DNA of 64,000 nt, from the sequence record SRR2962707_3124. One strand, written 5' to 3'. Position numbers and translations under genes: made by a program. The number at the start of each line of letters is the position of its first letter. The first letter of the stretch is position 1. Under the pieces are notes generated by a model. It was given only the letters and a program-made list of their open reading frames with translations, was not told the DNA's origin and did not search any database. Positions 1 through 64,000 of this stretch are shown here, piece by piece.

Positions 1-155
1 CAAAGCGGGCTTTTTGCGTTTTAAGGCCTGCGCAATGGTGCGACTTTTCGGCCGCCGCTTTTAAATAATTTGGATTTTCGCGTCTAGTTCGATAGGGTGG
101 GTATGTGCTGTTTAAAATAATTGCAGCGCTGGATACCAAATTGAAGGTTCCGCTT

Positions 156-887
156 ATGGACGCTCAGCGTAAAGACATTCACAACTCAGATCTTCCGATC
201 GTCTGTGGGGCATGCGAAGCCCGGCACCGAGGCGTTTGTGGCGCTTTAACGCCTGTACAATTGTTGAAAATGAGTCGGATGACCAACCGCACGACTGTGG
301 CTGATGATACGCCACTTTTTCATGCTGATCAGGCCGATGCTCAATATTCGAATATCACACATGGTGTTGTAAAGCTCACGAAGCTGATGCCTGATGGGCG
401 TCAGCAAATTGTTGGTTTGCAATTCGCGCCGGATTTTCTAGGACGGCCGTTCAAGCGAGAATCGGGCGTTGATGCCGTTGCTGCCAGCAATGTTTCGCTA
501 TGCTCTTTCCCTAAAACGGCGCTTGATGCGCTGATAAAAGAATCGCCGGATTTAGAGCATAAGCTCCATGAGCAGGCGTTGCGTGAATTAGACGAAGCGC
601 GTGACCTGATGCTAATGCTTGGGCGTAAAACAGCAGTAGAGAAAATTGCTAGCTTCTTATTGTTGATTATCCGCTACCGGGATCCTGAAGATGAACTTGG
701 GGATGGCAAAAAGACTTTTGATCTGCCGCTTAAGCGCAGTGATATTGCGGATTTTTTAGGACTGACAATAGAGACGGTTAGCCGCCAACTGACACGTTTG
801 CGGAAAGCTGGTGTGATAGAAATAACCAACAATCGGTCTATTCATGTTCCAGATTTGGAGCGCCTTGCGCGCGCCAGTGGAGACTAG
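156..887 (+). CDS. fnrN: Crp/Fnr family O2-sensing regulator (FnrN/FnrL type)
   Basis: N-terminal CxxC-x7-C cluster (CGACEARHRGVC), central Cys (LCSF) and HTH IADFLGLTIETVSRQL; adjacent to the cco operon. ATG at 156 preferred over GTG at 105. Confidence 0.85.
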   Translation: MDAQRKDIHNSDLPIVCGACEARHRGVCGALTPVQLLKMSRMTNRTTVADDTPLFHADQADAQYSNITHGVVKLTKLMPDGRQQIVGLQFAPDFLGRPFKRESGVDAVAASNVSLCSFPKTALDALIKESPDLEHKLHEQALRELDEARDLMLMLGRKTAVEKIASFLLLIIRYRDPEDELGDGKKTFDLPLKRSDIADFLGLTIETVSRQLTRLRKAGVIEITNNRSIHVPDLERLARASGD

Positions 888-889
888 CT

Positions 890-1354
890 CTATATTTGTG
901 CCGCGAATTGCGGCTTCAGCATTTCTGTCTCAAACGCAATGTGACGCCTTAAGCCTTCAAAGAAACCACGCAACATATAAGCGAGCTTATCTATATTGCT
1001 CTCTTTGCCGGCGACGAATTCTTTTAAGGCCTCTGTGAGTTCCTGCCCGTAGCTTTCGTCTTCCCAATGTTCGCTATGAAGGCGTTCAATCGTTTTTAGC
1101 ATACCAAAGCATTGGCTATGTGTTTGTGCGATGACAGGAAAAAGCAACTTTTCTTCAAATTCATGGGCTGCCTTGATGATCGGATAGATCGATCGGGCGA
1201 TTTGAAGGCACTTTTGCGTGTTAACTTGGTCCGGTAATGTATCAGCAATTTCCTCGAGTGCATCGCAAAGGGAAATTTGCTGTGCCAGATGCATATCGAG
1301 TTCAATCTGCAACGGACTTTTCTCAAACTTCTGGGCTGTTGTCTGTATTTCCAT
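890..1354 (-). CDS. Hemerythrin-like (HHE cation-binding) protein
   Basis: H...HEFEE..LFP...EHWED...HIAFE His/Glu pattern; divergent from ccoN. Confidence 0.75.
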   Translation of the reverse strand: MEIQTTAQKFEKSPLQIELDMHLAQQISLCDALEEIADTLPDQVNTQKCLQIARSIYPIIKAAHEFEEKLLFPVIAQTHSQCFGMLKTIERLHSEHWEDESYGQELTEALKEFVAGKESNIDKLAYMLRGFFEGLRRHIAFETEMLKPQFAAQI

Positions 1355-1411
1355 GGCACGTTCCTAAAAGTGAAAGCACCCAGATAATCTCATGATGTCA
1401 ATTTCTGCACG

Positions 1412-1425
1412 TTGATCCAGATCAA
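1412..1425. promoter_or_regulatory. FNR/FixK box (anaerobox)
   Basis: Perfect TTGAT-CCAG-ATCAA between the hemerythrin gene and ccoN. Confidence 0.92.
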
Positions 1426-1501
1426 AGTCGGTCGGGACGCATTGTGGCAATTGTCCTTTGGAATGGGGTCTATCCCACAAAGGGAGAGAAAGAGAGCTGG
1501 T

Positions 1502-3151
1502 ATGAGAAACGCAACACCAATTGTATTTACCGGAGTAGGGGCATTCGGGGCTTTATTGGCCGCCGCATTTGCTCAGGACATCCGATTTGCACAGCATATG
1601 ACTGTGTTGACGGCTATTTTAGCTATAGCGACAATCGTCCTTTTGCGTCGCTGGAAGCTTGCACCAGATGGCAATTCATTGCCGCGGGTTAAAGCCGATC
1701 AATCCATTTATATGGATGAAATTATTCGCTACGGCGTGGTTATGACCGCGTTTTGGGGCGTGGTTGGATTTTTGGTTGGGGTGATTGCTGCTGCGCAGCT
1801 TGCCTGGCCAGAATTGAATATTCAGCCATATTTAAACTTTGGACGCATCCGCCCCCTTCATACGTCGGCGGTTATTTTTGCGTTTGGCGGAACGGCTTTG
1901 ATTACCACAGCTTTTTACGTCGTTCAGCGCACATGTCGCGCGCGGCTATGGGGTGGTAATCTGGCTTGGTTCGTTTTCTGGGGCTACCAGCTGTTTATCG
2001 CAATGGCCGCAACGGGCTATTTATTGGGGATTACTCAGTCAAAAGAATATGCTGAGCCAGAATGGTATGTCGATTTGTGGCTAACCCTCGTTTGGGTAGC
2101 GTTCCTCGTTGTTTACGTGGGCACAATCGTCAAACGCAATGAGCCGCATATTTATGTGGCAAACTGGTTCTTCTTATCATTCATTATCACTGTGGCATTG
2201 CTGCACGTGGTTAATGGTTTGGCTGTGCCGGTTTCGTTCTTGGGCTCAAAAAGCTACTCAGCATTTGCTGGCGTACAAGATGCTTTGGTTCAATGGTGGT
2301 ATGGCCACAACGCGGTGGGCTTTTTCCTAACGGCTGGCTTCTTGGGCATGATGTATTACTTCGTGCCGAAACAGGCTGACCGACCAATCTATTCTTATCG
2401 TCTGTCTATCATTCACTTCTGGGGCCTAATCTTCCTATATATTTGGGCTGGCCCTCACCATCTTCACTTCACGGCTTTGCCTGACTGGGCACAGACATTG
2501 GGTATGGTGTTCTCGATTATGCTTTGGATGCCTTCATGGGGCGGCATGATCAACGGTTTGATGACGCTTCAAGGCGCATGGGACAAAGTTCGTACAGACC
2601 CGATCCTTCGTATGATGGTTATCAGCTTGGCATTCTACGGCATGTCAACGTTCGAAGGTCCAATGATGTCTATTAAGACAGTCAATTCTCTGTCTCACTA
2701 TACAGACTGGACAATCGGCCATGTGCACTCAGGTGCATTGGGTTGGAACGGCATGATCACTTTCGCAGCGTTGTACTTCCTAACGCCTCGCTTGTGGAAC
2801 CGTGAACGTCTTTACTCTTTGCGCATGGTGAACTGGCATTTCTGGTTGGCTACGCTTGGTATCGTTCTTTACGCTTCTGTCATGTGGGTATCTGGTATTA
2901 CGCAAGGATTGATGTGGCGTGAATATGATGCCCAAGGCTACCTCGTTTACTCCTTCGCGGAGAGCGTTGCAGCACTGCACCCTTACTATGTCGCGCGTTT
3001 CTGCGCAGGTCTTCTCTACTTCTCTGGCGCTTTGATCATGGCCTTTAATATCTTCATGACCATTCGCGGCAAGCAACGTAATGAGGCGCCTTTGCGAAAC
3101 ACACCCGCACCAACCAATGACCGGCCTGTTGTGGCCGCGGCAGCTGAATAG
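1502..3151 (+). CDS. ccoN: cbb3-type cytochrome c oxidase subunit I
   Basis: [30 protein letters not shown] and [10 protein letters not shown] motifs; ATG at 1502. Confidence 0.98.
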
Positions 3152-3165
3152 AGGGTTTGAGAACT

Positions 3166-3912
3166 ATGGCAAATCTTACAACGAAAATTTTGAATAAGCA
3201 TAAGAAGCTGGAGCGCAATGTTACATTGCTCTTCGTCTTCGCCCTCTTGGCAGTTCTTGTCGGTGGTATCGTGGAAATTGTGCCGCTGTTCTACCTAGAG
3301 AACACCATCGAAAAGGTGAAGGGCATGCGCCCTTACTCACCGCTGGAGTTGGCTGGGCGTAACATTTACATCCGTGAAGGATGTTATGTCTGCCACAGCC
3401 AGATGATCCGACCTTTCCGCGACGAGGTGGAACGTTATGGTCATTACTCTCTTGCGGCTGAGAGCATGTATGACCGCCCATTCCAATGGGGATCAAAACG
3501 CACCGGTCCAGACTTGGCGCGTGTTGGTGGTCGTTACTCAAATGAGTGGCATGTTCAGCACTTAACGAACCCACAGCGCGTGGTTCCTGAATCCATTATG
3601 CCTTCCTATGGTTTCTTGGCTCAAACAGAATTGGAGCTTGGCAATCCAGCGGCGCATTTTAAAACGCAAAAGCTTTTAGGCGTGCCTTACACGGACGACA
3701 TGATCGAAAATGCAATGATCGATTTGAAGGCGCAAGCAGACCCAGATGCTGATTGGGGTGATCTGCAGGCACGTTTTCCAAAAGTTGCTGTCGGCGATTT
3801 TGATGGCGATCCGTCCAAATTGACTGAAATGGATGCTTTGATTTCATATCTCCAAATGGTCGGAACATTGGTCGATTTTTCTACTTATGAACCAACACCG
3901 GCACCAAGATAG
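3166..3912 (+). CDS. ccoO: cbb3-type oxidase subunit II (monoheme c)
   Basis: [13 protein letters not shown] and [15 protein letters not shown]. Confidence 0.98.
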
Positions 3913-3923
3913 GAACGCGTATT

Positions 3924-4079
3924 ATGGATTCTACATATCAAATGATGCGTACATTCGCTGATAGTTGGGGCCTTCTTTATATGCTCGCTATGTTTGTGTT
4001 TGTCGTCTTCTGGGCGTTTCGCCCTGGTTCAAAATCACACAGCGCTGATGCTGCGCAAATTCCCTTCAAGGAGGACTAG
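3924..4079 (+). CDS. ccoQ: cbb3-type oxidase subunit CcoQ (51 aa, not in ORF track)
   Basis: Manual translation MDSTYQMMRTFADSWGLLYMLAMFVFVVFWAFRPGSKSHSADAAQIPFKED*, lying between ccoO and ccoP. Confidence 0.95.
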   Translation: MDSTYQMMRTFADSWGLLYMLAMFVFVVFWAFRPGSKSHSADAAQIPFKED

Positions 4080-4081
4080 AG

Positions 4082-4954
4082 ATGGCTCCTAAAAGCAAAA
4101 AAGACGAGACTAAACCCGTCGAAACGACGGGCCATGAGTGGGATGGTATTCAGGAATTGAACAACCCTTTGCCGCGTTGGTGGTTGTACACTTTCTATGC
4201 CTGTATTGTTTTTGCCATTGGTTATGCCATTGCTTATCCCGCTATTCCGTTGATCCATTCTTCAACGGGCGGTCTGCTTGGTTGGTCTAGCCGTGCCGAA
4301 TTTAAGCAAGAAATGAGCAATGTTGAACTGGGTCGTAAAGGCATGGGCGACCTCTTGGTTCAAACAGACCTAAGCGATGTTCCAAATAATCCTGATCTGA
4401 TGCAGTTTGCGCTTGCTGGCGGCAACTCAGCCTTCAAAGTGTATTGCTCACAGTGTCATGGTGCTGGTGCATCGGGTGGAACGATTTATCCAAGCCTTGT
4501 CGATGATGACTGGATTTGGGGCGGTAAAGTGGATGATATCTACACCACATTACAGCACGGTATCCGCTATCAGACAGATGAAGATACCCGCGTTTCAGAA
4601 ATGCCTGCTTTTGGGCGTGACGAAATTTTGGATCGTGATCAAATCAGCGATGTTGCTTGGTTTGTTCGCCAGCTTTCAAATCAGGAAACCGATGCGGAAG
4701 CTGCAGCACGCGGTGCCGTTATCTTTACGGATAACTGCGCAGCCTGCCACGGCGAAACAGGAGCCGGTGGACGTGACTTCGGTGCGCCATCTCTCAATGA
4801 TGCTATCTGGCTCTATGGTGGTTCGCATGAAGCGATTATGGCTCAGGTTACATTGCCGAAACAGGGCGTGATGCCAGCTTGGGGTCAGCGTATTTCTGAT
4901 CTGACCGTGCGCCAGCTTGCTCTTTACGTACATAGTCTGGGTGGCGGTGAATAG
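4082..4954 (+). CDS. ccoP: cbb3-type oxidase subunit III (diheme c)
   Basis: TTGHEWDGIQELNNPLPRWW; two CxxCH motifs (CSQCH, CAACH). Confidence 0.98.
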   Translation: MAPKSKKDETKPVETTGHEWDGIQELNNPLPRWWLYTFYACIVFAIGYAIAYPAIPLIHSSTGGLLGWSSRAEFKQEMSNVELGRKGMGDLLVQTDLSDVPNNPDLMQFALAGGNSAFKVYCSQCHGAGASGGTIYPSLVDDDWIWGGKVDDIYTTLQHGIRYQTDEDTRVSEMPAFGRDEILDRDQISDVAWFVRQLSNQETDAEAAARGAVIFTDNCAACHGETGAGGRDFGAPSLNDAIWLYGGSHEAIMAQVTLPKQGVMPAWGQRISDLTVRQLALYVHSLGGGE

Positions 4955-5032
4955 TCACCGCGACCACCCAACTGCTTAACACGAAGGACGCTTACGGATT
5001 GTTTGTGGGATGTCCTTCCATAGGTGCTTCTA

Positions 5033-6589
5033 ATGAACGACCAAAGCCGCAAAAATATATCAAACGCCTCGTCGGATGATTTCGACGAGGATTATGAACT
5101 CTATAGCGCGCGCAAAAAAATTCATCCGAAACGCGCGAAGGGTGATTTCCGCCGTTTTAAATGGATCGTGATGGCGATTACGCTTGGCATATATTACATT
5201 ACGCCATGGATACGCTGGGATCGCGGCGAGTTTGCTCCCAATCAAGCTGTGCTTGTGGATTTGGCCAATCGCCGCTTCTATGCATTTTTCATCGAGATAT
5301 GGCCGCAAGAATTTTACTTCGTTGCCGGCATGTTGGTAATGGCCGGTATCGGGTTGTTTTTGGTCACATCCGTTGTCGGGCGTGCATGGTGTGGCTACAC
5401 TTGTCCGCAAACCGTTTGGACCGATTTGTTCCTTGTTGTGGAACGCTTCTTTGAAGGCGACCGCAATGCGCGTATCAAACTTGATCGTGCACCTTGGACT
5501 TTCGATAAGATTAAAAAGCGTGTGCTTAAACATGCCACATGGATCATCATTGCCGTGATGACCGGCGGTGCCTGGATCTTCTATTTTTCCGATGCGCCGA
5601 CGCTTTTGCATAATCTGGTGACAGGCAATGCTCATATTGTCGCCTATGCAACGGTCGCAGTGCTAACGGCTACGACCTACACATTTGGCGGACATATGCG
5701 CGAGCAGGTCTGTAACTATATGTGCCCATGGCCGCGCATTCAGGCTGCGATGCTTGATGAAGATTCGCTCGTGGTTACCTATAATGATTGGCGCGGCGAA
5801 CCACGCACGCATGGTAAGAAAAAGGCTGAACAAGCTGGTGTGCCACAAGGCGATTGCATCGATTGTATGGCCTGCGTGAATGTTTGTCCTGCGGGCATTG
5901 ATATTCGCGATGGCCAACAGATGGAATGTATCACTTGCGCGCTTTGCATTGATGCCTGCGATGAGATCATGGATAAAATCGGGGCGCCAAGGGGCCTGAT
6001 CTCTTATTCAACGCTGAGCGATTATAATTCAAATATGGTGTTGGCAACGGACCCTGCGTCCGGTGCGATTGATCCATCACGGGTTCACACAAAAGAAGGT
6101 GGTTTCTCGCCAGCAGTCAAACATTTCAACTGGCGCGTATTTCTGCGTCCACGTACATTATTGTATTTTACTTTCTGGGCGGCATTAGGTGTTGGCTTGG
6201 TTGTCGCGCTCTTGTCGCGCGACCGCATGAGCATCAATGTTCTGCATGACAGAAACCCTGTCTCAGTGATGCTCAAAGATGGCTCTATTCGCAATGGCTA
6301 CACAATTAAAATCTTGAACATGCAGCCAGAGAACCGTGTGATCTTCCTCACATTGGATGGCTTGGCGGGCGCAACGATGCACATCAATGATATTGCACAG
6401 CCCGAAGGTGTATCATTTGCTGTGCCGGTTGAGCGCGATGGTGTTCGCACCTTGCGGGTTTTTGTGCAGCAACCACCGCGAGATCAAAAAGCAGGGGTGA
6501 CGAATTTTGAATTTGTTGCCGAAGACAAACAGTCTCATGAAAAAGACGAATATAATTCAACATTCACCGTACCGGAGGCGGCAAAATGA
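5033..6589 (+). CDS. ccoG: Cytochrome oxidase accessory polyferredoxin / cupric reductase
   Basis: GRAWCGYTCPQTVW, CNYMCPWPRIQ, CIDCMACVNVCP and CITCALCIDAC. Confidence 0.96.
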   Translation: MNDQSRKNISNASSDDFDEDYELYSARKKIHPKRAKGDFRRFKWIVMAITLGIYYITPWIRWDRGEFAPNQAVLVDLANRRFYAFFIEIWPQEFYFVAGMLVMAGIGLFLVTSVVGRAWCGYTCPQTVWTDLFLVVERFFEGDRNARIKLDRAPWTFDKIKKRVLKHATWIIIAVMTGGAWIFYFSDAPTLLHNLVTGNAHIVAYATVAVLTATTYTFGGHMREQVCNYMCPWPRIQAAMLDEDSLVVTYNDWRGEPRTHGKKKAEQAGVPQGDCIDCMACVNVCPAGIDIRDGQQMECITCALCIDACDEIMDKIGAPRGLISYSTLSDYNSNMVLATDPASGAIDPSRVHTKEGGFSPAVKHFNWRVFLRPRTLLYFTFWAALGVGLVVALLSRDRMSINVLHDRNPVSVMLKDGSIRNGYTIKILNMQPENRVIFLTLDGLAGATMHINDIAQPEGVSFAVPVERDGVRTLRVFVQQPPRDQKAGVTNFEFVAEDKQSHEKDEYNSTFTVPEAAK

Positions 6590-7086
6590 ACATTTTTACG
6601 GCTGTATTTAATCCGCGGGAGTTCACGGGTTGGCATATGTTCGGCGTTTTATGTCTGTTTTTTGGAACGATTATATCCGTCAATCTAGTGCTGGCCTTTG
6701 ATGCCAGCAACACATGGACTGGTTTGATTGTTAAGAACAGCTATGTGGAAAGCCAGGACTTTAACAATAAGATCGCGCTGCATGATGAACAGCTCAAATT
6801 GGGCTGGTCTGCAGACCTTTCTTATGCCGATGGCATTATGGTTGTGAATTTAGTGGACGACCAAAAGACGCCGCTTCTTGATGCTATCGTTAGCGCAGAA
6901 GTCGGCCGCCCCGTCCATGAAGGTGAAGACCAGCTTATCAATTTCACATTTGAGGATGGCCGATATGTAGCAGATGCCAAACTCGATGGCGGTCTTTGGA
7001 GTGCTCAAATTGAAGTCATCGGGCCTGCTGGCGAGATGTGGCTAAAAACAATTCGCTTTATCGTTCCTACTCCAACTGCGGGCTAA
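6586..7086 (+). CDS. ccoH: FixH family protein
   Basis: FTGWHM...FFGTIISVN...WTGLIVKNSYVESQDFN; position in the operon. Confidence 0.92.
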   Translation: MNIFTAVFNPREFTGWHMFGVLCLFFGTIISVNLVLAFDASNTWTGLIVKNSYVESQDFNNKIALHDEQLKLGWSADLSYADGIMVVNLVDDQKTPLLDAIVSAEVGRPVHEGEDQLINFTFEDGRYVADAKLDGGLWSAQIEVIGPAGEMWLKTIRFIVPTPTAG

Positions 7087-7090
7087 GACT

Positions 7091-9307
7091 ATGTGTCAGA
7101 TGTGCGAAGGTATGGTTGAAACAGTTGCTTCGGAGATTAGCGAAGCTGAGGCTGGCAAACCTGCTGTGCATCTTCAATTTTCGGTGCCGGGCATATCTTG
7201 CGGTAGCTGTTTGGCGAAAATCGAAAAGAGCTTTGCCAAATATCCAGGCGTGACCAATGCACGGGCAAATTTGACACTAAAGCGCGTTGTTATTGATGGC
7301 GATGATAGCGTTTCCTCAGATGCAGTTATTGAGCATCTCAAAGGCCTTTCTTACGAAGCGTTTCAAATTGACGATGAAGCGGCAGCAGACACAGTTCATG
7401 AGCGTCAATCTAAAAGGCTATTAAGAGCGCTGGCGGTTGCCGGATTTGGCGCGTCAAACATTATGCTCTTGTCGGTATCTTCTTGGTCTGGTGCTGATGG
7501 CACGACACGTGAATTGTTTCATATGATTTCGGGTCTTATCGCTATACCTGTCGTTGCTTATTCGGGCCAGCCATTTTTCAGTTCGGCTATGTCGGCGCTT
7601 AAAGTTGGCCGCGTGAACATGGACTTTCCGATCTCGCTGGCGGTATTGCTAGCGGTTGGCATGAGTATTTTACAGACGATGTTTAATAAGCCTGAGGCTT
7701 ATTTTGATGCCGCTGTGATGTTGCTCTTCTTTTTGCTTATTGGTCGCTATCTTGACCAAGTGATGCGGGCGCGGGCTCGCAGTGCGGTCATTTCGCTGAG
7801 CAAATATGCCGCCAAGGATGCGATACAAATTATGCCTGACGGACAGGTGCGTGCGATTAAGGTCGATCTTATCGAACCTGGTATGCGCTTGCGTCTTTAT
7901 GCTGGTAGCCGCGTGCCCGCCGATTGCACGATTGCGCAAGGCATTTCGGATTTGGACCGCTCTATGGTGACCGGCGAAAGTGAGCCTATCACCGTGCGCC
8001 CAAATGATAAATTGGAAGCTGGCACGCTTAATCTCACCGGACCGCTTGAAGTTATTGCCAATCGATCTGCGGACCAATCTTTCTTGGCTGAGGTTCGCCG
8101 TATGCTGAGCGCTGCAGAGCAGGGCAAGGGCAAATATGTGCGTATTGCCGACCGCATGGCGCAGATTTACACGCCTGCCGTTTTGATCTTTGCCAGTCTC
8201 GCATTCGCTGGCTGGATGATTGTCACGGGCGGTGATTGGCCGACATCCATTCAAGTATCGATTGCGGTTCTCATTGTCACTTGCCCATGCGCTCTTGGAT
8301 TGGCAGTGCCCGTTGCCCATGTGATTGCTGCATCGCAGCTCTTTAAGAGCGGCCTATTAATGCGCGATGGTTCAGCCCTTGAGCGGTTAGCCGAAATTGA
8401 TATGGCGGTTTTCGATAAAACCGGCACGGTGACGATGGGTATTAAACAGGTTAGCGCGATGTCGTCTCTTGGCGCTGAGCATGAAGCTGTGCTGCGCAGC
8501 TTGGCGCAAAACTCATCTCACCCAACCGCGGCTGCTATTGTTGACTATCTGCCTTCAGGCGAAAATATTGTCCTCAGCGATATCTGTGAAGTGCCCGGCT
8601 TTGGTGTTGAAGCGGTTTGGCAAAACCATGCTGTTCGTTTGGGCAAGGGGGATTGGATCAATCCAAACTTAACCGGCACTGTGTTTTCCGTTGACGGGAA
8701 AGAGGCTTGCACAATTCAATTTAGCGAAACGATCCGCAGCGGTGCAGCCGCCTGTATGCAAGCCTTGAAGCAGGCAGGCAAAGAAGTTGAAATCCTATCG
8801 GGCGATGAAGAAAAGGCCGTTAAGATTATGGCCAATGTTTTAGGTGTCACCGAGTATCAATTTGGTCAGACACCCGCCGATAAGTTGAACTACCTTAAAG
8901 AATTGGGCCTATCAGACCGCAAAGCGCTGATGGTCGGCGATGGTCTCAATGATGCGCCTGCGCTTGCTGCTGCCCATGTTTCAATTGCACCTTCTGGCGC
9001 AGCCGATGTTGGCCGACAGGCGGCAGATTTTGTTATGACGCGCGATAGTTTGGAGGCTGTCCCTAACGCGCTTTTCATGGCGCAGCGCACGCAAGCGATC
9101 GTCAAACAAAACTTCAAATTGGCATTTGCTTATAATTGTATCGCGGTTCCAATGGCATTGTTTGGCTATGTAACGCCTCTGGTGGCTGCGCTTGCAATGT
9201 CTGCATCATCTATTATCGTGATCGCGAATTCTCTACGTCTGCTTAAGGTCCAGCGTCAGCCAAAGGTAGCAACTGTGCGAATAGCCAAACCAGCAGAGCA
9301 ATTATAG
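7091..9307 (+). CDS. ccoI: P1B-type Cu ATPase for cbb3 assembly
   Basis: HMA motif GISCGSC, TGES, CPC, DKTGT and GDGLND. Confidence 0.95.
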   Translation: MCQMCEGMVETVASEISEAEAGKPAVHLQFSVPGISCGSCLAKIEKSFAKYPGVTNARANLTLKRVVIDGDDSVSSDAVIEHLKGLSYEAFQIDDEAAADTVHERQSKRLLRALAVAGFGASNIMLLSVSSWSGADGTTRELFHMISGLIAIPVVAYSGQPFFSSAMSALKVGRVNMDFPISLAVLLAVGMSILQTMFNKPEAYFDAAVMLLFFLLIGRYLDQVMRARARSAVISLSKYAAKDAIQIMPDGQVRAIKVDLIEPGMRLRLYAGSRVPADCTIAQGISDLDRSMVTGESEPITVRPNDKLEAGTLNLTGPLEVIANRSADQSFLAEVRRMLSAAEQGKGKYVRIADRMAQIYTPAVLIFASLAFAGWMIVTGGDWPTSIQVSIAVLIVTCPCALGLAVPVAHVIAASQLFKSGLLMRDGSALERLAEIDMAVFDKTGTVTMGIKQVSAMSSLGAEHEAVLRSLAQNSSHPTAAAIVDYLPSGENIVLSDICEVPGFGVEAVWQNHAVRLGKGDWINPNLTGTVFSVDGKEACTIQFSETIRSGAAACMQALKQAGKEVEILSGDEEKAVKIMANVLGVTEYQFGQTPADKLNYLKELGLSDRKALMVGDGLNDAPALAAAHVSIAPSGAADVGRQAADFVMTRDSLEAVPNALFMAQRTQAIVKQNFKLAFAYNCIAVPMALFGYVTPLVAALAMSASSIIVIANSLRLLKVQRQPKVATVRIAKPAEQL

Positions 9308-9315
9308 GTGCCCAA

Positions 9316-9456
9316 TTGAACCAACTTGTTGTTCTTATTCCAATCGCCCTCTTTTTAGGTGGTATGGGGCTTGGTGCTTTTTTGTGGTGCTTAAAGTCTG
9401 GCCAGTTTGATGATCCTGATGGCGCTGCACAGCGCATTTTGGAAGATGATGACTAG
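9316..9456 (+). CDS. ccoS: cbb3 assembly protein CcoS (46 aa, TTG start, not in ORF track)
   Basis: Manual translation MNQLVVLIPIALFLGGMGLGAFLWCLKSGQFDDPDGAAQRILEDDD*, with the typical W..KSGQFDD..G.A.RIL signature. Confidence 0.95.
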   Translation: MNQLVVLIPIALFLGGMGLGAFLWCLKSGQFDDPDGAAQRILEDDD

Positions 9457-9533
9457 GCTGCGTGCGGGTATAGCGTAATTTTCTTTTCTGCTTTTTTCCA
9501 CAAACTCATCTATCTTATATAATAAATCTGAAA

Positions 9534-9547
9534 TTTAATCGTTTGAA
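9534..9547. promoter_or_regulatory. Candidate PckR-type LacI operator upstream of pntA
   Basis: TTTAATCGTTTGAA, 12/14 identical to the site upstream of eda. Confidence 0.5.
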
Positions 9548-9700
9548 TTTTTCAGAACGGTCTCAGGTGTACCGGATTACCGGAATCCCGCATTGGCATT
9601 TTAAAACCGGCTCTTTATGTAACACATTGACTTGTACGACGAAGGTCGCACATGGTGGGATCGGTTGGAGTGGCCGACATAGGGAATAGTGAGATTTAAA

Positions 9701-11278
9701 ATGACTGTAATTGGAGCGCCGAAGGAAAGTTTCGCTGGTGAGAACCGTGTCGCGATGACACCGCAATCAGCAATCGATCTTCAAAAGCTAGGATTTGAAT
9801 GCGTTATTGAAAAAGGTGCAGGCACTGCTGCCGGTTTTTCTGATGCTGCTTATAAAGAGGCTGGTGTTACGATCGCAGCCAGCGCGGCGGCACTTTGGAA
9901 AACCGCCGATGTGGTTGTGAAAGTGCGTGCGCCAAGCACCGCTGAAACGAAAAAATTCCAAAAAGATCAGACGGTCATTAGCTTTGTTAATCCGGCTGCG
10001 TCGGAAGCTTTGCTCGAAGCGTCTAAAAAAGCTGGCACAACGATGATTGCGATGGACATGGTTCCACGCATTTCGCGCGCGCAGAAAATGGATGCGCTAT
10101 CGTCAATGGCAAACATCGCGGGTTATCGCGCAGTCATTGAAGCAGGTAATAATTTTGGCCGGTTCTTCACAGGTCAGGTCACGGCTGCTGGTAAAGTGCC
10201 GCCAGCCAAAGTGTTGGTTATTGGCGCCGGTGTTGCCGGTCTTGCCGCGATTGGCACGGCGACCAGCCTTGGCGCGATTACCTATGCATTCGATGTTCGC
10301 CCTGAAGTGGCAGAGCAGATTGAATCGATGGGCGCTGAATTCGTATTTTTGGAGTTTGAGGAAAGCAGCCAGAATAGCGCTGCGACCGGTGGTTATGCTG
10401 CGCCTTCAAGCCCTGAATTTAGGGAAAAGCAGCTCGAAAAATTCCGTGAATTAGCGCCCGATATTGATATCGTGATTTGTACTGCGCTTATTCCAAACCG
10501 TGAAGCGCCGGAACTTTGGACCGCTGATATGGTTGCGGCTATGAAGCCTGGTTCTGTGATCATCGACTTGGCTGCAGAAAAAGGCGGCAATTGCAAATTG
10601 ACCGTTATGGACGAAAAGATTGTAACGGCTAATGGCGTGACTATTGTTGGCTATACCGACTTCCCAAGCCGCATGGCTGCACAGGCTTCAACGCTTTATT
10701 CTAACAACATCCGCCACATGATGACCGATCTAACTCCGGCTAAAGACGGTGTGATTGTTCAGAATATGGAAGATGACGTTATTCGCGGCGCGACGGTGAC
10801 TTATGCCGGTGAAATAACTTATCCGCCGCCACCGCCTAAAATTGCTGCGATTGCCGCAGCGCCGAAAAAAGAAAAAGCCAAAGTGCTGACGGCGGAAGAA
10901 AAGAAAGCGGCTGAATTGGCGGCGTTCAAAGCTGCCAGCAAGCAGCAGTTCACATTGTTGGGCATAGGCGGTGCATTGATGCTGCTTATCGGAATGTTTG
11001 CACCTGTTAGCTTCATGCAGCATTTTATCGTGTTTGCGCTTTCTTGCTTCATCGGCTTCCAAGTGATTTGGAATGTGTCACACGCACTGCACACGCCGCT
11101 GATGGCGGTGACCAATGCAATCTCCGGCATCGTGATTATTGGTGCGTTGCTGCAAATTGGCTCGTCTAGCTGGTTGGTTATTTTGCTTAGTTTCGTGGCC
11201 GTGCTTATCGCATCGGTCAATATCGTTGGTGGCTTCTTGGTGACACGCCGGATGCTTGCCATGTTCCAGAAATCGTAA
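9701..11278 (+). CDS. pntA: NAD(P) transhydrogenase subunit alpha (single-chain, fused type)
   Basis: IGAPKE...[32 protein letters not shown] and C-terminal [16 protein letters not shown]. Confidence 0.97.
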
Positions 11279-11290
11279 GGGGGCAGACAC

Positions 11291-12733
11291 ATGTTTTCCA
11301 TTGGTGTTTCATCTGCTGCCTATATTGCGGCATCTGTTTTATTCATTCTATCACTCGGCGGTCTGAGCAATCAGGAAAGTGCTAAACGCGCTGTTTGGTA
11401 TGGTATTGTGGGCATGGGCGTCGCGGTTATCGCGACCGTCTTTGGTCCTGGCGTTGACCATATTTTCTTGATTTTGTTGGCCATTCTGGCTGGCGGCTTT
11501 GCCGGTTATTATATTGCAGGCAAAGTTCAAATGACGGAAATGCCGCAGCTTGTGGCGGCACTCCACTCATTTGTTGGTTTGGCGGCTGTGTTCATCGGCC
11601 TTAACGCCGATATCGAATTAAGCGCGGTTAAAGAGCTTATCGCTTCAGGCGGTAACCTTGATCATTTGACAGCGTTTGGCGAAAAACTTGCTGAAAAAGA
11701 TGCTGTCGAACTCGCAATCATGAAGGTTGAAGTGTTCCTTGGCATATTCATCGGTGCGGTGACATTTACCGGTTCAGTTATCGCTTTTGGTAAATTGGCA
11801 GGCAAAGTAGACGGCAAGCCAAAGCAATTGCCTGGCGGCCATATGCTCAACCTTGCTGCGCTGATTGTTGCGCTGGTTTTGGGCATCCTCTATTTTAATG
11901 GTGCTGGCATTTGGACAATGGTTGCGGTGACCATTATCGCAGGCTTCATTGGTTGGCATTTGATCCTTGGCATTGGCGGCGCAGATATGCCCGTTGTTGT
12001 GTCTATGCTTAACTCGTATTCTGGCTGGGCGGCGGCGGCTATCGGCTTCACGCTTGGCAATGATTTGTTGATCGTTGTTGGCGCGTTGGTTGGTTCTTCA
12101 GGTGCAATCCTTTCCTACATCATGTGTAAGGCGATGAACCGTAACTTCGTGTCTGTTATTCTCGGTGGCTTTGGCGGCGCAAAGGGCCCGCAAATGGCGG
12201 TCGAAGGCGAACAGATTTCTATCGATGCGGACGGCGTTGCTGCAGCGCTTGATGATGCTGATAGCATCATCATTATTCCAGGCTACGGAATGGCTGTGGC
12301 GCAAGCGCAGCAATCTGTCTCTGAGTTGACGAAGCGTCTGCGCGCTAAGGGTAAGACGGTGCGTTTTGCGATCCATCCGGTTGCTGGTCGTTTGCCAGGT
12401 CACATGAATGTGCTGCTTGCAGAAGCAAAAGTGCCTTATGATATCGTTCTTGAAATGGATGAGATCAACGATGATTTCCCGACAACAGATGTGGCAATCA
12501 TTATTGGTTCAAATGATATTGTGAACCCTGCTGCTCAGGATGATCCAAACTCACCGATTGCAGGCATGCCGGTTCTTGAATGCTGGAAAGCCAAGCAAGT
12601 GTTCGTATCAAAACGTGGTCAAGGCACGGGCTATTCAGGCATTGAAAACCCGCTGTTCTTTAAAGAAAATACGCGGATGTTCTACGGGGATGCGAAAGCT
12701 TCTATCGATGCGCTTTTGCAACGACTTGACTAA
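11291..12733 (+). CDS. pntB: NAD(P) transhydrogenase subunit beta
   Basis: [30 protein letters not shown] and [18 protein letters not shown]. Confidence 0.98.
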
Positions 12734-12754
12734 TCTTTCGCAGATTCAAAATCG

Positions 12755-12783
12755 AAAAAGGCGGCTTTTCAGCCGCCTTTTTT
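12755..12783. terminator. Bidirectional intrinsic terminator (pntB/betA)
   Basis: AAAAAGGCGGCT-TTTC-AGCCGCCTTTTT between convergent genes. Confidence 0.9.
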
Positions 12784-12789
12784 GTGCGC

Positions 12790-14448
12790 TCAGCGCTGCG
12801 ATGTTTGCCAATCGGGATTGATCCATGGTTCATCATTCGATGCGGCCAAGAGGTCTTTACCGAGAATATGATCAGCAGCTTTTTCACCGGTCATGGTCGA
12901 TGGTCCATTGAGGTTGCCATTGGTGACTTGTGGGAAGATCGAACTATCAGCCACACGCAGACGGTCTACGCCGATGACCTTTGTGTCCTTGTCGACGACA
13001 GCCATTTCATCGTCGGCTCTGCCCATTTTGCAGGTGCCACATGGATGGTAGGCGCTTTCGACATGCTCGCGGATAAAGTCGTTGAGTTCATCGTCAGATT
13101 GCACGGCGCTGCCCGGCTGAATTTCATGTTTGACATATGGCTTAAACGCTTCTTGCGCGAAAATTTCGCGTGTCAGACGAATGCAGGTGCGGAAATCCTC
13201 CCAGTCTTTTTCATGCGCCATGTAGTTGAATAAAATGCGCGGCGCTTGTTTGGGATCGCTTGATTTTAACGTCACCGCACCGCGACTTGGCGAGCGCATA
13301 GGGCCAACATGGGCTTGGAAGCCATGGCCTTCTGCGGGTGCTTTGCCATCATAGCGGATGGCCATCGGCAAAAAGTGATATTGAATGTCTGGATATTTTA
13401 CACCCGCTTTTGAGCGCACAAATGCGGCGCTTTCAAATTGGTTGGACGCGCCAAGGCCGGTTTTTGTAAACAGCCACTGTGCGCCGATGAGCGCTTTGGA
13501 GACAATATTCCAATGTTTGAAAAGTGTGATGGGTTGGCTAGAAGCCATTTGCAAATAAAGTTCGAGATGGTCTTGCAGGTTTTGACCAACGCCAGCACGG
13601 TCGGCGATAACTTCAATGCCGTGCTCTTTTAAATGCGCGGCGGGGCCAATGCCCGACAGCATTAAAAGTTTTGGTGAGTTGATTGAGCTTGCGGCGATGA
13701 TCACTTCGCGGTTTGCGGTGATGACTTCGCTTTTGCCGCCGCGTAAAACTTGCACACCTTTGGCTTGACCGTCTTCGATGATGATCTTTTCAGCCAATGC
13801 ATTCACGACTTCGCATTTGTAGCGTTTGATGGCTGGGCGCAGATAAGCGTTTGCGCCGGACCAACGACGGCCCTTATAAACGGTCTGCTCCATCGGGCCG
13901 AAGCCTTCTTGCTTTTGGCCGTTGTAATCATCGGTCAGTTCATAACCGGCCTGTTGGCCTGCATCGACAAAGGCTTGGTAAAGTGGGTTCTCGCGTGGGC
14001 CGCGCGAAACATGTAAAGGGCCTGCATTGCCGCGCCACGATGGGTCGCCGCCATGGCCGCCATCGTCCCAGTTTTCCATGCGCTTGAAATAGGGAAGAAC
14101 GTCGGCATAGGACCAATTGTCTGCGCCCATTTCAGCCCAAGTGTTGTAGTCTTCTGCGTGGCCGCGCACATAGACCATGCCATTGATGGACGATGAACCA
14201 CCAACCACTTTGCCGCGCGGGGTCGCCAAGCGGCGCCCACCCAGATATGGCTCAGGCTCAGATTCAAAACCCCAATCATACCGCGACATATTCATCGGGT
14301 AGGAAAGTGCCGCAGGCATCTGAATGAAAGGACCAATATCCGAGCCGCCATGTTCAATGACGAGAACAGAAGCGCCGCTTTCACTCAAACGATAAGCAAG
14401 CGCACAGCCTGCAGAACCGGCGCCGATGATGACATAATCTGCTTGCAT
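12790..14448 (-). CDS. betA: Choline dehydrogenase (GMC oxidoreductase)
   Basis: [31 protein letters not shown] and NGNLNGP; operon context. Confidence 0.96.
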
Positions 14449-15905
14449 TAGAACTGGCTTTCCATATGGCCCATTTCAACATAGACGGTTTTGATTTGGG
14501 AATAGTGCTCCACAGCGGCTTTTGAGTTTTCGCGCCCAACACCTGAAGATTTAACACCGCCAAAAGGAATTTCCACAGGCGTAAGATTATAGGCGTTGAT
14601 CCAGCAGGACCCTGCTTCTAGCTGCGCAATAACGCGGTGGGCGCGGGTCAGATCATTGGTGAAAATGCCAGCGGCGAGGCCAAACTCCGTATCGTTGGCA
14701 CGCGCGATAACTTCTTCTTCGCTATCAAAATCGAGCACGCACATCACAGGCCCGAAAATCTCTTCGCGCGCGATCGCCATATAGTCTTTCACATCTGTGA
14801 AAATTGTAGGCTCGAAATAAAAGCCCTCGCGGTCGATCTGTTTGCCACCGTAAGCAAGTGTTGCACCTTCTTCTAAACCTTTAGCGACATAGTGCTTGGC
14901 GATGTTCATCTGGTTCTCGGATACCATCGGTCCAAAATTTGTTGCTTCGTCCATTGGGTCGCCGACGATGGCGGTTTCAACGCGCTCGATTAAACGCGCT
15001 AAGAACTTTTCCTTGATGGATTTATGCACAAAGACGCGGGTGCCGTTGGAGCAAACTTGGCCAGATGAATAAAAATTACCGAGGATTGCGCCGCTTATGG
15101 CGTCTTCAATATTGGCATCGTCAAACACGATGATTGGCGATTTTCCGCCCAGTTCCATTGTTACATGTTTAATCTGAGCAGCAGCCGATGCGTAGACTTT
15201 TTTGCCTGTCGGGACAGAACCTGTAAGCGAGACTTTGTCGATGCGCGGATCATTCACAAGGCTTGCACCGACATTGCCGAGCCCTTGAACAACGTTGAAT
15301 ACGCCCGCAGGTAGGCCTGCTTCGATATAGATTTCAGCAATTTTCAGCGCGCAAAGCGGGGTCATTTCCGATGGCTTGAAAATCATAGCATTGCCACAGG
15401 CGAGCGCTGGTGCTGATTTCCAGCAGGCGATTTGTGTTGGATAGTTCCACGCACCGATACCGACGCACACGCCGAGTGGTTCGCGAATCGTATAGGCCCA
15501 GCTCTCGCCCAATGGAATGTGTTCGCCGGTTAATGTGCCCGCTAGTCCGCCAAAATATTCGATTGAATCAGCGCCAGATGTGGCGTCGGCGACAAGCGTT
15601 TCTTGCAATGGTTTGCCGGTATCTTGAGTCTCTAGGATCGATAATTCGCGGTTATAGGCGCGTATCAAATCGGCGGCGCGGCGCAATATGCGGCCTCGCT
15701 GTGTACCACTTAGTTTGGCCCATTCTTTTTGCGCGGCAGTGGCGGAATTGATCGCTTGCTCGATGATCGTAGGTGTTGCTGAATGAACCTTTCCTATAAT
15801 CTTTCCGGTTGCCGGATAGATGATGTCGATCACATCGCCTGCAGTATCCTCAACATATTCACCGTTGATGAAATGGCTGGCTTTTGGCTGTGTTGGGTAT
15901 GTCAT
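14448..15905 (-). CDS. betB: Betaine aldehyde dehydrogenase
   Basis: [28 protein letters not shown] and EEIFGPV. Confidence 0.96.
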
Positions 15906-17413
15906 TACTCATCTCTCGGGAAGCGTTTGTTTCGTTCCAATACGTTCAAATCCATATGATTTCTCATGTATCGCTCGGATGCTTTTTGTAGCGGTTGATA
16001 GTCCCACGGAAAATAATTTCCGTTTCTAAGCGCCTCATATACGACCCATCTGCCCGCTTGGCTGTGGCGAACATCGGCGTCGTATTGTTTAAGGTCCCAG
16101 CGCTCATTCATTTGCGCGTCGAAACTTTCTACCACATCTTTATTGGCAGGATCCGAAGCGACATTGTCTAGCTCATTGGGATCGGTCTCTAGGTTAAAGA
16201 GCTGGTCAGGATCGAGCGCACAGCGGTTAAATTTCCATTTTCCGTGACGCAAAGAAATAAGTGGTGCGTAGGACCCTTCCGCCGCATATTCCATTGCCAC
16301 GGCGCTTGTGCGCGTTTTTCCTTGTCCAAGTGGCACAAGGCTTTCGCCTTCGGTCCATGGCATCACTTCGCTCATATCAACGCCTGCAATATCGCAAAGG
16401 GTTGGACAAATGTCGATGTTGGAAACAGGCTCGGTGACAAGTCCGGCCTGCATGGATGGCGAAGAAATCATGATTGGTACGCGGGAAGAGCCTTCATAAA
16501 AACTCATCTTGTACCATAGGCCGCGCTCACCCAGCATGTCGCCGTGATCTGAAACAAATAATATCGTCGCCTCTTGGCGAGTCGTTCTAAGCGCCTCCAT
16601 GACTTCACCAATTTTATCGTCAAGATAAGAAATATTGGCAAAATAGGCACGGCGGGCGCGGCGGATATTTTCCTCGGTTATGTTATAATTATCGCTGTCG
16701 TTCGCATCTAAGATACGCTTTGAATGGGCATCCTGTTTTTCATATGGGATCGGACCCACTTCCGGCATGAGGTGGGCGCAATCTTCATATAGGTCCCAAT
16801 ATTTTTTGCGCGCAACATAAGGATCGTGTGGGTGCGTGAAGCTAACCGTTAGGCACCATGGGCGCTCGTCTTCACCGCGGGCAAGATCATAAATTTTAGA
16901 TCGGGCATGGAATGCGACTTCATCGTCATACTCCATTTGGTTGGTGATCTCGGCAACACCAGCGCCGGTGACAGAACCCATATTGTGATACCACCAATCA
17001 ATGCGTTCGCCGGGCTTGCGGTAGTCTGGCGTCCAGCCAAAATCTGGTGGGTAGATGTCGGTTGTTAAACGCTCCTCAAAACCATGCAGCTGGTCTGGGC
17101 CAACAAAGTGCATTTTGCCTGACAAGCATGTTTGATAACCCGCGCGGCGCAAATGGTGCGCATAGGTGGGGATGGACGATGCAAATTCTGCGGCGTTGTC
17201 AAAAACCTTCGTGCGTGATGGAAGTTGACCAGACATGAAACTTGCGCGACCGGGTGCGCATAGGGGTGAAGCGGTGTAGCTGTTTATAAAGCGTGTTGAT
17301 TTTGCCGCGAGTGCTTTCAGGTTTGGCGTTTGCAGCCAATCAGCTGGACCATCGGGAAATAGCGTGCCGTTTAATTGATCGACCATAAATATGAGAATGT
17401 TTGGTCTGCTCAT
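15905..17413 (-). CDS. betC: Choline-sulfatase
   Basis: [11 protein letters not shown], sulfatase motif CAPGRAS, C-terminal WDYQP...YMRNHMDL. Confidence 0.96.
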
Positions 17414-17420
17414 TGTGAGG

Positions 17421-18005
17421 TTACCTTTGGAGCGCATCAAGCGCATTTTGGAGGTGGCTTTTTACAAGTGATACCGAGCGAGCGGCATTGGCAGGCGTGT
17501 CATTGAGCGCTTCATGAATGTATAGGCCGTCGATTAGTGCGGCGATTCCTTCGGCGATTTTTTGTGACTGACCACCGGCCAATGGCTTAAGCGCATAGAC
17601 CAAATTTGAGTTCAGTCGCTTTTGATAAACGCGTAAAAGACGGCGAACTTCGTCCGAATATTGGGCATGAACATAAAAGCTCAACCACGCACTCACGACC
17701 TCGGGACGGAAGTTTTGCGCGGAAAAACTAGCCATGATGATCGCATCTAAGCGTTCATGGGGTGTTTTTGTCATGCGTAACGACCCGCGCACTTCAGCGC
17801 CGAAAACCGTTAGAATGTGGCGCATTGCAGCCAAGAAAATCTGGTCTTTACTGCCGAAATAATGATGGGCTAACGCACTAGAAACGCCCGCTTTTTTGGC
17901 AATTTGACTGACTGTGACACTCAAGGACCCTGTGCGTCCGATTTCGGAAATAGCCGCATCCACTAAGGCGCTTTTGCGCATAGGTTCTACACCGACCCTT
18001 GCCAT
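17421..18005 (-). CDS. betI: Choline-responsive TetR repressor
   Basis: ARVGVEPMRK..L..A, AHHYFGSK, WLSFY and RLNSNL. Confidence 0.95.
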   Translation of the reverse strand: MARVGVEPMRKSALVDAAISEIGRTGSLSVTVSQIAKKAGVSSALAHHYFGSKDQIFLAAMRHILTVFGAEVRGSLRMTKTPHERLDAIIMASFSAQNFRPEVVSAWLSFYVHAQYSDEVRRLLRVYQKRLNSNLVYALKPLAGGQSQKIAEGIAALIDGLYIHEALNDTPANAARSVSLVKSHLQNALDALQR

Positions 18006-18042
18006 TTCTTCCTCCTTGACGTTGTCTTTGTATCAAAATTGT

Positions 18043-18068
18043 TTTTAACTGACTCGTCAATCAATAAA
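18043..18068. promoter_or_regulatory. Probable BetI operator in the betI/choX divergent promoter
   Basis: Imperfect palindrome TTAACTGAC-TC-GTCAATCAA. Confidence 0.65.
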
Positions 18069-18089
18069 CTTTTCTAGAGGAAAAAGCGA

Positions 18090-19007
18090 ATGTCAAAGAA
18101 ATTAATTACGACAACCTTTATGTTTCTATTGTCTGCAGGCGTCGCTCATGCGGACTGTGGAGAGGTGACTTTTTCTGATGTAGGTTGGACCGATATCACA
18201 ACCACAACATCAGCGACGAAACAGGTGCTGAAAGCGCTGGGCTACGAAGTCGATGTAAAAATCTTATCTGTACCGGTTACTTTTGCTTCCCTTGAATCAG
18301 ATGATGTCGATGTCTTTCTTGGAAACTGGATGCCCGCTCAATCGGCAGCTGTTGGCCCATACATTGAAAGCGGCGAAATTGAAAAAGTGGCGACCAACCT
18401 CACAGGTACAAAATACACGCTTGCTGTACCGGCCTACACATTCGACAAAGGTTTGAAATCATACGCAGATATCAACAAGTTCAAAGATGATTTGGATGGC
18501 AAGATTTATGGCATTGAGCCTGGCAATGAAGGCAATGGCTATCTCGTTTCTTTGACTGAAAAAGCTGACTCCGGCCTTGAAGGCATGGAAGTTGTTGAAT
18601 CATCAGAACAGGGCATGCTTGCTCAGGTTTCGCGCCTTTATAAGAAGAACGAAGATGTTGTTTTCCTAGGCTGGGAACCTCATCCGATGAACGCTAATTT
18701 TGAATTGAAATATCTTCCAGGCGGCGAAGACTTTTTTGGTGAAGAAGGTGTTGTCGATACCGTCACACGCAAGGGCTATGCTGCTGAGTGTCCCAATGTT
18801 GGCAAACTCCTGACAAACCTAAAATTCTCTCTTCCGATGGAAAACGGCATTATGGGTAAAATTTTGGATGATGGTGCCGATCCAGACGCAGCGACTCTCG
18901 AATGGATGAAAGCCAACAAGGATTCTGTGCTGGCTTGGGTCGATGGTGTGACCACCATGGATGGCGGCGATGGCGCCGCAGCCATTTCGGCGGCATTTGG
19001 TTATTAA
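18090..19007 (+). CDS. choX: Choline ABC transporter substrate-binding protein
   Basis: Signal peptide, FSDVGWTD, FLGNWMP, YGIEPGN and FLGWEPHPMN. Confidence 0.93.
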   Translation: MSKKLITTTFMFLLSAGVAHADCGEVTFSDVGWTDITTTTSATKQVLKALGYEVDVKILSVPVTFASLESDDVDVFLGNWMPAQSAAVGPYIESGEIEKVATNLTGTKYTLAVPAYTFDKGLKSYADINKFKDDLDGKIYGIEPGNEGNGYLVSLTEKADSGLEGMEVVESSEQGMLAQVSRLYKKNEDVVFLGWEPHPMNANFELKYLPGGEDFFGEEGVVDTVTRKGYAAECPNVGKLLTNLKFSLPMENGIMGKILDDGADPDAATLEWMKANKDSVLAWVDGVTTMDGGDGAAAISAAFGY

Positions 19008-19013
19008 TTTACC

Positions 19014-19050
19014 ATCCCACCTTACGATCTGCGTAAGGTGGGATTTTTTT
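19014..19050 (+). terminator. Intra-operon hairpin / terminator after choX
   Basis: ATCCCACCTTACG-ATCTG-CGTAAGGTGGGAT followed by a T-run. Confidence 0.8.
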
Positions 19051-19077
19051 AATTGATACTAATCATTCGAGGATTTC

Positions 19078-19908
19078 ATGAACTGGCTTACTGATCAAAA
19101 AATACCCGTTGGAAAAGCGGCGGAAGCTGTCTTTGATTGGATGCAAGACCACCTTGGGTGGTTTTTTGACGGTCTTGCTGCGGTCATGGAATGGATGATT
19201 GATTGGATTGAATGGGTGCTTCTCACCCCCAATGAATATCTCGTTATTTTGGCATTCATGGCTGTTACTTGGTATGTTCAGCGGAGTTGGAAAACCTGCC
19301 TTTTGGTTTTGCTCGGCTTTCTGTTTATTCTAAATCAGGGCTACTGGAAGCAAACGATGGAAAGCATGACGTTGGTTCTATCGGCCTGTGTCGTGTGTAT
19401 GGGCATTGGCGTGCCTACCGGCATAGCGATGGCTCACCGGCCACGCCTTTATAAGGCAATTGTTCCAATCCTTGATTTGATGCAAACCCTGCCAACCTTT
19501 GTTTATCTCATTCCTGCGATTGTATTTTTCGGCATTGGCACCGTGCCTGGCCTCATTGCAACGGTGGTCTTCGTATTGCCTGCACCGATCCGCCAGACGC
19601 AGCTTGGCATAGCGTCAACGCCAACCCCGCTTCTTGAGGCTGGGGAAGCATTTGGCGCAACCAAGTCGCAGCTTCTATGGCGTGTGGAATTGCCGTCAGC
19701 ACTTCCGCAGATCATGTCAGGCTTGAATCAAACCATTATGCTGTCTTTGTCCATGGTAGTGATTGCTGCCTTGGTGGGCGCAAATGGTCTCGGCGTTCCA
19801 GTGCTGCGCGCGCTTGGTCAGGTTAATACCGCCTTGGGTTTTGAAAGTGGATTTATCATCGTTGTCGTTGCGATCATGCTCGACAGAATGTTGCGGGTGA
19901 CACGATAA
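19078..19908 (+). CDS. choW: Choline ABC transporter permease
   Basis: PILDLMQTLPTFVYLIP and EAA-like loop EAGEAFGA. Confidence 0.93.
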   Translation: MNWLTDQKIPVGKAAEAVFDWMQDHLGWFFDGLAAVMEWMIDWIEWVLLTPNEYLVILAFMAVTWYVQRSWKTCLLVLLGFLFILNQGYWKQTMESMTLVLSACVVCMGIGVPTGIAMAHRPRLYKAIVPILDLMQTLPTFVYLIPAIVFFGIGTVPGLIATVVFVLPAPIRQTQLGIASTPTPLLEAGEAFGATKSQLLWRVELPSALPQIMSGLNQTIMLSLSMVVIAALVGANGLGVPVLRALGQVNTALGFESGFIIVVVAIMLDRMLRVTR

Positions 19909-20924
19909 TGGCAAATGCAGTTGAATTTAAAAATGTCTCAATCGTTTTTGGTGATAAGCCTGAAACGGCACTACCGTTAATGGATGAAGATAAAAGCCGT
20001 GCCGAAGTGCAAAGTGAGACGGGACAAATTTTAGGCGTCCATAATTGTTCGCTTGAAGTTAAAGAAGGTGAAATCTTGGTTCTCATGGGGTTGTCAGGAT
20101 CGGGAAAATCTACTCTTCTTAGATCTGTAAACGGCCTTAATCCAGTTATTCGCGGCGAAGTGATTGTTCATGATGAAGGATGGTCATGTGCCGTTGGCAA
20201 CGCCTCAAAGGCTGACCTTCTGCGTGTACGCAGAGAGTGCGTTTCGATGGTTTTCCAGCAGTTTGGTCTTCTTCCTTGGCGCACAGTGCGTGACAATGTT
20301 GGGCTAGGGCTAGAACTTGGTGGACAAAGTAAAGCCGAACGTAGTGCACGGGTAGAAGAAGAGCTTGAGCTCGTCGGCTTGGCAGATCGTGCGGATGCGC
20401 TTGTTGAAGAATTATCAGGCGGTATGCAGCAGCGTGTTGGACTTGCTCGTGCCTTTGTAACCGATGCCCCAATCTTGTTGATGGATGAACCCTTTTCTGC
20501 GCTCGATCCGCTCATTCGGTCCAAGTTGCAGGATGAATTGCTGGACCTGCAAAAGAAGCGCAATCGCACGATTATTTTCGTGAGCCATGATTTGGACGAA
20601 GCGTTCAAAATTGGTAACAGGATTGCGATTATGGAAGGTGGTCGGATTGTGCAATGTGGCACGCCGCGCGATATTTATACCAATCCCATTGATGCTTATG
20701 TGAAAGAATTTGTAGCACATATGAACCCGCTTGGTGTTTTGACAGCGCGCGATGCAATGCTGCCACTCGTTGGAAAGCCGAAAAGCATTGTTCATGCGGA
20801 AGCCGCTATTCAAGACGTCATGGAGATTGTCTCGGATTCGGATATTCCACTTGGGGTTGAGGCCGATGGCGCGCTTATCGGGATGATTTCAAAATCATCA
20901 ATTCTTGAACGTTTAATGAGTTAA
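19908..20924 (+). CDS. choV: Choline ABC transporter ATP-binding protein
   Basis: GLSGSGKS, LSGGMQQRV and LLMDEPFSALDPLIR. Confidence 0.93.
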   Translation: MANAVEFKNVSIVFGDKPETALPLMDEDKSRAEVQSETGQILGVHNCSLEVKEGEILVLMGLSGSGKSTLLRSVNGLNPVIRGEVIVHDEGWSCAVGNASKADLLRVRRECVSMVFQQFGLLPWRTVRDNVGLGLELGGQSKAERSARVEEELELVGLADRADALVEELSGGMQQRVGLARAFVTDAPILLMDEPFSALDPLIRSKLQDELLDLQKKRNRTIIFVSHDLDEAFKIGNRIAIMEGGRIVQCGTPRDIYTNPIDAYVKEFVAHMNPLGVLTARDAMLPLVGKPKSIVHAEAAIQDVMEIVSDSDIPLGVEADGALIGMISKSSILERLMS

Positions 20925-21022
20925 TCCCCAGCTTAACGAATTGGTAAATAGACATATTTTGATTTTGCTTTAGGCTGCTCCAAAAGATTAATGCATTCAA
21001 ATTTGATTGTAAGGAGCCGCCA

Positions 21023-21892
21023 ATGCCGAAACCAATTAGAAAAGCTGTTTTCCCTGTTGCAGGCTTAGGAACGCGGTTTTTGCCAGCGACGAAGGCTGTG
21101 CCAAAGGAAATGCTGACTGTTGTCGACAAGCCTGTAATCCAATATGCGGTTGATGAGGCGCTTGCGGCGGGCATTGAAGTGCTTATCTTTGTTACAGGCC
21201 GAAACAAGGGCGTAATTGAAGACCATTTTGACATCGCCTATGAGCTGGAAAGCACATTGAAGCTTCGCGAAAAAGACGCAGCGCTCAAAATTTTGACTGC
21301 CCAACTGCCGCCTGCAGGCAGTGTTAGTTTCACCCGCCAGCAAGAACCGCTTGGACTTGGTCATGCTGTTTGGTGCGCGCGCGAAATGATTGGCGATGAG
21401 CCATTCGCAGTTCTATTGCCAGACATGTTGATGACTGGCGAAAAAGGCGCTCTGAGCCAGATGGTTGACGTTTATAACAAGTCTGGCGGTAATGTGGTCT
21501 CGCTGTCTGAGTGTGATCCATCTGAAACCCATAAATATGGCATAGTTTCAAAAGGCGAAGATTTTGGTTCGCATTTTGAAATTACTGGCATGGTAGAAAA
21601 ACCGGCTGCTGGAACTGCACCTTCAAACTATTATATCAATGGTCGATATATCCTCGACGGCAGCATTATGAAATTGCTTGCCAAGCAGGGCACCGGCGCA
21701 GGCGGTGAAATTCAGCTTACGGACTCGATGCTGACCTTGATGGAAACAACGCCGTTTTACGGCGCACCATTTGCTGGCGAAACATTTGACTGCGGTTCAA
21801 AGCTTGGATTCTTGATCGCAAACCTAGCACTTGGATTGCGGAATGAAGAGCTTGGCGCAGACCTGCGTGCAGAGATGTCTAAACTGCTTTAA
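21023..21892 (+). CDS. galU: UTP--glucose-1-phosphate uridylyltransferase
   Basis: [37 protein letters not shown] and GGEIQLTD. Confidence 0.96.
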
Positions 21893-21904
21893 TTGCTAGG
21901 TTGA

Positions 21905-22864
21905 TTAGTCAACTGCGTGTTTTTGAGCACGCAGCGTTTTGACTGTATCATCGCCAATATGTCGTTTGCCGCGCTTTGCGGCCAACTCGCTTTGCTTTTG
22001 GCGCTCTGCAAATCGCGCGCGATCTTCATCGCTATATTCATCATAGCAATGATGACAGCTAATCCCTGCAACGAATTTATCGGAGCGCAGATCTTCCGGC
22101 GATAATGGATGACGGCAAGCACGGCATAATTTATGGTCGCCAAGTTCAAGGCCATGTTTGACAGAAACGCGTTCGTCAAAAACGAAGCATTCGCCTTCCC
22201 ATGTGCTGTTCTCTTCGGGAACCTCTTCTAGATATTTTAAAATGCCGCCTTTGAGATGATAGACATCATCATAGCCAAGGCTTTTGACATAGGCTGTCGA
22301 TTTTTCGCAGCGAATCCCGCCTGTGCAGAACATGGCAATTTTCTTGCCTTTTAGGCTGTTTTCGTTGCGCTTCACCCAGTCTGGAAACTCGCGGAAAGCA
22401 TCCGTTTCAGGATTAATCGCGTTCTTGAACGTGCCTACTTTGATTTCATAATCATTGCGCGTGTCGATGACGATGGTGTTGGGATCTTGGATAAGATCAT
22501 TCCAGTCTTCAGGCTCAACATAGGTACCAACGATTTTCGTTGGGTCTGTTTCTTCAACACCCATCGCGACGATCTCTTTTTTGAGACGCACTTTGAGGCG
22601 GTAAAACGGAAGATTTTCTGCAAAGCTTTCTTTGTGTTCAAGCGCTGCAAATTCTGGCAAATCTCGGATAAAGGCGAGAACATTATCGATGCCTTGGCGC
22701 GAACCTGCAATGGTTCCATTGATGCCTTCTGAGGCGAGCAAAAGGGTTCCGACAACGCCGTTTTCTTGGCAGAGTTGGGTTAATGGCTCTTGCAGTTCTT
22801 TGTATCGTTCAAAACGTGCAAAGTGATAAAGCGCCGCGACGACAATGTTTTCTTCTACTCTCAT
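21905..22864 (-). CDS. trhO: Rhodanese-domain tRNA uridine(34) hydroxylase (UPF0176)
   Basis: [25 protein letters not shown] and [11 protein letters not shown]. Confidence 0.9.
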
Positions 22865-22998
22865 AAACGCTCTTTAGCGCGGGAAATGACTGCGGTGAAG
22901 AGGCTTTGTGTCGCATATCTACAATAAGCCCGCCGCCTAACTTATCCAACCTAATGCTTCTCACCGCAAAATAATGGCTTTAACTTTGGAAGGTTGCC

Positions 22999-23907
22999 AT
23001 GTTCTCAGCTGAGACAATTAAAGAGATAGAGGCTGTTGCTCGCGAAGAAGGTATTGAGGTTGCAGCTTTGCTTGCCGTTGCTGAAGTGGAAAGTGGCGGC
23101 AAAGCATTTGCCTTTGTCAGCGGGAAGAAAGAACCGCTGATCCGATTTGAAGGCCATTATTTTGACCGGCTGATTGATCCAAATCGCCGCGATGAAGCAC
23201 GAAAGCTTGGTTTAGCATCAGCAAAGGCAGGCGGCGTTAAAAACCCGGCTGCGCAGGCAGAGCGCTGGCGCATCCTTTATCGCGCTGCACGGATTGATCG
23301 CATTGCCGCATTGCAGTCTGTGTCATGGGGAATAGGGCAGGTGATGGGTAGCCATTGGAAGGCGCTCGGCTATCAATCAGTTGATGAACTTGTCTCTGAT
23401 GTGCGGGTCTCCATCGCTGGACAGGTTCGATTGATGGTGCGTTTTATCCGCGTCAATGGCTTGCTTGATAAATTAGCCGCGCGTGACTGGGCCGGATTTG
23501 CGCGGGTTTACAATGGGCCTTCCTATAAAAGAAACAATTATGACACCCGCCTTGCTGCGGCCTATGATCGTCATAGAAATACTCGCCTGTTAAAATCAGC
23601 TAATCGCGGTGAGCTTTTAGCTTTGGGTTCAACGAATAAGTCCCAATCCGTTGCAGAGTTGCAGGCGCTGCTTACAGCCGCTGGTTTTGCGGTTGTTTCA
23701 AGCGGATATTTTGACGAGGCAACACACCAAGCTGTTCGGCGTTTCCAAAAAAGTGAAGGGCTCACTGTCGATGGTGTTTATGGTCCGGTGACGCGCGCCG
23801 CATTGGTTAGGGCAGTTCCCAAGCTCGGATCATGGAAGAAAATCATCAATCTTATGTTTAAAATTTTGCGCAATTTGGCGCGGGTTAGGTTCCGAACCAA
23901 AATTTAA
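22999..23907 (+). CDS. N-acetylmuramidase (DUF3380) with C-terminal peptidoglycan-binding domain
   Basis: AVAEVES.G, IRFEGHYF, SWGIGQVMG, FARVYNGP.Y..N.YD and PG_binding_1-like AVRRFQKSEGLTVDGVYGPVT. Confidence 0.88.
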   Translation: MFSAETIKEIEAVAREEGIEVAALLAVAEVESGGKAFAFVSGKKEPLIRFEGHYFDRLIDPNRRDEARKLGLASAKAGGVKNPAAQAERWRILYRAARIDRIAALQSVSWGIGQVMGSHWKALGYQSVDELVSDVRVSIAGQVRLMVRFIRVNGLLDKLAARDWAGFARVYNGPSYKRNNYDTRLAAAYDRHRNTRLLKSANRGELLALGSTNKSQSVAELQALLTAAGFAVVSSGYFDEATHQAVRRFQKSEGLTVDGVYGPVTRAALVRAVPKLGSWKKIINLMFKILRNLARVRFRTKI

Positions 23908-23917
23908 TCGATTTAAA
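23903..23917. promoter_or_regulatory. PckR-type LacI operator upstream of eda
   Basis: Near-palindrome TTTAATCGATTTAAA with central CG, about 80 nt upstream of eda. Confidence 0.65.
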
Positions 23918-23997
23918 AATTGTGCTGATACTCTGGACATGGTGCGGTCATCTGCATTACGCATAAAGCATATAGTTTCCACTGAATGGATGTGATG

Positions 23998-24630
23998 ATG
24001 TCTCAAAATACAAATGCTCTAATTCCGATTATGACCGGCCAGCGCGTCATTCCTGTTATCGTTCTCGATAATGCAGATCATGCGGTGCCGCTCGCGCGCG
24101 CACTTGCTGCTGGCGGCTTGCCTGCGGTTGAAATTACGATGCGTACGGATGCAGCACTTGAAAGCATTGCACGCGTTGCAGCCGAAGTGCCGGAAGCCAT
24201 CGTGGGTGCGGGTACCATTTTGAATGCGCGCAATTGGAAAGATGCTGTCGCTGCAGGATCTAAATTTATTGTTTCGCCAGGTCTAACACCGGAGTTGGTT
24301 GCTGCTGCTGAAGGCAGTGATGTGCCATTATTGCCTGGTGCGGTAACAGCATCAGAAATTATGGTCGCAATGGAAGCAGGTTATACGCATCTGAAATTCT
24401 TCCCTGCTGAGCAGGCTGGTGGTTCTGCTTATCTTAAATCTTGCTCATCGGTTTTTGGCACCGTTAAATTCTGCCCAACAGGTGGCATTTCGGTCAAAAA
24501 CGCGAACGACTATTTAAGTCTTTCAAACGTGCTTTGTGTCGGCGGTTCATGGGTCGCGCCAAAAGATATGATTGAAGCAGGTGACTGGGATGGTATTACC
24601 GCCCTTGCAAAAGCGGCGGCGAATATCTGA
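23998..24630 (+). CDS. eda: KDPG/KHG aldolase
   Basis: EITMRT, VGAGT, FIVSPG, LKFFPAE, FCPTGGI and VGGSW. Confidence 0.96.
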   Translation: MSQNTNALIPIMTGQRVIPVIVLDNADHAVPLARALAAGGLPAVEITMRTDAALESIARVAAEVPEAIVGAGTILNARNWKDAVAAGSKFIVSPGLTPELVAAAEGSDVPLLPGAVTASEIMVAMEAGYTHLKFFPAEQAGGSAYLKSCSSVFGTVKFCPTGGISVKNANDYLSLSNVLCVGGSWVAPKDMIEAGDWDGITALAKAAANI

Positions 24631-24679
24631 TATTTGAAAGCTTGATTAGCCAAATAAATCAAGGATTAGTGAGCGTATT

Positions 24680-25096
24680 ATGGGTGATAAAATTACTGTT
24701 GAAACGGTCGTTTCTGCACCAGTAGCGCAAGTTTATCTTGCGTATACATCCCCTGACGCCATCACAAAATGGAATGCAGCTTCGGATGATTGGCACACCA
24801 CCACGGCGGATATTGATCTGAGAGTTGGTGGTGCCTTTGTTTATCGCATGGAAGCAAAAGACGGAAGTTTCGGGTTTGATTTTGCAGGTACTTTTACGGA
24901 TATCAAACCAAACCGCCGTATTAATTACAATTTTGGTGATCGTAGCTGCGAGGTTGAATTTTTGCCTCATGCCGGTGGCATTGCGGTGCGCGTTTCATTT
25001 GATCCTGAAGATGAAAACCCCATTGAAATGCAGCGCGATGGATGGCAGGCAATATTGGACAATTTCAAAAAATATGTCGAGGCGCATAGCGCTTAA
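24680..25096 (+). CDS. SRPBCC / AHSA1-like protein
   Basis: WNAASDDWHT, DLRVGG.F.YRMEAKDGSFGFDF and QRDGWQAILDNF. Confidence 0.85.
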   Translation: MGDKITVETVVSAPVAQVYLAYTSPDAITKWNAASDDWHTTTADIDLRVGGAFVYRMEAKDGSFGFDFAGTFTDIKPNRRINYNFGDRSCEVEFLPHAGGIAVRVSFDPEDENPIEMQRDGWQAILDNFKKYVEAHSA

Positions 25097-25160
25097 GTTA
25101 AATTGCTATGGCATGCGAATTTTAGTTTGACTTAAAAATTGCATTCACTTGTCACTCATT

Positions 25161-25192
25161 AAAAAGCCCGGGCTCATTGCCCGGGCTTCTTT
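25161..25192. terminator. Intrinsic terminator between convergent SRPBCC and TRAP SBP genes
   Basis: AAAAAGCCCGGGC-TCATT-GCCCGGGCTTCTTT. Confidence 0.85.
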
Positions 25193-25226
25193 GTTTCTAA
25201 AGCTCTAACTTATCAGAGTTTACTTC

Positions 25227-26429
<1,203 letters not shown>

Positions 26430-26590
26430 CTAGTATCGGGATAGTCGTCTGGTAAATTTTTTTGTCCACTTGGCGGAAAATATCAGCTTGATATTGATTT
26501 TGCTGAAAAATTAGGCAGCAAATATCATTTGCATTCGACGAAATTGAGATTAAATCAGACACTAAATCTAAGAAAATAGGGACTAAATCC

Positions 26591-27337
26591 GTGCAGCCAA
26601 TTGTTGCCATTGTGGCCGATAAAAGAGAATTTGATAATTATCAGTGGCATGCCGTGCCACATCAGTATTTAGCTGCGACTTTTCATGTGGCCGGTGTCTT
26701 ACCGCTGATGGTGCCAGCTTTCGGTGCAGAGATCGATTTTGATAGTTTGCTTGATCGTGTTGACGGTGTTGTCATGTCTGGATCGAAGACCAATGTTCAT
26801 CCCAGCAACTTTGGTGTTGAGGCGCATGAAAAATTTGAACCTTATGATTTGGACCGCGATGCAACATCGCTGCCATTGATACGGGCTGCGATTGAAAAAG
26901 GTGTTCCGCTTTTTGCTATTTGCCGCGGTATTCAAGAACTGAATGTTGCGCTTGGCGGATCACTTGCGACTGAAATTCAGGAGAAGGACGGTGTTAACGA
27001 TCACCGTGCACCGGTTTCAACTGACAGTAATGAGCGGTTTGCGCTTGCGCATGAAATCAATGTAAAGCCAAATGGTTGCATTGATAAAATCATTGGCGGC
27101 CAAGCGCGTGTAAACTCGCTTCATCGTCAAGCCATCGATAATTTGGCACCGCGTTTGCAAGCAGAGGCCACGGCCGAAGATGGCACAATCGAAGCGGTCT
27201 CGGTTATTGACTCAAAAGGTTATGCTGTTGGCGTTCAATGGCATCCAGAATATTGGGCGAGCACTGACGATACGTCGCGTAAACTATTTGAAGCTTTTGG
27301 TGATGCTGTTCGTAGCTACGCTTCTTCGAAGGCTTAA
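26591..27337 (+). CDS. puuD: Gamma-glutamyl-gamma-aminobutyrate hydrolase family (peptidase C26)
   Basis: AICRGIQELNVALGG, VNSLHRQ and GVQWHPE. Confidence 0.8.
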   Translation: MQPIVAIVADKREFDNYQWHAVPHQYLAATFHVAGVLPLMVPAFGAEIDFDSLLDRVDGVVMSGSKTNVHPSNFGVEAHEKFEPYDLDRDATSLPLIRAAIEKGVPLFAICRGIQELNVALGGSLATEIQEKDGVNDHRAPVSTDSNERFALAHEINVKPNGCIDKIIGGQARVNSLHRQAIDNLAPRLQAEATAEDGTIEAVSVIDSKGYAVGVQWHPEYWASTDDTSRKLFEAFGDAVRSYASSKA

Positions 27338-27777
27338 AGCGCGTCTAGAGAAACATTGAGATTTTTAGGCTCAATGACTTCCCAAGCAACGCCGTCGCCG
27401 CGCGCAAGCGTCATCAGATTATTGCCTTGGCGATCACTAATGGTGACGGTTTCTTTTGCGCCTTCTTTCCACGCGCGCGCGGAGGAAATTTCTGTTAGCG
27501 CCGCGTTGCAACCAGCTTCCGGCTCTATGCGATGTACGTCGTAGCCTTCAGCGCGATGCAAATGAACCACGCATGTTTGGTTGGTCACATGGTTTATCAG
27601 GGTAAAGTCATTGGCATTTGGATTGGTGCGCGGCACTGAAGCGATGCTGGCGGTGCTCATCATATCAACGCCTTCTGCATCGCCTCGGAAATTTGCTTGA
27701 GATGCGCCCAGTGTAATCATGCCCGCTACGCCAGCTATCGCCGCGCAATTTAAAATCGATGTTCCTGAAAAACCCAT
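27334..27777 (-). CDS. Exported protein, probable AprI/Inh protease-inhibitor-like beta-barrel
   Basis: N-terminal hydrophobic segment; C-x20-C...W...G..l..l..gDG pattern resembling the Inh family. Confidence 0.55.
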   Translation of the reverse strand: MGFSGTSILNCAAIAGVAGMITLGASQANFRGDAEGVDMMSTASIASVPRTNPNANDFTLINHVTNQTCVVHLHRAEGYDVHRIEPEAGCNAALTEISSARAWKEGAKETVTISDRQGNNLMTLARGDGVAWEVIEPKNLNVSLDAL

Positions 27778-27820
27778 GCCAATCCCCAAATTTGTCCGAA
27801 GATATTATGGGCATTGTGTG

Positions 27821-27836
27821 GTTAATAGCTGATTAA
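27821..27836 (-). promoter_or_regulatory. CtrA box
   Basis: Minus strand TTAA-TCAGCTA-TTAAC (perfect consensus), followed 11 nt later by CATAAT, upstream of the Inh-like gene. Confidence 0.75.
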
Positions 27837-27846
27837 ACAGCCTAAT

Positions 27847-28824
27847 TTAGCCTTTGGAATTTAAGTGTTTTGTTTCAGGTGTTGGCGTTACGGCTGCGCC
27901 GTCGGTGAACCATTTATTCAAGTTTTCAATAACGAGGTCGCCCATTGCCTGCCTTGTATCGACAGACGCGGAAGCAACATGGGGCAAAAGACTTGCATTT
28001 GGCAGGTCGATCAGTGCTTGTGGCACCTTAGGTTCATATTCGAAAACATCTAAGCCTGCCGCAGCAATCGTATTGTTCTCTAACGCTTCAATGAGTGCTT
28101 TTTCATCGACAACTGGCCCGCGACCGACATTGACGAGTACGCCTCTTTGGCCGAGCGCACTAAGAATATCGGCGTTGACCGCATGATGCGTTTGCGGTGT
28201 CGCAGGAACCACGACGATAAGCGTGTCGACGCTTTCTGCCATGCCTTTTAGCGTCGAGTGGTAGGTATAATCGACGCCCTCAACTTCATTGCGGCTGTGG
28301 TAGTGAATGGGAACATCGAAACCGCTCAAGCGCTTAGCAATGGTTTGGCCAATGCGGCCAAGACCAAAAATGCCGATGCTTCGCCCGCGCATTGATAGAG
28401 TGGAAAGTGGTGCAGGGCCATTCGCGGCCCATTGTCCCGAACGCAAATACGTCTCTTTGTGATAGAAGCCACGCACCGCATTGAGCAACAATGCGATGGT
28501 CGTGTCGGCAACTTCATCATCCAATACATGGGGTGTGTGTGAAACGACAACGCCTTTTTGCGCTGCATGTTTCGCATCGATGTGATCATATCCAACGCCA
28601 AAGGATGAAATGATTTCTAAATTCGGCAGCGCATCGATCAGTGCAGCATCTACGGTCATAAACAAGGAGGCAATTGCGCGGATTTTTTCGCGCTCGCTTA
28701 GCGGCAGCGCTAATGCCTTTTCATGGTTGACGCTCGTCGCATCATAGATGCTCTTTAGGTTTTCGCGCGTGGCTTGGTGACCGTTTTCATCAACGAGAAT
28801 ACAAGTAGACTTTAAGCTAGGCAT
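27847..28824 (-). CDS. D-2-hydroxyacid dehydrogenase
   Basis: FGVGYD, GLGRIG, NVGRG, LDVFEYEP and LPHVAS. Confidence 0.92.
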   Translation of the reverse strand: MPSLKSTCILVDENGHQATRENLKSIYDATSVNHEKALALPLSEREKIRAIASLFMTVDAALIDALPNLEIISSFGVGYDHIDAKHAAQKGVVVSHTPHVLDDEVADTTIALLLNAVRGFYHKETYLRSGQWAANGPAPLSTLSMRGRSIGIFGLGRIGQTIAKRLSGFDVPIHYHSRNEVEGVDYTYHSTLKGMAESVDTLIVVVPATPQTHHAVNADILSALGQRGVLVNVGRGPVVDEKALIEALENNTIAAAGLDVFEYEPKVPQALIDLPNASLLPHVASASVDTRQAMGDLVIENLNKWFTDGAAVTPTPETKHLNSKG

Positions 28825-28838
28825 ATTTATTTCCGTGT

Positions 28839-29864
28839 TTAATTTCGTTCGACAGGTTTGCTAGTTGATTGACGAATATGAAGCTCTGGTTTGATGAGCG
28901 TTAAATCACCATCAGATGAATGCTTGCCTTCAATCCGGTCTAGCAAAGCGCGCGCGGCAAGTCTGCCCACATCTGGCTGTCCATTGAGAACTGTGGTGAG
29001 GGCTGGCGTAGCGATGGCTGCTTCTTCAAGGTCGTCATAGCCGGTAACTGAGATATCAATGCCAGGGCGAAGACCCGCACGGGCGATACCGCTCATTAGG
29101 CCGATGGCTGCTAGATCGTTCCAGCAAACGGCAGCCGTTGGGCGATCGGGCAGCGCAAGAAATTGGCCCGCGGCTTCAAAGCCTGCGGCCTTGGTGCGCG
29201 GCCCTTCAATGCGCCATTCGTTTTTAACTTCCAGCCCTGCTTTGCGCATGGCGGAAACATAGCCTTCATAGCGGTCGCGGCCGGTTGATGTTTTGTCTGT
29301 ACCGCCAACCATTGCGATGCGTTTATGGCCAAGTGAAATCAGGTGGTTAGTCGCAAGGCTGATGCCGAATTTGTCGTCTCCGCGAAAAACCGGAACATGC
29401 GCGCCGGGGACTGAACGGGCAACAAAAACGGTTGGCAGGCCGTTTTTCGTCAAGAGTTCGATGTCTTCCACGGGCGTATCAATGGCCGGTGACATAATCA
29501 CGCCATCAGCGCCAAGCTGTAGCAGAGTCTCAAGGAAGTCACGTTGCTTTTCGACACGGTCATAATGGTTGGACAGAATAAATGTCTGGCGTGAACGGTC
29601 GAGTTCCATCTCGATGGCTCTTAGAATCTCGCCATAGAAAGGGTTCATAATGTCATGAACAACAACGCCGAGAATGCCCGATTTTGAGGTGCGAAGGCTC
29701 GCGGCACGGCGGTTATAAATATAACCCATTTCCAATGCGTGGGCTTTAACCTTCTCGCGGGTTGCTTCAGCAACGAGGGGGCTATCACGAAGCGCTAAGG
29801 AAACCGTGGCCGTTGATACGCCCAAAGATTCCCCAATTGTTGATAGTTTTACTTTCTGTGCCAC
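28839..29864 (-). CDS. pckR: LacI family regulator, probable PckR (central carbon metabolism)
   Basis: HTH KLSTIGESLGVSTATVSLAL; synteny near the odc/LysR locus as recalled for rhizobial PckR; matching operator upstream of eda. The symbol is an inference. Confidence 0.7.
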   Translation of the reverse strand: MAQKVKLSTIGESLGVSTATVSLALRDSPLVAEATREKVKAHALEMGYIYNRRAASLRTSKSGILGVVVHDIMNPFYGEILRAIEMELDRSRQTFILSNHYDRVEKQRDFLETLLQLGADGVIMSPAIDTPVEDIELLTKNGLPTVFVARSVPGAHVPVFRGDDKFGISLATNHLISLGHKRIAMVGGTDKTSTGRDRYEGYVSAMRKAGLEVKNEWRIEGPRTKAAGFEAAGQFLALPDRPTAAVCWNDLAAIGLMSGIARAGLRPGIDISVTGYDDLEEAAIATPALTTVLNGQPDVGRLAARALLDRIEGKHSSDGDLTLIKPELHIRQSTSKPVERN

Positions 29865-30013
29865 TGTAATTGTTCCCCAATACACAAAATTTAAAAATTT
29901 AAGTTCTTTTAGATTATTTTAAGTTCGGCGCAAAGCATTAAAATTTGTGACATTCGGATTGCGAAACCGCTAAGCCTCGTGCTGTATGGAAAGCCGTGAA
30001 AATGGAAAATAAA

Positions 30014-31357
30014 ATGACCGGTAAGAGACTTTGGATAAAGAACCCGCTTGCAATTCTTGCGCCGGAGGGCGTTGATGCCGGCGGCGGCGTGGTCGTTGCC
30101 AAAGCCAAGATTGTTGAGCATGTGCCGACAGGTAAAAAACCCGCTGGCGTGTACTCAGTTTTCGATGCGTCGAATCATGTCGTGCTGCCCGGTCTGATCA
30201 ACACGCACCATCATTTTTATCAAACACTAACGCGCGCGCATCCTGATGCGATCAACCGCGAATTGTTCCCATGGCTGCAAGCGCTCTATCCATTGTGGAC
30301 GCGGCTTACGCCTGACAGCTTGAAATTGGCCACAGAAGTTGCGCTTGTTGAATTGATGATGAGCGGTGTTACCTGTGCCTCCGATCATCATTATGTTTAT
30401 CCAAATGGGCTCGATGATGCGATGGATATTCAGGCTGAAGTGGCTGGCTCGCTCAATATGCGCATGGTGCTCAATCGGGGGTCTATGAACCTCTCGGTTA
30501 AAGATGGTGGCCTGCCACCTGAAAACATTGTGCAAGATGCAGATACGATTCTAGCCGATTGCGAGCGGGTTATTTCAAAATATCATTGCTCGGATGAAGG
30601 GGCGATGCTGCAGGTCGCGCTTGCGCCTTGTTCACCATTTTCGGTAACGAAACAGCTAATGAGCGACACGGCGACCTTAGCCAAAAAGTGCGGCTGTGCA
30701 CTGCATACGCATTTGGCGGAAACTGAAGATGAAAACAGCTTTTGCTTAGAAACGATGGGCTGCCGTCCACTGGATTATTTGGAAGAAACTGGCTGGCTCA
30801 CCGATAAAACTTGGCTCGCCCACGGCATTTATTTCAATGATGATGAGATCAAGCGTTTGGGCAAGGCTGGCACTGGCGTATCGCACTGCCCATCATCCAA
30901 CATGGTCTTGGCATCGGGCCAATGTCGAACACGCGAACTGGAAGCCGCAGGCGTTAAAGTGGGCCTTGGCGTTGATGGTTCGGCGTCTTCAGACAGTTCC
31001 AATTTGATGGAAGGCGTGCGCCATGCGCTGATGATCAACCGGCTAACCTATGATGCGACGGTGACACATTTTGATGCGTTTCGCTGGGCCACGCAAGGAT
31101 CTGCTCAATGCTTGGGCCGCGATGATCTAGGTTCACTGGATATCGGCAAGCAGGCGGATTTGGCGATGTTTACGCTCGACGAGCTACGTTTTTCTGGCGC
31201 TCATGATCCACTCGCTGCGCTGGTGCTGTGCGGCGCTCATGCGGCTGACCGTGTGATGGTTGCTGGCAAGTGGACCGTTGAAGACGGCAACCCTATTGGC
31301 ATTGATTTGGCGAAATTGCGCGCAGACCATGGACAAGCGGCGAAAATATTTGCCTAA
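30014..31357 (+). CDS. 8-oxoguanine deaminase (amidohydrolase)
   Basis: PGLINTHHHFYQTLTR, APCSPFSV, HTHLAE, HCPSSN and GLGVDGSAS. Confidence 0.88.
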   Translation: MTGKRLWIKNPLAILAPEGVDAGGGVVVAKAKIVEHVPTGKKPAGVYSVFDASNHVVLPGLINTHHHFYQTLTRAHPDAINRELFPWLQALYPLWTRLTPDSLKLATEVALVELMMSGVTCASDHHYVYPNGLDDAMDIQAEVAGSLNMRMVLNRGSMNLSVKDGGLPPENIVQDADTILADCERVISKYHCSDEGAMLQVALAPCSPFSVTKQLMSDTATLAKKCGCALHTHLAETEDENSFCLETMGCRPLDYLEETGWLTDKTWLAHGIYFNDDEIKRLGKAGTGVSHCPSSNMVLASGQCRTRELEAAGVKVGLGVDGSASSDSSNLMEGVRHALMINRLTYDATVTHFDAFRWATQGSAQCLGRDDLGSLDIGKQADLAMFTLDELRFSGAHDPLAALVLCGAHAADRVMVAGKWTVEDGNPIGIDLAKLRADHGQAAKIFA

Positions 31358-31383
31358 GCAATTCTCGTCGCTTGGTGCTTTAA

Positions 31384-31971
31384 TTAAGCAGCGCAGACTT
31401 TCTGCATTTTTTGTGCGCGGTGTAATTTGCGGCCTGTTGGCGTGATCAAGCCACGTGCTTGATCAATGGCGCCGTCTTTAAGCTCAAGGGCCAAAAGACG
31501 ATGTGTTTCAAATGGGCCAGGCATGGCAAGTGCTGCGGTCTTTTGTGAAGAGAAACCGAAGCGGTTGTAATATTCAGGATCACCCACAAGAACGATAGCG
31601 CCATGTCCGCGCATCTTCGCGCTTTCAATGGCGACATGCATGAGCGCAGAGCCGATGCCTGATGATTTGATCGCTGGGTTTACCGCAAGCGGTCCAAGCA
31701 AAAGCGCTGAAATTGGCGCACCTGTATCATCTGTACCAGCGGCAATGTCCCATAGGCGCACAGTGCCGATCACTGCGCCGTCATGGTCACGCGCAACAAA
31801 TGCCAATCCTGCAGATGGCAAATAACCACGGCGCAAAGCATTTGAGCTTTTGCGACGCCAATTTGCTGTCATCGCAGCGTCTAGAAGTACGTTCCGCGCA
31901 TGAGCGTCGCCAGCTTTCTCCAAACCAATGGAGAAAGTCGCAACTGTAGCGCTGTTTACGAAATGGTGCAT
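31384..31971 (-). CDS. GNAT N-acetyltransferase (YhbS-like)
   Basis: LLLGPLAV.P...GIGSALM and LVGDPEYYNRFGF. Confidence 0.88.
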   Translation of the reverse strand: MHHFVNSATVATFSIGLEKAGDAHARNVLLDAAMTANWRRKSSNALRRGYLPSAGLAFVARDHDGAVIGTVRLWDIAAGTDDTGAPISALLLGPLAVNPAIKSSGIGSALMHVAIESAKMRGHGAIVLVGDPEYYNRFGFSSQKTAALAMPGPFETHRLLALELKDGAIDQARGLITPTGRKLHRAQKMQKVCAA

Positions 31972-32004
31972 GACACCGACCCTATAAAAGAGGCTAAACG
32001 CGGA

Positions 32005-33138
32005 TTAAATGACGTAGGCTTTAAGCGGCTCAAAGCCGTTAAAAGCCACAGCGGAATAGGTCGTGGTGTAAGCACCCGTGCCTTCAATTAGTACTTCATC
32101 GCCAATGGTCAATGACACAGGCATTGGGTACGGATTTTTCTCATAGAGAACGTCGGCGCTGTCGCATGTTGGACCAGCCAAAACACAAGGTGTTTTTTCG
32201 CCAGCATCGCGATCAGTCGTAATGTGGTAGCGAATTGCTTCGTCCATTGTTTCAGCAAGGCCGCCGAATTTGCCAATGTCAAGATAAACCCAGCGCACAT
32301 CGTCATTGGCTGATTTGTTTGAAATCAACACAACTTCAGTTTTGATCACGCCGGCATTGCCGACCATGCCGCGGCCTGGCTCGATGATTGTTTCAGGCAA
32401 GCGGTTGCCGAAGTGTTTGGTCAATGAGTCAAAAATTGACTGGCCGTAGGCTTCTGCCGTTGGAATGTCTTTGAGGTAGCGTGTTGGAAAACCGCCGCCC
32501 ATATTGACCATTTTCAACTGGATGCCAACGTTTGCCAATTGGTCGAAGATTGTGCGGGCATGGGACAAAGGCAAATCCCAAGCGTCAACTGCAGTCATCT
32601 GCGAGCCAACGTGGAAAGAAATACCATGCGCAACAAGGCCAAGTGCGTCTGCGTGTTTAAGCACATCTGCAGCCATTTCAGGCACACAACCAAATTTGCG
32701 AGAAAGCGGCCATTCAGCGCCTTCGCCGTCTGTTAGGATTCGGCAGAATACGCGAGCGCCAGCAGCTACGCGGGCTACTTTTTCAACTTCAGCTTCGCAG
32801 TCGACGGCGAACATTGACACGCCAAGGCCAAAAGCAGCCGCGATGTCGCGCTCTTTTTTGATTGTGTTGCCGAAAGATACGCGGTCAGGCGTTGCGCCAG
32901 CTTCAAGTGCCATTTGGATTTCAGCAACAGATGCGCAATCGAACGATGAACCCATGTCAGCAAGCAAGCGAAGAAGCGCTGGCTCTGGGTTCGCTTTAAC
33001 AGCGTAGAAGATTTTTGAATCGGGCAATGCGCGGCGGAACTTTGTAAAGTTCTCAGCGACAACTTCCAAGTCAACAATCAGGCATGGGCTTTCTGGGCGG
33101 CGGTTATTGATGAAGTCGATCATACGTGCGGTTGCCAT
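32005..33138 (-). CDS. odc: Ornithine/lysine decarboxylase (fold-type III PLP)
   Basis: FYAVKANP, FDCAS, KFG, SFHVGSQ, EPGR, GPTCDS and GAYT; start at the second ATG, 7 nt after GAGGA. Confidence 0.93.
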   Translation of the reverse strand: MATARMIDFINNRRPESPCLIVDLEVVAENFTKFRRALPDSKIFYAVKANPEPALLRLLADMGSSFDCASVAEIQMALEAGATPDRVSFGNTIKKERDIAAAFGLGVSMFAVDCEAEVEKVARVAAGARVFCRILTDGEGAEWPLSRKFGCVPEMAADVLKHADALGLVAHGISFHVGSQMTAVDAWDLPLSHARTIFDQLANVGIQLKMVNMGGGFPTRYLKDIPTAEAYGQSIFDSLTKHFGNRLPETIIEPGRGMVGNAGVIKTEVVLISNKSANDDVRWVYLDIGKFGGLAETMDEAIRYHITTDRDAGEKTPCVLAGPTCDSADVLYEKNPYPMPVSLTIGDEVLIEGTGAYTTTYSAVAFNGFEPLKAYVI

Positions 33139-33376
33139 CGGCATATCCTCAAAAGCAAGTCCGGCTTTGCCGGATCAGAACATAAAGATGCACGAACAAT
33201 AAAGACGCAATGCGACAATACTGAGCGAGCAGCGAGATTTGGTCCATTGTGGAGTGGACCGGTTCTGCCTTGGATTGGGGAATACTCCGCCGCACTTCGG
33301 GCAATGAAAGTGGTGTCTCGAAAAACCCCGGCGTTTGGACCGCCAGACGAGTAATTGTTGGGCTTCTAACCCTGAG

Positions 33377-33521
33377 ACCCTCACCGTCGTTGCTTTACGA
33401 TACCCACGCTTTACCAGTTGGCTGGAAAACGTCCGGAGGGGTTAGCTCCGGTTACCTTACCTAAACCCTCACCATATCGAGGGGTCGGCGGATACCTATA
33501 GGCACGTGCGACTATGGGTGA
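33377..33521 (-). ncRNA. speF leader / alpha-r45 (Smr45C-like) structured RNA
   Basis: Minus strand GTCGCACGTGCC...TCCGCCGACCCCTCGATATGGTGAGGG...GGTAAGGTAACCGGAGCTAACCCCTCCGG...AAAGCAACGACGG, recognised as the rhizobial speF element; lies between odc and a divergent LysR gene. Confidence 0.85.
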
Positions 33522-33526
33522 GCGTG

Positions 33527-33555
33527 ATGTAATGCTGTTCGCATAAAAGTGCAAG
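33527..33555 (-). promoter_or_regulatory. sigma70-type promoter of the speF leader
   Basis: CTTGCA-N17-TTACAT immediately upstream of the RNA element. Confidence 0.6.
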
Positions 33556-33643
33556 AGAAATTTGATGACAAATTTGCAATGGTGCTATGTTGGAATAGAT
33601 CGATATAAATAGCGCAAGAATCGCTTAAAAAAAGAGGCACTTT

Positions 33644-34564
33644 ATGGATACGATTACCCGCATGCGCGCGTTTGTTGCGGTGGTGGACAATGAAGGGTTC
33701 TCTGCAGCGGCGCGGACGCTTGGCCGCTCAAAAGCACTATTGTCGAAATATGTACGAGAGCTTGAAGACGGCATGGGTACATTGCTACTCAATCGCACAA
33801 CACGGCAATTTTCACTGACTGAAGCTGGTCATATTTATTATGGCCGCGCCGTCGAATTATTGCGTGAATTCGATGACTTGCAAGATTTAATGCGCGAAAG
33901 CCGCTCGGGCGTGAGCGGTAAAATACGTATTTCAGCACCGCGCACATTTGCCGATGCTGAAATAGGCAAAGTGCTTATTGATTTTGCGAAGGCCAATCCA
34001 GACGTCGTTCTTGATATCGCGCTTGATGATCGGTTGGTTGACTTGGTTGAAGAAGGTTTTGATCTCGCCATACGCATGTCGAAACTGGAAGATTCTTCAC
34101 TTATCGCAAAACGACTATCGACTTTTTGCATTGGTGTTTATGCGTCGCCTGCAGCCATTGAAAAATATGGGATGCCTAAAGGCCCTGAGGATTTCCCCAA
34201 TTTGCCTTGTATATTGGACACGAATGCGCGCCGCCGCGATGCTTGGCCCTTTATTGATTCGTCGGGTAATGAAAAAGCAGTGCAGCTCAGCGGTATTTTA
34301 TCGGTCAATTCTCCTATCGCCGTGCGTAACGCAATCCTTGCGGATTTGGGATTTGCTTTTTGCCCCGAATTTATCATGCGTGCTGAAGTTGAGCGCGGCA
34401 CTGCAATTCGGGTTTTACCCGATACAATGGCAACACAAAGTGGGATTTATGCGGTCTATCCGCATCGGCGTTATCTACCTGCAAAGGTGCGCGCTTTTGT
34501 CGATTTCTCTGCTGATTGGTTTAAGGCATATGATGGTGCTCGGCCGAGTCACATTAACGCCTAA
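33644..34564 (+). CDS. LysR family regulator
   Basis: FSAAARTLGRSKALLSKYVRELE...LLNRTTR and DLVEEGFDLAIR. Confidence 0.95.
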   Translation: MDTITRMRAFVAVVDNEGFSAAARTLGRSKALLSKYVRELEDGMGTLLLNRTTRQFSLTEAGHIYYGRAVELLREFDDLQDLMRESRSGVSGKIRISAPRTFADAEIGKVLIDFAKANPDVVLDIALDDRLVDLVEEGFDLAIRMSKLEDSSLIAKRLSTFCIGVYASPAAIEKYGMPKGPEDFPNLPCILDTNARRRDAWPFIDSSGNEKAVQLSGILSVNSPIAVRNAILADLGFAFCPEFIMRAEVERGTAIRVLPDTMATQSGIYAVYPHRRYLPAKVRAFVDFSADWFKAYDGARPSHINA

Positions 34565-34612
34565 ATTATACTGTCTTTGAAAATCGATTATTCATTGAAA
34601 GATAAAACCTCG

Positions 34613-35266
34613 ATGCGCGCAAAATCCATGACATTCATTTCATTGATTGCGGGCGCGATGGTGTTTAGCGGTGGTGCGGCGCTTGCCCATCCTCATGTTT
34701 TTGCCGAGGCGCAACTAGATCTAGTCGCCACTGATGAAGGCACGATTAAAGAGCTAAACCATGTTTGGCGATTTGATGAGCTTTTCACCTCAACTGTTAT
34801 TCTCGAATTCGATGAAAATAAAAACGGTGAGCTGGATGGCGACGAACTGGATACGGTTGCTAATACGATAGCAACGTCGACCGCTGATTTTAATTATTTC
34901 CAAAATATTGATGTTAAAGGCAAAGATATACCGCTTAAAAAAGTGACTGAAATGGCGATCTCTGTAGACGATGGTCAGTTGATCGTTGCTTTTGCAACGA
35001 TCCCTGCCGAGACTGTTAAGCTTTCGGATGACCCTCAAATAGGGGTTTATGATCCAACATTTTATACCGCCATTGAGTTTTTTGACGACAAGAATATGGC
35101 GCTGGTGAATGCGCCTGCAGGCTGCACAAGCAAAATGGTTGTCCCCGATCCTGATGAAGCCCTTGCGCAAAATTCGCAGAATTTAACTGACGCATTTTAT
35201 GACACGACAACGCCGGATGACCTTGGGAAAATTTTGGCCACGCGAATGGAAGTTTCCTGCAGATGA
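34613..35266 (+). CDS. DUF1007 family periplasmic metal-binding protein (ZevA-like)
   Basis: Signal peptide ending ALA followed by HPHVF; WRFDE and YDPTFY. Confidence 0.85.
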   Translation: MRAKSMTFISLIAGAMVFSGGAALAHPHVFAEAQLDLVATDEGTIKELNHVWRFDELFTSTVILEFDENKNGELDGDELDTVANTIATSTADFNYFQNIDVKGKDIPLKKVTEMAISVDDGQLIVAFATIPAETVKLSDDPQIGVYDPTFYTAIEFFDDKNMALVNAPAGCTSKMVVPDPDEALAQNSQNLTDAFYDTTTPDDLGKILATRMEVSCR

Positions 35267-36285
35267 AAATGCCTATGAAGTGCCTTTGTGTAGCGGTTCC
35301 AATATTAATGCTTGTTGGTGCCGCTCATGCGCAGTCGTCGCTGGGTATTGGCGGTGCTGAGCAATCGCTCGCGCCGGCGGGCGGCATGTTCAGCGATGTG
35401 TTGATCTGGATTGCGGACAAGCAGCGTGAGTTCTATCGCGCGATGACCTTGGCGCTTAAAGAAATGCGCTCTGATGGATCGGCCGTTTGGTTGCTTATTG
35501 GGTTGTCATTTTTATATGGCATTTTACATGCGGCAGGGCCGGGCCATGGCAAGGTTGTGATTTCATCTTATATGGTGGCCAATGAAACCGCGCTGAAACG
35601 CGGTGTGTTTCTGTCCTTCTTTTCATCGATGCTACAGGCGATTTCGGCAATCGTGATTGTCGGATTGGGCTATCTTTTATTGCGCGGCACATCCGTCTCC
35701 ATGACCGATGCTGCTGACTGGATGGAAACCGCAAGCTACGGATTGATTGCGTTGTTTGGCCTATGGTTGTTTATCAGTAAGGCGCGCCGCTTATTGCGCC
35801 CAGCTAAAGTGCATGATCATCATCATGACGACCACCATGGGCATGAACACGATCATGGTCATGCGCACGCGCATCACCATAACCACGCCCATTCACACGA
35901 TGATGGTCAGGTGTGTGAAACATGCGGTCATGCTCACATGCCAGACCCCAATCAATTGAATGGTGACTTTAATTGGCGCTCAGCTGGTGCGGCGGTTTTA
36001 TCTGTGGGCCTTCGGCCTTGTTCTGGCGCTGTCATTGTTTTGAGCTTCGCGCTGCTTAATGGGCTATATATTGGCGGTATTGTTTCTGTGTTTGCGATGG
36101 CGCTTGGCACCGCGATCACTGTTTCTGCGCTTGCAACACTCGCAGTAACGGCGAAGAACACAGCGCTAAAATTTACGCATTCACCGATTATGAATGCGCG
36201 TTTGAATATAGCCATAGAACTTGCCGCTGCGGTTTTGATTATCGCACTTGGTAGCCTGATGCTTGCAGCAAATTTGAGCGCTTAG
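35263..36285 (+). CDS. NicO/RcnA-family Ni/Co/Zn transporter with His-rich loop (ZevB-like)
   Basis: YGILHAAGPGHGK, long His/Asp tract, CETCGHAH and GLRPCSGA. Confidence 0.9.
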   Translation: MKMPMKCLCVAVPILMLVGAAHAQSSLGIGGAEQSLAPAGGMFSDVLIWIADKQREFYRAMTLALKEMRSDGSAVWLLIGLSFLYGILHAAGPGHGKVVISSYMVANETALKRGVFLSFFSSMLQAISAIVIVGLGYLLLRGTSVSMTDAADWMETASYGLIALFGLWLFISKARRLLRPAKVHDHHHDDHHGHEHDHGHAHAHHHNHAHSHDDGQVCETCGHAHMPDPNQLNGDFNWRSAGAAVLSVGLRPCSGAVIVLSFALLNGLYIGGIVSVFAMALGTAITVSALATLAVTAKNTALKFTHSPIMNARLNIAIELAAAVLIIALGSLMLAANLSA

Positions 36286-36494
36286 TCTTTCTTTGAGCGT
36301 CCGCGCCACCAAAGCCCAATAAATGGCAGCACCAAAAATGCACCTATGACCGCGCCGGTTATGTATGCGTTTTTAGTGCCAACAAGCATCATGATGCTCG
36401 GCAGGAAGTATGTAATTACACAAAACCCGATTAGGAGTGCTGCTGCGCCGTAAAGCGTCTTACGGTCGTAATTTTCATTATTTGACGGGCTCAA
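36282..36494 (-). CDS. Small two-TM membrane protein
   Basis: Two hydrophobic helices and a basic C-terminus; probable TTG start overlapping the SDR stop (TTGA), 9 nt after GGAGG. Confidence 0.65.
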   Translation of the reverse strand: MSPSNNENYDRKTLYGAAALLIGFCVITYFLPSIMMLVGTKNAYITGAVIGAFLVLPFIGLWWRGRSKKD

Positions 36495-37249
36495 ATGGTC
36501 CATCCTCCATCGATTGGAATTGCAGTACCCGTTGTAAAGCTTGATTCGTCAGAAGCAAGGTAAAGCGCAAGATTTGCGATTTCTTCTGGCGTGCCAACTC
36601 TGCCCATGGGCTGGCGCGCGATAAACTGCGCGTGGGCCTCATCATAGCTGCCAATTGCTTTGCCCAGTTCGCCAACGCGCTCTTCCCAAGAGGGAGATTG
36701 TACAGTGCCAGGGCAAATCGCATTGCAGCGAATGCCTTGTTTTACGAAATCGGCAGCAACAGCTTTGGTCAAACCGATGACGGCTGCCTTTGTTGCGCCA
36801 TAAGCATAGCGATTAGGCGCACCTTTAAGTGAAGATGCGGCCGACGACATATTGACGATTGAGCCAGAGGTTTGATTTTCTTTAGTGCGCTGAAGCATAG
36901 CGGGCAAAAATGCGCTGATCATCCGGTGCATTGATTTTACATTTAGGTCGAATGAAAAATCCCAAGCGGCTTCGTCGCATTCAAGCGCGGTGCCATTGTG
37001 CACAAAGCCGGCAACGTTGACTAGAATATCAACGGCGCCTGCTTCTTTGGCATAAGCATTGATCGCATCTGTGTTCAATACATCAAGCGCGCGCGCATCA
37101 GCAAAAGTTGAATTGGCAAATTTAGATGCGTCGATATCCGATGCCCAAACTTCAGCGCCTTCGGCGGCAAATCGATCGGCAATGGCACGGCCAATGCCTT
37201 GTCCAGCAGCGGTTACAATAGCAATCTTTCCGGAGAGGCGCTTTGACAT
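36491..37249 (-). CDS. SDR oxidoreductase (BDH2 / 2-keto-3-deoxy-L-fuconate dehydrogenase-like)
   Basis: TAAGQGIG, YGATKAA, NAICPGTV and ARQPMGR. Confidence 0.9.
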   Translation of the reverse strand: MSKRLSGKIAIVTAAGQGIGRAIADRFAAEGAEVWASDIDASKFANSTFADARALDVLNTDAINAYAKEAGAVDILVNVAGFVHNGTALECDEAAWDFSFDLNVKSMHRMISAFLPAMLQRTKENQTSGSIVNMSSAASSLKGAPNRYAYGATKAAVIGLTKAVAADFVKQGIRCNAICPGTVQSPSWEERVGELGKAIGSYDEAHAQFIARQPMGRVGTPEEIANLALYLASDESSFTTGTAIPIDGGWTI

Positions 37250-37254
37250 GGCTT

Positions 37255-37926
37255 TTAATCAACTTTTCTAAAATCTTGTAGTCTTGTTATCTGATTACCG
37301 TCTTTATCAAAATTATCAGGGGCAAGCCATGCTTGAAAAGCGGATTTTATCGTGGGCCAATCTTGATTTATCATCGCGTACCATGCGGTATCGCGGTTCG
37401 CCCCTTTTGACACAATGTGATTGCGAAAGACGCCTTCAAAAGTGAAACCAAATCGCTTTGCCGCGATATGGGATGGCGCGTTGTCATTGTGGAGCTTCCA
37501 CTCGTAGCGCCGATAGCCAAGAACATCAAACACATGCTTTGCCATTAAATAGTGGGCTTCGGTGGCCGCGATTGAACGCTGAATGCTCGGTGAATGACAC
37601 ACAGCGCCTACTTCAACGCAGCCATTGGCGGCATCAAGGCGCATATATGAAGCCATGCCGATGGCAGCGTTTGAAGCGGGGTCGCGGAAGACCATTGTAT
37701 ATAAAGAGCTTTGTGCCCCATCTAGCCAAGCACCAAACTCTTCGGCTTTTTGATAGTTTGGGTTGGGAAAATATTTCGCCAAATCGTTAAAATCTGTTCC
37801 CCCAAAGCAAGCCCATAATTCTTGCGCATCTTCTGGCTTGTAGGCTGTTAGCCGCACGTGATTGCCAATCAGTTCTTTTGGTTCAGGTGCTGCGCAGGGC
37901 TGCCATTGGGTGAGATCTTCTATCAT
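37255..37926 (-). CDS. GNAT acetyltransferase (RimJ/RimL-like)
   Basis: LGYRRYEWK...N..S..AAKRFGFTFEGVFR and NRDTAWY. Confidence 0.88.
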   Translation of the reverse strand: MIEDLTQWQPCAAPEPKELIGNHVRLTAYKPEDAQELWACFGGTDFNDLAKYFPNPNYQKAEEFGAWLDGAQSSLYTMVFRDPASNAAIGMASYMRLDAANGCVEVGAVCHSPSIQRSIAATEAHYLMAKHVFDVLGYRRYEWKLHNDNAPSHIAAKRFGFTFEGVFRNHIVSKGANRDTAWYAMINQDWPTIKSAFQAWLAPDNFDKDGNQITRLQDFRKVD

Positions 37927-38030
37927 TACATTCTTTCACTGTTCATTAGACAGCCTCTGTGCGTGACCATTTGCAGATGAGAAATAGCAAACTTGTAGTG
38001 GTTTCAATTTTGTTTGCGCGCGCAGTGTGT

Positions 38031-38786
38031 TTAGCCGCGGCCTACAAATGGCATTTTTGTCGCCATGATTGTCATGTTCAAGATATTTGTATCCAGTGGA
38101 AGCGAGGCCATATGGAGAATTGCTTCGGCGACTTTTTGCGGGTCTATTGTTGGCTCGATCGCAATTTCGCCATGGGCTTGCATCGTGCCTTCGGTCATTT
38201 TGCGGGCTATCTCAGTCAGCGCATTGCCAATGTCGATCTGGCCACATGCGATATCAAAAGGTCGGCCATCGAGTGCGATAGTTTTCGTCAGGCCCGTGAT
38301 GGCATGTTTTGCTGTTGTGTAGGCAACGGACCGCGGGCGCGGGGTATGCGCCGAAATGGATCCATTGTTTATAATGCGGCCACCTTGCGGGGTCTGGTGG
38401 CGCATATGGCGAAAGGCAGCACGGGCACAATGAAACGAGCCGGTGAGGTTAACGCTCATATGCGTGTTCCAATCATCCGCGGTGTACTCATCGATGGTTT
38501 TGGCCTTGAGCCCAAGGCCTGCATTGTTGAAGAGAAAGTCGATGCGTCCGAATAGGTTTGCCGTTTGTGCAAATGCGGCATCCACGGCTTCCATATCTGC
38601 AACATCGCAACTAATAGCGAGGCATTGATCTGCCTGTTCTTCCATTTCCGCAATAGCTTCTTCAAGCGGTTCGAGGCGGCGACCTAAGAAGGCGACATTC
38701 CAACCATTTCGAACCAGCAATTGCGCGCTGGCTTTGCCGATGCCGGTTCCTGCGCCTGTAATAACTGCTGTTGGTTTACTGGTCAT
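38031..38786 (-). CDS. SDR oxidoreductase
   Basis: TGAGTGIG, NNAG, GRIINNGSISA and YTTAKHA. Confidence 0.92.
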   Translation of the reverse strand: MTSKPTAVITGAGTGIGKASAQLLVRNGWNVAFLGRRLEPLEEAIAEMEEQADQCLAISCDVADMEAVDAAFAQTANLFGRIDFLFNNAGLGLKAKTIDEYTADDWNTHMSVNLTGSFHCARAAFRHMRHQTPQGGRIINNGSISAHTPRPRSVAYTTAKHAITGLTKTIALDGRPFDIACGQIDIGNALTEIARKMTEGTMQAHGEIAIEPTIDPQKVAEAILHMASLPLDTNILNMTIMATKMPFVGRG

Positions 38787-38895
38787 CGTCGTCCCCCCAT
38801 TTGAATTCATTGCAACAGGTTTGGCTTAGCGTCCCGCCAAATGCAATTAGGAATGTCATTTTTGAGATAAAATGAGGGGTAGCTTTCTTGTTATA

Positions 38896-38939
38896 TTTAC
38901 GTTGTAAACTTTTAATCAGCTATTTTTTGACAGTGTCAA
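38896..38939. promoter_or_regulatory. Two related palindromes, probable TetR operators
   Basis: TTTAC-GTT-GTAAA (38896-38908) and TTGAC-AGT-GTCAA (38927-38939) between the divergent SDR and TetR genes. Confidence 0.65.
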
Positions 38940-38978
38940 GATTGATATGTCTTGTGGCCTCAGCGTGGTGATTTACCG

Positions 38979-39590
38979 ATGAAAAAAGATGAAATTTCTA
39001 AGAAGATGGAGCCTTATCACCATGGTGACCTGCGTCGATCTTTGCTGAAAGCCGCTGAGGCGGAGCTGATTGAAAACGGGTTAGCTAAGTTTTCGTTGCG
39101 CAGCTGCGCAAAACGGGCAGGGGTGAGCCATGCTGCGCCCGCGCATCATTTCAATGATACTGATGGATTGCTGACTGCGCTGGCTTATGGTGGTCATGAG
39201 CGATTAGCGAGCGCGATGCGCGATAATCAAGAAAATGCCGTTGATGCGCGATCTCTATTGGTTTCGGCATGTCTGGGCTATCTGCAGTTTGCGATTGATA
39301 ACCCGCAATTATTCCAATTGATGTACGAAGTTAAAAGCGCATCTTTAAACATAGACGGACATAAAGGGGAGGATCCGGCGTTTTCTGTATTGGTCAACGC
39401 TGTATCAAAATTGCGCGGGGCTGAAATTTTTAAATCCGAGGAAGGGTGGCGTTTGGCTGCTTCCATATGGTCATTGGTCCATGGCTATGCTGATTTGGCA
39501 ATTGCAGGACGCATGCGCTTTGTAACGGGGCAACCAAGCGACGTTCAAAAGGATTATTTGGAAGAAATTCTCGGCCGTATCATCGCATAA
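38979..39590 (+). CDS. TetR/AcrR regulator (WHG-type C-terminus)
   Basis: YHHGDLR, SLRSCAKRAGVSHAAPAHHF and WSLVHG. Confidence 0.92.
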   Translation: MKKDEISKKMEPYHHGDLRRSLLKAAEAELIENGLAKFSLRSCAKRAGVSHAAPAHHFNDTDGLLTALAYGGHERLASAMRDNQENAVDARSLLVSACLGYLQFAIDNPQLFQLMYEVKSASLNIDGHKGEDPAFSVLVNAVSKLRGAEIFKSEEGWRLAASIWSLVHGYADLAIAGRMRFVTGQPSDVQKDYLEEILGRIIA

Positions 39591-39656
39591 AAAGGGCGAC
39601 CTTTTTAAAAGATCGCCCAATTTTCGGACGGCTTTGGGAGGAAATAAGTCCGATCA
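39589..39656 (-). ncRNA. Candidate small RNA with CCUCCC anti-SD loop and intrinsic terminator
   Basis: Minus-strand hairpin UCGGAC-UUAUUUCCUCCCAAAGCC-GUCCGA, then GGGCGAUC-UUUUAAAAA-GGUCGCCC-UUUUU; -10 TATCAT and CtrA boxes upstream. Confidence 0.6.
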
Positions 39657-39681
39657 ATAATGATATGGTCTCACCGAAATC

Positions 39682-39713
39682 TTAAACAAAGGTTAATGGT
39701 AAATTTGTGTTAA
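39682..39713 (-). promoter_or_regulatory. Tandem CtrA boxes
   Basis: TTAA-ACAAAGG-TTAA (39682-39696) and GTAA-ATTTGTG-TTAA (39699-39713; minus strand TTAA-N7-TTAC). Confidence 0.7.
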
Positions 39714-39737
39714 GATTATAGGAGTAGCGCCGATGCG

Positions 39738-40439
39738 TTAAGCTGGCGCCATTGCATTTTTAATCGTTGCTTCAACGTGGTCGACCAACTCATCAGGTAA
39801 CGAAAGACGCCCCGCCAGTAGGTCCAAATAGCCGCGTTCTGCGCGGGTCTCAGGATTGATGGTTAGACGTGACGCGGTGTAAAGCTCAATTTTTTGTGCG
39901 TCGGTTTGTGCCGAGGATACCAGCATATCAATATCAACAGGCTTGGCGAGTTCTGTTCTAATGAAGTTTTGTGCGTCTTCGCTGTATCCGCCCAAAGCCA
40001 ATTTTTCTGTAATGCGCAAGCGCTCTTCATCATCAACGTGACCATCAGCGCGTGCGGCCGCGATCATCGCTTTTACTAAGGTCAGCGTGAATTCATCTGC
40101 GCCCTGTGGCGCAACGCTGTGATCAAAGGGGCTTTCGGCTGGTGGTGGCAGGATTTCTTGGTTTGCCTCTACCTCTGCCGGATTATTTCCGTTCTGGTAG
40201 TTTTGGTATGCTTTATAAGCAAGTCCTGCAACAGCGGCTAATCCACCTAGCTGTAACGCTGAACCAGTGACCGCGCGTCCTGCGCCGGTTCCCAGAAGAA
40301 CAGCAGCGATAGCGCCTGTTGCCAACGGATTGTCTTTTGCTAATTGCCCGACTTGTGAGGCTTTATCGCGAACCGTACCTTCTGTTCCAGGCACGTTAGC
40401 TTCAAGCAATTCTTTAATCAATTTTCGCGGATCAAGCAT
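39738..40439 (-). CDS. DUF533 / TerB-like membrane protein (YebE family)
   Basis: GGLAAVAGLAYKAYQNY, AMIAAARADGHVD..ER and ERGYLD.LA..L.LP. Confidence 0.88.
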   Translation of the reverse strand: MLDPRKLIKELLEANVPGTEGTVRDKASQVGQLAKDNPLATGAIAAVLLGTGAGRAVTGSALQLGGLAAVAGLAYKAYQNYQNGNNPAEVEANQEILPPPAESPFDHSVAPQGADEFTLTLVKAMIAAARADGHVDDEERLRITEKLALGGYSEDAQNFIRTELAKPVDIDMLVSSAQTDAQKIELYTASRLTINPETRAERGYLDLLAGRLSLPDELVDHVEATIKNAMAPA

Positions 40440-40533
40440 CGAGTTCTCCCATAGGTGTCATATTACCCACTATGTGGGAGCGAGATCCTGCGTTTGCAAT
40501 AATAGGGGTAAAATCTTCATGCTTTCTGGAAAC

Positions 40534-40560
40534 AAAAACGCCGAGCTGTGCCCGGCGTTT
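40534..40560 (-). terminator. Intrinsic terminator of TRAP dctQM
   Basis: Minus strand AAACGCCGGGC-ACA-GCTCGGCGTTTTT. Confidence 0.8.
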
Positions 40561-40564
40561 GATT

Positions 40565-42355
40565 TTATTGACCGATTTTAGGCGGCTCATTACTCAAATT
40601 GAGCGGTTGGTTCCCAAAGTTTAGACCCGGCGGATTGGAGCCTTGAGTGCCAGCGCCTGTGTTCCCGCCAATTGGGTTGAGCTGCATGCCCGGAAGGCCC
40701 AAACCTCCGCCCATTCCCGGCAATGACAGGCCGCCATTGCCGTTACCTGGAATGTTGATCTGCACATCTTCAATATTGAACTTTACCTCATTGTCTTTGT
40801 AATGGGTGACCATTCGTGGGAAGAAAATCACGATCATGATGGCGATGAATTGAATCACGATATAGGGCAATACGCCTTTGTAGATTTGCGTTGTTTTGAT
40901 GCCCGCAATGCGCTCGCCCGTTACTGCATCTTTCCAGTCTTCTTTTGGTGATATTGACCGAAGATAGAAAAGCGCAAAGCCAAATGGCGGCGTTAGGAAT
41001 GACGTCTGTAGGTTGATGCCAAGAATGATACCAAGCCAAATCAAGTCGATGCCCAATTTTTCAGCCGGTCCAACAAGAAGTGGAACGATGATGAATGCGA
41101 TTTCAAAGAAATCGAGGAAGCAGCCAAGTATGAATACAATGATTGTAACGACGAAGAGGAAGCCTGTTTCTCCACCTGGTAAAGCCAGAAGCAGTTCTTC
41201 TATCCAAATGTGGCCATTGATGCCGTAGAATGTGAGACCGAACACGCGCGCGCCGATCAAAATGAACATAACGAAGGCAGTCAATTTGGTCGTCGAATCC
41301 AACGCCTCTTTGAGCATTGTTAATCCAAGACGACGCTTCATCACGGAAAGGATTAGAGCGCCGGTTGCACCCATAGCGCCGCCTTCGGTTGGCGTGGCGA
41401 TGCCGAGGAAGATTGTTCCCAGCACAAGGAATATAAGTGCCAGCGGCGGAATGAGAACAATAATGACCTGCTCGGCGAGGCGCGAAATAATGCCCCATTT
41501 AAAGTGCCGATTGAGCATTGAGAAAGCCAAGGCACCTAAGGTCGATACAGTGGCAGACCAAACAACCCGTGTTTCATACCGCATATCCGATAGAATAAAA
41601 TGGTAAAGTACGAAGCCGAGGCCGACGGCGCATGCTATTGTTAAAAACAGAGATGTGACGCCGCTTCCCAATGTGCGCGCTTCAATCGGTAATGCAGGCA
41701 CAGTTTTTGGCATGACGATTGTCAGTATCAGGATATATAAGCAATACATCCCCATAATCATGGCGGCGGGCAATACTGCGCCGACATACATATCGCCGAC
41801 AGAGCGACCAAGCTGATCCGACATGACAATCAGCACGAGTGATGGCGGCACAATTTGTGCCAATGTACCAGATGCAGCGATTGTTCCAGTTGCAACTGAC
41901 CGATCATAGCCATAGCGCATCATAATGGGCAGTGAGATTAGGCCCATCGCGATAACCGATGCAGCCACAACGCCTGTCGTTGCCCCCAGCAATCCACCAA
42001 CAATGATCACAGCAAATGCCAAGCCGCCACGCAGTGGGCCGAACAATTGACCGATTGTATCGAGCAAATCTTCTGCCATGCGTGAGCGCTCTAATATCAA
42101 TCCCATGAAGGTAAAGAACGGAATTGCCAGCAGCGTATCATTCCGCATGATATCAAACGTTCGGTTTTGCAGCGATTGAATGAGTGGGTAAAAAAGCGTG
42201 ATTTCATTGGAATATTGAGAAAGCTCAATACCGACTACGAAGAAAAAGAGACCGCCCGCAGCAAGTGTAAAAGCAACTGGGTAGCCAAGAAGCAGCATCG
42301 CCATGACGCTGATAAACATGATTGGTGCAAGATTGTGCGCGATCAATTGTATCAT
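40565..42355 (-). CDS. dctM: TRAP transporter large permease
   Basis: LLAIPFF.FMG, GTLAQIVPPS, ATPTE and QTSFLTPPFG. Confidence 0.93.
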   Translation of the reverse strand: MIQLIAHNLAPIMFISVMAMLLLGYPVAFTLAAGGLFFFVVGIELSQYSNEITLFYPLIQSLQNRTFDIMRNDTLLAIPFFTFMGLILERSRMAEDLLDTIGQLFGPLRGGLAFAVIIVGGLLGATTGVVAASVIAMGLISLPIMMRYGYDRSVATGTIAASGTLAQIVPPSLVLIVMSDQLGRSVGDMYVGAVLPAAMIMGMYCLYILILTIVMPKTVPALPIEARTLGSGVTSLFLTIACAVGLGFVLYHFILSDMRYETRVVWSATVSTLGALAFSMLNRHFKWGIISRLAEQVIIVLIPPLALIFLVLGTIFLGIATPTEGGAMGATGALILSVMKRRLGLTMLKEALDSTTKLTAFVMFILIGARVFGLTFYGINGHIWIEELLLALPGGETGFLFVVTIIVFILGCFLDFFEIAFIIVPLLVGPAEKLGIDLIWLGIILGINLQTSFLTPPFGFALFYLRSISPKEDWKDAVTGERIAGIKTTQIYKGVLPYIVIQFIAIMIVIFFPRMVTHYKDNEVKFNIEDVQINIPGNGNGGLSLPGMGGGLGLPGMQLNPIGGNTGAGTQGSNPPGLNFGNQPLNLSNEPPKIGQ

Positions 42356-42957
42356 TTGCTTGGTGCCTGCTTGTTCATACGTGCATCAATATCTGCCGCT
42401 GATTCCAGTTCCCTTACGACCGGTGGAAGTTGATCTTCAGCGTTGGGGTCAACAATAATTCCGCGTAGAACGGCGATCCGTTTGATTATTTCCGAAAAGG
42501 CTTGCGCGGTAAGAAGGATGAAACCAGCGAGAATTAAACCTTTAGCAGGCCAAATCGTCAGGCCGCTCGCATTGAGCGATGTTTCATTGTTTTGAAATGA
42601 ATTCATGAAGAACGGCCAGCCCAGATAAACCATGAGAAGGCAGAATGGCATCAGGAAGAAAATGTGGCCAAGGAGATCGATCCAGTCACGGGTTTTCTTT
42701 GCTAAGCCCGATGTAAGGATGTCGATGCGCACATGCTCATTGCGTTGTAGCGTGTAGGCTGCAGCTAAAAGAAAAACTGCGCCATAGAGGTACCATTGAA
42801 GTTCTAGCCAGGCATTTGAAGACGCGTCGAATATCTTGCGGATAACCGCATTTCCCGCGCTGACGAAAACCGCTGCAAGAATAAGCCAGGAAACCGACCT
42901 GCCAATAAATGCAGTCGTGCTGTCAACGGCCGCAGAAAGCCTTAATAGTGACTTCAT
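42352..42957 (-). CDS. dctQ: TRAP transporter small permease
   Basis: SNAWLELQWYL and EHVRIDI; four TM segments. Confidence 0.92.
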   Translation of the reverse strand: MKSLLRLSAAVDSTTAFIGRSVSWLILAAVFVSAGNAVIRKIFDASSNAWLELQWYLYGAVFLLAAAYTLQRNEHVRIDILTSGLAKKTRDWIDLLGHIFFLMPFCLLMVYLGWPFFMNSFQNNETSLNASGLTIWPAKGLILAGFILLTAQAFSEIIKRIAVLRGIIVDPNAEDQLPPVVRELESAADIDARMNKQAPSK

Positions 42958-43315
42958 AGTCCTCCCTTTCAATCTGCATCCAACAGTATTTGGACACCTT
43001 ATCCAAAAAGACAGCTTTCATGACCGAATGCAAGAAAGCGTTCAATTTTAAGCAGATGCCATAAATCGCATGCTCTTGGCCTATAGCATTGGGTTTGGCA
43101 GTGTTCAATTGACTGGTTAACAGATTTTACCAATTAACTTTTTCACGCTTCGCGTTCCGGACTCTAAGTTTCATGGAAAAGTGCAAACTTCAACGTTTGT
43201 AAGTCTTTTGGTGTGCCTGTCATATTATACCACCTATAGTAGAAATAGACGAAAAGCATGGATTAAATAGTATTTTAATCATTTTTGGATACAAAACCCC
43301 GCTAGGGGAAGTGAT

Positions 43316-45643
43316 ATGAGTGACCATAAAACGGCCAGTAAAAATAAGGTTTATAGTAAAGAAACCGAAATTGCCTTAATTAGCTCTGTGTTCGCAGATA
43401 GGCGGAGCTTGATTGTTGGTGCCATGTTGCAAATCGCGGTGATGACAGTATTCATCGTGAATACGGGTCTTCTTTGGCTTAGTTTTTTCCCCCTTAGCGT
43501 TATTCTTGTCACTTTTTGGCGCCATTTTGTGGGACGCAAGTTTCATGAGGCTGCCGCTTCTATCGACCCTGAAAATATTGATGTGCGCCTAAGTAATGCA
43601 AATTACTGGGTGAATCGCTATCTCATGCCCGGCACGATTACAGGCGCCAATATTGGCTTCTTTTGCTTTATTGGATTGCAGTACAGCGATTCAGCATTCT
43701 CATTCAGTGCGGCATACTGCTTATTGTTCACGCCATTGCCGACAATTGTTGGTCGTATTTATGGCTCTTTGAAAGTCGCCAGCTATACGTTGTTTGGCAT
43801 TTTCGGCCCATTAATGATCGGCTACATTATTAAAGCCGATGTCTATCATATAATTTTGGCCATGCTGTGCCTTCCCTATATCGCGTTGGTTATGGGCATG
43901 GTGAAAAATGTGCGTTCGACAGTTGCAAAAGCTGTCACGGGCAATAGCGAAAAAATGGAACTTGGTCGTCGCTTCGACGTGGCTTTGAGCAATATGACGC
44001 ACGGCCTAATGATGCTTGATGATGAAAACAGGGTTCTGATCATGAATGATCGCGCTGTTTTGTTGTTCGGCGTTCCCGACCATTTGAATGTTTTAGGGCG
44101 TCCTCTATCTGCATTGATGCGCTATACGCGCCGGTTTGAAGATAGCAACACACTTCATGTGCGAAAATTGGGTGCAGCTCTTGAGCAAGTGATGGACACA
44201 GACATTCATCGCAAATTGATTAGTTTGAACGATGGGCGATTTATTGAATTGTTTGTAAACGAACGAACAGTAGAAGGCACGGTTTTAACCTTTGAAGATG
44301 TTACTGAACGCATTCTTTCGGCGCAAAAAATCGAGCGCATGGCCCAATATGATGGGCTAACTGGTCTTCCTAACCGCCAGCATTTCATGAATTTGGTCGA
44401 ACAAATCATCGCAACTTCTGACCGCAGTGCATCTTGCGCTTTGCTCGTCGTTGATGTCGATGACTTTAAGTATGTCAACGATGCGATTGGGCACACACAG
44501 GGCGATGCACTGCTGAAATCCATTGCTGGAAAATTACAGTCAGTAATGGGCCCTACGGATGTGGCTTGTCGTCTGGGCGGAGACGAGTTTTTGCTGTTTT
44601 TAGGTAATCTTGAAAACCCGGAGCGCGCCGACATACTTGTACCGCTGCTTTCATCACAGCTAACCGGCATTTATGATCTAGAGATTGAGCAGATTCACGC
44701 GAGCTGCAGTATTGGCTATTTTGTTGATGCCTCCGAGGGCTGCGCTATCGATACCGCAATTATTTGTGCCGATATGGCGTTGTATTCAGTCAAAAAATCG
44801 CAAAAAGGCGGTTGGGCTCGTTTTGAAAAAACAATGGACGAACAATATCAGCGTCGCCAACAAATTAAGAAAAGGCTCGGCAGCGCAATTCAAAGTCAAG
44901 AGCTAAGTCTGGTGTTCCAGCCGTTGGTTAATGTTACATCGGGGCGACTTGTTGCCTGTGAAGCCTTGGCACGTTGGCATGATAAGGATTTTGGAAACGT
45001 CTCACCAGCTGAGTTTATTCCACTTGCTGAGGAAATGGGTGTAATCAGCCAAATCACTGAGCAGGTGCTGCATCGTGCGACCATAGAATGTGCGAAGTGG
45101 CCCGAACACGTATCTGTCTCCGTTAATCTATCAACCGTTGACTTTAGATCCGGCGATATACTCGCAACGATCGATAGTGCGCTGGCTTTGTCTGGATTGG
45201 CTGCGCACCGGCTAGAAGTTGAAGTGACAGAAACTGCGGTGAGCTCGAACGAAAAAGAAATGGTGGAGAAGCTCCACGCTATTCACGAGCGCGGTGTGCG
45301 CATTTCCCTTGATGATTTTGGCACCGGCTATTCGTCATTAAGTTATTTGCATCGGTTGCCTCTTGATAAGGTCAAGATTGATCGCTCTTTCGTGGTGGGC
45401 ATCGATACGGGCGAAACACCAGTTTCGCTTCTGAGGGGTATCACTGATCTTTGCGCGACACTTAACCTTGATGTCACCGTGGAAGGTGTAGAAACCATCA
45501 GCCAATTAGAATTGGTGATGCACTGTGCGAGAGTGGATCGTATCCAGGGGTATATTTACGGTCCTGGCCTACCGGCAAGCGGAATTAATACGCTCGCGAA
45601 TTTGAACAAAATGCCGCTGCTCGCAAACGAACATTCCGCCTAG
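43316..45643 (+). CDS. Membrane-bound PAS-GGDEF-EAL diguanylate cyclase/phosphodiesterase
   Basis: N-terminal TM helices, PAS-like ALSNMTHGL, DGLTGLPNR, RLGGDEF, EALARW, DDFGTGYSSL and EGVE. Confidence 0.93.
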   Translation: MSDHKTASKNKVYSKETEIALISSVFADRRSLIVGAMLQIAVMTVFIVNTGLLWLSFFPLSVILVTFWRHFVGRKFHEAAASIDPENIDVRLSNANYWVNRYLMPGTITGANIGFFCFIGLQYSDSAFSFSAAYCLLFTPLPTIVGRIYGSLKVASYTLFGIFGPLMIGYIIKADVYHIILAMLCLPYIALVMGMVKNVRSTVAKAVTGNSEKMELGRRFDVALSNMTHGLMMLDDENRVLIMNDRAVLLFGVPDHLNVLGRPLSALMRYTRRFEDSNTLHVRKLGAALEQVMDTDIHRKLISLNDGRFIELFVNERTVEGTVLTFEDVTERILSAQKIERMAQYDGLTGLPNRQHFMNLVEQIIATSDRSASCALLVVDVDDFKYVNDAIGHTQGDALLKSIAGKLQSVMGPTDVACRLGGDEFLLFLGNLENPERADILVPLLSSQLTGIYDLEIEQIHASCSIGYFVDASEGCAIDTAIICADMALYSVKKSQKGGWARFEKTMDEQYQRRQQIKKRLGSAIQSQELSLVFQPLVNVTSGRLVACEALARWHDKDFGNVSPAEFIPLAEEMGVISQITEQVLHRATIECAKWPEHVSVSVNLSTVDFRSGDILATIDSALALSGLAAHRLEVEVTETAVSSNEKEMVEKLHAIHERGVRISLDDFGTGYSSLSYLHRLPLDKVKIDRSFVVGIDTGETPVSLLRGITDLCATLNLDVTVEGVETISQLELVMHCARVDRIQGYIYGPGLPASGINTLANLNKMPLLANEHSA

Positions 45644-45856
45644 AATTTAATTTGGCGGTTTGCCACGCCCCTATTTGCTTCGGATTGCATTTTTTGCCTC
45701 CGTTCAAAATTCTATCACGTGAAATAAGGCAGAAAAATCAAATAAAACTTTCTTAACAAATCCCTTTTGTTTACACCTAAATTTACCAAATATTTACTAC
45801 GTGTGTCACTATAATACACATAGAATATTGTTTTGGGTGGAACAACATTAGGGTAG

Positions 45857-46612
45857 TTGGCCGTGACCAAAAAGATTTCAGATATAGCTGGTGCTATTAA
45901 AGCTGATACGCCGCTTTTTGCGGAGATGTTCGATGTTATGGATCGGTTGGAATACCGACGCGCTGTAACAGAAGAAGACTTTGAAGATATCGGTAGGCTC
46001 AGGCAAAGAGCTTACGATTCTCGAGATATTTACGAGCGTAAATTCGGGAAGTATGTCATCGAAGACCTTGATCGTGATCCGCGAACCTATGTGTTCGGTG
46101 TTTATTTTCAGGATCAGCTTGTTTCTACCCTTCGTATTAATCACGTAACGCCAGAAAATCGCGTGTCACCAGCCGTAGCTTTTTTTGGCAATGTGCTCAA
46201 TCCATTGCTTGACCAGGGGCTTACATTTATCGATCCAAGCCGCTTGGCAATTGATCCGAGTTTCGCAAAAATGTTTCCAGGTCTGCCGATTATGACGCAG
46301 CGCCTTCCGGTTATTGCAACGATCCAGCTGGCTGCCAGCTATGGTTTATTTGCGGTGCTTGCAAAACACCGTGCCTATTATCTGCGCGTCTTTAGGGCGA
46401 CTTTACTGGCTGGTCCTATTTTATCGCCCGGCATGAATGTTGATGTTATTTTGCTGGCCTGTGCGTTGCAAAATCGCAAAGATTTGTTTGAAAGATTTCC
46501 GGTTTTTAACTTCAAAGATGCAGAGGGTCGTTTGCTTTTTGGCAACGATATGCGCAAAGACAGCCCGCTCTGCGTTCGTCCTACGGCAAGACTTGCACTT
46601 AATGCTGCGTAA
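45857..46612 (+). CDS. FeeM-like N-acyl amino acid synthase (GNAT fold)
   Basis: RLEYRRA...RLRQRAY, STLRI, FIDPSRLAID and H.AYY.RVF. Confidence 0.75.
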   Translation: MAVTKKISDIAGAIKADTPLFAEMFDVMDRLEYRRAVTEEDFEDIGRLRQRAYDSRDIYERKFGKYVIEDLDRDPRTYVFGVYFQDQLVSTLRINHVTPENRVSPAVAFFGNVLNPLLDQGLTFIDPSRLAIDPSFAKMFPGLPIMTQRLPVIATIQLAASYGLFAVLAKHRAYYLRVFRATLLAGPILSPGMNVDVILLACALQNRKDLFERFPVFNFKDAEGRLLFGNDMRKDSPLCVRPTARLALNAA

Positions 46613-46700
46613 TTTTTAAATCCTACCTCAACTAGCCATTGCGATTTGAGTGTGTTTTGGTTAAGCGTCATCTAAAGATTTTTGCTTCTGGAGCACTGCA

Positions 46701-46916
46701 ATGGCTAATAAAACACCATCTGAAAATAATCCCGTAATGGACTATGCGGAACACGACCGCACTTACCATATGTTTTTAACGGGCGCTAAGTGGCTAACTG
46801 TGTTGTCAGTTATCCTTCTTATTTCAATGGCGCTCGGATTTTTTGCTGGATTTGGTTTGTTTGGCGGAATGATCGCTTTTGTGATCTTGACCGTTTTGGC
46901 CTATTTTTTCGCTTAA
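46701..46916 (+). CDS. aa3-type cytochrome c oxidase subunit IV
   Basis: MDYAEHDRTY..F...KW followed by hydrophobic helices. Confidence 0.85.
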   Translation: MANKTPSENNPVMDYAEHDRTYHMFLTGAKWLTVLSVILLISMALGFFAGFGLFGGMIAFVILTVLAYFFA

Positions 46917-46935
46917 CGCTTTTTATATCTAAAAT

Positions 46936-46965
46936 AAAAGCCGCTGGTGAAAATCAGCGGCTTTT
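46936..46965. terminator. Bidirectional intrinsic terminator
   Basis: AAAAGCCGCTGGT-GAAA-ATCAGCGGCTTTT between convergent genes. Confidence 0.85.
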
Positions 46966-46980
46966 GTGTGTCTAAATAAA

Positions 46981-47838
46981 TTAGCCGCCTACGCGTTTGA
47001 GCCCATTTTGAGCTGGTGCGAAGTTGCGATCAAGGATCAATGCTTGCTTATAGGATTTGATGGCTTTTTCTTTTTCGCCTTTTTGTTCCCATATCAAACC
47101 TTGGTTTGCCCAGCTCTCGGCATTATTTTTATCGAGTGTGATCGCGTAATTGACATCATCAAACGCATTATCAAGCTGGTTGAGCGCAATATAGGATATC
47201 GCACGGCCGTTGTAGGGCTCAGGCGAATTTGGCGCCAAAGAGATGGCGGTAGAAAAGTCATCAATCGCAAAATTATTCTGATTACGGCTTTGATATATGA
47301 GGCCGCGGCGATGGTAAGCGCGCGGGTCAGTCGTATCGAGCTGAATGGCGCGTTGGAAATCGTTAAAGGCTTCATTGGCGCGGCCAGCACGACGGTATAA
47401 TTCACCGCGGCCGATATAGGCCTTGTCGTAGCTCGGATTGATTTGCAATGCGCTGTTATAGTCTGCAGCTGCTTCTGCAAGCTCACCTAAGAACCGATGA
47501 ATAAGCGCCCGGTTAGCGTAGGCTTCAAAGTAACGGGGGTTTAGCTGAATAGCCTTGTCGAAATCACGCATAGCATCGCGGTAGCTGCCTGAACGTCCAA
47601 AGGCAGAGCCGCGCACATTATAGGCAGCGGCATCGTTAGGGTTGGCTCTAATGACGGCTGTGAGCGAGGCGATATTTTCGGCGCTGCCCTGCGCGGTTTC
47701 TATACGCGCTACGTCTGTAGGAATTGACGATGATGTAGTGCAGCCAGAAACCATAACGGCACTGAACATAAGCATGGACGCACTGGCAATTCGTAAGTCG
47801 AATTTATGCTGGAAATTCAATCGAGTTGCCGCGCTCAT
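46981..47838 (-). CDS. TPR-repeat (lipo)protein
   Basis: Lipobox-like VSGC; repeated AY.NRG...A..DF..AI.L.P units. Confidence 0.9.
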   Translation of the reverse strand: MSAATRLNFQHKFDLRIASASMLMFSAVMVSGCTTSSSIPTDVARIETAQGSAENIASLTAVIRANPNDAAAYNVRGSAFGRSGSYRDAMRDFDKAIQLNPRYFEAYANRALIHRFLGELAEAAADYNSALQINPSYDKAYIGRGELYRRAGRANEAFNDFQRAIQLDTTDPRAYHRRGLIYQSRNQNNFAIDDFSTAISLAPNSPEPYNGRAISYIALNQLDNAFDDVNYAITLDKNNAESWANQGLIWEQKGEKEKAIKSYKQALILDRNFAPAQNGLKRVGG

Positions 47839-47901
47839 TAAAGGCCCCTTATCGGATGTCTTGTGTTTATATTGACCATTTAACCATCCGCAATACAAAC
47901 G

Positions 47902-47933
47902 AAAAATGGTGCTTGCTTTTCAGCCGCACCACT
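47902..47933 (-). terminator. Probable rpsU terminator
   Basis: Minus strand GTGGTGC-GGCTGAAAAGCAA-GCACCATTTTT. Confidence 0.6.
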
Positions 47934-47990
47934 TCAATGATCATAAAAAACGTCTAAATCGCGGCAAGGCCCGATAAAGCTGTATAGAAT

Positions 47991-48218
47991 TTAAGACGCT
48001 ACTGGACGACCGCCGAGCAAACCTTCGCGTTGAGCGCGTTTGCGAGCCAATTTACGTGTGCGACGAACAGCTTCAGCTTTTTCGCGCGCGCGTTTTTCAG
48101 ATGGCTTTTCGTAATGGCCACGAAGTTTCATTTCGCGGAAAACGCCTTCGCGTTGCAATTTCTTTTTCAAAACGCGTAGCGCTTGATCTACATTATTGTC
48201 GCGTACTAATACCTGCAC
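47991..48218 (-). CDS. rpsU: 30S ribosomal protein S21
   Basis: [25 protein letters not shown]...YEKPSE; GTG start. Confidence 0.98.
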
Positions 48219-48565
48219 GTTGATCCCGTTCCTTAAAGGTTCAATTTTAGTGTTCTCTCGAACAAATTTTCAGTCATAAGGCGGGCAACATGGATTACTC
48301 AGTCAAACGAATGCTGAATTTCAGCGCTGTTTAATGGTTAAACGATATTGCTCGCAAAGCCTAAGACTGAGCGATTGGTGTCCTAATAACAGCTGTCGCT
48401 GGCTAAGTCTAGTGGCTAGGATGATCAAAAGCGCTTGATAATGAAGGCATGTGTGACAAATTTTCTCGAAATAGCGCCTTGGTTTGGCGCAAAATGACTG
48501 GCGAATACGCATTGAGTATGCGAATTTTGGTGCTGTTTATGATTTTATTGAATTGGATGGGCTAG

Positions 48566-49819
48566 ATGCGTCGTTTCTCTGGATTTGCTGTCGCGCGTGA
48601 GGCGATTCGTGCCCATAAGGGCTGGAAACAGCAGTGGACGAACCCGGAACCCAAGTCAGAATATGATGTCATAATCGTTGGCGCAGGTGGCCACGGCTTG
48701 GCGACAGCGTATTATTTGGCAAAAGAGCATGGTGTAACGAATGTCGCTGTCCTTGAAAAAGGCTGGCTTGGCGGCGGCAATACGGGCCGCAACACAACGA
48801 TTATCCGTTCTAACTATTTATTTGATGAATCTGCCGGTCTTTATGATCACGCTGTGAAATTGTGGGAAGGTTTGAGCCAAGACCTCAATTACAACGTCAT
48901 GTTTTCGCAGCGCGGCGTCATGATGCTTGCTCACAATGTGCATGATGTTCAGGTCTTTAAGCGCCATGTTCATGCCAACCGCCTAAACGGTGTTGATAAT
49001 GAATGGCTGACAACGCAGGAAGCTAAGGATTTTTGTCCACCGCTCAATGTATCTCAAAGTGCGCGCTATCCTGTTATGGGCGCGGCGTTACAGCGCCGCG
49101 GCGGCACGGCACGTCATGATGCGGTTGCTTGGGGTTATGCGCGTGCCGCATCAGCTCTTGGTGTGCATGTTATTCAAAATTGCGAAGTGAAAAACATTAA
49201 ACGCGGCGCAAATGGTGCCGTCACTGGTGTTGAAACATCACGCGGCTTTATTGGCGCTAAGAAAGTTGGTGTTGTCGCTGCGGGTAATACGTCAAATGTC
49301 ATGCAGATGGCTGATGTGCGTATGCCGCTTGAAAGCTTTCCGCTTCAAGCATTGGTCTCAGAGCCGGTCAAACCGTGCTTTCCGTGCGTCGTGATGTCTA
49401 ACACCGTTCATGCTTATATTTCGCAGTCCGATAAGGGGGAGTTGGTCATTGGCGCAGGCACGGATCAGTACACATCTTATTCGCAAACCGGCGGTCTTCA
49501 TATTTTAGAGCATACGCTTGATGCGATATGCGAAATGTTCCCGATATTTACGCGCATGAAAATGCTGCGCTCTTGGGGCGGTATTGTCGACGTGACGCCG
49601 GACCGTTCGCCGATCATTGGCAAAACACCGGTCTCTGGCCTTTATGTGAATTGCGGATGGGGCACGGGCGGCTTTAAGGCGACACCTGGCTCTGGCAATG
49701 TGTTCGCTCATACGATTGCGCACGACAAGCCGCACCCAATCAATGAAGGCTACACGCTTGAGCGCTTTAATACAGGGTATCTGATCGATGAAGCTGCCGC
49801 TGCAGCGGTCGCCCATTAA
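48566..49819 (+). CDS. soxB: Sarcosine oxidase subunit beta
   Basis: [40 protein letters not shown] and [10 protein letters not shown]. Confidence 0.96.
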
Positions 49820-49877
49820 TATCACGAACGAATTATACTGACTGGCTCTTATTGTGAGCCGCACGGAAAGATCGAAT

Positions 49878-50183
49878 ATGTTGCTTATCCATTGCCCTTA
49901 TTGCGCAGAAGAACGACCAGAGCTGGAGTTTCGCCATGCTGGTGAAGCGCACATCGAACGGCCGACTAAAATGGGCGAGATGAGCGACGCTGAATTTGCG
50001 AAATATTTCTATTATCGCGAGAACAATAAAGGCATCACCTTTGAACGGTGGCGGCATATGCATGGCTGCGGTCGTTTTTTCAATACGGTGCGTGACACGG
50101 TTTCGGATAAATTTGTGACAACTTACAAGGCAGGTGAACCCAAACCATCGCTTGAAAGCCTATCCAATAAGGCAGGTGCATAA
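49878..50183 (+). CDS. soxD: Sarcosine oxidase subunit delta
   Basis: MLLIHCPYC...EF and ERWRHMHGCGRFFN. Confidence 0.95.
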   Translation: MLLIHCPYCAEERPELEFRHAGEAHIERPTKMGEMSDAEFAKYFYYRENNKGITFERWRHMHGCGRFFNTVRDTVSDKFVTTYKAGEPKPSLESLSNKAGA

Positions 50184-53182
50184 TGAGCGCTTCATCTAAT
50201 CGTATTACTGGCAAAGGGCGCTTGTCGCCTGCCAATGAAATTCACTTTTCGTTTGATGGCAAGGCGCTGCCCGCGCTTGCCGGTGACACCGTGGCTTCTG
50301 CACTGATTGCCAATAATATTCATCTTGTTGGTCGTTCATTTAAGTATCACCGCCCGCGCGGGATTGTGTCTGCTGGACCGGAAGAACCAAACGCATTGTT
50401 GGGTATTGCACGTGATCCAACGCGCCATACGCCCAATGTACGCGCTACGGTGCAGGAAGTTTATGATGGGCTTGTCGCTGAGAGCCAGAACCGGTGGCCA
50501 TCGCTTTCATTTGATATAGGCGAAATCAACGATGTTATGTCACCGTTTTTTGCGGCTGGCTTTTACTACAAAACATTTATGTGGCCACGTGCCGCGTGGG
50601 ATAAATTATACGAACCGATCATCCGCAATGCGGCTGGTCTTGGTAAAGCGCCAACGCATATCGACCCAGATCATTATGCATCGCGTTATGCGCATTGCGA
50701 TATTCTAATCATGGGCGGTGGCATTGCTGGTATCAGTGCCGCGCTTGCGGCGGCGCAATCAGGTGCCAGCGTAATCATCTGCGATGAGCAGCCAGAAATG
50801 GGCGGCGCATTGCACTATGAAAATGATGTTGTCGTTGATGGTATGCAAGGCTTTGATTGGGCGCAATCGGCGCTCGCTGAACTAGCGGCGATGGACAATG
50901 TGCGGGTGATGACGCGCACAACCGTGTTTGGCTATTACGCACAAAACATGATCGGCCTTGTTGAGCGTGTGACAGATCACATGTCTGCGCCGGACGCTGA
51001 TTTGCCGCGCGAGCGTATGTGGCAAGTTCGGGCGAAAAAGGTCATCATCGCCACGGGCGCAATTGAGCGTCATATGGTTTTTGCCAATAATGATCGCCCA
51101 GGCATTATGTTTGCTTCAGCAGCACGCACTTATTTGAACCATTTCGGCGTTGCGGTAGGCAAAAATGTCGGGGTCTATACAGCCAATGACAGCGCTTATG
51201 CTGCGGCTTTCGACCTTAAAGAAGCAGGCGTAAAAATTGCTGCGATCGTTGATTTGCGCGATGCGCCATCGCCTGCATTGATTGGACGGGCAGAGGCGCT
51301 TGGCATTCGTGTGCTGAAAGGCCACCACATTGTTGCTGCTGGCGGCAAGTTGCGTGTCTCATCCATGTCTGTTGCGCGCAATGGCAGCGATCCAACCGAG
51401 GTAATTCCCGTTGATGCGATCATTATGAGCGCTGGCTGGACGCCGTCTGTCCATATGTTCTCACAATCGCGCGGTAAGGTTCAATTTGACAAAGACAATA
51501 ATCGTTTTGTGCCGGGTGTGTACGCGCAAGATTGCGTGAGCATTGGTGCCTGTAATGGCACGGATGATTTGGCTTCGACAATTGCAGAGGCGTTGAGCGC
51601 TGGCGAGACCGCGGCCAAAGCAGTGCGCCCAAAATCGAAAAAATCAACGCTCAAAATTAAAGCCACAACTGAGAATTCTTGGCAGGGCAATATGTCTGGC
51701 GCTGCGCCGGGCGCAGAAGATGGCAAAGTAGTCAAAGCCTTTGTGGATTTCCAAAATGACGTGACAGCCAAAGACATTCGCCTTGCCGTTCAAGAAGGTT
51801 TTCATTCGATTGAACATGTGAAGCGCTTTACGACAAACGGTATGGCAACAGACCAAGGCAAATTGTCTAACATGCATGGTCTGGCGATTGCTGCAGAAGC
51901 GCTTGGAAAAGAAATCCCTGAAGTGGGACTAACGACATTTCGCGCACCTTATACACCCGTCACCTTTGGCGCGATTGTAGGCCATGCGCGCGGTTCTCTT
52001 TTTGACCCAACGCGGACAACACCGATCCATCCAAGCTCAGTTGCGCTGGGTGCGGTATTTGAAGATGTCGGCAATTGGAAACGTGCTTGGTATTACCCGC
52101 GCGGCGGCGAAGATATGCACGCGGCGGTCAACCGCGAATGTAAAACGGTGCGCGACTGCGTTGGTATGTTTGACGCTTCTACGCTCGGTAAGATCGAAGT
52201 GGTTGGCCCCGATGCGGCCGAGTTTATGAACCGGCTTTACACCAATCCATTTTTGAAATTGGGCGTTGGTAAACTGCGCTATGGCATTATGTGCCGCGAA
52301 GATGGCTTTATCTATGATGATGGCGTGGTTGCCCGCATTGCCGAAGATCGGTTCCATGTGACCACCACAACGGGCGGTGCGCCGCGCGTGCTGCATCATA
52401 TGGAAGATTATTTGCAGACAGAGTTTCCAGACTTAAAAGTTTGGCTAACGTCCACGTCAGAACAATGGGCTGTCATTGCGCTGCAAGGCCCAATGGCGCG
52501 CAAGATTATAGAACCATTTCTTGAAGGCATCGATATATCAGCGGATGCTATGCCGCATATGAGCATGGCAGAAGGTAAAATCTGCGGTGTGCCAACACGG
52601 CTGATGCGCATGTCATTTACCGGTGAAGCCGGATTTGAAATCAATGTGCCTGCCGATTATGGCCAGATGGTTTGGGACACGCTTTACAATGCCGTGAAAG
52701 CGGTTGGCGGCTGTGCCTATGGTACAGAAACGATGCATGTGCTGCGTGCTGAAAAGGGCTACATTATTGTTGGCCAAGACACGGACGGAACGGTGACACC
52801 GCAGGATGCGGGCCTTGGCTGGGCGATTGGCAAAAACAAAACTGACTTTGTTGGTATGCGCGGCATGCAGCGCGAAGATTTGGTTGCCGCTGGCCGTAAA
52901 CAATTGGTTGGGCTTAAATCCAAAGACGGTAAAACGGTCATTGAAGAAGGCGCGCAGATCGTTGCAGATCCAAAGCAAGCTATTCCAATGGATATGATTG
53001 GCTGGGTCTCTTCGGCCTATTGGTCTGAAAATGCTGGTGCGCCGATTGCATTGGCCTTGATTAAAGATGGATTTAATCTGATGGGCAAAACGCTTTATGT
53101 GCCAATGCCGGATAAGGTCATAGAGGTTGAAGTCTGCAAACCAGTGTTTGTGGATGAAGAGGGAGGCCGTATCCATGGATAA
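50183..53182 (+). CDS. soxA: Sarcosine oxidase subunit alpha
   Basis: GRSFKYHRPRG, EHVKRFTT.GMATDQGK and a GcvT-like C-terminal domain. Confidence 0.96.
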   Translation: MSASSNRITGKGRLSPANEIHFSFDGKALPALAGDTVASALIANNIHLVGRSFKYHRPRGIVSAGPEEPNALLGIARDPTRHTPNVRATVQEVYDGLVAESQNRWPSLSFDIGEINDVMSPFFAAGFYYKTFMWPRAAWDKLYEPIIRNAAGLGKAPTHIDPDHYASRYAHCDILIMGGGIAGISAALAAAQSGASVIICDEQPEMGGALHYENDVVVDGMQGFDWAQSALAELAAMDNVRVMTRTTVFGYYAQNMIGLVERVTDHMSAPDADLPRERMWQVRAKKVIIATGAIERHMVFANNDRPGIMFASAARTYLNHFGVAVGKNVGVYTANDSAYAAAFDLKEAGVKIAAIVDLRDAPSPALIGRAEALGIRVLKGHHIVAAGGKLRVSSMSVARNGSDPTEVIPVDAIIMSAGWTPSVHMFSQSRGKVQFDKDNNRFVPGVYAQDCVSIGACNGTDDLASTIAEALSAGETAAKAVRPKSKKSTLKIKATTENSWQGNMSGAAPGAEDGKVVKAFVDFQNDVTAKDIRLAVQEGFHSIEHVKRFTTNGMATDQGKLSNMHGLAIAAEALGKEIPEVGLTTFRAPYTPVTFGAIVGHARGSLFDPTRTTPIHPSSVALGAVFEDVGNWKRAWYYPRGGEDMHAAVNRECKTVRDCVGMFDASTLGKIEVVGPDAAEFMNRLYTNPFLKLGVGKLRYGIMCREDGFIYDDGVVARIAEDRFHVTTTTGGAPRVLHHMEDYLQTEFPDLKVWLTSTSEQWAVIALQGPMARKIIEPFLEGIDISADAMPHMSMAEGKICGVPTRLMRMSFTGEAGFEINVPADYGQMVWDTLYNAVKAVGGCAYGTETMHVLRAEKGYIIVGQDTDGTVTPQDAGLGWAIGKNKTDFVGMRGMQREDLVAAGRKQLVGLKSKDGKTVIEEGAQIVADPKQAIPMDMIGWVSSAYWSENAGAPIALALIKDGFNLMGKTLYVPMPDKVIEVEVCKPVFVDEEGGRIHG

Positions 53183-53729
53183 TCTTGCTAATGTTATTCG
53201 CACCGCGCCGCTCGCCGGTAAAATGTTTGCCAGCAGTGCGGCAAGTGTAGCGCCTGCAACGAACGCCTATCGCTGTTCATTGCGCGCAGATGCCAAATCA
53301 ATTGCCGCGCTGTCAAAAGCGCTCAATATTGATTTGCCTAAAAAACCAAAATCATCGTCGGCCAATGGTACACGCACCGCGCTTTGGCTCGGGCCAGATG
53401 AGTGGCTCATTATCGATGCTGAGAACAACCCAACCGACGACCTTGCCAGCGTCAAAGCACTTCATAGCGCTGTTGATGTGTCACATCGCAATACCGCGAT
53501 TATCGTCAGCGGCGATGGTGCAGCCGATGTGTTGAACGCGGGTTGTCCGCAGGACCTATCGCTTGATATTTTCCCGATTGGTGCGTGTTCGCGCACGATC
53601 CTCGGTAAAATTGAAGTCGTCATTTACCGCACAGGCGCAAACCATTTTCGCGTTGAATGCTGGCGATCATTTTCGGCTTATGCTTTTGATTTTCTGAGCA
53701 CTGCCGCGAAGGATTATGCGCAGCGCTAA
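53175..53729 (+). CDS. soxG: Sarcosine oxidase subunit gamma
   Basis: LWLGPDEWL, VDVSH and WRSFS.Y. Confidence 0.94.
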   Translation: MDNLANVIRTAPLAGKMFASSAASVAPATNAYRCSLRADAKSIAALSKALNIDLPKKPKSSSANGTRTALWLGPDEWLIIDAENNPTDDLASVKALHSAVDVSHRNTAIIVSGDGAADVLNAGCPQDLSLDIFPIGACSRTILGKIEVVIYRTGANHFRVECWRSFSAYAFDFLSTAAKDYAQR

Positions 53730-53733
53730 TCTA

Positions 53734-54204
53734 TTACTCTTGCTCGACGACGGCCAATGTAAGCCATGTGGCCGTCAGGGCAGGTTGCAGACCGCCTTCG
53801 ATTTCAAGCTTCACATCATAAGTCGATAGGACGCGGCCAGATGGGCGAATATCGGCATCGACGAGTTTGAAAACAGCGCGTATGCGTGCGCCTGAGCGCA
53901 CCGGCGATGTGAAGCGGATTTTATCGAAACCGTAATTGATGCCCATCGTTGCACCTTCAAGGGTAGGTAGCGCTTCATAGGTTAGGGTCGATAACATTGA
54001 GAGCGTCAGGAACCCATGCGCGATCGTGCCGCCATAGGGCGTTTCTTTTGCTGCGCGTTCGGCGTCAGAATGTATCCATTGATGATCATCGGTCGCGTCG
54101 GCGAATTTGTCGATCATCTCCTGCGTAACTTCGCGCCAATCTGAGGTGCCGACAATGGTGCCAATGGCCGCTGGAATATCTTTAAGTGTAATTGTTCCAG
54201 CCAT
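53734..54204 (-). CDS. MaoC/NodN-like dehydratase
   Basis: FADATDDHQWIH, TIAHGFLTLS and NYGFDKIRF. Confidence 0.92.
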   Translation of the reverse strand: MAGTITLKDIPAAIGTIVGTSDWREVTQEMIDKFADATDDHQWIHSDAERAAKETPYGGTIAHGFLTLSMLSTLTYEALPTLEGATMGINYGFDKIRFTSPVRSGARIRAVFKLVDADIRPSGRVLSTYDVKLEIEGGLQPALTATWLTLAVVEQE

Positions 54205-54333
54205 TATAAATTCCTGTCCATGTCGCGCTTTGAGAGTGTGCCAAATAATGTTGGTCAGTCATTAAGGGCGAAATCAGACAATGAAAAGCCTTTAGTCTTT
54301 AATAGACGACAGACTCCCAGTCGCAGGGCATCT

Positions 54334-54792
54334 TTACAAGAAATTCTGGCTCGGCGTACTGGTCGCCAAATAGTTGTTTTTGCCTAGATAGTTCTCCGCC
54401 AACTCCCGGCAAAGGAAGTTTTCCAAATCTGAATAATTTTCATAATTGGGGCGCGGGGATGTGTAGATCAGCTTAATCTGCGCGTAGGTATCGAGGATGG
54501 TGATGTTGACAAAGCTTCTTGCGATTGCCCCATTCATTGAAATGTTCAGCGAAACCGATGCCGGCGCGCCCCAGTCTGCCGATGTATTTGAAACATTCTC
54601 CAGCTGCAAATATCCCGGCGAAAAGAACAGCATGGATGCTTCATTGACGATGTCGTTTAAACAATCGTGCATTTCCATTTCGACATAGCGCACATAATGG
54701 GCAAAATCGACCAAGCGGAGTTCATTGACGAAACCAGATAAAGCCGAAGCAATATGGCGCTCAATTTCTTGATTTTCTATCGGCTCGTGCAT
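54334..54792 (-). CDS. Hypothetical protein translationally coupled to flhB
   Basis: ATG overlaps the flhB stop; ELRLVD...Y...E...L.DIV motif as recalled from rhizobial flagellar clusters. Confidence 0.75.
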   Translation of the reverse strand: MHEPIENQEIERHIASALSGFVNELRLVDFAHYVRYVEMEMHDCLNDIVNEASMLFFSPGYLQLENVSNTSADWGAPASVSLNISMNGAIARSFVNITILDTYAQIKLIYTSPRPNYENYSDLENFLCRELAENYLGKNNYLATSTPSQNFL

Positions 54793-55877
54793 TAATGCGC
54801 GCCTTTTCTAGCGTTTTGTGCGGCGTTCTTGCGAAGGAAGGCCAGAATTTGTGCAACGGCTGGGAAAAATTCAGCCGGAATTGGTTGATCTAGTTTTGAA
54901 ATTTTGTAGAGACCGCGGGCCAATTGGACATTCTCAATAATTGGTACTTCGTGGGTTTTCCCGATTTCGCGGATACGCAGCGCGATGAGGTCACGGCCCA
55001 TCGCGACGACGACAGGTGCGGGATCTTTTTCGGGGTCATAGCGAAGCGCCACGGAAAAGTGCGTTGGGTTTGCGATAATAACGGCTGCAGCAGGGATGGC
55101 AGACATCATGCGGTTGCGCGAACGATCAAGCGCCATAGAACGCTGGCGTGAGCGCTGCATAGGGTCGCCCATGGCCTGCTTCATCTCGTCTTTGACTTCC
55201 TGCTTGCTCATCTTCAGATCGTTTTTCCACTGGCTGCGCGACCAAAACAGATCGAAGCCTGTGATCAGTGCCATTGTGACGACGATCGAGGTGATGATTT
55301 TCACTACTTGGATCTGCAGCGAGGCCAGAAACACAGAACTGTCGCTATAAAGTCCTGTCATCAAATTTTGAATGAAGTTGGACGTTATGAAATAGATGAC
55401 AGCAACCGACAATCCAATTTTGAAAGTCGATTTAAGGAACTCTACGAAGCCTTTGACCGAGAAAATACGCTCGCGGCCCTTCATAATCGAAATATGAGAG
55501 AATTTGGGCGCAACACGGTCCCAAACGATTGAAGGCGGGTTTTGAAAGACCGCACTTGCTATGCCCGCAAGCATGAGCGCAATGAAAAACGGCAGAGCAA
55601 ATTTTATAACGATAGTGCCGGCAAGCATTTCAAGAGCGTATAAATCTGATTGAGAGCTCAACGAAATTTCGCCTGCATGACCAAGCAATCCGGCAAGGCT
55701 GGTGCCCGCAATCCGCATATTGTCTGCAAGTGTAAATGTCGTGATAGTCAAGACAGCCAGAAGGCTCGCAAAAATTGACAATTCTCGGGAAACAGGCGTT
55801 TGACCTTTTTCCAATGCATCTTGGATTTTTTTCTCGGATGCGTCTTCGGTTTTGTCATCCTTTTGATCGTCAGCCAT
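54792..55877 (-). CDS. flhB: Flagellar export protein FlhB
   Basis: DKTE.A..KK, MSKQEVKDE.K...GDP and NPTH autocleavage site. Confidence 0.97.
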   Translation of the reverse strand: MADDQKDDKTEDASEKKIQDALEKGQTPVSRELSIFASLLAVLTITTFTLADNMRIAGTSLAGLLGHAGEISLSSQSDLYALEMLAGTIVIKFALPFFIALMLAGIASAVFQNPPSIVWDRVAPKFSHISIMKGRERIFSVKGFVEFLKSTFKIGLSVAVIYFITSNFIQNLMTGLYSDSSVFLASLQIQVVKIITSIVVTMALITGFDLFWSRSQWKNDLKMSKQEVKDEMKQAMGDPMQRSRQRSMALDRSRNRMMSAIPAAAVIIANPTHFSVALRYDPEKDPAPVVVAMGRDLIALRIREIGKTHEVPIIENVQLARGLYKISKLDQPIPAEFFPAVAQILAFLRKNAAQNARKGAH

Positions 55878-55892
55878 TTAATCTGCCGATCA

Positions 55893-56900
55893 CTATTTTG
55901 TTGGAAGGTCTATTTGACCTTCGGATGCCATTTTCAAAGCAAGAGACGCGATTGATTTGCGGGCTTGTTTGATATTGTCTTCTGATACGGTTGAAGGACC
56001 TTGCAACTCCGCTTCAATCATTCGGCGTGAACGCTGGCCAATGCCTGACAATATTGCTTCACTGAGTTCAGCATCCGCACCGCGCAAAGCATTGGTAATA
56101 AGATCTGAAGGAAGCCCATCGCAAAGGCGCGAACGCGCTGGTGCGCCCAAAAGAACAATGTCCTCAAAGCGAAATAGCATCGTTTTTACCAAAGCAATTT
56201 TCTTCGCATCCATCTTTTCAGTCATCTGAGCGAGGACTTTATCGGCAGCTTCTGCCGACATCTCGTTGAGGATTTCCGCAATTTTAGCCGCAGCTTCACG
56301 CGCTCCGGCCACATTTGGGTCGACTTTGAATTCTTCTTTTAAGCTTTCTTCAACCGCAGCGATCACCCGCTCGGGGACAGCGCGCGACGACAACATGCGT
56401 GCCATGACTGGTTCGCGCTTGGCTTCATCTAATTCTTCGATCAATGAAGCTGCTTTTTTTGGAGCCAAGTGCTGTAATATAATGGCAGCAAGCTGCGCAG
56501 ATTGGCGATTTAGGAACTCTACAACACGCGGTGTTTCAGATGAAGCGAGCAGCTCCCAAGCATCCACCTTTTCAGGTTCGGCAGGCGCAATTGCCTTTTT
56601 GGGACTGATGAACGTATTGAGTTCTTCATCGGTCATGAAGTCGCTCAATATGTTCTGCATTTTGTCGGTTGAATCAAACAGACCAACGCCTGTTGTGAAC
56701 TCGGTTTCAAATTCATGCACGAGTTGTTCAAGGTCGGGCTGTGGAATAGATTGAAGCGTGTGTGCCGCGTCAATCATGGCGCGCAGCTCGTTGCTTTTAA
56801 ACTCTTTCAAGATCACACTGGCGCGCTCTTTGCCCATTGCGACCAAAATCGCAGCGGCACGTTGAGGCTTATTCAGTGTGTAGATCTTTGTCATGCTCAC
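55893..56900 (-). CDS. fliG: Flagellar motor switch protein FliG
   Basis: RAAAILVAMG, LFRFEDI, ALRGA and R.RRMIEAEL. Confidence 0.93.
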   Translation of the reverse strand: MSMTKIYTLNKPQRAAAILVAMGKERASVILKEFKSNELRAMIDAAHTLQSIPQPDLEQLVHEFETEFTTGVGLFDSTDKMQNILSDFMTDEELNTFISPKKAIAPAEPEKVDAWELLASSETPRVVEFLNRQSAQLAAIILQHLAPKKAASLIEELDEAKREPVMARMLSSRAVPERVIAAVEESLKEEFKVDPNVAGAREAAAKIAEILNEMSAEAADKVLAQMTEKMDAKKIALVKTMLFRFEDIVLLGAPARSRLCDGLPSDLITNALRGADAELSEAILSGIGQRSRRMIEAELQGPSTVSEDNIKQARKSIASLALKMASEGQIDLPTK

Positions 56901-56924
56901 TCTTTTATGCTCACTACAAATCCA

Positions 56925-57284
56925 TTAGTCGCCAAGTTTTGTGACACGAATACACAGGGCATCGGGATCAACTGCGCTCGCCTCTAATTCGCCCGTGCCA
57001 ATTCGTTTTCCGTTGACGGCAATGATGACAGGGTCGCCAATTTTTGAGTTCAATGTAATTACAGTATTTTTCTGAAGCGCCATTAACTCTGAAACAGTCA
57101 TTTCCACTGTGCCAACGATCACCTGCACTTCGACGGGAACATCAAAAAGGTTCTGGTTTAGTTTATTTGGGTTCGTCACAATTTCTGTGTCACCAATCGA
57201 GCGTTCCAATTCATCGATGGCTTCTGACAATGGGTCTGAATCGATAATTTTGCTGCTTTGTTCTTGAGTTTTTGTCTCTGTCAT
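56925..57284 (-). CDS. fliN: Flagellar motor switch protein FliN
   Basis: SpoA domain DVPVEVQVIVG...VNGKRIGTGEL. Confidence 0.92.
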   Translation of the reverse strand: MTETKTQEQSSKIIDSDPLSEAIDELERSIGDTEIVTNPNKLNQNLFDVPVEVQVIVGTVEMTVSELMALQKNTVITLNSKIGDPVIIAVNGKRIGTGELEASAVDPDALCIRVTKLGD

Positions 57285-57300
57285 TTTACTTGCCCAATTT

Positions 57301-58209
57301 TCATACAGCGGCTGTGAGAATAGATTGCATTGGTTTATGCGCTTCTTCAATCAACAACGCATAAGAAGCATTATCTTGCCCGATCCGGCATTTGTGAAGC
57401 TTGCGACCACTTGCAATAATAGATGTCTCGCAGTGCTTTCCTGCTTTTAATGAAATAACGTCGCCGGTCTTCAGTGCTGCTATATCCTTTAAAGTCAGAT
57501 TGTTGATGCTAACTGCGCCGGTTAGAACGATATTCACATCTTTCTCAGGCGTCATCTCGCCGCTTGCCGGTTGTTTTGATGCGCTGCTTGCTTGTTTCCT
57601 GACGTTTAGTTTTAGCAAAACGGATTGTGGCGCGAGCAACTGAAATTTATAGGCTTGTTCGCCGAGGAGTAGGCGCAGATCAAAGATTACATGGTCGCTT
57701 AAATTAGCCTGAACTTGCTGCGCAGTTGATGTCTTGGCCGTGACATGCGTGGAAAGCTCAAACACGTTTTCAATTGATAATCCGCATAGCGAAACAAATT
57801 CTTGCAGCAAAGAATTTTGCAGCGGCGAGAAGGCTTCTGGAATTTCTTCTTCGTCGGCTTCTAACTCTGGGTCCGCGCCGAGCATCAGGTCAATAAATTT
57901 AAGACCTTCCGCTATTGGAATATGGAGTGCCGCTGGCATTTTATTGTCGGGCACCATTAAGCCGAAAAGGCTGCAACCCGACAGCTCACGGAATTCAAAA
58001 CTGTCTATCTTTCCGTTTATGTCCCATTCGACTTCATAACCAGATTCACGAAACCCATTCGTCAGGCTGGCTTTAAGTCGAAGGCAAACCGCTTCGATGA
58101 TCTTTTCAATATGACCAGCATCGCCCTTTTGGCGCAGAAGACGTTTGTAAACGTCGATTGACGCCGCGCTGGCCTGCTGATCATTGTTATGTCCAGTGTG
58201 TGTCGTCAC
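57301..58209 (-). CDS. fliM: Flagellar motor switch protein FliM (divergent)
   Basis: IDLMLGAD and C-terminal SpoA-like [15 protein letters not shown]; located between motA and fliN. Confidence 0.8.
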
Positions 58210-59072
58210 GCGCTTTGCCCACTTGCCGCCATCACTTCATTTTCCACATCGTCAATTGATGGCCGGTATGAATAGGAAATCGTTTTGCGGCCAAACTCCA
58301 GCGCAACTTGCGGCAGGGAGCCGTTCATGTAGGCAATCAAAGTCTGTTTGGCGACAAAGTACAAGCGGACTTGCTTTTCGCGCACAGTTTTAATGTTGGT
58401 AGCAATAGGTCCGACGACTGCATAGGCCAAGAAAATACCGACGAATGTTCCGACCATCGCAGCGCCAATCAGGCCACCGAGAATTTCAGGGCTTTGGTCA
58501 ATCGCGCCCATCGCTTTCACCACGCCAAGAACCGCGGCCACGATACCGAGGGCAGGTAGTCCGTCGGTCATGCCTTGCAGGCCGTGGTAGCACTTTAGCT
58601 TGTCGTGCTTAATGGTCGAAATTTCTTCTTCCATGAGCGCCTCAACTTCATGGGGCCGTGCATTGCCCACAATGATCAGACGCACATAGTCGCAAATAAA
58701 ACCGACAAGCGCCTCATCTTTTAGAACCAATGGATAGGCTTGGAAAATTTCAGATTCATCTGGCGCGTCGACGTGCGTTTCAACTTCATTGCGTGGCTTG
58801 TTTTTCAATTCCCGCAGCAATTGGTAAAGCAGGCCGAGTAGTTGGAGGTAATCTGCCTGGTGCGGAACATCGTTTTTTAAGCCTTCGATAAGGCCTTTTC
58901 CTGAGTCTTTAATGACTGCGATGGGGTTTGCGATAATGAAGATGCCAATGGCAGCGCCGCCAATGATAACAAACTCGAATGGTTGCATCAGAACTTCAAT
59001 GTGCCCACCCATAGCCATAAAGCCACCGAGGACACAGCCGAGTGTGATAACCATACCAATAACAATAAGCAC
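58206..59072 (-). CDS. motA: Flagellar stator protein MotA
   Basis: [26 protein letters not shown] and [15 protein letters not shown]. Confidence 0.97.
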
Positions 59073-59113
59073 ATTAACCTCCAGGAGCTAGCGTCTCAAG
59101 ATCGCATGCAAAC

Positions 59114-59127
59114 CTTGCTTCAAGCTG
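59114..59127 (-). promoter_or_regulatory. Flagellar promoter motif (motA)
   Basis: Minus strand CAGCTTGAAGCAAG, about 42 nt before motA. Confidence 0.6.
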
Positions 59128-59184
59128 TCTGCTTTGCCGCTCACCTAATTATAAAACGTGAATTTATAACGCTCGAAATTTGTT

Positions 59185-59198
59185 CAGCTACACGCAAG
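59185..59198 (+). promoter_or_regulatory. Flagellar promoter motif (DUF1217-flgF-fliI)
   Basis: CAGCTACACGCAAG, then TAAGTT 10 nt downstream. Confidence 0.6.
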
Positions 59199-59242
59199 CG
59201 GGCCACGCTAAGTTGTAAATTGGAAAAATTGGAGCATTCCGA

Positions 59243-60025
59243 ATGGTCGGCACACTCACATCATTTAAAATGATCAGCAGCGACATAGATTTGGCGCTTA
59301 AGCGAGTGTCTCAGCAGCCGACCGCCGCACGCGAAGTAAAGTATTTTACCGAGAATATCCAAAAGATAAAATCAGTTGAAGAGTTTGTTGGTGACAGACG
59401 CATATTCTCATTTGCGATGCAGGCGATGGGTCTGAGCGACATGACCTATGCAAAAGCATTCATGACAAAAGTGCTCAATGAGGGTGTTGATGATCCTAAC
59501 AGTTTTGCCAACTCATTGTCGGATTCGCGGTACTCCGAGTTTGCCGAGACCTTCAATTTCAAAGCTTTTGGTGCGGCAACGACCTCGTTTGATTCTGCGC
59601 AAAGTGGTGTTGTGGACAAATATTTGCAGCAGACGCTCGAAGAGCAAGAAGGTGATAAAAACGACGGCGTTCGGTTAGCCCTTTATTTTCAACGCAAGGC
59701 GCCCGATGTGAATTCGTTTCTTGGCATTTTGGCGGACAAGGCGCTTTCAACTGTGGTGCGTACGGCGCTCGGTTTACCTGATGCGCTGGGTGCATCGGAT
59801 TTAGATAAACAAATCGAAGTCATGTCGAAGCGCATGAATATAGAAGATTTAAAAAGTCCAGAGGGACTGAGTAAGTTTCTTGAGCGCTTTACGAGCCTTT
59901 GGGACGTAAGCCACGATACGAGTTCTTCAACATCTTCCGGCGTTGGCTTGTTATTCAATCAAACAGGGCAATTGGGCATATCGACAGACACGATGTTGCA
60001 AATTCAACTCTTGAAACGAGGCTAA
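59243..60025 (+). CDS. DUF1217 family flagellar-cluster protein
   Basis: FAMQAMGL.DM.YAKAF..KVL.EG, YLQQTLEEQEG..NDGVRLALYF.RKA. Confidence 0.88.
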   Translation: MVGTLTSFKMISSDIDLALKRVSQQPTAAREVKYFTENIQKIKSVEEFVGDRRIFSFAMQAMGLSDMTYAKAFMTKVLNEGVDDPNSFANSLSDSRYSEFAETFNFKAFGAATTSFDSAQSGVVDKYLQQTLEEQEGDKNDGVRLALYFQRKAPDVNSFLGILADKALSTVVRTALGLPDALGASDLDKQIEVMSKRMNIEDLKSPEGLSKFLERFTSLWDVSHDTSSSTSSGVGLLFNQTGQLGISTDTMLQIQLLKRG

Positions 60026-60026
60026 T

Positions 60027-60749
60027 ATGATTGATGGAATTAATGTCAGTTTGACGGGGCAGGTTGCGCTAGAGCATCGCTTGACGTCGCTGGCTCAGAA
60101 TGTTGCCAATAGCCGCACTGTTGGCTTTCGCGCTACGCAAATTCGCTTTCAAGAAGCGATGAAAGATGCTGATGGTGAAAAAATATCTATGGTCTCTAAA
60201 GGCGATGAGGTTCTCAGCACCAATTCTGGCGGATTTGAACAAACGGGTAATGAGCTTGATTTAGCGATTGATGGCGATGCTTGGTTCTCTGTGAAAACGC
60301 CTGCGGGCAATGTCATGACAAAAGACGGGCGCTTCCAGATTACGGCTCAAGGCGCCTTGGTTAATCTAGCGGGTAATCCGGTTCTTGATGGCGGCGGCGC
60401 ACCAATTCAGCTTGATGCGGCCGGCGGTACCGTCACTGTGAGTGGCACGGGCGTATTGCACCAAGCTGGTAAAGTCGCTGGCGGTGTTGGACTATTTGCG
60501 TTTGATCCAGGTGTGAATTTTCAGCGCTATGGCGAATCTGGCATTATGTCTAATGCTTCAGTTCAAGCTATTGTTGATCCAGCGCAAGCTGGCGTTTTGC
60601 AGGGCTATGTTGAGCAATCAAATGTGAACCCCGTTCAAGAAATCACCAAACTGATCACAGTTCAACGCAGCTTTGAGCAGGAGGCTGCGGTGATGGACAA
60701 ATCCAATAATTCTCTTGATGCTCTTATTCAGGCGCTTAACAGGTCATAA
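60027..60749 (+). CDS. flgF: Flagellar basal-body rod protein FlgF
   Basis: AQNVAN..T.GF, TGNELDLAI.G, TKDGRF and EQSNVNPV.E. Confidence 0.93.
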   Translation: MIDGINVSLTGQVALEHRLTSLAQNVANSRTVGFRATQIRFQEAMKDADGEKISMVSKGDEVLSTNSGGFEQTGNELDLAIDGDAWFSVKTPAGNVMTKDGRFQITAQGALVNLAGNPVLDGGGAPIQLDAAGGTVTVSGTGVLHQAGKVAGGVGLFAFDPGVNFQRYGESGIMSNASVQAIVDPAQAGVLQGYVEQSNVNPVQEITKLITVQRSFEQEAAVMDKSNNSLDALIQALNRS

Positions 60750-60752
60750 TTG

Positions 60753-62093
60753 ATGCAAGCTTTGACCAATCTTGCAGCGGCTATTTCCAATGCTGATTTT
60801 TTTGCTGAACCCATTCGCATCGGCGGACGGGTAAAAGTACTGCATGGCAATGGTGTAGTGCTGGAAGGTATGCCCGCCGACCTTCGGTTGGGCGATATGG
60901 TTGAGCTTGTTGATGGTCCGCGCAAGACACGCGCTGAGATTGTCAAAATTTCTGATGATAACGCCTTTGGCATCCCTTGTGGCCCACTCATTGGGATAGC
61001 GCCGCACACGCCAGCTTTTATTGTGCGTCATGAAACATCTACGCTTGTCGATAAAATGTTCGGACGGGTCGTCAACGCATTTGGCGAACCGATAGACGGT
61101 AAGGGCCCGATCCCATTAGCGGACGCGGCACATGCAGTCTCTGCGAATGTGTCGCCCATGCAGCGGGGGCGCGTTGATGTGCCTGTTAAGACGGGCATTC
61201 GTCTGGTTGATATTTTTACGCCTATTTGTATTGGCCAGCGCCTTGGGGTGTTTGCTGGCTCAGGTGTTGGTAAATCAACCACGCTCGCAATGTTTGCCAA
61301 AACGGACGATTTTGATGCGGTCGTGATTGCGCTTGTCGGCGAGCGAAGCCGCGAAGTACGCGAATTTGTTGAAGACACTTTAGGGCCTGAACGGCTAAAG
61401 AAGTCGATCATTGTCGTTGCAACCAGTGATGAAAGCGCTGTGATGCGCAAGCGCGCACCAATGATGGCGATGGACATTGCAAATGAGCTTGCAGATAAGG
61501 GCTTGCGGGTTTTGTGCCTCGTCGATTCAATGACACGATTTGCCCACGCCCTGCGCGAAGTGGCTGTTGCATTAGGCGAACCGCCTGTGTCTCGCGGCTA
61601 TCCGTCATCTGTCTTTACAGAAATGCCAAGGCTGCTTGAAAGGGCAGGGCCAGCGCTTAATGGTTCGACGGGTTCAACCACGATCATCGCAACGGTCCTC
61701 GTTGATGGCGATGATCACAATGATCCTGTATCAGATTCGCTGCGCGGTATTTTAGATGGTCATTTGGTTCTTGACCGCGCACTGGCCAACCGTGGACGCT
61801 GGCCAGCGATTGATCCAACTGCATCTATCTCGCGTCTTGCGACAAAAGTGTGGAGCGAGAGCGAACGCGGACTGGTCTCAAAACTGCGCGCTATGATTAC
61901 GCTTTTTGAGGAGAGCCGAGATTTGCGCATGATGGGTGGATATCAATCGGGTGCCGATCCTGATCTTGATAACGCTGTAGCTCTTGTTCCGGTCATTTAT
62001 GAATTCTTGAAACAAGGCCTAGATGACCCTCTTTCACGCGATGTATTCGCCGACCTCTCTGACCATTTAAAACAGGAAACTGCCACGCCATGA
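60753..62093 (+). CDS. fliI: Flagellum-specific ATPase
   Basis: FAGSGVGKST, GERSREV, DSMTRFA and LDGHLVLDR. Confidence 0.96.
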   Translation: MQALTNLAAAISNADFFAEPIRIGGRVKVLHGNGVVLEGMPADLRLGDMVELVDGPRKTRAEIVKISDDNAFGIPCGPLIGIAPHTPAFIVRHETSTLVDKMFGRVVNAFGEPIDGKGPIPLADAAHAVSANVSPMQRGRVDVPVKTGIRLVDIFTPICIGQRLGVFAGSGVGKSTTLAMFAKTDDFDAVVIALVGERSREVREFVEDTLGPERLKKSIIVVATSDESAVMRKRAPMMAMDIANELADKGLRVLCLVDSMTRFAHALREVAVALGEPPVSRGYPSSVFTEMPRLLERAGPALNGSTGSTTIIATVLVDGDDHNDPVSDSLRGILDGHLVLDRALANRGRWPAIDPTASISRLATKVWSESERGLVSKLRAMITLFEESRDLRMMGGYQSGADPDLDNAVALVPVIYEFLKQGLDDPLSRDVFADLSDHLKQETATP

Positions 62094-62635
62094 GAAGAAA
62101 AAAACTCGTACGGCCATCAATGAGAAAAGGCTGGAATCTTACGCGCGGCGATCTGGGTGCGATCGGATTTGTGTGTATGATGGCGGTTGGCGCAATGTTT
62201 CTGCCCATCGATGTTTACATCAATCCTGATCAGTATTCGGCACCTAAAATGGTATTCTCGCGCCAACGCGCTGGCGGTGATGACGCGCAGCTAACTTATA
62301 TGGCTGGCGGGCGTGCACTTTTTGATTTGGAAGCCAAGCAGTTTCTGCCTGCTTCTAGTAACTCTGGCATCGATTTTACCACTACTGGCACGGTTCAATC
62401 AGCCTCAAAATCTGCCAAGCAAAACATGGTCCCGAGCGTAATTTCAAAAAATATCGAGCTGCTTGCAAGTGACCCAAAACGCGCGCTGGTTATCGATGGT
62501 GATGGTATCTACTTGGTTCGGCCGCAATCACGTTTGCCAGGCGGTGGTCACGTTAAGGCGTTGTCAAATGAAACTGGCAAAAAGCGCCTCATCACCACCC
62601 GATTTGAAATTGTTCAAAGTGCCGAAATCAACTGA
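62090..62635 (+). CDS. Membrane-anchored hypothetical flagellar-cluster protein
   Basis: Single TM, ID..TTG motif, C-terminal RALV.D..G.YLV...SRLP; coupled to fliI by an ATGA overlap. Confidence 0.75.
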   Translation: MRRKKLVRPSMRKGWNLTRGDLGAIGFVCMMAVGAMFLPIDVYINPDQYSAPKMVFSRQRAGGDDAQLTYMAGGRALFDLEAKQFLPASSNSGIDFTTTGTVQSASKSAKQNMVPSVISKNIELLASDPKRALVIDGDGIYLVRPQSRLPGGGHVKALSNETGKKRLITTRFEIVQSAEIN

Positions 62636-62659
62636 TCGGCCCAAACTGAACAGCTAGAC

Positions 62660-62673
62660 AAGCTACAGGCAAG
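62660..62673 (+). promoter_or_regulatory. Flagellar promoter motif (flgB operon)
   Basis: AAGCTACAGGCAAG, then TAGACT 10 nt downstream. Confidence 0.6.
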
Positions 62674-62713
62674 TTCGAAGACGTAGACTCTTAACAGCCT
62701 TAAGAGGAATGTC

Positions 62714-63067
62714 ATGGATTCAGTTTCAGTTTTTTCAATCGCCTCACGCAATGCGCAGTGGGTATCTGCCCGCCAAGCTGTTGTTGCGAGCAATATAGCG
62801 AATGCTGGCGTCTCTACCTACAAAGCGTCCGATACTGTTTCGTTCGCTGAGACTTTGCAAAACGAAGCCGGTAAATTGATCGCGACAAATAGTAAGCATA
62901 TGGCGAGCGCGAACTCTATTGGCGACATCGCTACAGAAAGCACGGGTAAGCGCGTGTCGCTTGAAGACGAACTTGTTAAATCTGCGGATGTTCGCAACCA
63001 AGCACAACTCAATACAGCAATCGTGTCATCATTTCATCGGTTACTCCTCATGACAGTGAGGGTGTAA
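62714..63067 (+). CDS. flgB: Flagellar rod protein FlgB
   Basis: RQAVVASNIANA....YKA.D and VSLEDEL. Confidence 0.93.
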   Translation: MDSVSVFSIASRNAQWVSARQAVVASNIANAGVSTYKASDTVSFAETLQNEAGKLIATNSKHMASANSIGDIATESTGKRVSLEDELVKSADVRNQAQLNTAIVSSFHRLLLMTVRV

Positions 63068-63486
63068 TGGATAATTTAGCAGTCAGTCTTAAAGTTTCCG
63101 CGTCTGGCCTAAGTGCAGAATCGATGCGTATGCGCGTCGTCTCCGAGAATTTGGCCAATGCGCAATCAACATCAAATGTGGCGGGCGGTGATCCCTACAC
63201 GCGCAAAATTGTGACGTTCAATAGTCACATGATGCGCGAAGCAGGTTCCGCTATGGTGAGTATAAACGGTGTGACAACGGATAAGCGCGCCTATATCACC
63301 GAATTTGATCCGGGTAATCCTGCGGCCGATGCGTCGGGATTTGTGAAAAAGCCAAATGTAAATCCAATCATTGAAATGGCCGATATGCGCGACACGAACC
63401 GCGCCTACCAAGCCAATCTTCAGATATTCAAACAAGCACGTGATCTGATTTCGATGACGATTGATTTGATGAGGTCTGGACGATGA
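63067..63486 (+). CDS. flgC: Flagellar rod protein FlgC
   Basis: RMRVVSENLANA.ST, PYTRK and PNVN..IEMADM...NRAYQAN. Confidence 0.96.
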   Translation: MDNLAVSLKVSASGLSAESMRMRVVSENLANAQSTSNVAGGDPYTRKIVTFNSHMMREAGSAMVSINGVTTDKRAYITEFDPGNPAADASGFVKKPNVNPIIEMADMRDTNRAYQANLQIFKQARDLISMTIDLMRSGR

Positions 63487-63785
63487 TTAGTTCTATTGGT
63501 CAAATCGGTTCAAGCGCTGCATCGGGTGTCGCCGACATCTCTAAGTCAGCGCCGAGCGCATCTCCTGAAACATCGTTCGCACAAGTCTTGGCAGACATGG
63601 CTAGTAATACTGTCGGCTCTGTAAAAGCGGCCGATAACATGGCCGTGCAAGGCATTATGGGCAAAGCAGATACCCGCGAAGTGGTCGATGCGGTGATGAA
63701 GGCTGAGCAAGCGCTTCAGGCGTCAATTGCTATTCGCGACAAGATCGTGACGGCTTATCTCGAAACAACACGGATGGCTATTTAA
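63483..63785 (+). CDS. fliE: Hook-basal body protein FliE
   Basis: SFAQVL...AEQALQ...AIRDKIV.AY.E..RMAI. Confidence 0.94.
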   Translation: MISSIGQIGSSAASGVADISKSAPSASPETSFAQVLADMASNTVGSVKAADNMAVQGIMGKADTREVVDAVMKAEQALQASIAIRDKIVTAYLETTRMAI

Positions 63786-63794
63786 GTTATGACA

Positions 63795-64000
63795 ATGAAA
63801 GCCCTATCAATTGCTGCAACGGGCATGAATGCCCAGCAAACCAATCTTGAAGTCATCGCCAACAACATTGCCAATGTGAACACCACGGGCTTTAAGCGGG
63901 CTCGCGCTGAGTTCTCCGATTTGCTTTATCAAACCGAACGCGCTGAAGGTACGCCCAACCGCGCCAACCAAAACATTGTTCCAGAAGGTGTCAATATTGG
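63795..64000 (+). CDS. flgG: Flagellar distal rod protein FlgG (partial, runs off window)
   Basis: Manual translation [46 protein letters not shown]... Confidence 0.95.

Follow-up and report, generated by a model that had tools for sequence, protein, structure and literature searches.

Between two convergent genes in the stretch of DNA that we analyzed (64,000 nt; hereafter, the window), the minus strand carries what we think is the gene for a small regulatory RNA. Our preferred reading, to which we assign a probability of roughly 60%, is that this RNA of about 65 nt has a gene of its own, that it belongs to a single-copy family in Mesorhizobium-like Rhizobiales, and that it is activated by CtrA and represses its targets via an anti-Shine-Dalgarno loop. 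The comparison of relatives shows a conserved anatomy: a TTAA-N7-TTAAC box, a -10-like element, a C-rich anti-Shine-Dalgarno hairpin, and an intrinsic terminator. From this anatomy, we infer that CtrA activates the small RNA (sRNA) and that the sRNA represses targets by pairing with their ribosome-binding sites.

In alphaproteobacteria, CtrA acts as the master regulator of the cell cycle, and it also has a link to bacteroid differentiation in rhizobia. This family is one candidate route by which CtrA could act post-transcriptionally in legume symbionts. Its RNA is short, conserved, and present in a single copy, and it combines a near-perfect CtrA box with an anti-Shine-Dalgarno seed. The genera concerned are Mesorhizobium, Nitratireductor, Aminobacter, Chelativorans and their relatives. 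The family, which is missing from Rfam, would also add a one-hairpin form to the anti-Shine-Dalgarno sRNAs that are known from these bacteria.

Anatomy and conservation of the unit

The gap between the two convergent genes is 147 nt long, with a DUF533 gene on one side and a TetR-family gene on the other. Reading along the minus strand from 39713 to 39589, there is a distal box, a proximal box, a -10-like hexamer, a hairpin with a CCUCCC loop, and an intrinsic terminator (together, the unit). An earlier note on this DNA had described the boxes, the hexamer TATCAT, the hairpin, the CCUCCC loop, the terminator, and the convergent flanks, and we found every one of them at the positions it gave, on the minus strand. 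The features, and what each rests on, are:

39699..39713, minus strand: distal box-like site TTAA-CACAAAT-TTAC (TTAA-N7-TTAC); from the sequence, and specific to the window
39682..39696, minus strand: proximal CtrA-type box TTAA-CCTTTGT-TTAA, whose next base (39681) is G; from the sequence and its conservation
39657..39667, minus strand: -10-like region CATATCATTAT, with TATCAT at 39665-39660; from the sequence
39589..39655, minus strand: predicted sRNA transcript, about 63-67 nt; from the match to covariance model R1 (described below) and the fold
39624..39653, minus strand: hairpin 1, with a 6-bp stem of TCGGAC (39653-48) and GTCCGA (39629-24) and an 18-nt loop; from the sequence and the fold
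39636..39644, minus strand: putative anti-Shine-Dalgarno seed UUUCCUCCC in the loop of hairpin 1; from invariant columns of alignments A1 and A2
39589..39618, minus strand: intrinsic terminator, with its stem at 39618-39594 and T5 at 39593-89; from the terminator scan and covariation
39738..40439, minus strand: DUF533 gene, the upstream neighbor and syntenic anchor, outside the RNA; Pfam PF04391, E = 1.7e-51
38952..39590, plus strand: converging TetR-family gene; Pfam TetR_N and TetR_C_33

The terminator has 11 base pairs, and the terminator scan called it on the minus strand only. One of these is a U-G pair, which becomes a C-A mismatch when the plus strand is read, so the earlier proposal that the terminator works on just this strand was upheld. 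The stop codon of the TetR gene lies inside the terminator's T-run. When a 68-nt RNA from the unit was folded, the predicted energy was -25 kcal/mol (z = -4.5), and just 1 of 200 shuffled sequences was equally stable. A simple sigma-70 scan found no minus-strand promoter. (The organism of the window is low in GC, at 49%.)

The proximal box in the window matches TTAA-N7-TTAAC at 8 of 9 bases, with G instead of the final C, and its 5' T is 40 nt ahead of the start of the model match. By their frequency within the window alone, such boxes are not above chance: the 64 kb contain 2 full TTAA-N7-TTAA sites (1.34 expected) and 16 sites that are within one mismatch of TTAA-N7-TTAAC (12.8 expected), including the distal box. 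The proximal box is significant because it is conserved in relatives, not because of how often such sites occur in the window. The best -10 hexamer of the window copy is 16 nt after the box, versus 11 nt in the family, which would place the start of the box near -42. Because of this longer spacing, the transcription start (roughly 39655-39651) and the geometry of activation are uncertain for the window copy. The equivalent start that would be predicted in Mesorhizobium is the A of AGUCGG.

We used the DUF533 protein to recover 80 loci from the genomes of Mesorhizobium, Nitratireductor, Phyllobacterium and others (up to 70% identity). The unit is present at most 330 nt past the DUF533 stop codon in 54 of the 80. 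A similar search of metagenomes with the DUF533 protein gave 65 loci, and 27 of these have the unit on the same strand. The layout in the relatives is GTTAAC-N5-GTTAAC (which is the same as TTAA-N7-TTAAC), then GCGCAT(C/G)ATTCT, a hairpin with the loop UUUCCUCCUCCCAAG, and a terminator of the form GGGCGGUCGCC...GGCCGCCC-U5. The seed in the relatives' loop, CCUCCUCCCAAG, is longer than in the window copy, which has only UUUCCUCCC.

From 39 distinct copies in relatives, and leaving out the window, we made a covariance model (R1). When we searched both strands of the 64 kb with R1, with filters off, the top match was the unit itself, at full length (39656..39586 on the minus strand, 28 bits, E = 7e-6). 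The second-best matches, at 15.6 bits and below, were terminators alone. R1 has matches in 68 of 151 genomes sampled from the taxonomic family of a Mesorhizobium genome, mostly with one match per genome, and in 5 of 151 genomes sampled from the order. Two weak matches at the level of the order were inspected, and both lack the box. R1 had no match in the one Phyllobacterium genome that was searched and only weak matches in one Ahrensia metagenome-assembled genome. In a pattern scan of named genomes, the matches listed include Mesorhizobium, Nitratireductor, Aminobacter, Aquibium, Aquamicrobium, Chelativorans, and Pseudaminobacter; also among the matches listed are scattered chance matches in unrelated phyla.

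The window copy is the weakest and most diverged member of the family that we examined (28 bits, 44% GC). The exact pattern of its hairpin is absent from the genome and metagenome contigs that were searched. Searches with the window's DUF533 protein reached at most 70% identity, except for one 87-residue fragment at 74%, and these two kinds of search did not find a closer relative of the window copy.

Covariation in relatives had been suggested as a check on the earlier proposal, and both helices of the RNA do covary. In a 56-row alignment, 97.7% of paired cells can pair, as compared to 88.2% in shuffles. Changes on both sides were seen in 12 of 15 pairs, including 4 of the 5 pairs in the main helix of hairpin 1 and 6 of the 8 pairs in the terminator helix, and none of 500 shuffles reached the observed values. 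If the 3' partners are slid by 1-3 columns, pairing drops to 26-62%. The hairpin is kept despite quite different stem sequences (for example, in the loci L039, L022, and L010). Because the alignment had been fitted to R1 and contains many closely related rows, we view the covariation as support rather than proof.

Both the fold of the window copy and the consensus structure of the relatives place the motif in the loop of the hairpin, while the loop of the terminator is without it. The RNA has one motif hairpin in the window and in the relatives alike. Loss of the loop or of the boxes in relatives had been named as evidence against the earlier proposal; the loop seed is invariant and the proximal box is kept. 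Judging from these comparisons, the unit is a conserved single-copy family and not a chance pattern.

Promoter box, genomic context and rival explanations

To describe the box, we anchored 51 copies (50 loci and the window) on the proximal half-site. We left out four loci that have no box and are unlike the family (L091, L092, L093, and L140), as well as L081, whose genome is already represented by L033, and a match to the terminator in L124 that is antisense. Among the 51 copies, the box matches TTAA-N7-TTAAC at all 9 bases in 34, at 8 bases in 15, and at 7 bases in 2; that is, 49 of the 51 match at 8 or more bases at a fixed distance. Among 27 metagenome copies, 22 match at all 9 bases and 5 match at 8. 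Across the 51 copies, the 5' T of the box is 36-41 nt ahead of the model start. Information content peaks at both half-sites, and the 7-nt spacer is variable. Such conservation of the half-sites, but not of the spacer, is what one sees when a protein-binding site is under selection. The -10-like element of the family, CA(T/A)NNT, is 11 nt past the box and is found in the metagenome copies as well.

The earlier note had proposed two tandem CtrA boxes. The proximal one stands as a CtrA-type box, given its conservation. The distal TTAA-N7-TTAC site is not a feature of the family (additional TTAAC half-sites are found upstream in only a few relatives), and it was wrong to give the two boxes equal standing. 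As a side observation, GANTC methylation sites occur in the promoters of 12 of 51 copies, versus 2 of 51 for a control stretch, but this difference is too weak to interpret and is confounded by relatedness.

At the level of sequence only, the motif of the box is the same as the CtrA consensus of Caulobacter and of Sinorhizobium meliloti, which are given as TTAA-N7-TTAA (accessible text of PMC4287350) and TAA-N7-TTAAC (accessible text of PMC3616915), respectively. The accessible part of the Caulobacter study also describes activated promoters with the 5' base of the full motif near -35 (or at -39 for ctrA P2), and six non-coding RNAs that have a CtrA motif (PMC4287350). By analogy, and counted from the model start, the position of the box in our family fits the activating CtrA sites of Caulobacter. 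CtrA is encoded in all five of the relatives' genomes that were tested (about 424 bits, with a cut-off of 350).

An independent sRNA gene need not be controlled by CtrA: the direct repeat could serve another regulator, or act as a -35-like element, in which case expression would be uncoupled from the cell cycle. Frequently, the conserved word is the longer CGTTAAC, which extends beyond the published CtrA consensus, the spacing between the box and the -10 hexamer is atypical in the window, and 11-bp direct repeats are typical of OmpR-family regulators generally. Still, we consider this explanation unlikely, as exact TTAA-N7-TTAAC is found in so many of the copies (34/51 and 22/27), the box is located as activating CtrA sites are in Caulobacter, and, by eye, there is no resemblance between the promoter and the sigma-54, EcfG, or RpoH consensus sequences. 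It is also quite unlikely, in our view, that the unit has no promoter at all, which would mean that the hairpin and the terminator are the 3' untranslated region (UTR) of the DUF533 mRNA, perhaps processed, and that something else accounts for the conservation of the box. What speaks for a 3' UTR is that DUF533 adjoins the unit in most Mesorhizobium loci and that the sigma-70 scan did not find a promoter. Also, the terminator scan of the window found no minus-strand terminator between the DUF533 stop codon and the unit, so any read-through from DUF533 must also end at the unit's terminator. The context across the 50 family loci argues otherwise. DUF533 is directly upstream of the sRNA in just 17 of them. 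In another 9, a TetR gene intervenes between DUF533 and the sRNA, which makes the sRNA divergent from TetR. One locus has TetR only, and in 23, neither gene is present in the available flank. One genome has about 17 kb between the unit and the DUF533 gene. The distance from the box to the RNA is constant in all of these contexts. Since the unit also occurs away from DUF533, and the box moves with the RNA, it has the look of a separate gene, with a promoter of its own, rather than of a mere 3' UTR, and the earlier description of a self-contained minus-strand unit (with a box, an anti-Shine-Dalgarno hairpin, and a terminator) held up.

If the gene is independent, it could nevertheless be a diverged or truncated member of a known RNA family, either mmgR (alpha-r8) or cuckoo (alpha-r14), instead of having a family of its own. 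We consider this very unlikely. Infernal searches against Rfam, which the earlier note had suggested as a check on novelty, fit its claim that the element is new: at the gathering score, no family matches the unit in the window (the window's only matches are ar45 and the speF leader), and there were no matches in 20 of the relatives' loci, at least 9 of which carry the unit (L005, L006, L009-L012, L014, L016, and L025). There are weak matches below the threshold. One of the two best for the window copy is to suhB (RF00519, which is MmgR or alpha-r8), with 15.6 bits and E = 1 at 39656..39580 on the minus strand, far under the gathering score of 41, and the alignment requires that the model's 5' hairpin be deleted. 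Separate matches to RF00519, at 62-66 bits, are found in all five of the relatives' genomes that were tested; in two of these (G001 and G129), the genuine mmgR shares a contig with the R1 element, and the distance between them is about 40 kb. We therefore rejected the unit as an mmgR orthologue. MmgR does have a similar size (77 nt), the motif UUUCCUCCC, and a strong terminator, but in the Rfam model, a small 5' hairpin is followed by a single-stranded linker that holds its motif, while the motif of the unit is in a loop. As for cuckoo, the Mesorhizobium copy in L033 matches ar14 (RF02344) at 18.6 bits, far under the gathering score of 58.8, and the window copy has no listed match to ar14 even at E up to 10. 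R1 also matches a three-motif, cuckoo-like RNA (in L140) at 38 bits. The cuckoo RNAs, including NfeR1, resemble our family in being alphaproteobacterial, in their anti-Shine-Dalgarno seed, and in having a hairpin loop with CCUCCUCCC. This full loop motif is present in most of the relatives, while the window copy has CCUCCC, or UUUCCUCCC only. However, the accessible text of PMC4615179 (Reinkensmeier and Giegerich 2015) defines the cuckoo family by 2 to 4 adjacent motif hairpins; there are several copies per genome. In contrast, our family has one motif hairpin, a terminator without the motif, mostly a single match per genome, and a CtrA-type box. Given the sub-threshold scores, the separate mmgR, and the single motif hairpin, the unit appears to belong to neither the mmgR nor the cuckoo family, though like them it would act via an anti-Shine-Dalgarno loop.

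Proposed mechanism and candidate targets

If the unit is a CtrA-activated sRNA gene, as we prefer, then phosphorylated CtrA (CtrA~P) would bind the box (it overlaps the -35 position) and would switch on transcription late in the cell cycle. The CCUCCC loop of the RNA would pair with target mRNAs at their ribosome-binding sites and lower their translation, and Hfq would probably assist this pairing. The result would be a post-transcriptional arm for the CtrA regulon, like that provided by CcnA in Caulobacter.

We also looked for the targets of the RNA. The earlier note had put forward motA and betI, which are in the window, as complementary to the loop; we saw nothing for either gene beyond generic complementarity to a Shine-Dalgarno sequence. 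A duplex scan of the start regions in the window did not single out any gene, and the top matches were at alternative internal starts. In the genomes of five relatives, the 12-nt complement has a few exact sites (for example, in the start region of a gene for an ABC ATPase), and no target common to these genomes was seen among the exact 12-nt complements. The ctrA leaders of the five relatives have AAGGGGAA before the start codon, which by eye could form about 6 pairs with the loop, 2 of them G-U. Whole-length duplex folding against the ctrA leaders was uninformative. More broadly, the target searches were uninformative. An anti-Shine-Dalgarno seed fits most ribosome-binding sites, and too many genes.

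Comparison with known RNAs

Besides mmgR and cuckoo, we compared the family to other sRNAs from these bacteria. AbcR1 and AbcR2 (alpha-r15) are trans-acting alphaproteobacterial sRNAs with C-rich anti-Shine-Dalgarno loops. They are longer and have two seed regions, and we know of no link between AbcR RNAs and CtrA. The window copy has no match to AbcR in Rfam even at E up to 10. It has no Rfam match to EcpR1 or GspR either. These stress-induced cell-cycle sRNAs of S. meliloti have dnaA, gcrA, and ctrA as the genes they act on; in its accessible text, a 2020 review names only these two as rhizobial cell-cycle sRNAs (PMC7143759). Like the unit, EcpR1 and GspR are rhizobial sRNAs, and they are tied to the cell-cycle circuit; that text does not present them as CtrA-driven, and they have no sequence features in common with the unit.

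A table of sRNAs from Mesorhizobium huakuii, in the part of PMC5596092 that is accessible, lists MH_s24, which is suhB, and MH_s36, a 73-nt RNA of unknown function that is 1.38 Mb from MH_s24. We considered whether MH_s36 might be the unit and rejected this on position: in two Mesorhizobium genomes, the unit is about 40 kb from mmgR instead of 1.38 Mb. Given this mismatch in the distance to MH_s24, and judging by position alone, the unit appears not to be in the accessible table. By synteny, the DUF533 locus of M. huakuii 7653R would be expected between MH_s23, the speF leader, and MH_s24. Using both words and sequence strings as queries, we found no description of a CtrA-linked anti-Shine-Dalgarno sRNA in Rhizobiales in the literature outside of subscription journals. 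Based on its sequence conservation, the unit's family seems to be a real sRNA family that is apparently undescribed, within the searchable literature and Rfam.

The closest functional analogue is probably CcnA (CCNA_R0094) of Caulobacter crescentus. As described in the accessible text of PMC8959179, CcnA is a 182-nt RNA that is encoded at the replication origin and driven by a CtrA box. The ribosome-binding sites of ctrA and gcrA have G-rich sequence (GGGG) at or near them, to which its CCCC loop pairs; CcnA activates ctrA and represses gcrA, and its authors report there that they detected no clear homologue in S. meliloti (PMC8959179). The unit differs from CcnA, as likened by description, in being about 65-70 nt long, in lying beside DUF533 and TetR, and in having a Shine-Dalgarno-type seed. 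A bolder idea is that this family fills the place of CcnA in the Mesorhizobium branch of the Rhizobiales, where such an RNA has been missing: CtrA would turn it on late in the cell cycle, its C-rich loop would feed back on the mRNAs of cell-cycle or motility genes (such as ctrA, gcrA, or flagellar and chemotaxis genes), and it would be at the core of the CtrA circuit instead of at its periphery. We think that this stronger version is improbable. What the unit does have in common with CcnA is a promoter that carries a CtrA box, as far as can be told from the bases themselves (8/9 in the window, and 9/9 in 34/51 and 22/27 copies), and the regulatory logic of CcnA matches the logic that we propose for the unit.

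Gene order and neighbouring RNA elements

The window has the small RNA between the DUF533 and TetR genes. This differs from nine loci in relatives (L097, L101, L105, L106, L109, L115, L123, L128 and L138), where TetR separates DUF533 from the small RNA and is divergent from the latter. This is a local rearrangement, and DUF533, TetR and the small RNA remain neighbours throughout. Roughly 6 kb from this CtrA-box RNA, the window carries two further RNA elements, which adjoin each other:

33192-33348 (-), speF leader (47.8 bits)
33373-33519 (-), small RNA ar45 (118 bits)

CtrA-type boxes and GANTC sites

When we scanned the 64 kb for perfect matches to the CtrA-type box, TTAA-N7-TTAAC, there was a single occurrence, within the 57-nt gap upstream of an ORF on the same strand:

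27821-27836 (-), TTAA-N7-TTAAC site
27334..27789 (-), ORF of 151 aa that encodes an Inh protease-inhibitor domain (PF02974, E = 5e-8)

The site may be a CtrA-dependent promoter.

We also examined the promoter stretch from -30 to +2 in the 51 family copies. In 12 of these 51 copies a GANTC (CcrM) site occurs between the box and the start of the RNA; a control stretch gave 2 of 51. The excess is weak and confounded by relatedness. The window copy has no GANTC there.

Loop complement and ctrA leaders

One Mesorhizobium-like genome has an ABC-transporter ATPase gene with 12 nt exactly complementary to the conserved loop (L272:1501-1512, +), placed 7 nt ahead of its start codon. Across the five genomes compared, no equivalent of this site was seen in the other four. 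The ctrA leaders of five relatives (L300-L304) have two elements in common: the word TTAACCAT, some 95 nt ahead of the start codon, and the ribosome-binding site AAGGGGAA.

Similar RNAs and the cuckoo family

The order-level sample includes a genome of the same order that has a similar hairpin with CUUCCUCCC in its loop, followed by a terminator (L091:1501-1570, +); there is no TTAA box upstream of it. R1, our covariance model of the family, also matched L140:601-679 (-) at 38 bits. This RNA is cuckoo-like: it carries three CCUCCUCCC motifs and lacks the CtrA box. The match shows that the one-hairpin family and the modules of cuckoo RNAs are kin in sequence.
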